A stretch of 59,703 nt of DNA, filler included, from Platydemus manokwari (taxonomy: Eukaryota): assembly GCA_037951405.1 (NCBI GenBank). It is 5 parts of 5 records of this genome, joined end to end, with 100 filler letters (N's around TTAATTAATTAA, not from the genome) between each part and the next. Parts side by side here need not be neighbours in the genome. Positions count along the whole stretch, not along the records: positions 9,275 to 24,070 come from JBBMOY011391425.1; 4 more parts are not named here. One strand, given 5' to 3'. Below the pieces are notes generated by a model. It saw only the letters and a program-made list of their open reading frames with translations. It made no database searches and was not told the DNA's origin. The position numbers and the translations under genes were made by a program. Within the stretch, counting starts at the first letter, position 1. Every line of letters begins with the position of its first letter. This document shows, in pieces, positions 1 to 59,703 of this stretch.

Positions 1-3000
1 TATGAAATTCTCTACATGTGCTGTATATTATATACTTAAATCTCTAATTATAATCTATATTCTGTATTCTCCCTATTATAAGTATTCTCAAAATTCTCCA
101 TATTCTTCAACTTATCTGGAATCTAGATTCACAATGATTGCCGCTACTGCTTTATGGAACATGAATAGAAAATAATTTAAGAACTTCAATCCAGAAATGT
201 ATTTAATAAAAATATTCTAACAATCATATTAATCATTTATACTTCTGATATAAATCTGTTTTCTTTTAAAATGACCTTTTAAATATCAAATCAATTTTGA
301 AATTCCCACATAAATAAATGAAAGAAATGTAGATGATACTATTTGATTTGATGTTAGCAGATAGTAAAATATTAATCGAAAAAAATAAAATTTTAAAATC
401 TTTCATATTAGATTAGTTAATAAAATGAATATCTCAATTAAATCAATTTCGACACCATTTGAAGACTTAGTTAATAAGAAAGCTGTTAGGTAACTTAGTC
501 TTCCCACATTGAAACGAAATTTCAATGTCAATATTATTGTTTTGTTTATATAAACATGAATTTGACATATGAGATTGGTCTATATGACACAGCATTATCA
601 ATATCGTTTTTTATTCATAAAATATGAAAACTATATTACATTATTGGGTCATTTTAGGGTCAGATTTCATTTCTTAGATTAATTACCAATATAATTAAAT
701 AACTGTGAATATATAACTCTGAACTTATATGAATTCTATATTTTTATTTTATATTTTATCTATTAGACTACAGTTGAAAAAAACCGGAAATTAAAGTTTT
801 GAAATTACTTAATTCTGAGAAATATTGATTTCTGCAAAAAAACTTTAGATTTTATTTTAAAAAATCAATGATAGGGCTGGCATTGAAAACTCGAAATATA
901 CGAATATATCATTAGCTCGAAAAAGATAGTCGGGAGAAAAATTTCTGCCTTCTCAGAGTTTTAAATATTCTTTCTGTAATATTATTTTATCAATCAAAAC
1001 CCCATTTGCATGTTCATAAATAATTTATTAAGAACTGACAGAAACAGTTTAAAATAATTTAAAACCAAGATATAGAATTTAATAGAAAAGGTCTATTTTT
1101 CTAGGTTAAATCTGTTATTTTTTTTGTTAAAACGGATTAGGCTTATTTCTCAAATTAATATGAAGAATTTGCAACAATGCGTTAAAAATTAGATAAGAAG
1201 TACAGCTGCTACGATTCTCAGGTAGGAAAACCAATTGAGAAAGTACTCGGAAAAAATTAAAGTCGAAAAGATATCGAGATTATTTGTCCTACAAAGTCTA
1301 AATAGCAAAAAGTGAAAGAAACTTTGACTCTAAACTCTTTAATGACCAATGAGATTTAACCCAAATTTTTGAAAAATTGCCTCAAACCATGGTAATTAAC
1401 ACGATCAAGAAGACATATGAACAGAGAGTACATTGAAGTAACCCACGTAAATATTTTAAGTTTTTTAACAGAAGCTCACCTCGACTGCTCAGGAAAGATA
1501 AATTTGTGGTAACGTTTATCATAATACCTCATTTAAACCTTAAATTGATACGACACCAACACGGTCGATGACAACAATTACCACAAAATTTTACAAAGGT
1601 TGAGGGAAAAACCCACGTCACTGGATTACTTTCTGAACTTTCATGTACTTGCTATTGTTATGGCTAGCTTGATAGTTTAAGTTTCTGTTTCGTGAATCAT
1701 GTACAAATAAAGCGCCCCAGACAAAATATTACTATTTGGAATGAAATTTCATTGATGAAGTGTATACAAGGTTGAATTTTTATGAATTAAAAACTTGGTC
1801 AAACATGTGATCCGAAATAACGGGAAGCCCATAAAATATTATGCAGTAATCGAGGATTCGTTATAAGCGATGATGAATGAAAGTGGAAAGTTATTGGAAT
1901 GGACTACCATTTTAGCTTTTTCAGATTTGAGCAGAGATAGTTTTACATATCAATTCTAGTTTTAGATCTGTTGATTCAGTTATAAGCCAACTTGTGGCCG
2001 ATTCTTTAGAACTCTATAGTTACGATATGGGCTATTGTGTTTCGAGAAAGGACATATTGGTCGTTCACAAGTTCTATATATTTTGAACATTATTTACTGG
2101 GAAAATATTTGTGACTTTGGTTATTTACAAGGACTTCATATTTACGAACATGACAATAAATCTAACAGTATTCATTACCTAAAATGGTTTAAAAAGGTAC
2201 ATGCACACGATTGTCAATGATGACCTGTAGTGAATTCAAACTCATGATGTCGTTTGTTTCATTCTAAAAATGATGATCAAGAAAAGTTTATACGTTCTTA
2301 GTTTTGAGAAGAATGAGGTTTTTGAAGAGACCGGGGTTTTATAGTGAGAACGGAAAGAAACAAATGATTGTACGAGATCCATTCATAGAAATCAGTGAAA
2401 TATCTGCCTGATGAGTTGTGTCATATCGGTTGTAAGAAATTGTAAATTAGTTGATAACTTTTAGAATATTTATTTCTTACCAAGTATGTTTTGAGTTAGC
2501 TATAACTTTGGAATTAAACAAGAAATTATCTCATCATACTAACAGATATCAAATGACTTGACCAAAAGATTGGTCAGGTTTGTCACTGATAGTAACAACG
2601 CTGGTATCAGAGAATTACCTTCTAGATAAACTTATAATTCGGATAAAATTTATTATCAATGCAATACACCAAAACTTCATTTGATAGTCTCCTTTTGATA
2701 CTTTATTCCATAAACGGATTTATACGAATAGACTTATATAACTAGATCATGAAGGAAACAGAGAATCAACACAAAAAACTTCGATATTGAAAGAATGAGA
2801 AATCGAATATTTTCTATTAAATCTATAAAAGTGAAACAAGATTTATAAAAAAACAACGAAGACCCTTAAAGAATTTTGAAATTTCGAATACCACGACAAG
2901 TACTTCTTTTTTTCTCACTATATCTCGAACCTTGAAAGTCGTTAAGAAAATTATCAAAACAAATGTCAGTGAGAAGTTAGACAATACTATTAGAAAATTT

Positions 3001-4359
3001 TTGTTTAAATATTTAAAAATAAGATTTATTATTATGAGTTTATAAAATGATTAACATTGTTTGTACTACTCATAGATATCAGATAAATTAACGCTTTCCA
3101 ATAAAATTTTAATTTTCGTGAACTATTCGACATGCTAAGACAATTTAATAGGTATCGAACAAAATATGATTTAATATATCTACTTAAATAATGTTTTTGA
3201 ATAATTGATGTTCTATTTACTCATCGGGATAATGTTTGGATCTTTAATGTATCCTTAGTTGTGTTAATCGAAAACCAGCATTCTAATGAAATAATTTAAA
3301 GTCTCAAGTATGATGATATTAAAATTAAAGCATATATAAATGGTCATTTATAATAAAATTATGCTCATATTTTGAAAACATAAACTATAAATTTAATTGG
3401 TTTAAATATATTGATTAAAAGTAATTTTTGGGTTGACCTTCTTAAATTGTTTTTAATTCCTCTTTAAAGAATTAATAACAACTAAAATCTACTATATGGT
3501 GTAATTAAGGACAACCTCTAATTTGAAATTGTTTTGCTATGAATATATTATTTAAATTGACGGAACACTTTACCATTGGATAATTTAAACAATTTATTAA
3601 TCTTTATGGAATTGAATCCATTTTAGACATTTTAATTAGGTTTTAAACACCCAATTACATTGCACAATGTTTGCCTAGCTGATTTATATCATGATAAATA
3701 TATTTAAAATATTTATTTATAAATTTTGAGTAATAAGTTGATCGATTTTATCATCATATGCAATTTCATCGGAAAAATGAATTATTAAATTAATTTTAAC
3801 ACTAACCAACCCAGTCATGATGAGTAAGAAAATTTTAGATCTGTAAATAGAATAGGCAAACATTGCCTTACTCTTTCATGGGATAAAATGATATCTGCAA
3901 AATATCTTTGCAAGAATTTATAATATGGAAAACATTCATCAACAAATTTAATTTATTTATCCATTATTGTTGTTTATCGGGAGAGACTCTCAAACTACAA
4001 TTTTTTTGAAAAAAATAATCGTTTCATCTTTTAATGGATCGGTTCGTTATTTTATTTTCTCTCGCTAAAATATCTCCAATTGTTGTTGGTAAAGGAATAA
4101 TTATTAGATAACATAAATGGAATCATCTTGTTTTACCGCTAATGTGTTAGAATTATTTTTTTTCATCTAAATTGACCCCACAAAAGAGTTTTTTTTAATC
4201 TCAAAATGACTTTGGTTATTCACCGTTTTTTCATAGTATTAACAAATATCTTTATTCCTGTTGTTATTGGATTTGACATTTGGAATTGCACTAAATTTTA
4301 TATCCATGTGCTCCAATTATGTGATAAAATAATATATTGAGTATAATATTTGTAGAATC

Positions 4360-4600
4360 TTATTTAGTACTAAATCTTATATTTTCTTGACCTACTGTTC
4401 ATCAATTGATATTTATGATTATCTCGGATGTAGTTCGATTCCGCCACGTCCTTACCATCTGAATATTTTATACCATTTATATACTCTTGTTCTCGACAAT
4501 CCAAATAATCGAAAACCTTCGGCAACATCTACTTTTCTGTATCAGAAACCTCAATAAATTAGAAATTGTAATAAGTATTGAAAAAACATTTTTCGTTCTG
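4360..4600 (-). mobile_element. Decayed mariner transposase N-terminal (HTH) fragment
   Basis: Minus strand reads, with frameshifts and stops, MLPKVF...LSRTRVYKWYKIF...ISIDEQ*VKKI*DLVLN. This matches the mariner HTH consensus (LSRTRVFEWxKRF...STDE..V.KI..LV). Confidence 0.65.
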
Positions 4601-6989
4601 ATAATGACGAATCTGATTTTTTAACCAATGGAATTTTACTTTGATTTCATAGGTAATACTATAAACTTACCATTGTCTAGATTCCTTAACAAGAATTAAC
4701 AGAATTGAAAATGCATTTCACTAGGCCAATTATCAATTTGTTTTACTTTTTTAAGTTCTATTTTAAAATTTAAGTAACCCAATTAAGATTTTAAAAATTA
4801 TATTAATTGAAATTGGGATCTATTTTTATAAAAAACTACAAATACAGAATTTTGGATATTCAGATCGCTAAGTTTTCTTTAATTTTTAAATTTGTTTAGA
4901 ACCGCTGTCATAATCTTTTATCAAAAGAAAAGGCATAAATTAAAAAAAATAATAGAAATCTATATCCAAATTCATATTCAAATTGGAATATTAAGATAAA
5001 ATAAATTATCATTAAATAGCTTAAAACATAATATTTCCTTTACTTATAATGTTAGGTTTGTAGCATAAGCATTATGAAGGTTTCCCACATCAATATACTT
5101 GTTTCGTAGTCTTAATTATTCTTGAAATCATGATTTGATAATTCACATTTTAGTGGATTTGAATTCTCGATCATTTTAATCACACCGGTATCATAGGGAC
5201 TTTTAGTTTCACTTGAGCATATCCATCAGAGTTATGAAGATCAAAATAACTATTGTAATAATATAATATTCGATATAACGAATAGTCTATCAATAATTAT
5301 ACTTCGTTAGTTAATTTTGTCAGCTTAATATCAGCTAAATTTTAAAATTATGTTAGGCGAATTATGATTACAATACTTAATAAAGATAATTTTACTGGAA
5401 CATAAATGATGGCATTGATTCATTAAAAATAAACATATATATATAAATATATGAGAATTTTAACATCAAATTTTCATCCAATCGTTTTATAGTCTGTACA
5501 TATATTACCAAAAACTATTTAATCGCTTCACGGTGTGATAGAAATTTCAGAGACATTAACAAAATCCCAAAATTTCTAATTAATTTGTAGCCATCAATAA
5601 TTCATAAATTCTCTTCAGGAAGCCCTTTGTAAATTGAAAAATAGACATTATTGGAATTGAAACATTATTGATAAAACAAAGTGAAAATTCACAATGTTCA
5701 AAAATATAATTTCAAATCACTTAAAATAAACCTCAATACAAATATTTGTAATGAAATTAAGATAATAGAAATTTAAAGAGTTCGAATATTTTGTATAAGG
5801 AGATACTAAAGAAATCAAATTTAAAATAAATTAGAATTTATGTCACATTGTAATGTAACACCATTGAAAAAACATTGATTTATTTGATTTGACGTTTTTA
5901 CTCCCATCTTCCAACAGACAATTACAGTTCAGTGACTTTACCTGATCCAGAATCATTCCTCGAAATGAACTAATCCTTTATATTGATATGGTATTTCCAT
6001 GTGGTTATAACACATTTTATAGTAAGCTGTTCGATTTTCTATTTTCTTTATGTATTCTGTAACAGAATAGTGAATTATCACGAATTAATTTTATGAACTG
6101 TTTTCATTAAATAGTAAAGTATAAGGTCTGACATTTGAATAAATAAATTAAACGATACAGAAAGTGAACGTAATCATTATAGTAAAGAGATTTTATAGCT
6201 ATATCCTTTCCCATTAGAAATTCTTGGTAAATTTTATTTTTCATCACATTGCCAGTGTTTATAGTTAACTTTCAGTCAAAATAAATACATTCCAAAGTAA
6301 TGATATTTAAAATATCAGAAATGTTCAAATATATAAGCGTGATAGTAATAACACAATAGGTTTTGATAAGAGATCCATAAACGACGTACCAGGGAAAGAG
6401 TGAGAAATTATTACAATATTATATTATTGATTATTAATAAAAATCTTTATTTTATAAAACCTATTGGATTTGGAATTCTTCTTTTATTTTTTTAATGAAA
6501 AAATATTAATATAAAATATTTCATTTCCCTTCAAAGAGAAACATACTTGTGACCGATAGAACAAGAAATTCTAATCTGCTTTGTTACCAGTGGAGAATAT
6601 CAAATTAATCATTTTTAGTCGATTTGGATTACCTTAAACACCTGAGTATGAAAGAAGTCTTTTTTTATAATCACAAAGAGTTAATACATTTAAGCTAAAA
6701 TCTAAAACTTTTTACCGGCTCAACAATGTCATAAATAAATTATGTCGTTTAGAAATTGATTCTTGATATAGCTGCATAAACTTATGGATAATAAATCTAC
6801 AATCAAAGCTAGTTTGTTTCTGAAGAGTTTGTTAATATTCCCATGATTTCATCACTGTACGATTAGAACTCAGTATTAATTTACTTGTTTTATTTATACT
6901 TCACCTAGACCAAGTGTTGTGATTATAAAACGGATTCAAATCAGTACATCCTTTGGATTGTTAGACAAATTGGCTAATGAAATATCGTC

Positions 6990-7350
6990 GTAATTTTATC
7001 AATTTAAATTTTACACAGCACATTCAACCATTTCGTGAATGTGTCGTGATTAGTGAGATGAAACCCAAATTTTCCGCCGTAAATGAAATTTGAGAGTTCA
7101 ATATCAATTATAGGATAATAAAAGTTAGTAAAAATTTTTATGATATTATTGAAATAAGTACAAATAATTTTCTTCTATCTTAGCGATGGAAGAAATTATT
7201 ATTCAGATCAAGAAAATGAAGGTTAGTATTGTATTTTAAAAAAGTTCCATCTAAATGCTAGTAGCGTCTCAATATTACAACTCGTTAATATCCAAAGTAT
7301 TGTCTAAGGTTTTGTTGGAAGAACGAATTGAAAACTATTTAAGATATTCA
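6990..7350. mobile_element. Highly decayed retroviral-type integrase fragments
   Basis: Minus strand ~7020-7080 reads DTFTKW. Plus strand ~7200-7345 reads SDQ...G FVGRTN*KL, resembling SDQG...NG.VERxNR.L. Many stops. Confidence 0.3.
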
Positions 7351-9098
7351 ACCTGAAAATTAATTAATCGAAATATTCATGCATTTAATATCGATCATTT
7401 AAAATTATTTGATTTTAGAATCCTCACAAATGTGAATATAAGTCAGATTAATTTTTATTGTTAAATAAGATGTTTAAATATATTAAATATTGATTGCTTA
7501 CAAGCCATTAGCCCGGTTTAATGATTAACTTTCTATAATCTTCTCGAGACAATGATCGATTACCTAGAAAACCATAATGGAAACTTAAAATAATTTGACT
7601 TATTAAGCATACCCAGGAAGAACAAAAATATTTTTTTTGGATTTGTAGGGGAATTTATTCGACGAAAGAAAATCTACGATGATTAATGTACTCAGCTTCT
7701 AAATATACATCAATCTTAGGAAAGTGCATTGAAGAATTATTTATTTATTTTTTGTATTTGAGTGATCTCTCCTATGAGTTCATAAAAGAATTGCTGATAT
7801 TTTAATGTTAATATATCTAATCGGGTTATGAGTTAGGCTGTAATAAATAATTAAAGAAAAATTGAAATTTCAATTTAAATAGGATTCTCAGTCTACATGT
7901 TTATAACAATCAATTATTTCTCCTTTTCAAAAGTCTAAGTCAAAGTACGAAAGAAAATTCTTTCAATGTATTTAATGAAACTATATTACATATATTTAGT
8001 ATAATCTCAATTCTGGCAACTAAAAATGGTTTTAAAACTATTAACCATTGTAACTTATAATTTTTTGATAACAAATACAAAGCCCAGAATTAAGAAAATG
8101 AAAGCATCGCTTAAGTCCTGTCATTCTCATCAAAAATCTGTATCATACAATCAAAATTTGTATTATCATTCATATATTTTGTGAATTATTTTTAACTTTT
8201 TCCAAAAAATCCATAAAATGTTAACGTTCAGACAATATAACTGCTCAAATTCTTATGGAAAATGTGAGAATATTTTTTTAAATATACATATGATTAATAT
8301 GTTTGGAGAAATACTGGTTAAATAGAATAATTTTGGGTTCTATTTAAGTTGGAATTTAATATATCAGCATACTCAAATTTATTATTATAAATTTAAGAGT
8401 TTGTTTTCAATTTTTAAATTCTGTTTTCAGAAAAATATCTTCGAATAATATTAATTATAATTATAAAATCATTTCTTTTTTGCGGCGAATTTATACAACA
8501 GTTCTGTTATTGTTTTTCTCAAAGGTAAAGCTTTTACGAGTATAGATTGATTTTAATGGGGTTTATTAAACTAATCTTTTTTCTATCATAACTTGTCATC
8601 AAGAGCCTCTGATTGATATTGAACTGGATCATGGATCAAGAAATATAATCTGTTTTCATCAATAAACATTTAAAAATTGGTACCAAAATTTAATCGATGA
8701 ATATTTTATCAATATTTGGTCAATGTCGAAATGACATTATTATTTCCCCTATTTTCTCTTTATTGAGTTTTCTTTGTTCTGGTGTCAATCACAATCATTA
8801 GATATTCCAGTAATAACACATATTGGATTGGATAAATAATTCGTTCTTGGAAATGATAATTTGTCAATGACGAATTTTAATTAATCAAATTGATCTTTCG
8901 ACACAATTTGGGATAAGACTAGTTTGACAATCTTTATGAGTGGATAAATTTTCCTTATGAGTTTGTTTTGATTTCATAACTCCAAATCAATCTGAAACAG
9001 AAGCCAATGAAAATATTTAGAAGAATCGATTTCAAAGTAAGACATGTGAGCAGTTCAGGAAAGTTTATAATTGTTTTAAATTTTAAAATTTTGTAATT

Positions 9099-9174
9099 AT
9101 TAGGGTGAACCAAAAGTTCTTTCCGATTTTTTTATTAAAAATTTAAACATAATTTTACAACAAATGGAAAACAA
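9099..9174 (+). mobile_element. Possible Tc1/mariner terminal inverted repeat cut by a gap
   Basis: TATTAGGGTGAACCAAAAGTTCTTTCCGATTTTT resembles mariner-type termini and runs into the assembly gap. No partner end is visible. Confidence 0.3.
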
Positions 9175-9274
9175 NNNNNNNNNNNNNNNNNNNNNNNNNN
9201 NNNNNNNNNNNNNNNNNNTTAATTAATTAANNNNNNNNNNNNNNNNNNNNNNNNNNNNNNNNNNNNNNNNNNNN
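9175..9274. other. Artificial scaffold gap linker
   Basis: 44 N + TTAATTAATTAA (stops in all six frames) + 44 N. The identical design recurs four times. Confidence 0.95.
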
Positions 9275-10849
9275 TTATAATAATAAATAGATGATTCAAA
9301 CATAAATAATAATTTATAATAATTATTTTTTAAAATATATATAAATAAAAAGTAAAAATAATTAAATATTTAAAAAAATAAAAATAAAATCAACAAAATT
9401 ATAAATGAAAATTTAATTTAAAATGATGCTGAAAACCTATAAAAATGTGTGTTGAAAAATGAAATTTTAATACATTTATGTAAACATCATTTTTAAATAA
9501 GTACATTGTAGTTCTTGCATTTATAAAAAATATCATATATTATTATTGCCTCGGGGTAGTGGTCTGATCAACCACATAGAGAACAAAAATTACCAGACGG
9601 TAACATCAATGGGATAGTCAATTTCGAAAAATGTTTTCTATAAATTTCAAATAAAATGAAAATAAATTTCGAATAAAATGAAATATAAAATGAAATATAG
9701 AATTAAAATGAGCAGTGGTCTACTGTTGGTAAAAAAAATGGAGCCCCATAAATAAATAAATAAATAAAAGACCACTGTCCAACCACCAGTATTGTTACAT
9801 TTTTTCATAATGATTATGTTTATATTTATATTTTTATTAGAAAAGGTGATAGTAAATTTAGAAGTCTTTTTAATAAATATTAATTTTCAATTACCAGCTT
9901 CTTTACAAGTAGGTCTTAAACATTTTGAAAATGTTTTGTTCTTTTGTAATAATTTAATTTTTCAAAAAGGGGGGTATCTTTTTTTATTTTTTTTGGTGTG
10001 TGTTATAATAGCCCTTTCTCCCCTACTTAAAGGGTCTCGCTTTAGGGCAATATAATAAAATCTATATTTCTAAAAGTATAAGGTTTATAGTTTAGTTATC
10101 ACGATCTCAGTGAGATAACTCTACCAATCTGCTTATTAAATTCTCGGTCTGAGTTAACTTGTTTGAATCTAATTGTGATTTGTTTTGGTTAATTTTTTAA
10201 ATAAAACTTTATAAAGAACTTGAGTTTTTGTTTTTTAAAATAAATAACAAGGGAACGATCTCACGCTGTTGAGTTGGCAAGGCAACCTTTAAACATCACT
10301 CGCAAACCAACAGATTCAAATTGTTGTTATTCTCATATATTGTAACAATAGCATTGAGTTATTTTATTTTTGACTTATAACAGCTTTTATTATTATGATC
10401 ATTGATGTTGTACTGTGAAGACTAATCTTATACTATTTTATTTATTATTGGTTGAATTATAAGGTGGATACTGTCAGTTGATTAGCGATCACATACATAC
10501 ATTCAGTGAACACGGAAATTACCTACACACCTACACGTCAACTATAAAAAACGATTTGAACATTAATAAGTCCTCATTTATTACAATTTCATACAATCAA
10601 TAAATTCAAATCAAACATCCACACGATGCACAAACGCACTCTCCTATCCAAAAAATGTTATGGAGGCCTTTAGCAGTTGACCACGTGAAAGGAGTAGTTT
10701 CTGATGGTTAGTATCACGAAGAACGAAGAGATCCCGAACGAGGTAAGGACAACAGATTGGAGGATGCAAATTTTTCTGTCAGAAATCACCAAGAGGAATC
10801 CAATAAAAATATAAAAACAAAATAATTATTCTAAAAATAAAAATAAAAA

Positions 10850-12300
10850 TAGAAAATAGTAATAAATAAATAAAGCAATAGAAAATTAATCTAAAAATAG
10901 GAAATGAGAATTTTCAAAACAAAAATGGAAATAAGAAACCACAAAAATAGACGACAGAAGAATTTAATAAAAAGTTTAAGAAAAGAAAGAGTATAAAAAT
11001 AAAAATTAAATTAAGGACACACACAAAAATTTTCCAAATCAGAGGAGATAATTCACCAATTCCGACAATTTGATTAAATTAGTTCCTGTTGATACAACAA
11101 TTTCTCAAATTCACTAGTATCAATCAGATTAAATTAGTTCCTGTTTATACGACAATCTCTCAATTCACCAGTCTTTAATTAACGTTTTATCAGTCTTATA
11201 AAAGGAAGAAGAGAAACAGAAGAAAGAAAAACCTAAAACTAAGAGAGCAATTCACGGAGAAGCCACTTAAACGCGAATCAGCAAAAACTACGTACAGAGC
11301 CAAGGATACGCAGTTCGAACTTTAAAAGTTCTCCAATTAATATCCACCAAGAATAACAAATTTCTGTTCAAGAAACGTTCAAGAAGCCAGAAGTAGTAAG
11401 CATTTTGCCATTTGACTTAATATCCATAGCTTTTAAAGATTTTTGCTTAATAGTACCTCGCAATTGATAAACAACTTTTAAACATTATTTTAAAGAATTT
11501 ATATTTATATATTGATTTAATTTTCCCAATTATTTCTTCATAAATAAACAATTGACGATAAATTTTTATCATACTAATCCGAACATTGAAAGATACCAAC
11601 AACCCAGTAGAGTTGTTCCGGTATTGAAAACATTGAACTACCTAACTATATCGTTCATTACCTGCCACCAACAACTCTGTTCTGTTGTTCTGGTGACCCA
11701 CATCTAAAGCTAATTAACTAATCAATCATTTCCAATAACAAATCTATTCTAGATTGAACCCGGTTCAACTAGAATCTAACTTTCCTAAAATCTAAAATAT
11801 CAAACAAATCTTGTCCAAGAGGTTACGGTTCCACGTAGGCCTAACCTCCAATAAATTAGTAACTTAGGGCTCTTACCGGTAAACCTAAGAGACCACATCA
11901 AAAATCACGCGCTCTATCTACATAGAGTCAGTAAAATATGTAATTAAGCGTAAATTTAGAAATTCCCCTAAGCTTGGCCATTTGTCACATTTGTCAAAAC
12001 ATTTTATCAAACTCATTTTGTCAATAGATTGTATTTTATTATTTTAATATACATTTATAAAAAACTCGTTTTCTTCACAGCATAGTTTATAGTATCTTAT
12101 TATTTTAGTATATATTTATAAAAACTATTTGTCTTTATAGCATAGTTATATACAGCACCTTTGGAGTCAGGTGTTACGAAAACAATAATAAATATTGAAC
12201 ACGCATACGTTGGGATAAAATCGACTCACGTTAACCACAGACATTAAAACTTATAAACCTCAACAATATTATTATTAGGAATAATTATCATATAAAATAT
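10850..12300 (+). mobile_element. Repeat family A copy 1: non-coding 3' region plus probable PPT/3' LTR start of an LTR retroelement
   Basis: Homologous to the inverted copy at ~26890-28400. Identical islands include GTAGGCCTAACCTCCAATAA and the 28-bp GCACCTTTGGAGTCAGGTGTTACGAAAA, and similarity continues past TGTTACG. Includes a ~55-bp tandem duplication at ~11072-11173. Boundaries approximate. Confidence 0.65.
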
Positions 12301-13402
12301 AAGCAAAACAAGACTTTTAAAAATTCAAAAGGTCCAATTAATGTAAAAGTTCTTATATCAGGTTGGATCAACTTTGGTTTGTTGGATCGAATATTTGGTT
12401 TCGAATATATTGTTAATTAACAACATTTAATCATTATATGTTTTGATATTTATGAATTCATTGTTGTTGGATCTGAGTTCTATGTAAGCATGTCATGATT
12501 TACAAAATTCATTTATAAAATTTGTGCAATTCTATCCACCTATCGGTATTTATAATATTAATCATATTCTTAATTTTAATACATATAAATAAGCACTCGC
12601 TACATATAATTATAGAAAATGCTTAATTTGAACTATATTTGTAGATTGACAGTTACTGCACTAATTTGTGATCGTTTTCCTCCAAAACTGCATCTTTTTA
12701 GAAATTATGAGCCACCTATTAGTGGTTTGAAAACAACAATCCTCAGAAATAGTGTCGTAGATAATAAAAACGTTAAATCCGCCCAAGCTTCAAGTCTCTG
12801 GAGGAACACATAATCCTACCGTGTTCAGTAAAGATATAAAACATCCCTCAGAACAAGTAATTGATATTTTCCTATATTGAAAACTTACATTATTTTGAAA
12901 AATTCGTTTGGTGTGACTTTTAAATGTTCACGTTATGTGGAAATAATTCCAACCCCTTGTCCCTTTGTAAATTTCTCTTTTAGAAATAATTTTTAAGAAA
13001 ATAATTTTAAAAACATTTTTAATTTTTTATTTAAATACTTGAACAAAATTGTAGTTGTTCGTAATTAAATATTAAATACATAGGATTTTTAAAATCTACT
13101 AAAAATTTAATATTTGAAAAACGGGTCACAGAAGTTCAAAATGCAATTAATTGAAAATGTTTAATTGTTTAATGAGAGCACATCATTGAATTTGAAAATT
13201 CGAATATCATCATTGCTTGGTTGATATTTGGAATTTAAATATTGCATTAGTTGAACTCTATTGACTCCAAGTCAAAACTCTATTTCACCTTTTCCAAATC
13301 ATCTTCTTTTCAAGTATTTTAGGCTTGATTTTCATTGATTTAGATGAAAAATGAGATTTGTTTTAATATTAAAAGAACGTGTGTAATTTTTAAATAAATA
13401 AA

Positions 13403-13820
13403 ATGTTGATGGAAACAACTGATGTTTTTACTGTCGACCACGCCGAAATAAACGCTCTGACTACAGCTAAACGAGAAATGAGGCAGAAAAAACTTGCGAA
13501 TCTGCCACGAAACCTCAGGAGTTTTTTTTATTCAGAAATCATTAGTCTTCGATTCATCAATCCAAGATGCTAAGAAATGTTTCCAAACAACCAAAGATTT
13601 CGCCAAATTTAGTCAAATGAAAGTAACATTTGCACTTGATATGCTCTTGAGAGATGACGTCAAATAACTGTGGCAAGAACTCAGCAGTTTCTAAGAAGCT
13701 GTTTCAAATGAAGAAATTGAGAAATGGATTTTGGAAACTTTCGCACGTGCCAAAACAGTGTACGACAAGGTTAAGAATTTAGCAGCAATGTAACAAAGAC
13801 CAGATGAAAAATACCGTAGT
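13403..13820 (+). mobile_element. Decayed LTR-retrotransposon gag remnant
   Basis: Stop-interrupted frame ...FALDMLLRDDVK*LWQEL...IEKWILETFARAKTVYDKVKNLAAM*QRPDE, resembling a capsid-like gag ending in Q..xE. Confidence 0.45.
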
Positions 13821-16800
13821 TGTGGGAACTACGCAGGCAATTTTGACCCAAGCAAAGTATAAAATAAATAGAAATAATGACATAATTTTTTTTTTCAAAA
13901 AGTCAAAAATATCCATAAAAATTTTAAAATTTGTTTTACTGCACCAAAACTAATCGACACTAAGTTCATTAGAAAAAACCCATTGGGATGTAAAAATAGA
14001 ACAGACGATGTACGTAAAAAAGAAATAACAACACTAATTGATAAAAATAGACACTGAAATTAAAAACTGTACATATTAAAATTAGTAACATGTGCTACTA
14101 ATTTTATAATGATACAAAAAATAGCAACAAGATGCATGGCTCACAATAATGCATAAAATAGTATAAAAGCAGAGAGCAACAAGAAATCATAGCACTTCGA
14201 CTAATCACAATTACGACTCATTTATAAAACTGTAGGAAAATTTCGCAATTCGCCAGAACACAATTCCGAAGCTATTTTATGCCAATTTTTATCCGCAGAT
14301 TTTTATTACCGAAGAATTTTATTTCAAGAAGGCATTATGAGTAAATTTATTAAATTTTTAATTAAAATTCACCCCACGGCTAATTTCAGCCTTGTGGTCT
14401 ACTAAATTTCATAAGTTCCACTTCAAGTTCCCTACTTTCATTTTTGTTGCGAGAGGCTTACCCGAACACCTAAGCGGTACACCCTTTACTGATTTCTTGA
14501 CTACACTGTTTTCTCCCGCAATAGCGAACACCGCCTTTAGTATTTTAAATTCATTGTACTCAGATTATTAATTTTTGTTTATCAATACATTTTAATGTGT
14601 TATATTTTGCTTTTATCTATTGTATTTTATTCGATTATTATATACATTTCAATGTTATTTTTTATTATATTAATGAACGATCTAGCAACAACAACCTCTC
14701 ATTTGTTTGGAGTCCAGATAGGTTGAAAATTTTTGAGTGAATATAGTTATTTTTATTAAAGTCCTTCTGATAATCAATTACATCTTTTTACAAATTGTGC
14801 ATTTTTAATCTGAACTTATAATTATTACAAACCACTTCGACAATCTTTAACATAGTTTTTAACTTCGGACAAAGAAGCTGTTTTAGTGGTGTTTGACAAG
14901 AAAAACATCCTTGAATAATTTTTAAGACTATTTATTCTGCAAAGTCTAAATTGCAAGAAATTGAAAGGGTCTTTTACTTTAGAAGAAGAGAGCTAGCTGT
15001 CAATTTGGAGAAGTCAACTTCAACGATGCCGATAAACACCATCAAAAAAACATGCTCAGTGAGGAAGTCCTGTGCAGGAAAGAAATTTTAGTGAAAAGGA
15101 ATATCATCGTGCATTAGTTAATATTGTGAACCTAATATATATTGCTTGCGAATGTGATACTTGAATACTGAACGAATGTAATGATTGAATATTTCAGAAA
15201 AATGCTTCTGGAGAGAAATCCTTTGTACTTAGATTTAACGTTGCGAATTGTGCCTCTTACATGAATTCGAACTTTAATTGAAAAAACGTCGAGCTTTATC
15301 TGTCCGAGATAAACAGTGCATTGTTAGTGCAGTGAATAATTGAGCTTCATCTTTTGTACTGAAATAATTGTGTTATTTCTTATTTGATCTAGACTGTTTA
15401 GCTAGTTTTATTTTGAAGCCGTGATAATTAATTTTTATTTTTTCTGATTTTTTTATGATTATTTATTGTGTTGTCCTGATGATTTTGAATGTATTATAAT
15501 TTAAAATTAAATTTCTAAGATATTACCAAGGCAACGTGTATTAATAATTTTTATTAGTCATAATTTGATAATTTGTATTTTATTATTTTGTCCGCTCACA
15601 TTAATCAGTATTTTTTTAATTATCATGTATGAATTTTATATTATTTAAATTTATATTTAGACATATATTTACATATTTATGTATGTTCCGCCTATATCTT
15701 ATATGTGATTAGATGTAGCGTCTGCGTTACCTCAAAAATTCACTCAATCTATTGTTGATTTCATTTTATTAGTAATACTTTTTTTGAAGTGGATTCAAGC
15801 TAAAGTTTGTAAAGTGTGAATAGAAGATATTAACTAAAATTTAGATAATGGGGATTTTATATAAGATGATCAACAAAATTTACTCAATATGCTGCAGTTG
15901 AATTTCGAAATAATATACATTTTTACTAGATCTGTTTTGTTAAGCACAATTGTGATTAAAACACATTGTTAGACTGAGCTGAATTTCATAATAAACAATT
16001 GTGCATTTAATAATCTTTCGTTATATTTTTTTCAATTGGATTAAGACAGGATTTGATAGTCTAAGTTGAGTTTACAATTCTTCTCAACGGGTACATCGAT
16101 AGTTTTGTAAAGAGCTAGTAATGTTCTCAAAATTGTTGTAATCGATGTTTAGATAAAAAATAAGTTAAATTTTGCAAAGAGAATTTTTAATTTGTTGATC
16201 TTATATTCATTTTGTTTTTTTAATTATATATTTTTTATTTCTTTATGCTATTATTAGCATTTATTATTAGTATTTTTATCCAATTATTTTTATGGTTTTT
16301 ATATTTAATAACTAATTAATTTTATTTCCATTTTAATATTTTTTAAATTCCATTTTTATGCAGGATAATATTCTTTGTATTTATTGTTTGGGAATGATCA
16401 ATAAAAATGGGAAACAATATATGATTTTTTATTTATTTTATTATAGAGGTTGTACCCAAAAATACAATATCAACAAATATGATACATAGAATATTGATGC
16501 ATTATCATCAACATATGCTGCTGAAAAATTAGCGTTTGAGTATATCATCTAAAATTATCTGGAGTTGTGACTTATTTGTTCTCTTGAATACTTATTGTTC
16601 CTGGAAATTTTGTATGATTTCTTTTATTTATTGACAATATTAGCAATTTTAAATGTTTAAATTTAAATATTTAAGTTAATTTAATTTAACTATTCTGTTT
16701 AACGAGATAAGGTATAAATCATTGGTCAATTGATTATATAATTAAACACTTTATTTTTTTATAATTAACCTTTCTAAATTTGTATAAATGGTAAAATCCA

Positions 16801-16864
16801 AATAATGTTACAGTATCATTAATTATAATTCTTTTGTTTAAATATCATTAGTTTTAAAAAATAA

Positions 16865-18417
16865 ATGAAAAACTGTCCATTCAAAAATTGTAATTCATTT
16901 GGTCATATAAATGGAAAATATTCTCGTCATTTGACCACATCAGCGTGTCCTAATTACTATAATACTAATCACTCAGAATGGAGTGATATGGTTTATCGTG
17001 AAGAAGGTAAGCGCAGAAATAGTGATAAAATTTTTTCCTCAAGTCACATTTATTCTCGTGAGCCTAAACTTGTCGGGATTACTTCCTATAATTCTCTTTA
17101 CCAGTATCGTCGAGCTCAGCAATGTGTTATTTCTGATCCAGTTAGTTTAATTTTTTTATGCTAATGTGATTCGCGTGTCTTTAAGAATGAAGAAATTTTG
17201 CAACATTTTGAAATAATTTCTAGGCTAAGATCTAGTGAATCATCTACTGATGATTCTAAGCATCTTTTGGTTGGAAATAAATATCGAATTAAAGCAATTG
17301 TTTTTGGAAAATATGAAATTGCAACATGGTATCATAGTGACTATCCGGAAAATATATCTTGTTTTCCTAAAATTTTTATCTGTGAATTCTGCTTACGGTT
17401 TTTCAAATACGAAATTTCATATAAACGTCACATGGTAAATATACATTTAACTATCAGAATTGATAAACTTTTACTTTAGAACATTTGTGCCTTTAGTTGT
17501 CCACCTGGTGACGAAATTTATCGATATAAAAATAATTCATTTTTTGAAATTGATGGAAATTTGCATAAGGTAATTAAATTAGTACTTTTTAATTTTTACT
17601 TTTACAGGAATATAGTAGACGCTTGTGCTTATTAGCTAAGTTATTTTTAAAACAGAAAACAGTTAGTGACGTTGAACGTGTTGTGGATTTCGATTTTTAT
17701 GTCTTAACTGAGAATGATTCTGAAGGCTGCCACTTCATTGGATATTTTTCAAAGGTTTATTTAAAAATAGAATAAAATACATATTATTTATTTTAAGTTG
17801 AAAATGGAAAAGCAGAAGTTGAATAGGAACAAAGCTTTAGAAACAAATGTTATAATGTTTTACAATTTATCTTGCATTCTAGTAATACCACCCGAAATGC
17901 GAAAAGGATACGGGAAATTGCTTATCGATTTTAGTAATTTTTATTTTAATAAAAATTATATTTGTTATTTCGTAGGTTATGAATTAAGTTCAAAAGATTC
18001 AATCATGGCTTCTCCAGAGAGGCCATTGTCAGATTTAGGGTTGTTAACATATAGAAATTATTGGAAAAACGTAATCTTGGATTATCTTAGTGAATATGAG
18101 AAAGACTCGATATCAATAAGAAGTAAAAATTTTGTTAAAGAATTAATCTTATATTTAGTCATGAGTAATAAAACTAGGTTGCATCCATCTGATATTGTTA
18201 CAACTCTATTGTATCTAGGAATGATTAAGTATTATAAGAACGAATTTATAATACTTTTGAAAAGAGTAAGCATATTAGCACTTATAAATTTTTATTTTAT
18301 TTTAAGGATATTATAAATCAACATTTAAAATTGCAAGCAAAAACCAAGAATAAACAAAAGATATATTCAGATTATTTAGATTACAGTCCACAAATAAATG
18401 AAGACATCACCAATTAA
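16865..18417 (+). CDS. KAT7: MYST-family histone acetyltransferase KAT7/HBO1 (Chameau)-like, 8 exons, ~420 aa
   Basis: Exons 16865-17140, 17186-17434, 17480-17569, 17608-17754, 17798-17933, 17976-18122, 18159-18265, 18307-18417. All introns are GT-AG, 36-45 nt and phase-consistent. N-terminal C2HC finger [26 protein letters not shown] plus REP..L...YRRAQ are HBO1-diagnostic. MYST motifs present: [45 protein letters not shown]. Confidence 0.93.
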
Positions 18418-19036
18418 ATATAACTTTTAACTTCTTCCATTTCAACATCATCGCAATATTTCTTCATATGTGTTTTGTCAATATTTGGTCTAAATTTTAT
18501 AATAAATAATTAATTTTATATTAAAGTTTTTACGATAGTTCATTGTCTACGTATTCCGTATAAAATGATAATGGTTTCCATAAAACGACTGCATTTGATA
18601 GATCTGGTTGTAGACTAAAAATCAAATAATATTTATAAAGAATAGTAAAAATTAACATGTTTCTTAATATCGGTTTTGGTAAAATTTCCCCCATGATTAA
18701 ACCATTAGATTCAAATTTTATTTGATGAAATCTAAATAATATTAATTGTAAAATAATGTAACAATTTTACTCAATTTCGTCCTCCATTTCATCTAAATTA
18801 TCAGTTTTAATTTCTTCTATTACGACACCAGATATTTTAGGTTTTTGTGGAAAAGGAACCAATTTTGGCCTTTTGCTTTTATTGTTGTACAAGCTTAAAT
18901 TGATCATGTAATTTGCCATGATTTGGTCAGATATAAATATTTTTTTATAAATGGGATTTTCATAACCTATATTACTAAAAAAATATTTACACAAACAATG
19001 TGGTTTAGTTAACTAATCTTACCGCGATCTTTTCAT
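18414..19036 (-). CDS. HCFC1R1(HPIP)/CCDC117-like small protein, 5 exons, 149 aa
   Basis: Exons 19036-19023, 18974-18771, 18731-18657, 18614-18534, 18489-18414, with four phase-2 GT-AG introns (48, 39, 42, 44 nt). Motifs: KKIFISDQIMANYMINLSL (cf. HPIP RKQFLSEENMATHFSQLSL), AVVLWKP (cf. CCDC117 ELVLWKP), and an acidic DVEME near the C-terminus. The gene model is strong; the family assignment is by eye. Confidence 0.75.
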
Positions 19037-19749
19037 TTTATTTTAAAAATTGTAATTAAACTTATTGTGATCAAACAACGATCATTTGAGTAAATTATAA
19101 TATTCAATTTTTGGCAGATAGTGATAGTTATACAAAATAATTTCTTAATTATTTACTTAGCCTTCAAAATAATATCAGATATTATCATTAATAATCAAAG
19201 AAATTTAAAAATTATTTTAATTTAATTTTGAAATCTGTTTTTTGAAAAGATTGCTCTAAATTGCTTAATATTACTTCGAAGTTTGATGTCAACTTACTAA
19301 ATTAAATACTATCTATTAAAAATGACGTATAACCATTTTGTTAAATGACTTCATCCATATAACTAATTTTATCCATAAAAAATTGCATCAAACTATGCAC
19401 TGGATTTTGATGTTCTATAAGTAATTTTATTATTACAATAATAGTCGATGACAATATCATTAAAAGAAACAGAAGATGGTAAATTTTAAGTTAATGATAT
19501 GACTAACTTGACTAACTAACAACATTAACTTATTGTTGACCATCTTCAGCTTATCTTTAATTCCCGAAATTGAATATTTATTCCAGAATTCCATGCTAGT
19601 TAGACTTTTTTCATTATTTAGAAATCTGAGCGTCTGCACTATTTCTGCATCTTTATGCTGTGTTTCCTGAATTTTCTATATAAACTCCGACTTAATTTGT
19701 ATTTGGGCTAAATAAGTTTTCCGTTTTTGCTCTATCGTGATTCGTCTTG

Positions 19750-20910
19750 TAATGGAGCATTGCTACGATTCTCTCCTTTTCTAAAATCGAAATAATGTCC
19801 TGAGAGGGCCGCCATCCATGTTTGAAATTGAGGACTGATCGGTTTCCGTGTCAAGTTCAAGCATACAAGGGTCTTTTGATCGGTTGTCACAACGAATTTC
19901 TTCTCCTACAAGTATTGTCTAAAGTAAGTAACATAGTCGTCAATAGCCATCACTTTTATTCTGGTAACACAGTATTCTTTCTCGTGACTAATCTGAGGAA
20001 AATTTAAAGAAACTAATAATAATTTAAAATAATAATTTCAATACTAAATTTAATTACAATTTTAATAAAATAATAATCAGTTTCAAAATAAAAAATAATA
20101 TAAAACAAAATAATTTTTTATTAAAATTATTATTAGTTTCTCTAAATTTTCCTCACAACTAGTGATTAATAAAAACCTGTAAGCTATAACTACCTCTGTT
20201 CTTTCTTCAATAACTTGTCTTAGAACGGCCCGATTGCACCGAAACTCGCTTCCGAATGGAGTACATGTATGGTGTTTTCTCTTGGGTAATACAGAATTGG
20301 TGCTTCAAATAGTGCCAATTTTAGCTTCTAAAAACTTATTTAAGCCGATTATTACCATTGTAATTCCTTATTTACATCTGCGATTGGGATGGGTAATGGA
20401 ATGGGTATTACAGCATAATCCTTGATGTATAACCTGTAATAGTTTGTCAGACTTAAAAATGATCGCAGTTTAGTCGTACACTGTGGTACTGTTCGATTTT
20501 GTAGCAATTAGTTTGTATGGCCTTGGTACTAACCATGTGGCCTAAAAACCTCACTTCATCTTTGATTAGCGTACATTTCTCCGGATTCACTTTAAGACCC
20601 AACTCTTGAATTCGTCGAAACACGGCTTCCAGTAGATTGTCATGCTCCTGCTGAGTTTTTTTGTATATCACACATCATCCACACATACCACAACGCCCTT
20701 AAACATCAATTCGTTCAAAATCTTATGCATTATATTTTGAAAAGTTGCTGGTGCTGTAGATAGTTCAAACGGGAGACTGTTGAAACACTATGGGCCGGTT
20801 CTTGTGCTAAAAGTTGTGCAATCTGAGCAAAAAGCATGTCCTAAATCTACTGAGGAGAATTATTTAGCATCTGACAAACAGTCTAGAAATTGATGGATAT
20901 GGAACCAAGT
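19750..20910 (-). mobile_element. Ty3/gypsy pol remnant (RT-RNase H), pseudogenised
   Basis: RT: LPFELSTAPATFQNIM...VVVCVDD...EHDNLLEAVFRRIQELGLKVNPEKC...FLGH. Thumb: NYYRLYIKDYA. RNase H: APILYYP...SEASFGAIG...VIAY and YCVTR...FRQYL*EKKFVVTTDQ. Multiple stops and frameshifts. Confidence 0.9.
19992..20157. mobile_element. 166-bp foldback MITE inserted in the gypsy RNase H (possibly Ginger/TDD-type)
   Basis: ~35-45-bp inverted repeats TGAGGAAAATTTA(A/G)AGAAACTAATAATAATTT, termini TCT...ACA, and flanks ACTAA/ACTAG (5-bp TSD with 1 mismatch). Confidence 0.7.
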
Positions 20911-20969
20911 TCCTTATAAAATTGAATCTCAATAAACGATATTACCAATGAAAGGGGATATATGTAGAA

Positions 20970-21690
20970 CAAAAATCTTCCTGGAAGATTGACGATATGA
21001 ATTTTTAAAAATACCGTTTTTTATCAAACACATCATCAAAATTCCAAAAACTGATGAAGATGATATTGAGTGAGATTACCCATGTAATTGTGTATATCAT
21101 TTATATGGTAATATATTTGTCAACATTTGCAAAAAAAATCTCGCAGATATACCCCAAGTATTATTCAGATATAGGAAAGAGAGTCTAAAGACTAATTCAT
21201 CTAAATTCAAATAAACCCAAAATAAAGGTCACTTTTTGAACCACGTTATCTCATCAGAAAACATTGAACCTGGTGCTGCAAAGATGGGAAGGGTTATTGA
21301 GGTTTTAGGGACACAAAACTAAAGCTGAGATATTTCTATGGATAATATTATTTTACTTTTATTATTATTGTTATTATGCTATTATAGTATTATTATATTT
21401 CTATAAATAAAGCAATGGAAAAGGCGGTAAATAGAAAAAAGACAATAAAAAAGAATAAAAACTACGAGAATATCAGCAAAACGCCTGTGAGACGTTAAAA
21501 GCAAATTTAATATCAGGTCCTACATTTCAATACTTGTAAATGAAAAAATTATTTATCCTGATAACCAATACTGGTTATTGATCGCTTTAGGTTATGAAGA
21601 GAGAGAGATAAACAATGTAATTTTATCTACGAATGGGTATCTGAATATGACAGAAAAGAAATAGTTCACTACATAAATGTTGAGCATATC
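20970..21690 (+). mobile_element. Second decayed gypsy RT/RNase H fragment, opposite orientation
   Basis: VLFRYRKESLKTNSSKFK*...FLNHVISSENIEP and CETLKANLISGPTFQY...FILITN, with many disruptions. Confidence 0.6.
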
Positions 21691-23070
21691 ATAAATCAAT
21701 CAAAAAGGTCACAAGGACCAAATAAAGAACCCTAAAAAGGGTCAATACACACAGCCCCGATAAACACACGTGCCGTTAACCAATCATATTCGTTCTAATG
21801 TTAATCCATATTTAGAAGCTAAAAATCGTAACGCACATAGTTAAAAATGGTAGCAAGCTCAAATATCCGCCAATGGCACAAGAGATGCAAGGAAAATTTC
21901 AAGTAAATCGATCCACGAACAAATTCAGCAAATGGAAAATGAAGATTCTTAACATCAACCATACACACCCAAAAGGCCTATAAAAGAGGTTGAGTTCCAT
22001 GAAGATCTGCCTGTCTCTTTTGGTCGGTAACTTGAGTGCTTAGCCTATCTCTGTGTGATTTTAGAAATTAGTCTTTTTGATTACTTTTCATTATGTTTTA
22101 GACCTCCGGGTGCTGATATCACTTTGAGTTATTTCCCTTGTAAATTGTGAAAAGGTTGGACTTAATATATGCTCCCTAAAAGTGTGACCACAGTTTGATC
22201 GAGTTGCCAAATATTACAATAAAATTGCAGTTATTTCGATCAGTCTTCTAGAATCTCACTTCAATCTACTTCTCACCAAAAAATCCAAAAATAAAAAAAA
22301 CTACTGGCAAGTCCCAATATTCGGCGCTGACACTTACTATGGATTGCAGATGGATTTCTCAATCATGAATAGGAACTCATGACAGAAAAAGCTCAAAAGT
22401 ATAAAAATTAAACAAGGGTGAGGGATTTCCCACCGCCTCAAGAATATCATGTTTATGCTTAATAAAATTTAAATTTTTTTAAAAAATTTTGAAAAGATTT
22501 GCTGTTTTTGTTGTTGAGACTTTGAGTGTTAATGAAATTTTCAGATATACATTGTTGATCGATAACCCAACACAAAGATAAGTTAATTTATGCAATCTAT
22601 GAGCGTATGCAGTATTTATATGGATCAAAAAGAATATCATAAACGAAAACATAAACCACTTGTAAGTTTGAATAAATTCATTACAAATAAATTCGACTAA
22701 ATGGGCTTTGAAGTTCCATTATTACAAGCAGGTACGTTACTTTAGTTGTCAAGTTATAATTTAAAAATAACCATATACAAGAGTGTACACTTAATAGAAA
22801 CATTTACGAAATTATATTAAGCAGTTCCAGAGAAAGAGTAACAAAAAAATAATCATAGAATGGATACGAAAAACCAATGGATAATGGGATTTATTGTTAA
22901 GGAAGATAACCGTACTATAGTAAAAATAGTCAATGATAAGATAAAAATTATCAAAAATATTCCAAAACTGTTATTAGAGCATAAAGTAAATAAAATGTTT
23001 AGAGAGATGTTATAAATTTTCATTAATGATTTATAGATTGAATTCAAGTTCGAATTACAAGTGAACAATT

Positions 23071-23284
23071 TATTACGTTTGGGCCTTATTAATTTTATTG
23101 TTTTATTAAGCTTAATCCTATTCTATATTACTATTGTCTTAATCAGTCTTTATGAGGTCTTGATTAAGGCCACCGGTGTAATCCACCTTATTTTGATGGT
23201 CCTTCACCTCGCACAACCTTATTGTGTGAAGACAATTATTGTGGCAATAGTGATATTTTTTAATTAACTTAACTACTAGTCTCT
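23071..23284. repeat. Repeat family B copy 1: ~210-bp structured dispersed repeat
   Basis: Same-orientation homologue at 52057-52269, with nested inverted repeats conserved in both copies. Confidence 0.85.
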
Positions 23285-24070
23285 AATTATTGTATATACA
23301 GCAACTTATAAATGACCTTACCAACGCCTGGACAAAGAGACGATTAACAGACTCTTACTTATGGAGCAGAACCAAGTACCTTTCAAGATTTTTGAGCAAC
23401 AAAATCGATAATAAGAGATAACGATACAATATATAATATGGATTAGTATTTTACACGAATGGATCTTACTGAAGAGACATCCAGTAAAAGACTGGGCATA
23501 TAGTGAATATTTTTCTTCTGCACTAGGCACCACTCTATTGTGAGATGATTAACTTGCAAAGTAATGTATCTTCTCCAACTGGTGTGGCGTATATAGGTGT
23601 CTTAGGTATTGCAAAACTAATGGCAGTGAAATTATGACTGCTGCCTTATGAAGGCAGCAATGAGTCACTAGCAGATATTCTCTGCGATTAAATCTAATGC
23701 CACTGAATTTATTATTTTATCGATAGAATTTATTCACTGGTGAGAGAAATTCTCTCTGAACAGAGAAAATTCTCTTTCGATTAAATTTAATCGAGTGATT
23801 ATTTTATTCTGCAACAGAATTTATATGCGCGATAATAGATGGCATTTTATTTGTCTATGTTATTGCCTAAAATTTTATTGTGTTAACATTTTATAAATTA
23901 ATTTATTATTTAGGGAATTTCGATGGAATTTGTCTAAGAGGGTTTAACTAATATTGTTATTTTACGTATATATATTAGGTGTATTAGTATGATTCCGGCT
24001 TTTTTTTTAAAAACAAAAACATTTTTTAAAATATTTATTTAATGAAATTCAATCAAAATATTTTCCATTT

Positions 24071-24170
24071 NNNNNNNNNNNNNNNNNNNNNNNNNNNNNN
24101 NNNNNNNNNNNNNNTTAATTAATTAANNNNNNNNNNNNNNNNNNNNNNNNNNNNNNNNNNNNNNNNNNNN
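24071..24170. other. Artificial scaffold gap linker
   Basis: 44N-TTAATTAATTAA-44N. Confidence 0.95.
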
Positions 24171-26889
24171 AAGAGTATATTATTTTATCTGTATATATAC
24201 ATGCTTATAATTGTGTCATTTTTATCTGGTATAATTTGATTATGTAATCATTATTGATTTGATATTTTCTGTTAATAATTTAGGTAATTCAATGATCAAA
24301 ATGGATCCTTAAAACTTTATCAATTTATGGAATGATATGAAGAATACTACTCTTAATAGTTCGCAGAACATCTGAAGATGATAACTGTGGAATTTGAAAT
24401 GATTTGGATGAAATCATGTAATAAGGTGTGATTTCCATTTTTCCTTTGAATTTAAATAGATATAATTCAGGAGATTTCAAATAAAACTATTCAGGATAAT
24501 TGGAAGTGTAGTGAGTGTTGAGGAAGCCTGCAGTAAACAATAGAGAATAAAATTAACAGTTAAATTTCTGAATATTATAAGCCGAGAAATAATAAGGGGT
24601 TTCAAAAATTATTTTAAAGAAAATTGTTTATTATCTACAGGATTAAATAGGTTTTTGCCAATTTATCTAAAAATGGTCGTCTTAGAATACTGATGAGAAT
24701 AAAATAATTTCCTAGAGATATGATTAATGAATTCAGATGTTTGTTAGCTTAATTAATTGATATCAATTTATATCTCGTTTCAATCACTGAACAAGCAAAT
24801 GAATCCGTGTTATTAAGCAAGAAAGTGCAATGAAATGTGAGATTAAAATAATGATTGAGAAGTAAGTTGAATCGGTTGAAATTATGATTGAATGTCACAA
24901 TAATAACAATAATAAGGTCTTGCATCATGATCTCGCTGATAAATGATGTTTTGAATAACAAATTAATCGATATAATTGAAATACAAAATGGATGAAAAAA
25001 CTATTCGATTTTTCAAGGAATTGACAAAACTGGCAGATATGTTTGGAAAATCGATCAATAAATGGATAAAAGTAGGGAAGTACAAAACTAAAAATGGTGA
25101 AATTATTTTTATAAAGATACATTTTTACCACATTTTTAATGGTTACAACATTATTTGTCCATTAGACGATTTTTTATTTGCTTTCTGGATGCCTTTTATA
25201 AGGCGAATTAATTATTCGGGCAGAATATGCTCTAATAAGGCTTGATAATTCAACAACCTTGATGTTTGTATTTTATTACGCGACTATTTTTTCCAACAAG
25301 CTTCTGTGGCCATTTTTCATTCCACTCAATCAAAATTAAACTTTCCTAGAAACGAATCGATTACAGTAAAAATATTTCTCATTTTTTACGATCTGAGATC
25401 AACAAAGCGTTCCAATTAAGTCTTTGTTTTTTGAAATGGCAATATTTTACGTATTTTATTATTTGGGTTGATTTGTTTTAATATTCATCAATAACGAGTC
25501 GAAAATTATTTTCATTTATTACTGTCCAAGCCAATACTGTTATTCAAATTTAAAACACTTTAAACTGAAATTAAGATTTTTTTATTTAAATATTTAATGT
25601 ATTATAAATAATATGATAAGATTTTCTATTCAATTCGTCATGTATCGGGCTGATTTGATGTGCTAATAAATGATTGGTGAGATGGAGCTGGATCACATCA
25701 GTCTCAAAATTTCGTCCTTGATAGGTCGTTTATTTAATTTTTACAGAAAACTGATTGGAGAAATTTTATTGTGTTGAAAAAATATGACATCGCAATAAAA
25801 ATACTGGATTGATTAATAAAATTCCAAATTTATTGTTTATACTATTTATTTGGAACTACATTTATTCCTACCTTTATTGTTACGTTTTTTAATAACCTGA
25901 TTTTTATTACTTTTATATTTCAAATTTTCATTTGTGATAGAAATTTTTAGTGTAGAAATTTTCACTGTAAAAATAATGTCTTGATTTTAATAGTGACTGA
26001 ATGATAGTTACGTAAGTGTTATTATATTCGTATATTTATGTTAATTCTTACATTTTCTTCCAATTAATTTTATATTTTCCATATCAGCTTCAATGATTTA
26101 ACATAATAGAAATTTGCGTTACTCAAGGATGTTAAGATTTGTTAAAATTAAAACGACATTTCGATTACAACTTTGATTACTGTTTTTGTTATTTCATATT
26201 TAATTTTTTTGAAAAATTTTCTTTACTTTTTGGTATTCTGATTCCCTCAATAAATTTTTTAATTTTTTTCGAATAATTATTAAATTTAATCTGCTGATGG
26301 ATTATCAATGAAACTGAGAAATTGAAATTTAGTAATTCTTCATATAACAAATTTCAGAATATTTCGATAAATCAACTTTTTCTCGAAGTTATAATGACTG
26401 CAATATATCTTTCTGTAGATATCTGACCAAAAATATTGTATTTAGCATCACTTGAATCATTATCAGTATTTTTGAAAGGTATTGTGATTAGTTTCAAGAA
26501 TTAATTACGTAAATGTAATTTTCGTTATTTACTAATTATTGATTCGGAATAAAATCTCTTTGAAATTATTTAAAATTACCATCTGTGAAAAATAAGCCTT
26601 CAATTTTATTTAAAGTGATTGTCATTAAATAGTTGTTCACTTCAACAACGAATTTCATAGTTCTTGTTACTAGGTATATATTTTTAAATTTTCTATATTA
26701 ACCTATAATTAAGATATCGATATTTTACAATGTATCTCATATTTTATTTATTCAATCATTTAAGATATGTAGTTAAATTAACATCAATTGATTTTTCTTT
26801 TTAAGTGCACATCTCATCATTTAATAATTTTATTTCGAACGAATTTCTATGCAAATGTTAAATTATTACTCAAATAATTTTGAATTACA

Positions 26890-28400
26890 AATATTTTTAC
26901 TGTTTTTATTTCGTAGTACTGTTGGGGTTCTAAATTTTAAGTGAAGTATGATAAGTAATATCAGTCAATTAAATTTTTCCCAACTTTGACGTGTTCTATA
27001 TTTATCTTCTTGTCCTTTTCGTAACACCTGACTCCAAAGGTGCAGTGTATGATAACTATGTTATTAGTTATTTAAAGTTATGTATGACAACAGTGATATT
27101 AATTCTTTATCTGAAGTTAAAAATCAAGTTTGTACTTAAAATATATATTGAAATATAATACAATATTTTACAAATCACAATTAATATAAACTCATATTGA
27201 TCGTTAATAATAAAAGGTTTTAGGAGAATTTTATGATTGACAAATAACCAGGCGGGATGAGTTTGCGCTTCGCTTAATTAGAGAATTTACTGACTATGTT
27301 GATAGAGCGTATAATTTTATTTGGTCTCTTATGGATATTCCGGTAAGAGCCCTGGGTTGAAAGATTATTGGAGGTTAGGCCTACCTGGCACCCTAACATC
27401 TTATACTAGATTTGTGTTGATAGTTGTAGAATTTATGATAATTTATCTCTAGGTGAACTAGGTTCAGGCTAGAGTATCTTTAATGGGATTTGAATTAGAT
27501 TATTATCGAGCCGAATTTAACTATTTAATTTTAGACACCAGAACAACTTATCGGAGTTGTTTGTGGAGAATTAGATAATGTAAATTAAATAATGTTTACA
27601 ATAAATGTGATTAATAACTTTCCAATAGTCACCAGAACAACTTATCTGAGTTGTTGGTGGTAGAATAAATAATGTTTAATAAATATAATTAAGATATTAA
27701 AGCAAATGGATGAATTAGTTAATAATCGCTTTTAAATATTATTAATAGAAACAGTGGTACTAATATAAATTTCTTACGATTATGTTCCTTGTGAATTATT
27801 TTGTGAGTTGAGTAAGCCGCAAGAATGTCCTGAGTCTCTATTCGAGTTCTTGATTATCTTGAGGCATGTCGTAAGCTTTTGGATCCTTTAATTCGGAAGA
27901 TTTTCTAGTGAGTGTTTTTCTGGAAGATTAATAATTCGGAATCTTGAGTGTTTCTATGGAAGATTAGTAATTCAGAATCTTCTTTCTGTTAGTAATATCT
28001 TGCTGGTTTCCTTTTTCTTTTATAGCTCCACCGATAATTTCTGATTTATGATTTAACAATTATCCTTGAAGAGTAATTATTAGTTGGGAGCAATGATCCT
28101 TGAAACGTGATTATTCCTGTTTGATTTGTTGCGATTACTGGAGAGTAAGTATTCTGGTTTGATTTGTTGATGATTTAATTATTCTTGATTTCAGAAATCG
28201 TTTCCGGCGATTTTGCTCTTAGTTCTATTTAGTTTAATTCGTATATTGTGTGTGTTCTTTAATTTTTGCGTCCTTTTTATATAACCCTAGTTTTTTTTTT
28301 AGTTTCTTCTTCTATTTTTAATCTTTTATATTCCTATTTTTGCTTTAAAATTTCTCACTTTTCTATTTTGAATCGTTGTTCTATTTCTGGATTTATTTAA
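26890..28400 (-). mobile_element. Repeat family A copy 2 (inverted)
   Basis: Reverse complement aligns to 10850-12300. Contains a duplicated ACCAGAACAAC...GTTGTT..GTGG hairpin unit (~27537 and ~27631) and a 36-bp tandem duplication at ~27910-27981. Confidence 0.65.
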
Positions 28401-31400
28401 CACTATTATCGTTAAGGTTTTCTATTTTTTGGATTTGGGAGTTTTATTATTCAGTAATGAAAAAATTTCCTCGCTTAATAATAATTATTTTCTTATTTCT
28501 ATTTTGTTATTATATATTTTGTTATATTCATAATTTTATTACATTCTCATTATAGGATTATTATTTTGTAATATGGATTATTATTTGTTATCTTTTATAA
28601 TATTATTTTGTTATATCTTGGTTCCCAATAGTACTATTTCCCACTTCAACAATTCATTTTAACTAAGACATTGTTTAATATAATTTATTAATAATCTTAC
28701 CTCTACGTATTTTTTAAATTCATAATGTAATTTACTTTTTATCATCCAATCAATCCATAATTTTCTGCATATCCAAACATTCAAAATGTCTAGGTATTTC
28801 TAACCCATTGTTTGCACAACCAGAATCATAACCAAGTTATCAAAATAAGAAATAGTTTTTCTTTAATTTCGATATTATTAAATGAGAATCAATATTCGGA
28901 CATTTTATTGTCAATCTTGAAATTCTGAAATAAATTGGACATTGATTATTAAAACTATTTTTGATATTTAGCTTTTTATCACTTAAAATTTAAAAAATCC
29001 TAACTCAAAAATTTCGGAGTTCATAAGATAAAACTGTCGACCAAACGATTTAGTAAAAATTGAAATTAAGATAATATTAAACAAATTTTATTGTTATTGG
29101 CGATTGATTTTATATATTTTACTGGCTCTGAAGGGCTTCAGCAACTGGTGTGATGACCGAGCTGTTGGAAAATGAGTTAATGTTAAATTGATAATTGAGC
29201 ACAGAAGAAACTGAGTTGCTCTGGGACTGAAAAATAATGATGCGGTTATGAAAACCTGCTTTAATGACTACCGTGTAAAATAACAAATGACCTGTCTAGC
29301 TATTCGAAGTTATCGTTTATTGAGTCAACTTTGGTTATTAACAGCAGATTCGTTTATTTATATAATTACTGAAATCAAAACGCACGTATGGGTTTTCAAA
29401 GTATTTATTAAAGAAAATCGAAACTTAACAATTAATATATAAAAAAGAACAACAAAAATATTAGATTAATATCCGGTACTTCACCTCAGTGATTAACAGG
29501 TAAATTTTCTCACTTAAATTTACTTCAATTGATTTATCTTATTAATTTTTTTTACATAATTTATTTAGGCAATTATTTTCTCATGCCTATTTTAATTGAT
29601 CAGTTGGCCTAATTTAACCTTATTTTATATATTTTTTAATTTTTTATATTAATTTTTCTTTTAATTTTGTTATTTATTCTTTTTTTATTATTATTTTATT
29701 ACGCTATTACTCGCTCGCTCTGCCGACACCTCCGCATTGTTCATTCCGTCCGTTCTCACAGATTTTTAACACAATAAATAAAACAGTTTAATACCATATT
29801 AAAAATAATTTGTAAAAACAAACCAATATGAAAGTTACGCTAATTGTTTATTATCAATGTTAAAAATAAATGTTAGAAGCAAGATTGCAATATCAAATTC
29901 TGGCACGAATTGATTTACTGTCATTATTGTTGAGGCTGGACTGTTATTTACCGGCTTGTCCTCATTGACCATGTTTTTCTCTGGGCAGTGTATAATCAGG
30001 ATATTATTTATTGTTAATGTTATGTATGCTGTGGCATGCGTGCAAATTGGGTTATGTGGTGCTCAACTGTACCATATGGGTTATGTTACTCGAAATGTAT
30101 ATGTACACTGGGTTATATCATATGGGGTGTGCGCCAAACAATAATATTGCATTAAAAATAGCACTTAAATTGACAATCGTAAAATTTGTCCGAATTTTGA
30201 CAATTACTATGAATTCAAAATTTATGCTATTAAGATTATTCAAACGTCATTCTTTGAGAGATGTCTGTTCTTTAATCGTCAATTATTTTACTAGTTAAAC
30301 TGTTCTTTCTAGTAATTAAAATTAATAATATACAAATTAAATGAATTAATCGAAATTACTGGTTTCAAATAAAATCAGAATCTTCCTATCTGTAGCGTTG
30401 ATTTGATTCGGATTCTATATCTTTTCTTCTTTGTCATGTTTTATATTGTTCTTTTCCATTGGGCCATATTTAGCCGATATCTAGAATAAAAGCGGATTTA
30501 AATAAGCTGTTTCTGATTCAATTGTAGCATTGTTATTTTTAATTTTATTGGATATTACTAGGACTAATTTTAATATTATAAGTAATATACTTCGAGTTTG
30601 TCTTTACGATACTCATGTTCCACAGGACATTATTAAAATCAATCCTCTAACTACTTTTAATACGATACTCTATATGCTCTTAACTTATATTTACCAAAAC
30701 TGATAATGAAATATAAATGAATATGAGGACAAGTAAGTAAAATTGTTTTTTTTAATAAAATGAAATAAATATAATTATTTCAAAATTATTTGGTGCTTTC
30801 GTAATATTCAAATGATGTTATTTCATTCGTTTGCTACTGATTAAAAATTCAATTATCCTAAAGCTGCCGATAAATGACATATTTGACTTTGTTATGATAA
30901 AATGTATTACTTGTTAATCGTGAGAATCATAAGTCATAAGCCTAAAATTAAATTGAGAAATCAGATTTTGTTCGAATAAATTGTTTTGGAATGTGTATGC
31001 TCACGGTTTTGCAAAGATATAATTTTCATGTTTGTAACAGTTATTTTTCAGAATCACAAAATATTTGAATATATAATTCAATCTAATGATTTGTGAAAGT
31101 TTTCTTTATTTATGACTATTATTGGCTATTTATGAAAATTATATGTAGTTGCTACTTTGAGCACTTATTGTTTTATTGCATTTTTTGTTTTGAATTATTT
31201 AAATTTAATTTCAAGTTTCCGTTTGTAAATGACCTATGTTTATTGAACGGGCAAGTTATGTCAATTATTAATAAAGATTATTTATTTAATTATTGTGAAA
31301 GATAATATATAAAATCAATAATCGATAAATCTTGCTAATATGACGTTTACTTTGTAATTAATATTAAAAAATATATAATTATTGATTTTATCTCAGTTTA

Positions 31401-34400
31401 ATCACCAACTGAAATAAAAATTTATTTTATTCTAAACAATATTTGTAATACTGATAATTCGCTTTTGTTATTCTAACCAATTCTTTTATTTTTCATGCTT
31501 GACTGCGTAAATTGAATATGATCATTTGTTCTTGTTCAATATTCAAATTTTAAATAATATAAAAACACGGTGATATTTGTTTTGGTTTGAAAGCAGTCTT
31601 GATTTATAAGAGACAGCTCTACATAATGTTTGAAAGGCCATTCGAGAACATCATCAGTTTGGAAATTTGAAATGCGTAAGTATTTACACTATCTTGCCTC
31701 TCAGCTAGACATATCTTGTAACCGTTTTGATGTGAGAAAAATGTATTGCTCTAAATACTTAAATTAACTATTCACTGTCATACTTTGTCTTACCAATTAT
31801 CGATTTTCCACATGAATTCTCCTGCTTTGTCAATAGCTAAAAAATATTATTGCAGTGCAGTATCATTATTTTAGATTTCAAATTCCTTTTTCTTGTGTTC
31901 ACATGATATTGCTTACTTTCTAGGGTTTTGTCACGAATTTTTGTGGAAAATATAATTTAAATAATAAATAAGTTTTTTGTAAAATTGTTCTGTCATTATG
32001 CCTAAAAGCAATAATTTAATCGTTTAATAATTAGATTTTCAATAAATTTTGTTTGCCTTTTCTCAATTTTGAATTTTTTCTAAAGTTTAACGGTTGAAAA
32101 AATTATTGTACAAATGTTCTTTATATGCCTCAGTAATTTGATAATTAATCCATTATCGATCTATCATTTCACTATTTTCTCTCTTCAACGATTCAATTTC
32201 ATTTAAACATTTCCTTATTCAATTGATCAAACATGAATAGATATTTGAAAAGCGATTCATCGCTTGTTTGTGGATTTTTTCCTGATTTAGATTAAAATTC
32301 TAATTGTGATTTACATTCAATATTTGGACATTTGACTTCTTGTCTTGATATTATTACATTATTTAGTCCACGATTTTAACTATAAATTATGAAATTTTTC
32401 TAACATGAAAAACTTAAACACATATTTAATTATTTAGTAACTGAATTCTATAAATAATTTAAAAAAATTGTTCTGAAATTTTTGAATTAATTATTCCAAT
32501 TTGATTTATTTTAATTGGTATATTTAATGTAATTCTTTCATTTATCGACCAGTAATACTTTTATCATCGACCATTAGTTATAATATTTATCCTTAACATA
32601 TTAATAAAATATCGATAACATTGATTGAATGTTGGAATAGCGGAAATTTGTTGAAAATTTTTATTGATTATGTGTTACTCTTGTTAGCTTATTGTTATTT
32701 ATTCATTTAACATTGTTTGGATTGTAATTTCTGATTATTATAAATGCTTTAAAATTATAATTTTAATGTTTCGTCTCTGATTATCATTTTTTCGCTTTGG
32801 ATAATGTAGTATAATGCTACAAAACTTATGCCTTAGATTTTGTTCTTGCCAATTAAATACGATGTTTGAGATTGTGATCCATCGATAAAATACTAAAAAA
32901 TTATAAAAATGTATCTTTCTTGTAAAATAGGATGTTCTTTCAAGCACCGCATTCTTTTGTATAAAAGATCAGTATCGAAATTGACAAGGAGGTGATTCGC
33001 TTCAAATAAGAATGTCACGTTCTCAAAAATGTTAAGTTAGATAAGGTGGTCAAAATTATGTATAATTTTTCATCCATTGATGTATTTATTTTCTTGTCTT
33101 TTCAAATTTCAATTAAGTACCTGTAACTTATTAGTAAAGTTTTTAAATTAATCAATCTCGATGTATTGGTTTTTCGAATAATCGTATTTTCTATCAATTA
33201 ATAATTAATATTAAATATGCCAATATCAACGATATTTTTGTTGTTCTGAAATATATAATAAAAATGTTTGTTAGGCATGTTAGGTTGTTGATGTTTAAAT
33301 ATAATTTTTGTACAACTCGACAGCGTGAATTCACTTATTATATGTGCATAATAGAAATTATTAATTGTCAGATTTATTGAACAGATATTGAATACGAATA
33401 AAATTAAAATTTATTTAATGCACAAAACAAATTTTCGTACAAGTTTAGCTCAATCAATATCATGCAAAGAATTGGTCGGGTTATGTTGTGATCGCAATAT
33501 GTAGTTTGAGATATAGTTAGTTAAGGTGTAAAAAGGTACTATTCTTTTGGTCAAGTTATTTATCATAAATGAAATTTTCTTAGTTAATTTTATCCTTAAA
33601 AGATTAATTTCCATAAAAAATTATGGTCCGTTTCTAATAATTGTTTTCTCACACTCGAATCACGAAACTTTGTAATTGTGATTTGTGTTGAAAATCCATT
33701 AGCTTATATAGGACTTTCATCACTTACAAAATTCTGTGATTTTTATACTTTGGATTTTAATGATTTATAATATAAAATGTTCGTTTACATTTAAAATTGT
33801 TAAATCTTACTGACAATACAAAATTTTTAATTAACTAATCTCACATGTTATATTTCTTTTCTATTTTATTCTATTTATTTTAATAAGTTATATAAATAAT
33901 ATATTTTTTATTTTTGCCATTCTTTACAAATCAAATAAAAAAAATTTAAATCGAAAATACATTGTTTTATATAAACAATCTCTATCAAATTAACATTAAA
34001 GATATCACTGATGTTATCAAATTAAAAGGATCAAAAACGTCAGAATTGGAATACTAAGTTTTTGATAAAAGTGCTGATTTTAAGTGTCTATATCCACGCT
34101 CTAGTTCTTTTTTTTCTTCAGGTTTTTCTCTTCTTTCAGATGGGGTCACTGTTGCATTTCCAGAGTTTCCTTATTTATCAGACCAAAATTTTTTGTTGTA
34201 TGTTTTCTGTTAATGTTTTGTATGATTTCTTTTTCCATGCACCATATGTCCTGATGGTAATGGGTATTTTCTCATATTCGTTCTCCTCACTATCTGAGTA
34301 AAACACTAGCCAATATATACTTTCCCAACACGTCTCCGGAGATCCGTTCAGAGGTTACCGAGACTCTATCCCTCTGTATTTGATGTGGCTGCTGTTTTAC

Positions 34401-36639
34401 TGTTTTTTAGGTTATTAATTGGTTACTTGTTACTTCTATTAAAATAAATATTAAATGTTATTATTTATTGTGTTAATTGGATGTTGATTGATTATTGTTC
34501 TTTTTTCTCACTGGCTATTAAGTGGCTTTAATAATGATTATTGTAGACTACAATGGGAAATTAATTTACTGAATAATGTAAAGGTGATATAATTTGCTAA
34601 TATTACTGTAATAATATAATATTAGTGTTATTATCGTTATTAACATGAGACTACATACTTAACATATTTATTCTTTAGGTAACCACTCATCACGTGGACT
34701 ACAAACAACTAGTTTCACTGGCTTACAAACTCATACTACTTCCTAATCACACAGTTTACACTGTGTGTATTTAGTAATCAGTCATTACCATCACTATTTT
34801 CAGATACCAAGCTTCTATTTTTATATCAAACAAAACACTCCAATTATTCACACCAACTCATTACCAAAACATAAATATATCCAACATTAAGATTTCAACT
34901 ATTCAAATCTTTTCACATTACAATCTATAATTACAAATATTTCGCATTTAACTTTAGATCGAAGTAACTACCAATTATTCAAATAATACAGAAAACTTTG
35001 TCCAACTTATAAACTTTATTACATATAACAGTTTCAATACATATTTCTACAAGTCTTCGCTCGGAATATTATCCTAAAAATACTTAATTACTTATACTTT
35101 AAAGAATAATTCTAACTTAATCATCAATTTTTCCCGATATAACTTTCCAACACATTTAGTTATTTTCTCCGATGAAACAAACACATTTAAAATCCACCAC
35201 TACAATTAATAAACTCACAATGTTATATATTCCCATCTTAAATATCTAAAATACAACATAATCGAAATAATATACATATAATTCTATACTTAAAATCTTA
35301 TTGGAATTTAGTTTACTGAAAAATGTAAAGATTTTATAATTAATGATGATGTGGTTATTTTTGCTCTAATTTTTATTATGATTATGCAATGATTAGACTG
35401 AGTACAACTTGCGATATAACTGAATTAAATTTGTTTATTAAATTATTATGACCAACTTTAATAATGTTATCTCCTACAATCAAGATCAAAACTATTTTAT
35501 GTTGGGGTTGTTGGGTTTGTGTCTTGCTGATACTTACAGATTTAGAGATACGAATCAGAATTATTTTCTTAATTAGTTTGACAACTTTAATACCCAACAC
35601 AATTGAGCTGTTTAAACTTGTGTATGTACTGCTAACTCCAAAAGATGTATTTAAACAATGAACAAGTTTAAGCTAATATAAATAAATAACAATAAGAAAA
35701 ATAGAATTACAATTTCAATAAAAATATCTCAGAAATACAATTATAAGTTGGATAACAAATAGTATACTACAAATAACCAGGAGATTAGAGGGAAAGCCTT
35801 AAGATAATTTTGTTTGTTTTTCTTTTTAGACTATTCAGATAGAGTGCAGATTTTATATGGGTTCTTATGCCTCTGCTTGTAAGAATTCTTAGTGATTTTG
35901 TTAGTGATTAGGCCTAATAGCACCGTAACTATTATACTTGATTTGTTTTAGAATTTTTCGATTTTTTTAATTTTTATTTCTAGTTGAACTTTGTTCAATC
36001 TAGAATTCATATGTAAATGGTTGTACAGTATCTAGTGTTTATTAAAACAATCGATAGTTAAGTGTAAATTTAATATTCAATAAAATAATTAAATTATTAC
36101 GTGAAAGATTTAATAATTGATATAAATTTGCAAAGAACAATTACGAATCACTTTACGTTCAAGTTTAATATGCTTACTATGTTCACTTTCGAAGTTAGTA
36201 CTAGTTTTCAGTAGAAGTGAGAGCTTGCTTTTAACGAAATATATCCAATATATTTGATCAAAGTATTTGTTCAAGTTTGGATGAGATGGTTTCCTTTTCT
36301 TTTCACGCTTTACGTTTCTTTTAGTTTCTCTTTTCATGTTTTGTTAATTCCTCTTCGAGCTTTATATAGCTTTCGGAAAAATTAATTGCTAACTATAATT
36401 ATCTGTCCTCACAACAATTATGGATAATTGTTTTGCGAGATTGAATATGATAACTTAATAGCTTTGATATCTATTGATTAAACTGATTCAATTTAGAGTT
36501 GATAATGATTTATTTTCAAAGTTAATATTTGTCGACATATTTTCTTTCTATACGAGCTAACTAACAAGTTATAACAAGTTATACTTATAGTGCAGATTGA
36601 GTAGTAATGGCTAATAAATCAACTGGTGGGTTTAAATGT

Positions 36640-36993
36640 ATGTACAAGATATGGGTGGTGTATTCCCTTGATTAATAAAAAGCAAGAAACATTAGTTGAA
36701 TCTTTTAAAAATTATTTTGAACGAGATAAACGAATACCTGAATATATTTTGTTTGTTAAGACCATGGAATAACAAGTGAATTTTTTAATGATTTTTGTGA
36801 TAAAAAACTATATGAATGAAAAACAATACTGAAAATGATGATATAAATATAAAACCTAAATTTAAAGTATTAGATCGTGTGAGAATATTGAAATATAAAA
36901 CTAAATTCGAGAAAGTTTATACTACAAAATTCACTAATGAAATATTTATTATTAAAGAGGTTTGTAAAACGAAATCTGTGACTTATAAATTAA
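36640..36993 (+). mobile_element. Maverick/Polinton-type rve integrase remnant
   Basis: YGWCIPLINKKQETLVESFKNYF...RIPEYI and KPKFKVLDRVRILKYKTKFEKVYTTKFTNEIFIIKEV...VTYKL, the characteristic Maverick integrase C-terminal segment. Internally deleted and cut by a gap. Confidence 0.75.
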
Positions 36994-37093
36994 NNNNNNN
37001 NNNNNNNNNNNNNNNNNNNNNNNNNNNNNNNNNNNNNTTAATTAATTAANNNNNNNNNNNNNNNNNNNNNNNNNNNNNNNNNNNNNNNNNNNN
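36994..37093. other. Artificial scaffold gap linker
   Basis: 44N-TTAATTAATTAA-44N. Confidence 0.95.
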
Positions 37094-38653
37094 GCAAAGA
37101 AAATCAAAGATTTTAAAGAAAAAGGAATGTGAGAATGCTAAACTAAATTAAAATTTTTAAAAATATAATTTTATATAAAATTATATTAATTTGTTTATAT
37201 AACCGTATTCAAATACATGATTTGGTGTCGTGTCTTTTCAGTTCTTCTTCGATGAGTGTTTGGTCAAATGAAGCGGGTTACAGTACACGTGTGAAATTTC
37301 TTAGCTTTGTGTTTTCGGTATTTTTCTTAATATAAATAAATTTTTATTCCACTCGCAAAGCTCTTGAAAATATTTATTTTAAAAGGATTATGTTATGGAC
37401 TCGATGAATAAATAGGAAATTTTATAAGTGTAAAATGTCAAAAATATACTATAATTCGTTAAAATAGTAGATATATCGTTTATGTTTGATCTCTTTTCCT
37501 TGAACATGCTTTCAACTTTTCAAATAAGTCAGTTTCTGTAACTCGTCGAAAACATCGTAAGCCAATAATATTTTGAATAACATTGTGATGATTCTTATCT
37601 ATGTGTATGTTTTGCACATCAACAACACTTATCTATTGTTTAAAAGGGTCAAGAGGGTTGTCCACCAAACGATTATGTAAACTATGTTTATCTATAATGG
37701 ATACTTCTAAATTGTGTCTCAATGAATAACACGATTCATTCATTTAGAAACTAGAATAGTCTCATTTACGTCCCGATAAATATTGAAGAGAACTACAACA
37801 TCAGCTACGTACTGTCATTGCACAAAAACAAGTTTTACTTCCTTGTCTTAATCAAAATCGTACCATAGTTAGTAAATAAAATAAATTATCAACATTTAAA
37901 TTCAAATCTTATAATTGTAGTGGCTGATTAAATAAATTGATGAAATATTAGTTGATAAAATATTAGAAGCTAAAAGCAAAAAGTATATAAATCAATGTCT
38001 GATAAAGAAAAGAATGTATTATATGATTGTTATTATTTTTGGCTTTTTGATCGAATTTCATCGTGAATTTGTGTTATGATAATCGATTTATAGGATTTTG
38101 ATTTTTCTGGGGGATAAATAGGAATTTTCCATCCATCATAAGACACATTTATCCAATATTATTTAGGCTTTATCCAGTCAAACTAGTCTGATCCTTGTTA
38201 ATCGTTGTCGAATTAAATCCTTAAATTAATAAATTGAATTTGATTTTTCGCTTTGAAATTAATTTTTTGCTTGAATTTATTCATTTGTTTGTTGATGTGA
38301 GATTTGTGTTATGATTACGGAATTAATTTTAAATCAGATGAAAACCCTTTTCGTATTGGAATGAAAATTGTAATGACTTCTGTCGGTATTCGATTTACCT
38401 GGTTTTTCTAGCCAAATTACTGTTAATAAAATTATTTATAAATTTTTAAACTTACTTTTTCATATTCTTCATGAGATCAGTTTTTTTCGAATATATCATT
38501 TAGGATTGTAAACTTAAAAAGCTTTTCAAGAGATTTTGGTTCTCATCCAGTACTAATATTTATTTATTAAACATTGGTTTACGAGATAACTAATTCAGCT
38601 ATGTTATAACTTATCCTTTCTTATGATCAGATAGTTCATCCCAGAAACTTCTA

Positions 38654-40340
38654 TCATACTAAAGGTTCTTTTAATTTATGCGAATTGGACTCGTCAAAGG
38701 TCATGAAGTTAATCCATGCCTGAAGTTCCTCTGAGTCGAGACCGTCCTCGTCAGTTGAGCATTCATAGTCATCCGTATGCCTGAAATAGCGAATGTAGAC
38801 TTCATTTTTCTGTTGAATTGCTTTTAGAATACTTTCTTGTTGGTGACTGTTTATCACGGAGTCTACAGTTGCAAGCTTAATTGTTGGATATGGTTTCGTA
38901 GGAGCTTCTTTGTACCCGGTTGACCTGACAGTCTCTTTGACTTCCTTTTGATTGTTGTAGAGTCTGATATCGTCTTTAACATTTTGTAATACTAAATCAG
39001 CTCCATTTGACAAATAGTCGTTGTCGGTGGAGAATTCATAGACATCAATCTCTGAGAAATAATGTGCGTAAGATTCATTTTTTCGTTCAATTTCTTTTTA
39101 AATATTTCTTGTTGACGATAATTTTTAATGGAGTTCTCAGTTGCAGGTTTGATTGTCGGAGATTGTTTGTAGGTATTTCTCACTACTGGGTTGACTTGGC
39201 AATCTCTTTGACTTCCTTTTGATCGTTGTCGAATGTCATCTCATTTTCAGCATATTATAATGCCAAATTGGCTCCGTTTGACAGATCTTTATCTTTGAGG
39301 AGTTGTAGAAGTTTTTCATCGTTGGTTATTCTAATTGAACCTTCATTTGAGGAACTCTCTTTCTCAAAATTCTAGGTTGATTCGTCATAATCAATTGTCG
39401 ATGTTTGCTCTGTAGCAGTTTCACTGACCAGGAATATCTCCATCATGTTTTGGTTTCACCTCATTTTTAACAGTTTTTAGTTCTGATTTGACTGCTTTTT
39501 CCGTTAAGGCTTGTTTTCTGTCAGTCAATATTTTGTGGAGATTCTTGGGCCAATAACTCTGATTATTGCCTTTTTTAAGTTTTGAATATTAGGCTTTCCA
39601 AAATTTACAATTATCATTGTTGATATTGAAATCGATAGATCAATACGAGTTGATCTGAACTTGATCGCTAGTATCAATCCTAATTTATTTGCCGCAATGG
39701 TTCTGTTATTAAAAGTTTTGCTGTTGACGAGATCATTTTTATTACCTTTTTACTGCTTCTTTAGGCTTTTAGTTTTCTCTGTTGATAATTTAGTAGAGTT
39801 ACTGAGCCCCGAGTTACTGAGAACTTTCATTACCAAGCTTTTTGTATTTTATATTTTTCTTTTCGGGCTTGGTTTTCACTCTTTGTTCTTTATCTTTTTG
39901 ATGCCATTTGTATGTGAGCCCTGAGATCCCTTGATATTTGTTCTGAGGTTTGGGTTATTAATGAAGTCCTTGGTAGCATAAGACATCAAGTAATCTTTCA
40001 TGATTTTGATCAACAGACAAATTAAACTATAATAGCTTTGTTTGTCTCGGTCCACTCATTTAAAAGGATCAACAAGAGAGAGTTATTCTCCAGCAATCGA
40101 GTATATCTTAGGACTGGGGTCACAATGAACCCCGTAGTCCGTGAAAGCGCTCTGATCCTAGCTATTTAGGCATTTTGAATGCCTTACCTGCTGAGAAAGT
40201 TTAAACGAGGGACTATTCTTATTCCTCAAGCTTCTAATGAAACCAGGAACATAATGAAGTCCGTAATAATTTCGGAATACTCATAAAAGTTATCTCTGTT
40301 GTGAGAGAATACGAAACTATCAAGTAAATTGACCAAGTTT
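38654..40340 (-). pseudogene. Intron-less decayed coding region of unknown (probably TE) origin with an internal peptide repeat
   Basis: Raised GC and ORF fragments at 38654-39013 and 38992-39183. An ~80-bp unit is duplicated at ~38932-39015 and ~39203-39286 (SNGADLVL...NNQKEVKE / SNGANLAL...NDQKEVKE). Stops throughout. Confidence 0.4.
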
Positions 40341-40938
40341 AAAACCAAAATAGATAACACTTACCAATGCGTCATAAATTCCAGAATGATAAAATTAGAA
40401 ATATTGAATTAATTTAGCGTGGGAATCTTGATTCATACAACCTACCCAAATTTTTCATTTTTCATTTCAGAATTTCATTAAATTATTAAAATTAGTTGAT
40501 TGTGACACATGAAATTTCATTATTTTATGATCAATCGTTATTTTAAGTCGAAATTAGTTGATACAGGAACCTTATATATTCTTTCCATATAATCTAGAGC
40601 TTCATTTTTCTAACAATTAGATAAAAGTCCATCACCAATGAAGAAAGAAACCTATTTGTACTTAATTTGTATTTAATTTGTTACTGTTCGAATGTGGTCA
40701 TTTTAAATAAACTTTAAACCTAATTGTTTTTTCGCTTAATTTTGCTAATCGCCATGGTTACAATACCACTCATATCATTAATTTGTCAACTCGGTGTTAA
40801 AATTTTAAATCAGAATTCCTCATTATAACAGATATGAACATTTATTTGATGACATATCGTAGATAACAAATATTTTTAACACATTTCTACTTAACACAAA
40901 TTTCATTGGATAAAAATAGTAGTAATATCATAGTTTAA

Positions 40939-41171
40939 CCCTTTCACTACGACTTTTGGCCAGTGAAAATATTTTTGTATAACTGAACTATATGTGCTGC
41001 AAATAAATTAAGGAACATATTTACATAATTTCAGATTTTTAGAAAATATGGTTTTTTGAAAAAATGCCTTGGGACACATATGTCCCTGCAGTAGTTTAAG
41101 GTGAATATTTTTCGCATCAGTAATTTTTGAACATTCTCTGGGACTTATATATCTCCGCAGTATTGAAATGG
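40939..41171. mobile_element. Non-autonomous piggyBac MITE
   Basis: TTAA on both sides (40935-40938, 41172-41175). TIRs CCCTTTCACTAC / GTATTGAAATGG. Subterminal palindrome GGGACACATATGTCCC plus a degenerate second copy. Confidence 0.8.
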
Positions 41172-41410
41172 TTAAAATATTTAATATTATATTAATATAG
41201 TTTATAATTTGAATGTTTCTTTTTAAGAGTAGTTCTTAAAATCCGATTATGTCTGAATAAATTAACTAAGCAAAACATTAAGATTATTATTTTATATCAT
41301 TATCAAATCATATCATCATAATTATCATTATAATCATACATTAATTCCACAGAATAACAAATTCAATTTTTTATACTCCTGTCGATTATTTCAATTGATT
41401 TCTTCTCAAG

Positions 41411-44400
41411 GTTTCCGCAAGCAAAAATCTGGAAGTTCTATTACCAGACAAAAATAAAGACGCATGTTCATCTGATATCAATTCAGAAACAAAAGACAAT
41501 ATCAGTCAAGTCAGTCATCTTGATCTATCGAAGAACAAATTGAGCGATTTGAAAGAGTTTGGAGAAATTCCTAAAGATCCGAAACTCATCTCATTATTCA
41601 AGCACATCACTAATTTAAAATTAGAAAATAATTCAATCAGATCCATAGCCGGAACAACTTTCCAAGTCATGGAATCTTTGGAACATTTGAATTTAAGCGA
41701 TAATTATCTAACGGAGATCCCGTGGCACATTTTCCAGTACTGCCCGGTTGTTCATTTGAATTTGAGTAGGAATAGGGTTCGAATTTTTGTTATTTTTTCT
41801 AATGTAAAATAGGAGCAATGTTATTGTTTTCATAAAAATCCTAATAATATGTTTAATTTTATTAGATAAAACAATTTCATGCATCGTTTGATGTTGCTGA
41901 TAACTTGAAACAGTGCGGTAAATCGAAATTTCTGCTTCAACTTCTTCTATCGAATAACTGCTTCACACAATTCAACGTCAACTCATTAGTTGTTTTTCCA
42001 AATTTACAGAGTCTGGAAATAAATTCGTAAGAATTTCATCTTTAGAAAGTATATTAAATATATGAAGACTATCATTTTATGCGGTTACTTCGAAGTTTGA
42101 GCTTGACATGGATTATGCACTCATGTAAAGTTTGAAACATTATATATTCGCTTTTTTTATTTGCCAGATTTCATAAAAATTATAAAGATTTTAAATAAAA
42201 TATCACCGCTTTGTTAAGATATAATGAAAAAATAATTTTATATATAATTTTAATTGATTATGTTATATGTATTTATAAAATTATCTTGCTCAAAACATTA
42301 CTGTAAACTCTCGAAAAAATATGTTAAAAAATAATTTTAATTGTCATTTTAATTTTTAAATAATGTTGAAAATAATCGAATATTTGTTTGAAAAAGATGT
42401 AATATAAGTGTACATTATTTGAGTGGTAAAATTATGTCTTCTGAATTAAACATAAAACATGAAGAAGTGTTAGCTACTAACAAAGGTGTTGAATGATAAT
42501 TGGAAGTACATCACAACACAACAAAATCTGTATACGACTTATTGTCTTTGAATTCAATCCTGAATAATATTAAAGTGTTTATAAACTTTATTTTTTGTTT
42601 AAATACAACCCGCTATTACAATATAACCAGTTTTTAAATTTTTTTAAAGCTCACTTTAAGTTCAATTGGGATAACCTCTGTGTTAAAAAAAAAGCAAGCA
42701 CTAAAAATTAGAAACCATTAAGAATCTATATCAGTTGTTCTCAACCCTGGGGTAGGCAAGCATTTGTAAAGGGGTCGCTAAATTCTTGTAGGCGTACAAA
42801 CCATTATATGTGAAAAATTATGTTTTATGATGCTGTTAAATAAATTGTTTGTGATGCTGATTAAACTACTTCTATTCACAATTACTTTGACTACTACATG
42901 GGTTATGTTATTATCTGATAATCTTATTATTATTATAGGTAATTAATTACTTGTGATAATTCAATGAAATGTTGCAAATTAGTTTTATTAAATATGCTGG
43001 GTTATGACTTATTTTTAGTAATATTGATTGTCTTTGGGGTCGCCAAGTTCTTAAAAATGGGGAAATGGGTCGCCATAGAAAAAAGGTTGAGAACGGGTGA
43101 TCAATATTGATGTTTTAACTTAAAATTTTTCAGTCTCTCTCGATCTTTGAGGATAGTTAATTATGACTTTATTCAAAATCGAACTCCCAAAACCCGATAT
43201 CTTTAATCGGATAATATGATACAAATTTGATTTTCTTTAGTTTCCCTGGTATAAATGATTTTCCGTGATTCAAATCAAAATATAAGACAAATGATGTTTT
43301 TAATTCATATACGCAAACCACGAAGATGATTTGAAATTCATATTAATAATTTATACGTGGTGACGTACCCAGAAAAAATCACATAAAAATCCAGTCTGTA
43401 ACAAATTAAATGAAATACAATCAGCAGACAGATAAAGGAAACTTATATGACTTTCAAAGTACCGGGATCAGTTTTTTATATTTGGTCAGCTTAAAAAATT
43501 ATATTATCATGAAATTCAAAGATTGCTAATAAAAATAAGGAAACACTTGCCCTTTTTTCATTCCAATTTTCCGATACTAATTAACGAACTTGTTCTTGAT
43601 AAAGAAACTTTAATGGAAAAATATAAGAATGAAAATAATCGTATATAATACTACTTATAACTCTTGATTACCAAATTGAAACTTGGCAAATATTAATCGT
43701 TTTAGGTAATTTTAGGACAAGTGTTTAGTGCACGCATAGGTCTGTGCCGAAACTTAGTATAAATATTCAACCAAAACACTGATTTTTCAAGATTCAAAGA
43801 TAATCAATAAAAATGATCAAGATATATTTGAAGTGATAATTTTGTCGTTTATTAAAGTCAATTGGTCAGCGCATCTAAGCTGAGATTGTAAGATAATAAC
43901 GGTATTATATAATCAAACATAGATAAAATTAACTAAGAGTATTATGTAACATTGCATAACAGGTATAATACTAGAAGGTTCCAGTAGTATATAATTCACT
44001 TTTGTCCAAGGCTCAGATCCATGGTTTGATTTTATAATATTTGAGGCTTGTTCCTATGTGCTTACTTCTATGAGATGTATCTTATTTTTGTACCAAAATA
44101 TCTTTTAAACATTGCACCGACTTTTTCAGTGTGAGACTAATTGAGAAACAGTGCGAAACAATCAATTGAAGTCGCTGATAAAGCAAACTTAACTACATTG
44201 TAAAGCTTCTTTGTAACAAATTCTTCGAATCAAAGTATTTTGATACGTTTTTTTTTATTTTCGCCATTATTCATATTTAAAAAATATTCCTAATTATGTT
44301 ATAAATTGGTTTAAAGTTAACAATTATAAGTGCCTAAACATTCAAAAATAATAATAAATGGATAACTAACAGTGTAAGCATTGAATGTCGGTAAAGGGTA

Positions 44401-47400
44401 ATTACTAAATCCATTGTCATGGCTATAAATACATCCTAATTAAAATACATTTTTTGAACTTATAATTTGATTTACACAAAACAGCAATATATTTTTCTTG
44501 AATTATTCGATCGATATCTCCCTCGATATGGTTCAATGACATACGTTCATTAGATTTAATTGAGTTTTAATAACCCACTTGTATTTGCTTTCAGAATTGC
44601 TATCAATATTTCAAAGGATGACTTTTTGCCTTTATCTAATTTGAAAAAAATCAGCATGAAATACAATTCTCTTTCAACAATCAATGAGAACTTTCTGAAA
44701 ATATCGAAAAATATTAATTCGATAAATTTTAGTGAAAATCAACTAAGTAATTTTCCGATTTATTGATTTTTAATTTATTGAAAAGGAGCTTGTTCTGTTA
44801 AATTTGCAATTGTACAGTTATAATAATTATGATAATAATGATTATTATTATTATTATCATCATTATTATTGTTATTATTATTATCAGTATTATTATTATT
44901 ATCATTATTATTATCACTATTATCATTATTGTTATTATTATATCTACTAAGAAAATAACAGAAGTGTTGCTGATAATGCTTCATATTATTATTAAGAGCC
45001 AATTGAAAATACATTAGAGATAAATTTGGCAATGTTCGAAAATTTGGTCAGTGTTGATCTCAGTCATAATAATCTTGCATGTGGAAAGCCATTTTTTGTT
45101 CCAAAATGCATTTTGAAAATCGCCAAGTAAAAGATATGGTTCAAATCTTAAATTTCACCACTCTATTTTGTAGACTTCAAGTTCTTGATGTGAGCTATAA
45201 TAATATTCTCGAATTTCCTCCGTGCTCCATGTGGGCATCGACCAGTTTAACAGAGCTGAATTTTTCTCATAATTTAATTCAAAATTTTGATTTGATGAAT
45301 GCAAAAATTACTTTGCATAATCTGCAAAATTTAGATTTGTCTTTTAACAATATAAAGCGTGTAAGATGAATAAAATATCATTATATTTTGACTTTAATAA
45401 TTCTTATTTTTATTGATTAGATTCCACCAGATATCAAACATTTAGTGAAACTTACATATCTAAACATCAGTCACAATCCAAATTTAAAATCATTACCAGA
45501 CGAGATTGGACTCTTAAAAGATAAGAACCTCAACAGTCTAATTCGAGAAGGGTTGACATTGAATTTTCCAAAATATTTCAACAACAAAACTCAGCTAAGA
45601 GATATCTTGAAATATTATTATAATAGATTAAGAAAGTCGGTTCAATATAATAGATTTAAACTTACAGTACTCGGATTTGCCGGTAGAGGAAAAACCTCTT
45701 TACTGAATTTATTACAAGGAAAGAAAAAAATTAATCACCAAGAATCTAGTTCAATAGGTGTTGAAGTTTCCAACTGGAGGTAAGTTTAAACAATGCGATT
45801 ATAATAAATTTCTCATTTAGATTAAATAACTGTCATCGTGGTGTGTCCAAAATATATGTAATTATCATATATTTTCCCTCTTTCTCGGTATTCGATTCTG
45901 AAAAATAAATCATGCTAAATAATTAGTTATCAACCATATTCAAACTGCCTGACTAAAATTTTCATCTGATGAACAAGATGTTGAAATCATATAATCTGCG
46001 ACTATAAAATAATTATTACTATAGGTTTTCCTTTGTCTATTTCATTATTACTCCTTTACTAAGTTGATAAGACTAATCAAAAATTGTCTAATTCATGTTT
46101 GGCTTTATGCGTAATTGCCAGCTCTAGCACTTACCAATTCATTTATTTAATTTGTTTTGATTTTTCCATGAATTTTTCTACTTCAACAATCCAGGAAATA
46201 AATTGAAAAGATTTTTTAATGTTTAATCGATATCGTTTGGCTTTTCCATTTATAAAATTTTTCAATACTGAAATTCGTGATTTGTTCATCAAACAGAATG
46301 TCAAAATTTATTCCTGTTATATGTCATTAACAATTTTATAAGCGACTGTTAGATGTTGTCAAATGAAGTTTTAATGAAATTGTACTGATCAGGAATCAGC
46401 TTATTATGTAGTTTTGAATTATTTTTTATTAGGTTTTTTTATATAGTAAGGTCAATTTTTTCATGATATGATAATATCGTAAAACTTATACATCGTAATT
46501 AATACATTGAAAGAAAATTTTAAAAACTAAATTTTGTCTATCTTTAAATATTTAATAGTTGTGATAATTTAAAATTTANNNNNNNNNNATTATTAATTAC
46601 TTTCAGATAAACTTAAATTTTAAATAATTAATTTTTTCTCAAAGTATATTTTGAATTTTAATTATAAAAATGTATAGAGTAATTTATTTAACCAATGTTA
46701 ATTGTAAATAATTGAAATATTTTAAACAATGATATGTTTTAATGAGATGAAATAACGATGATTAATGGTTTAAAAAATTTGAAATGAATAATTTGATTTT
46801 TATCCAAAGATATACAAAATAATGTATCGAAAATGGTATTGTTGAAAGTTGTCTTTCACATTTTTCATTCATCGATTCAGACTTCCAAACAGTCAATTCG
46901 ATAGGATTTGTGAATACAAATTCACTTGTTGGGATTTGGCTGATCAAGAAGAATTTTTCTGCACCCATGAATGTTTTCTATCACGAAGAGCATTTTATCT
47001 TATTGTTTTCGATTTAACGAGAGAAATTGAAGAAATACGAATATTAAAACCTTGGTTATGGAATTTGAAAAGCCAGGCACCCAACGCACCATTGATTATT
47101 GTTGGTACACATTTGGATAAATTGAAAGAAAGTTAGTACAATATATGACAATAATTATATTAACTAGCACAATATAAATTAAAAATTAAGTTAAAAAACT
47201 AAAAAAGAACAATTTAAAACGTATTATTTTGTGAGTAATAGTTTGTTTTTTTATTATCTTAATTGATACATTGTGATAATAATGCTAAGGCCTTACTTTC
47301 GCATCGTCACTGGTAGATCAGGAAGTATTTGACAAGATCACAAATGTATGATTCAAATGCTAAGCAATGTCTTGGTTTTTTCTTTCCTGTCATGCATTTC

Positions 47401-50318
47401 TATGAGCTACCCAACCAACATTCGGTTGTTGTTTTTTTCCTTCCAGCAAACAATTCTGATTAATCTCTTTAATTATATTTCCACAATAGTGTTAAGAATC
47501 GACTTAATAAGCAAATAATTCAAATTTAAACCACTACAAAGTTTAATAAATAATACTTCTATGTTTAGATTTAAGTGACTTTATGAGCACCGATGTGAGC
47601 AAAAAATAGACCTTTAGTCATCATTAAGGCTTCCAGCCATTACACTACTAGGATTGTTGATCTATGGAATTTAGCTATTAATGTATTGGTTTCATAATCA
47701 TTTCTACCCATTAATATCGATAAAATCCCTAATTCGTGCCAAATTAACCTGAGTTGGTTATTACTTGACAGTTGCGAATGTATTTTTGTTCCAAATTTAC
47801 CACTTCTCTTGGAAAAGTATTAAGGGTTATTTATTTACAGTGTATTACCAAAGAAATATTTATTCCATCATTTAGGGCAAAATTTTTTTTTCTAGTTTTT
47901 ATCTATTGGCTTAAATTTGAGTTGGTTTTTTATTTTTAGATATCCGGAAAAGCCAGTGTTTATTTATGATAAATCAAATCAAAAAACTTTCTCATACACC
48001 TGGATTTCCAAAGGTATTGCAATTTATGTCTTCTTTTGTACATTTATTAAGACAAACATTATTTCTGATTTTTTAAATAAATTACTATTTATTGAATTTT
48101 CATTGGCTTAAATTATTTTTTATTTTATATTATTATTATTTTTATTTTATGATTTTCTAGTTATGGAAAACTTTATGAAATTTTAGGATCAGATTTTAAG
48201 ATTGATATTACATCGCAATTTAAAATTATTATGATATAAAGTAGTTAAGAATCTTTATTCGTTGAATTTAAAGATCAATCCAAAGATCGCTTATATCATT
48301 CTTTTAATATTTTTTGATTTGATGATTTAAATCTTTTATTTATTTGAAATCATGATTTAAAATTCTAAATTCGCATAACATTTTCCCTAAGAGAAAACTT
48401 GAAAGTAAAACTAAATGAATACATTTAATATTGTTTATTCCTAAATTATTAGATACTCCATTTAATAAAAAAATATAATCTATGTCTTTTAAAATAGATA
48501 TCAGACGTGGCCTTTGTTGATTTGAGAAGTCATAATGAAACCATTAGTCAGTTAAAAGAGAAAATATTGAATGTCTTGAATACTCATCGAATTCATAATG
48601 AAGTCATGACATTGGAAAAATATCCATTTGTATATTTGAAGTAAGGCGGTAGCTATTTCAATGCAATCTCCTTAGTATTCGATTTGAACAGATTAGACGA
48701 AATACTTCAAGAAACTCTTAAAACCTTATCTCCAGCTTATCCTATTTTAACTGAGAAAGAAATGAAAGATTTGGTTTTGAAGCATAAATTAGAACTTGAT
48801 GATGACGAACTTAAACAAGTATTTTCTTTATAAATACATAGTATTCATAATATCAGTAATATTCGTAATGATAACCATGATGATGAAAATAAACTCAATA
48901 TAAATATAAAAAATACTAATAACAGAAAATTCATTCATAAGATATACAATAATATTAATATTAATAGTATTAGTTATATCAATAATAATAGTATGAACAA
49001 TAGTAATAATAATAGCAATAATAATTATAATAACAATAATAATAATAATAATAATAATGATAATATTAGTAAAATTAATAATAATAGCATTAATAATAGT
49101 AGTAATAATAATAATTGATAGCCCTTTTGCGTCTGCACTTTAATTTCTTACATCCATTAGGGGCTGAATTTACTTAGTTATTATGATATTGATTTTTTTG
49201 AATGCAGCAGTATGATATTAAATTTCAAAAATTAATCAAATTTGATGGACATTTAATTATTTTTTGTTTTAATAGAATAATAAGATAATACTCTGTTTTC
49301 CATAATATAAAACGCGCGTGATAGTTAGTGGGGAACAAAATTTATGTCACCGAGATGAAGACAAGGCTTCCATTTAAAGTCATTTATAATGATATTAATT
49401 CTGACAATAACATTATTTTTGAGCTTAATGCAAATTTTTCGATTTATATTTGGATTTGTGAAGAAATTATGAAAAAATCAATAAAGTTTAATAATAATTA
49501 TTATTATTATCATTATTATTATTATTGGTATTTTAAAACCAAGCTGAGGTTTTCAATATCTACGGAAAATTTTGTGGAATATATTAAAGAGCGATTGAGA
49601 CAAATTGAATATCTTTTCAATATTTACATTATGATATATACAGTGAGCATGATTTTTAGTTGTGAACGATACGCTCATTATTTATTTCAGCGTCCTAATA
49701 TCTCTTCTACTAATAAAATGTAAATTAAAAAGGGCTTCAATCTAAATCATTAAATATTATTTATCTTGTTTGGAGTTCATTTTATTTGATACTTTGACAA
49801 CATATGAAAAAAATTGCTAATTATAAATCTTAAGTTTACAGCTTTCGTTTTGTGTGCAGGCTGTTCAATTCTTGCACGACTGCGGAGTCCTGGTGCACTT
49901 CACTGACACTTTAACCAAACTCAATGATCTCTATTTTCTCAAACCGCAATGGCTCTGTTCATTGATGACAAAAATAATAACATTTAAAACATTAAACCCA
50001 TTTGTTCACAATGGAATCATAAAATTAACTGACTTCATACAGTTGTTCAAAAAAATATTAGACACACCACTGCCAAACCATGTCACCTTGGAAACTCATT
50101 CTTTGCAGTGTCTGACGATTTTGGAAAAGTATGATTAAGTCATTCTGATCTCATGGATTATATAAAAAATATTTATAAATTAAATGAGAAATTGCTTGAA
50201 ATATTACTTTATTAATTGTTCAGATTTGATATCGTTTTTAAACGGTCTTCAAATGAGATAATCATTCCTTCAAGACTCTCAAAGCAGCGACCGAATATTG
50301 CCAAAATCAACAATGACA
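41411..50318 (+). CDS. LRRK2: LRRK2-type ROCO protein, partial (LRR-Roc-COR A); N-terminus and kinase/WD40 not found
   Basis: Exons 41411-41776, 41866-42026, (44485-44594 ambiguous), 44595-44746, 44997-45126, 45174-45360, 45421-45779, 46881-47131, 47940-48013, 48498-48640, 48692-48818, 49860-50128, 50224-50318. LRRK2-like strings: RLRKSVQYNRFKLTVLGFAGRGKTSLL, EEFFCTHECFLSRRAFYL, KPWLWNLK, VGTHLD, PGFP, AVQFLHDCGVLVHF...LNDLYFLKPQWLC, IIPSRLS..RP. Confidence 0.85.
42732..43099. mobile_element. Non-autonomous hAT MITE in a LRRK2 intron
   Basis: Termini CAGTTGTTCTCAACC / GGTTGAGAACGGGTG, 8-bp TSD ATCTATAT / ATCAATAT (7/8), and three internal GGGTCGC motifs. Confidence 0.85.
44818..44942. repeat. 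Imperfect (ATT)n microsatellite in a LRRK2 intron
   Basis: Run of ATT/ATC/GTT triplets, which explains the poly-I and poly-N pseudo-ORFs. Confidence 0.9.
46579..46588. other. 10-N assembly gap in a LRRK2 intron
   Basis: Ns in the sequence. Confidence 0.95.
48945..49115. repeat. Imperfect (AAT)n microsatellite in a LRRK2 intron
   Basis: AAT/AGT/AAC triplet run. Confidence 0.85.
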
Positions 50319-50478
50319 GTTAGATCTTTGATTATAATAATAAATTTTATTTATATATTTTTATTTAAATGTAACAAAATTTTTATGACTTTTTAAATAA
50401 TTTCGCTAACCTTTGTGGACTTCAAAACCGACTGCAAACATTTCAGAATCAATAAACTATTGCATAATTCAATTTGAT

Positions 50479-50578
50479 NNNNNNNNNNNNNNNNNNNNNN
50501 NNNNNNNNNNNNNNNNNNNNNNTTAATTAATTAANNNNNNNNNNNNNNNNNNNNNNNNNNNNNNNNNNNNNNNNNNNN
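50479..50578. other. Artificial scaffold gap linker
   Basis: 44N-TTAATTAATTAA-44N, 160 bp after the last recognisable LRRK2 exon. Confidence 0.95.
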
Positions 50579-52056
50579 ATTTTTAATATTATATATTATA
50601 TTAAAAATTTAGGTATCTTGTTCAGACATTTATTGTAATCTCTCAAATTTAAAAAACATCGAAATGTGTTAAAATATTTTTATATAAATTATTAAAGATA
50701 GAATATTTGTTTAAATAATATTTAATGTGAAATATATTTTACACATTGAGAATTATGAGTTTTGATTTTAACCTTAAAAGCGAAGAAGTCTTAGCAGCTA
50801 ATACGAGTTATTCAAAACATTTTTACAAACTGTAAATTAGTTCTTTAGACTTAAATTACCGACTATCTAATATAAATTATCAAAATCTTTAACACAAACT
50901 TCGTTGACAAAAAAAGATGGGAAACCAAACATAAGTTTATTAATAGATTTAATTTGACCACAAAGCTAGTACCAGACGTGAGTCTGTAATTGTCACAACA
51001 ATATTAAAACATTTACTGACTGCTTTATTTGTCGAAAATCAAGTGGGATAACTGGAACGCTTCTTCAAAATTAAAAATTAAGATCACAATGCAATGATAT
51101 ATTAATTCAATTCAATTATTTTCGACTCTATTAATCACGTTTTACATTTAAAATCAAATTTAACTGAAATTTTAATCCTGCTTTTATTAATGTTATGAAA
51201 AGATTTACTATATAATTAAATGTTCCTTTATTATTTCTAATTTTAATCCAAATAATTATATCCAAATAATTTAGATTATTTATTATTCTTGTCAACAGTA
51301 TATAAAAATTACACATTGATATATTTATCAATAAAACGTTTATCAATAAAAATTGATACATTTGTCGCTACTAAAAGAATAGGAAAATTATACAATCGAG
51401 CAGACCATTGTTACGGTAATGTAACGAAAAAATTCGAAAAATTAAGGCATGGCAATGAATTAACGCAACAACTGAAAAATTTCGATATAAATATTGCAGT
51501 ACCGTTGTTATTGTTATTTTTTTTGAAATAACTAAATTTTATTGGGATTTAATAATCAGTTCTGTAATTGTTGGGATTTGAGGCCGGTCAATTTTGTAAT
51601 TTATTAATTATCGGTTCCTTCAATTTTTAACTGATTAACAACTGAGAAAAATTAGTAAAATGACTTGTATTTTTATTTTTGATATATAATAGTAAAAAAT
51701 TACATCAATATATAAAAATATAATTTATTAAGAAAAACAATGTAATAATTTTTATTAACAGTAAAATTATATAGTATTTTTTATTTTGTCTTATTTATTG
51801 GTAAATTGTATTTTCAATCTTGATCATCGTATTCAAAATCAATTCAATGTCAATTATCGAGTTCTCAACAGTGAAGATCATCTCAATCTTTGTCTTCAGC
51901 CTACCTGAAGATTAGAGATAAATCTCAACAATCCCAATGCACGTGTCGAAACCTGCAGAAATGGAAAGTTAACGTTGACGAAGACAATTGATTTAAAGAC
52001 AATTTATTGTGTTTTCGATCTTTAATATTACTCTTGATTTATTTATGACTATTAAC

Positions 52057-52269
52057 TATTACGTTCGGGCCTTATTGAATTATTTGATTTAATAAGCTTA
52101 ATCGTATTTGATATCACTACCGTCTTAATCAGTCCCTATGAGTTCTTGATTAAGGCCACAGGTGTGATTCACCTTATGTTGTTGATCTTTCACCTCGCAC
52201 AGCCTTATTGTATGATGACAATAAGTGTGGCAGTAGTGATATATTTTACTTAACCTCATTATCAGTCTC
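52057..52269. repeat. Repeat family B copy 2
   Basis: Direct homologue of 23071-23284. Confidence 0.85.
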
Positions 52270-52574
52270 AAAAATAATTAAACCCTTTTAAACTATTAAC
52301 TATAAATTATAAATTTGGGCGAAATTTAATTAATAAAAATGTGGGTAAAAATCAGAATTTCAAATTGTGAGCGAAAAAAACAAATTATTAATGTGGACGA
52401 ATTTGTAAAATAATTTTAAAATTCAATGGGAAAAAAGAAAATAATAAACAAATTTTATTACTCAGAATATGTCCTAGAAAATACAATATAAGGAACGGAA
52501 AAATCACAAAATTCGTTCACACAAAATTTCATTAATAGCGACTTTAACATCGATAAAAAAAGAAAGCTCTTGGA

Positions 52575-53053
52575 AGGAGTAAAATAACAAGACAAAAATA
52601 TTTCTTTTGAATATCAATAAAAGGAGTAAATAAAAAAGGTGCGAATTATTAAATAGGAAAAATAGTTTAAGGATTCACCTTATTATAAAATATACACATA
52701 TTTAAACTCTTATATCAACACAACGGCAATTCGTTATCTGATCCTTTCTTTGTTGATCACTTTTTATTAAACTGCGTGTTTGTATAAATTTGATATACTG
52801 TTTGATTGCATAAATAAGTTTAATTGAAAAATAAAGATTAAAAGGGTTTATAATATTTGCTATTGTACAAAAATTAGATATATCTGTATACTATAATAAA
52901 AAGAATAAATTTTATTGTTACATTCTTCGTGTTGATTTATCATAATTATGTTAATTTATATTTTCAATATCATTAATAAGGCCATACACCTACCGGATCG
53001 ACATTGCTCTTCAACCGGTAGTATCGAACTCACACACACACTCGCATATATAT
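52575..53053 (+). repeat. Repeat family C copy 1 (~480 bp, ends in a hairpin plus (CA)n/(TA)n)
   Basis: Reverse complement of ~58781-59290; shared blocks such as TTTTTATTAAACTGCGTGTTTGT and ATAATATTTGCTATTGTACAAAAA. Confidence 0.85.
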
Positions 53054-54831
53054 AATTTTATATTAAGATCTAATAACCCCAATAATTTTAGAGTAGAATT
53101 TCATCATTTTTGTGCATTAATGAGAAATTATCTTCAAGAAAAAATATAAACATTAAATAAAATTTAACAATAAATTCCCAATAAAGAAATTAATTCTCAA
53201 GAACAAATGATTGATAGGCATTTTAAAAAAGTTGGTTGATTCTAAGTCACATTAAAGCCTTGAAAGCAGAAAAAATCAGCGCTGATTAAAATGATATGTA
53301 TAGGAGTTTCTACGTGATTATCCTGCTAATGACTCACTCAGTAATCTCATATTTTAACACTTGCAGTGCCGGTGACCACTAGTTATTAAATATTCAGCAA
53401 CCAGTTATTTTCCAGTTGTTCGCCAATTGAATAAGTTTTTTTTGCCACAACACCTTTGAGTGACATTGCTGTATTTTTATTTATAATAAAATCTTATCTA
53501 TAAACGCATATTTCCTATATACATTTGAAATCTTTTTGACGTGATATAGTTCCAATACTACCATTGACGTATGTTAACGAAAACTTATTTCCAAAGTTTG
53601 AATCCCATCTTGCAAGCTAGTAAACACGTGTATTATTTGCACATTTTAATGTCGTATAAGTATAATATATTTCGCTTTCATATTGTTTTGGTTTTCTATG
53701 CATAAGAATGCATAATCAAAATTTTATCAAACAAAACAATATCATTTGAATTATCATTCATCCTCATAATTAGTCATATTATTGATAACCATTCACTGTT
53801 ATTTCATCATTTTTTTTAATTGTAATCTAAGTTTGTCAATATTAATAAGCCAACTTTTAACGACATCAAATCTAAACATAATAATTAGATCGAATAACAA
53901 CAGTACAAATATGAACTCATTGAAATTCATAGAATATAACTTTAGTAATTGTTATTAACGTCGACCGTGTGGTTTTAATAACATCACGCATTGCGAGATG
54001 AAAGATCGAAGTATTAGGTATATTAAACCTGAAATTGAATTCGATGCTGAACTGACATCAATAAGTTCAATAATATATTCAACAACTAAATAACATATCT
54101 ATAATCATATATAATAAAAAGAAATTAATAATTCCCAAACGTGAGATATTAATCTCTACTCGTTGATTATAGAATAAATAATTTCGAGATCGAATTATAA
54201 AGATATATTGAATCACCTTCAATTTTCAATCATTCGATAGGATTATAGTTGAACATGAAGACCAATCACCATATTAGTTGCAATTGACTGTTTAGAATCG
54301 TGATATCAAACCGATACATTTAATATCGCAACCCATATAAAATCATTTGTGCCGTGATTTGTTTGAATTTTCTGATTGGTGATTTAAAATCTAATTGGTA
54401 TGTGAAATTTTATTTGTTATAATTATTTTCTAAATTTACCCATTTTCAACCGCATTAAAGATAATTTTCAAAGCTTAGTAATATAGTGAATTTTATTAAA
54501 TAAATTATTAGTTATTTTAGGATGGTGATTTAATGTTGTTGAAAATTATTTTATTGATTTAAATAATTACTGGTCACGAATATTTATCGATTATTGAGAT
54601 TTTCGGAATTATGCGCATATCTCAATGAACATATTATGAGAATATATTATTATTATTATTATCTCTATTATTATATTATTATTTTGTTCTTTATTATTAA
54701 ATGAATTTGTAAAAATGTAAAAATCTTACTGATATGAAAATGTCAAAAATAAATGAATACACGCATTAAAATGAAATTAAAGAAAAACAAAAATAAATGT
54801 ATTGCGCAATCGATTATTTTTAATGCAATAC

Positions 54832-56208
54832 TTACGATTGAGATTCTTTTTCATAATTTATGGTCACCTAAACAAATATTCAACAATCAATCATGACCAA
54901 CAATCAATCATTACGTCATCCAAATCGTCCATCAGTTGAGTCAATCTTTCAATTTTTTCTTCGAGCTGAACACGTTTATTAAAAATATTTAACATTTCAC
55001 ATTCCAATTCTGATTTCCGTGATAAAAGGAAATCATGTACACTTCGGAATATACTTGCATCGCCATAAATGTCGTCTGTTGATAGCTTACACGGTGTACT
55101 TAAAAATAGACTGAAAAAAAGTACAAATTAAATTAAGAAAACTGTAACTATATCATTAAAAAATGTTAGTAATATTAACAATAGATGTGATTGGTCAATT
55201 CGATTTGATTCTATTTTTATCAACCAATGAAATCAAACAGTTTGATAAAGATAAAATTTCATTGCTAATTTCAAAATCTTAAAACCCGATTATAAAATGT
55301 CTTTTGAAATCACCTAAATATGATTCCAATTATACAATTCATAACAAAAAATAATGAATCGATTCATAAATGAAAATTAATATAAAGCCTACTGTTCTGG
55401 TTTTATACCATTTTTTATCGTTTCTTCATATATTTTTAAATTTTCCGGTAAATTCTTTTTCAAAATATGTTCTTTGAATTTTTGCTAAAATATTCCAAAA
55501 TGTAAAACAATTAATGAGTTTTTAAACAGATAAAAATAATCACAATTATTTGACTTTTGAACAAAAGTTTGTGTTCGCTCCAAATATTGTCGAATAATTC
55601 TGAATCGATTTGAAAATATTTCTTTATTTTTGAAATCGCTTTCCTGGCAAGACAGAATTATTTAATATATATGATAATATTTATTACTCGTGCAAATTAA
55701 TTATTTTATTTATTGAACTCGAGAATAGCTTTTCCCATTCATCATTGAGAGAAAGATCTGAAAGAAAAATTTTGAATTTAAATATTACACTAGTATTACT
55801 TTTCATAAGCATCATCTACCTGCAGAATGATCCCAAATAGACACATCTGATATCAAAGATTTTTCAGTTTCATAATTCGATGTATGATCGGAATTATTTT
55901 CAACTAAAACGCAATCATTTAGATTTATTATTCAAAAAATTAACCAAGTATTTTATTATCGTTTTACAAATAATTAATTTATAATCATCAGAGAATGTAA
56001 ATACAAACATGTGCAATTACTTTTTATTGACTTCACTGTTTCTTCAAATATAGTTGGTTGGTTTAAATTACTAATAGTACGTTCATCTGTCACTTAGATT
56101 AATTAATGATGATAATCAAACTTGAAAATTATTAATACATTTGGCTTTATCTGAAGAACCTAAATCTGACAGTGAGTTCATTGATTCCAAATCTTTAGGA
56201 TTTAACAT
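54832..56208 (-). CDS. PMF1/Nnf1-like (MIS12 complex) coiled-coil protein, 8 exons, ~239 aa
   Basis: Exons 56208-56139, 56092-56021, 55903-55820, 55757-55688, 55643-55544, 55484-55393, 55110-54915, 54867-54832. All introns are GT-AG and phase-consistent. FQIDSELFDNIW...SQIIQKFKEHILKKNLPENLKIYEETIKNG aligns without gaps by eye to PMF1 YQLQPAMTQQIY...TSIREEISDIKEEGNLEAVLNALDKIVEEG, followed by a coiled coil. An alternative last exon at 53871-53799 is possible via the GTAAGT donor at 54835. Confidence 0.7.
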
Positions 56209-57289
56209 TAAAAATTGATAAAATAAAATTTTAAAAGTAGAGTAAACAGAGTTTTTAAACAAAGACAAATATTTTAATATAATAATTATTTAATAACTTA
56301 ACTATATTAACATCTCTTTGTTGATATTATTTAACTAAAGTTTTTTAATAGCAACGGAATTCTTTTTAGAAAGAGTATAAAAATTACTTAGATTGTGCTT
56401 GAAGAGAGTACTGCTTTAACAAAATTTTAATTTGTGAATAGATTATCTTGATATTATTTAAAATGAAATAATTATGTTTATTTTACGAGATTGAATCAAA
56501 ATTTTAATTAACAAAGCTTTAAATAAAATTAAAAAACTTAAGACAAAATTTAAATCACGTAAATCATTTTCCGAATTCGAAAGAATTTATTATTGAAGGA
56601 GTAAAATGACACTTATTAGTCAATACGCTTTTTATATTAAACATATACTGTAGGGTTATCATTCAGCTCACATTAATAATATGTATCACCAATCCTAAAA
56701 ATTATTTCTGAGAATTTTAAAAATTTAATCCGCGTCACCATAGTGATTCAATATATTACTAAACCCAGCCCAAAATTGAAAAAATGCACAAAATTGGATA
56801 AGAAATTTCAGCATAAAATTTTAGTGACAAATTTCATCGTCCATGCTCAATACGCGAAAAGTTCTTCAACTTTGGTCAATTATTGGGACGATCTTCACCA
56901 ACACAGAAATTTGTTCAATCATCTTCATCAACAATTTGAATAATCTACACCCATCAAACCTTAAGATACCATCACCCAATCGCCGAAAATACATTGGAAT
57001 TCACTATTTTTATTAAGCCAATTCGAACCATATTTCATCTCATTCAGCCCTCTGATATTATGACACCAGTGGTACATTTTATAAATTGTAAATCGATCAT
57101 CACCCTACAAAGCAACGCAGCTTATTATTCTGATTGGGATCGGATCATTGGCGGAATCGCCATTTTTATGATTTTAATAATATCTAATTTAAATTACAGA
57201 TGATTAAACGAGTTTAAACTAGTTGAATTATCTTCAATACGTCACACTAAATACTGCTTAGCAACTGGGTAGTATGATTCAATAAATTT

Positions 57290-57307
57290 TGGTGAGCCCG
57301 ACGTGAT
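57290..57307 (+). promoter_or_regulatory. Primer-binding site complementary to tRNA-Trp
   Basis: TGGTGAGCCCGACGTGAT matches the animal tRNA-Trp PBS TGGTGACCCCGACGTGAT at 17/18 and lies upstream of the gag remnant. Confidence 0.75.
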
Positions 57308-57542
57308 TCAGATAATTTGAGTTATAACATAGGGTTTCCTGAAGCTATCATTAATTAGGTTAATGCAAGGCTTTACTTCAATAGACTTGTCTGAGGGCAA
57401 TAATATAACTATCACTCTGACTACTGTCGGCTCACTTTCAAGTGACAGTAGTGTTTCTGAATTCGAAAAAAATCTCACTAAAAAATATTCGTATTTATAT
57501 ACTGGAAAAAATCAATACCACAGGAAAAAGAAATTATCCAGA

Positions 57543-58340
57543 ATGAGTGACTACCAAAAGTAACTAGTAACATTAATAAATCTAAAGATAATCCTCAAAA
57601 ATCCGATGGAGAACATCACTTCAAGGATAGTGTCATAGTCTCCATCCTGATTAAACCTTATAATGGGAAACCAGATCTCTTCCATTAATTCATGGCTGAT
57701 TACTCGCAGCTATCAGATAATATTATAATATTATTATAATATAATATTATAAAACGTCTACCAATATACTTATTGAGCATGAACCACGAAAAATATAATG
57801 CTGTCATGGCAGTATTAAAGTATTCAGCCATTTGTACCGATTTCAGGCAGGCATTTGCAAAACAAATCTTATCAGCGGATACAGGACACTTGTTCCGACA
57901 ACGTTTTAATTGAAGAAAACAAAATTCAGATATGCATGTCGGAGAATTTGCTAATCAATTACTCCTCCTCACAGAAAAGGCATGTGGTGAACGATCGCGA
58001 TGGCCCATTGATACAAAACTAAATGTAAAAAATCATCTCTGGGAGGGATTCCTTCCCCAAATCAGAGCTGCTCTCAGCTTGGAGTGAATGACGACTTCGA
58101 TGATGTCGCCATAGGCAATCATAGGCAATCCGACTCAAAGAAAAGACCCCTCAACAATAAAATGTGCCAAATTTGCCACCAGCAGAACCACGGAACGCGA
58201 GATTGCAGAGCGACAACAAACGTAAGCGGAGAACAAATGAAGGGCCAAAAATTGGGTTTAGACAACAGGTGAATGCACCAGAACAGGTCTAAAATGCAAC
58301 AATTGTGGTAAAACTGGACATAACTCGTCAAAAGAAGACG
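57543..58340 (+). mobile_element. Ty3/gypsy gag remnant with CCHC zinc knuckles
   Basis: IKPYNGKP...FRQRFN*RKQ...VGEFANQL...WEGFLPQIR, then CQICHQQNHGTRDC and KCNNCGKTGH. Stops and frameshifts. Confidence 0.8.
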
Positions 58341-58780
58341 AAGTCAATCATCAAGGGTAAATTAAATGTTATGGATGCCCACAAAATGAAGCTCATAATC
58401 CTGCTCAAGTGATGGTAGCATACAAAAATTAACATCAGCCGAATCTAACTCGATTGCAACAACTCAAATATGAATATTTAGAAGAACTCAAAACAAATTT
58501 TGCAGAAAACTCTGAATCTGTAAAGGTAAGGCTATCAGCACAAGCTGAAACCAAAGGAAACACATAAATACACATGACCTCATAGTGCACAAAAAGAAGA
58601 ATAAGAAAGAAAAACAAAAAGAAAAAGAAACTCATTTTTGAACTGCCGCCTCACCGATCAGTATTCCTTTTAAGGTATACCAACAGTATGACCACTACCA
58701 ATTGGCATCATTCGATTTCGCAGTGGATAATGATATAACTGCAGAATTATCAAGGGAAGACCATGAAGCAGTACAAGACA

Positions 58781-59290
58781 TATATATGTGTGTGTATGTG
58801 TTCGGCACTAGCGGATGAAGCGCAATGTAAATCCGGTAGGTACATGCTCTTATAATGATATTGAAAAATATAAATTAACACAATTATGATAAATCAACAA
58901 GAAGAATGTAACAATAAAATTTCTTGATTTTTATTATAATATACAATTTATTTATATACAATAATATACAATATTATAATATATCTATTTTTTGTACAAT
59001 AGCAAATATTATAAACCCCCTTTAATCTTGATTTTTCAATCAAACCTATTTACGCAATCAAACAGTATATCAAATTTACACAAACACGCAGTTTAATAAA
59101 AAGTGTTCAATGAAGGAAGGATCGGATAACGAATTTCCGTTGTGTTGATACAAGAGTTTGCATATGTTTATATTTTACAACATGGGTGAACCCTTCAAAT
59201 ATTTTCCTTCTTTATTAATTCGCACCCTTTTTATTTATTCCGTTTATCGTTTTCAACAGATATATATTTTTGTTGGGTAAACTCCCTGAC
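58781..59290 (-). repeat. Repeat family C copy 2 (inverted)
   Basis: Reverse complement aligns with 52575-53053. Confidence 0.85.
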
Positions 59291-59628
59291 ATATAGCGAT
59301 CAAACATTTTTGCACATACACATTGGATTAAATATTTGTATATACATATTTTAGCACCATACACATTAAAACAAACATATATTATAGCATATAACCCTAC
59401 CAAAACCTTGATTATGGACTGACAAAAAAAGAAGCACGCGCGAGGAGGACAAATATCCAGCAGAGTACAATGCAGCTTCATTAATAACCCCAGCTGTGAC
59501 ATAAACAGTTATTCGAAGTTTTTGATATAAGCAATAAACAATTAGTGTGATTTTTGCTATTGTGAATCGATTTTATTATTTTGTTAAAAGGGTCGTTGTG
59601 TATTCGTTTTTATTATAAATGAAATGAA

Positions 59629-59703
59629 TACAGGGTGGCCGATAAGTACGTGTAATAATTAAAAAAAGTATGCTTAAAGTTAATCTTCGATTTTAAATTG
59701 ATA
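59629..59703 (+). mobile_element. Possible Tc1-type left end
   Basis: TA-CAGGGTGGCCGATAAG resembles a Tc1-family TIR start. The window ends before any partner. Confidence 0.35.

Follow-up and report, generated by a model that had tools for sequence, protein, structure and literature searches.

Two protein-coding genes converge on contig C1391425, which is 14,796 nt long, has a GC content of approximately 27% and occupies positions 9275-24070 of the window (the whole stretch of DNA that was analysed, 59,703 nucleotides of the Platydemus manokwari assembly, filler included). The plus-strand gene encodes a KAT7/HBO1-type MYST histone acetyltransferase, and the minus-strand gene, referred to here as the small gene, comprises 149 codons. 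On direct reading of the two strands, the KAT7 gene ends in ACC AAT TAA, with its stop codon at 18415-18417, and the small gene ends in TAT ATT TAA, with its stop codon at 18416-18414. The coding sequences (CDSs) have the tetranucleotide TTAA in common, a dual-coding stretch of 4 nt that includes both stop codons, and there is no intergenic space between them. A sequence-only reading of this DNA had described the overlapping stops, the shared TTAA and the zero spacing; its coordinates are exact, and the positions at which it began the two last exons, 18307 for KAT7 and 18489 for the small gene, are the first bases of those exons. The features of the locus are collected in Table 1.

Table 1 Features of the convergent KAT7/small gene locus, in window coordinates.
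Feature	Position	Strand	Basis or remark
KAT7/HBO1-type MYST histone acetyltransferase gene, traced extent	16865..18417	+	Pfam, tblastn
KAT7 antepenultimate exon, ends ISIR	17976..18122	+	GT..AG borders, phase, orthologue length and register
KAT7 intron, 36 nt	18123-18158	+	After antepenultimate exon
KAT7 penultimate exon	18159..18265	+	Orthologue alignment, borders, phase
KAT7 intron, 41 nt	18266-18306	+	After penultimate exon
KAT7 last exon, stop TAA 18415-18417	18307..18417	+	Translation; orthologue C termini (DLIxxYLEK...LKWKP...)
TTAA common to both CDSs, stops included	18414-18417	both	Direct reading
Small gene exon 1, ATG AAA AGA TCG CG (MKRS and split R)	19023..19036	-	MKRSR start of P0001
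Small gene exon 2 (NIGYENPIYKKIFISDQIMANYMINLSLYNN...VPFPQKPKISGVVIEEI...)	18771..18974	-	Homology to P0001 and P0002
Small gene exon 3 (FHQIKFESNGLIMGEILPKPILRN)	18657..18731	-	P0001 69-91, score 69 versus shuffle maximum 38
Small gene exon 4 (LQPDLSNAVVLWKPLSFYTEYVDNEL)	18534..18614	-	P0001 93-117, score 103 versus shuffle maximum 43
Small gene exon 5, last, acceptor aaaatttag/A	18414..18489	-	P0001 123-138, IQKMSMGKKYF-DVEME
Six-codon C-terminal extension, GAA GTT AAA AGT TAT ATT (EVKSYI)	18417..18434	-	Absent from P0001 and L005
AATAAA, candidate poly(A) signal in last intron of small gene	18501..18506	+	84 nt past KAT7 stop
Two overlapping AATAAA, candidate poly(A) signals in last intron of KAT7	18291..18301	-	5′ ends at 18301 and 18296
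AATAAA inside KAT7 CDS	18393-18398	+	17 nt ahead of stop
ATTAAA across KAT7 stop	18413-18418	+	

The identity of the plus-strand gene as KAT7, proposed in the sequence-only reading, is borne out by Pfam searches of its separate exon ORFs. The N-terminal C2HC zinc finger (zf-C2HC, PF01530, 2.5e-11) is located at 16871-16957, the MYST zinc finger (zf-MYST, PF17772, 2e-17) lies directly before the catalytic core, and the acetyltransferase domain (MOZ_SAS, PF01853) was matched on two exon ORFs (9.7e-13 and 1.1e-26). This domain order is that of KAT7/HBO1 (MYST2), and the acetyl-CoA motif is present. An N-terminal C2HC zinc finger sets HBO1 apart from the Tip60, MOF and MOZ types. The closest named database relatives are KAT7/MYST2 proteins; however, the window gene is only 42-47% identical to these best matches over the MYST core, and a search with a KAT7 fragment returned only distant relatives in the same range of identity. 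The stretch that separates zf-C2HC from zf-MYST appears short against the usual KAT7/HBO1 layout, and the gene may start either at the ATG at 16865 or elsewhere.

Three orthologues (P0013, P0004 and P0012) are colinear with the KAT7 gene over 17303-18265 (tblastn). Its last three exons have GT..AG borders and matching phases, and are colinear with the orthologue segments SPEKPLSDLG...ISIK and then DLIKDYLEK...YPSALRWKP. The tails of the orthologues differ in length beyond the C-terminal Y/W-x-P motif, so a stop codon eight codons past this motif is unremarkable. Reading of the sequence by eye revealed no plausible donor site within the last exon. Further upstream, at 17795-17880 (plus strand), the exon that follows the ...GYFSK exon apparently includes additional residues ahead of the conserved NLSCIL; the orthologues have approximately EKNSxxNYNVSCIL at this segment, whereas the window gene has an apparent insertion before it.

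Five exons, with GT..AG borders throughout, make up the 450 nt of the small gene. Its introns are 48, 39, 42 and 44 nt long with a GC content of 7-23%; the donors are GTAAGA, GTAAAA, GTTAAT and GTAAAA, and every acceptor ends in TTTAG. When each exon was translated alone, exons 1-5 matched, in order, residues 1-4, 6-67, 69-91, 93-117 and 123-138 of P0001 (UniParc UPI000605C9B0), a protein of 138 amino acids from a related organism; this protein has no contig on record and may derive from gene prediction, not from a cDNA. This colinearity supports the gene model, including the terminal exon. The scores of exons 2-4 lie far above those of 500 shuffles, and exon 2 is 77-79% identical to P0001. 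The alignment of exon 5 reaches the last residue of P0001, with a score equalled by 7 of the 500 shuffles. Word searches, in which the stop-free stretch around exon 2 was used, found only P0001 and a second protein, P0002 (54 amino acids), which is 76% identical to exon 2. P0002 comes from a soil-metagenome contig of 960 nt (L001) that has the same MKRSR mini-exon, intron and exon 2, and ends inside exon 3. Both genes of the pair thus appear to be spliced, as had been proposed, with homology backing both terminal exons. The introns at 17934-17975, 18123-18158, 18266-18306, 18490-18533, 18615-18656, 18732-18770 and 18975-19022 are all tiny (36-48 nt); several of these remain open in frame, and ORF lists read straight through them.

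The label HPIP/CCDC117-like, which the sequence-only reading had given to the small gene, remains a lead. All searches with the two genes were performed exon by exon. The Pfam HPIP model (PF15226) has no match to the small gene exons (E≤1) or to P0001 (E≤10), and scanning all six frames of the assembly with it gave no match. The CCDC117 model (PF15810) matched neither the small gene exons nor P0001 nor the ORFs of a second homologue described below (L005), and, when the entire assembly was scanned in six frames, its sole match was an unrelated contig (E=1.4). A phmmer search with P0001 against 1.84 billion representatives returned only P0001 itself, P0002 and a spurious repeat protein (P0003); an atlas search with exon 2 gave no usable match, and neither of two metagenome scans, with P0001 and with the exon 3-4 ORF as the respective queries, produced a match. 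The protein-language-model neighbours of the small gene include a CCDC117 cluster (0.88) and a CCDC117/HPIP cluster (0.83), both below the value of 0.9 that the tool treats as no more than a lead; the top match is an unnamed fungal cluster (0.94).

The small gene product is similar in size to the HCFC1R1 (HPIP)/CCDC117 family, yet it matches neither of the two Pfam models. At the level of motifs it seems to resemble human HCFC1R1 (HPIP): it has a start rich in K and R, F-[IL]-S-[DE]-x-x-M-A-x-x-x-x-x-L-S-L-x-N, L-W-[KR]-x-P and an acidic ...[DI]-M-E C terminus. The small gene is possibly an HCFC1R1/HPIP-CCDC117 relative. HPIP is cited as a nuclear export factor of HCF-1 (PMC3258183).

The same assembly contains another homologue of the small gene, which is more divergent (L005, G000:C664763, approximately 1773-1090, minus strand). 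It comprises at least three exons and carries ...NFVPFPQQPKTNGVIIEEI... and ...AMVLYKPI...; it matches neither the HPIP nor the CCDC117 model of Pfam, and no KAT7 gene lies beside it. The L005 homologue could represent either a paralogue (HPIP-type versus CCDC117-type) or the orthologue from another animal in the mixture of organisms that the assembly represents.

The surroundings of the gene pair contain a reverse transcriptase fragment (Pfam RVT_1, 2.2e-09) at 20456-20671 on the minus strand, approximately 1.4 kb upstream of the start of the small gene. This fragment is retroelement debris, and the neighbourhood is not generally compact. Elsewhere on the contig, an ORF at 12619-12813 (plus strand) contains ...CDRFPPKLHLFRNYEPP..., a segment presumably reminiscent of patatin-like phospholipases, and has no Pfam match as a single exon.

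The geometry of the junction has direct consequences for the 3′ ends of the transcripts. As there is no intergenic space, the 3′ untranslated region (UTR) and cleavage site of each gene must be antisense to the last exon or intron of the other, and the proposal that any 3′ UTR of either gene is antisense to the partner is sound as a matter of geometry. We infer from this arrangement that the 3′ UTRs of KAT7 and the small gene overlap, and the transcripts would constitute a cis-natural antisense pair if expressed in the same cells. A search of sequencing runs for this stretch found a single run, the DNA source, and no RNA run. A convergent pair of this kind is defined by opposite strands, facing 3′ ends and at least 1 nt in common, all of which are found here in the CDS ends themselves. 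The AATAAA at 18501, which had been reported to lie inside the last intron of the partner, is present there, and the pair of overlapping AATAAA hexamers on the minus strand lies 113-118 nt past the small gene stop. The frequency of AATAAA in this piece is 3.9 per kb per strand and the introns have a GC content of 7-23%; hexamers in the partner's introns are therefore expected by chance, and poly(A) hexamers are not commoner than chance. The candidate signals AATAAA at 18393 and ATTAAA at 18413 would permit a very short KAT7 3′ UTR if used. The predicted RNA fold of the junction is nothing unusual (z = -0.29), with no hairpin. An imperfect inverted repeat of 29 nt (72%) is mirrored about the TTAA; its score lies within the top 2.5% of all centres in the piece, which corresponds to chance level.

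The overlap had also been proposed to be constrained, and this proposal is unsupported and in part contradicted by the two homologues. P0001, the closest orthologue, has the C terminus ...KKYFDVEME and then ends, and the L005 homologue reads ...YEDIEME followed by TAA, whereas the window gene reads ...KKYCDDVEME and continues with EVKSYI before its TAA. Both homologues stop six codons earlier, right after EME; the exact sharing of the stop is therefore lineage-specific. Of the earlier interpretation, the two real-looking spliced genes, the UTR geometry and the AATAAA at 18501 stand, the constraint on the overlap is unsupported, and the HPIP/CCDC117-like label is unconfirmed.

The exact sharing of TTAA seems to have arisen recently as a side effect of a stop shift, as far as can be judged from these sequences. 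The coding ends of KAT7 and the small gene would already have been tightly convergent, approximately 14 nt apart, with the ancestral stop of the small gene at 18434-18432, directly following EME, a position that is now occupied by GAA in the window. Once this EME-adjacent stop had been lost or moved in the lineage, translation would run on for six codons to the first in-frame stop, which is the reverse complement of the AAT-TAA of KAT7, giving a shared TTAA that is incidental. As 7.5% of the codons in this AT-rich piece are stops, a run-on of six codons is typical. Any T-TAA on one strand provides a TAA on the other strand in one of three frames, and the sharing of TTAA is probably not more than chance, given convergent CDSs approximately 14 nt apart. 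The direction of the shift is the one suggested by the two homologues, and we infer that there is no selection on the overlap itself. In all, the locus is likely to be an ordinary convergent pair of spliced genes whose common TTAA resulted from a stop shift, in an animal with an AT-rich genome and tiny introns. The locally unusual zero spacing counts against this reading: the surroundings are not compact, with a reverse transcriptase fragment 1.4 kb upstream of the small gene.

The same observation would speak for selection on the overlap, under which the two genes would form an obligate sense-antisense unit with stops locked together and with 3′ ends that couple expression, whether by transcriptional interference, by dsRNA or small RNAs, or by masking each other's 3′ ends. 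With no intergenic space, the transcripts would be complementary if co-expressed, and, as the surroundings are not compact, this piece gives no picture of a genome in which genes are packed tightly as a matter of course. However, the proteins of the two homologues end earlier and thus do not conserve the exact overlap; only 4 nt are dual-coding, no structure or palindrome exceeds chance, and the poly(A) hexamers occur at background density. We regard selection on the overlap as unlikely. A conserved, selected 3′-overlapping antisense unit, which would couple or mutually exclude the expression of the acetyltransferase and a putative HCF-1 regulator (by dsRNA or small-RNA formation, or by transcriptional collision) and in which each gene would have its poly(A) signal in the partner's last intron, is very unlikely. 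Antisense pairing would instead be negligible if the mRNAs were nearly devoid of UTRs and were cleaved at or just past the stop by means of signals within the CDS. The plus-strand AATAAA and ATTAAA hexamers within and across the end of the KAT7 CDS would suit such cleavage, but AATAAA and ATTAAA are absent from the last exon of the small gene and its vicinity and appear first as the pair downstream in the KAT7 intron, and such hexamers are frequent by chance in AT-rich sequence, which makes this arrangement unlikely.

The join itself could be an artefact, either of a wrong terminal exon or of a chimeric contig in a mixed-organism assembly, in which case the genes would not truly abut. The assembly is highly fragmented, with 911 Mb in 1.99 million contigs averaging approximately 458 nt each. 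A six-frame Pfam COX1 scan detected at least four full-length mitochondrial COX1 genes, with TGA read as sense, that are 66-80% identical mutually (contigs C1514745, C1389203, C1344449, C1440324 and others, L012-L017, plus many fragments). The presence of several distinct COX1 genes indicates that the assembly represents mixed animals rather than one organism. A KAT7 gene with a C2HC finger and the occurrence of relatives in a soil metagenome suggest that the gene pair belongs to a small, AT-rich invertebrate. The alignment of exon 5 to P0001 is also short, as its shuffle scores reflect. Against an artefact, a Logan contig of 2,688 nt, built by another assembler from the DNA source run, crosses the junction; it spans 16523-19210, introns included, with no differences and at an even depth of approximately 10, and the join is therefore independent of any one assembler. 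Moreover, GC content and intron style are alike on both sides of the junction, exon 5 has the C-terminal D-V/I-E-M-E motif of the family in the expected order, the last exon of KAT7 matches the C termini of its orthologues, and the assembly contains only one copy of the locus. An artefactual join is accordingly highly improbable, and an ordinary convergent pair with a shifted stop remains the preferred reading.

Close convergence at the 3′ end of KAT7 was also observed in a distant, GC-richer animal. On its KAT7 contigs (L006 at 6001-8165, GCA_046766255.1; L007 at 2645-4809, a Logan contig), a WD40/LisH protein of 513 amino acids was called in convergent orientation, and 62 nt separate the end of this call from that of the KAT7 MOZ_SAS ORF. 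Tight convergent packing at the 3′ end of KAT7 is therefore not unique to the window. No homologue of the small gene was detected on the KAT7 contigs of distant animals (L006-L011), which have other neighbours.

Two classes of known arrangement resemble the junction. Bacterial and organellar 4-nt CDS overlaps share with it the use of one short palindromic or shifted sequence for the termini of two genes. Such overlaps are usually same-strand stop/start overlaps and are linked to translational coupling in operons. Here, in contrast, the genes are spliced, convergent and nuclear; each requires a separate poly(A) site, and no mechanism of coupling is applicable. The other likeness is to convergent cis-natural antisense pairs, in which protein-coding genes on opposite strands overlap at their 3′ ends. 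Convergent overlap is dominant among human RefSeq/RefSeq antisense pairs (56.7%), and convergent CDS/CDS overlaps, NPR2/SPAG8 among them, are on record (PMC2811022). In genomes with good annotation, convergent pairs are the most frequent kind of overlap between protein-coding genes. The KAT7/small gene pair differs from known convergent pairs in that the overlap involves the stop codons themselves (4 nt) and the introns are only 36-48 nt long, and in that the overlap of the transcripts is deduced from the CDS geometry.

The KAT7/small gene pair belongs to a well-known class, and current knowledge is not challenged by it. If the overlap were constrained, the locus would offer a natural case for the reciprocal placement of poly(A) sites and for antisense regulation of a chromatin enzyme. 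As an ordinary pair with a shifted stop, it would serve as a documented example of how a small shift of a stop codon turns a tight convergent pair into a CDS/CDS overlap. For annotation, it means that both stops are real and that neither gene model should be trimmed.
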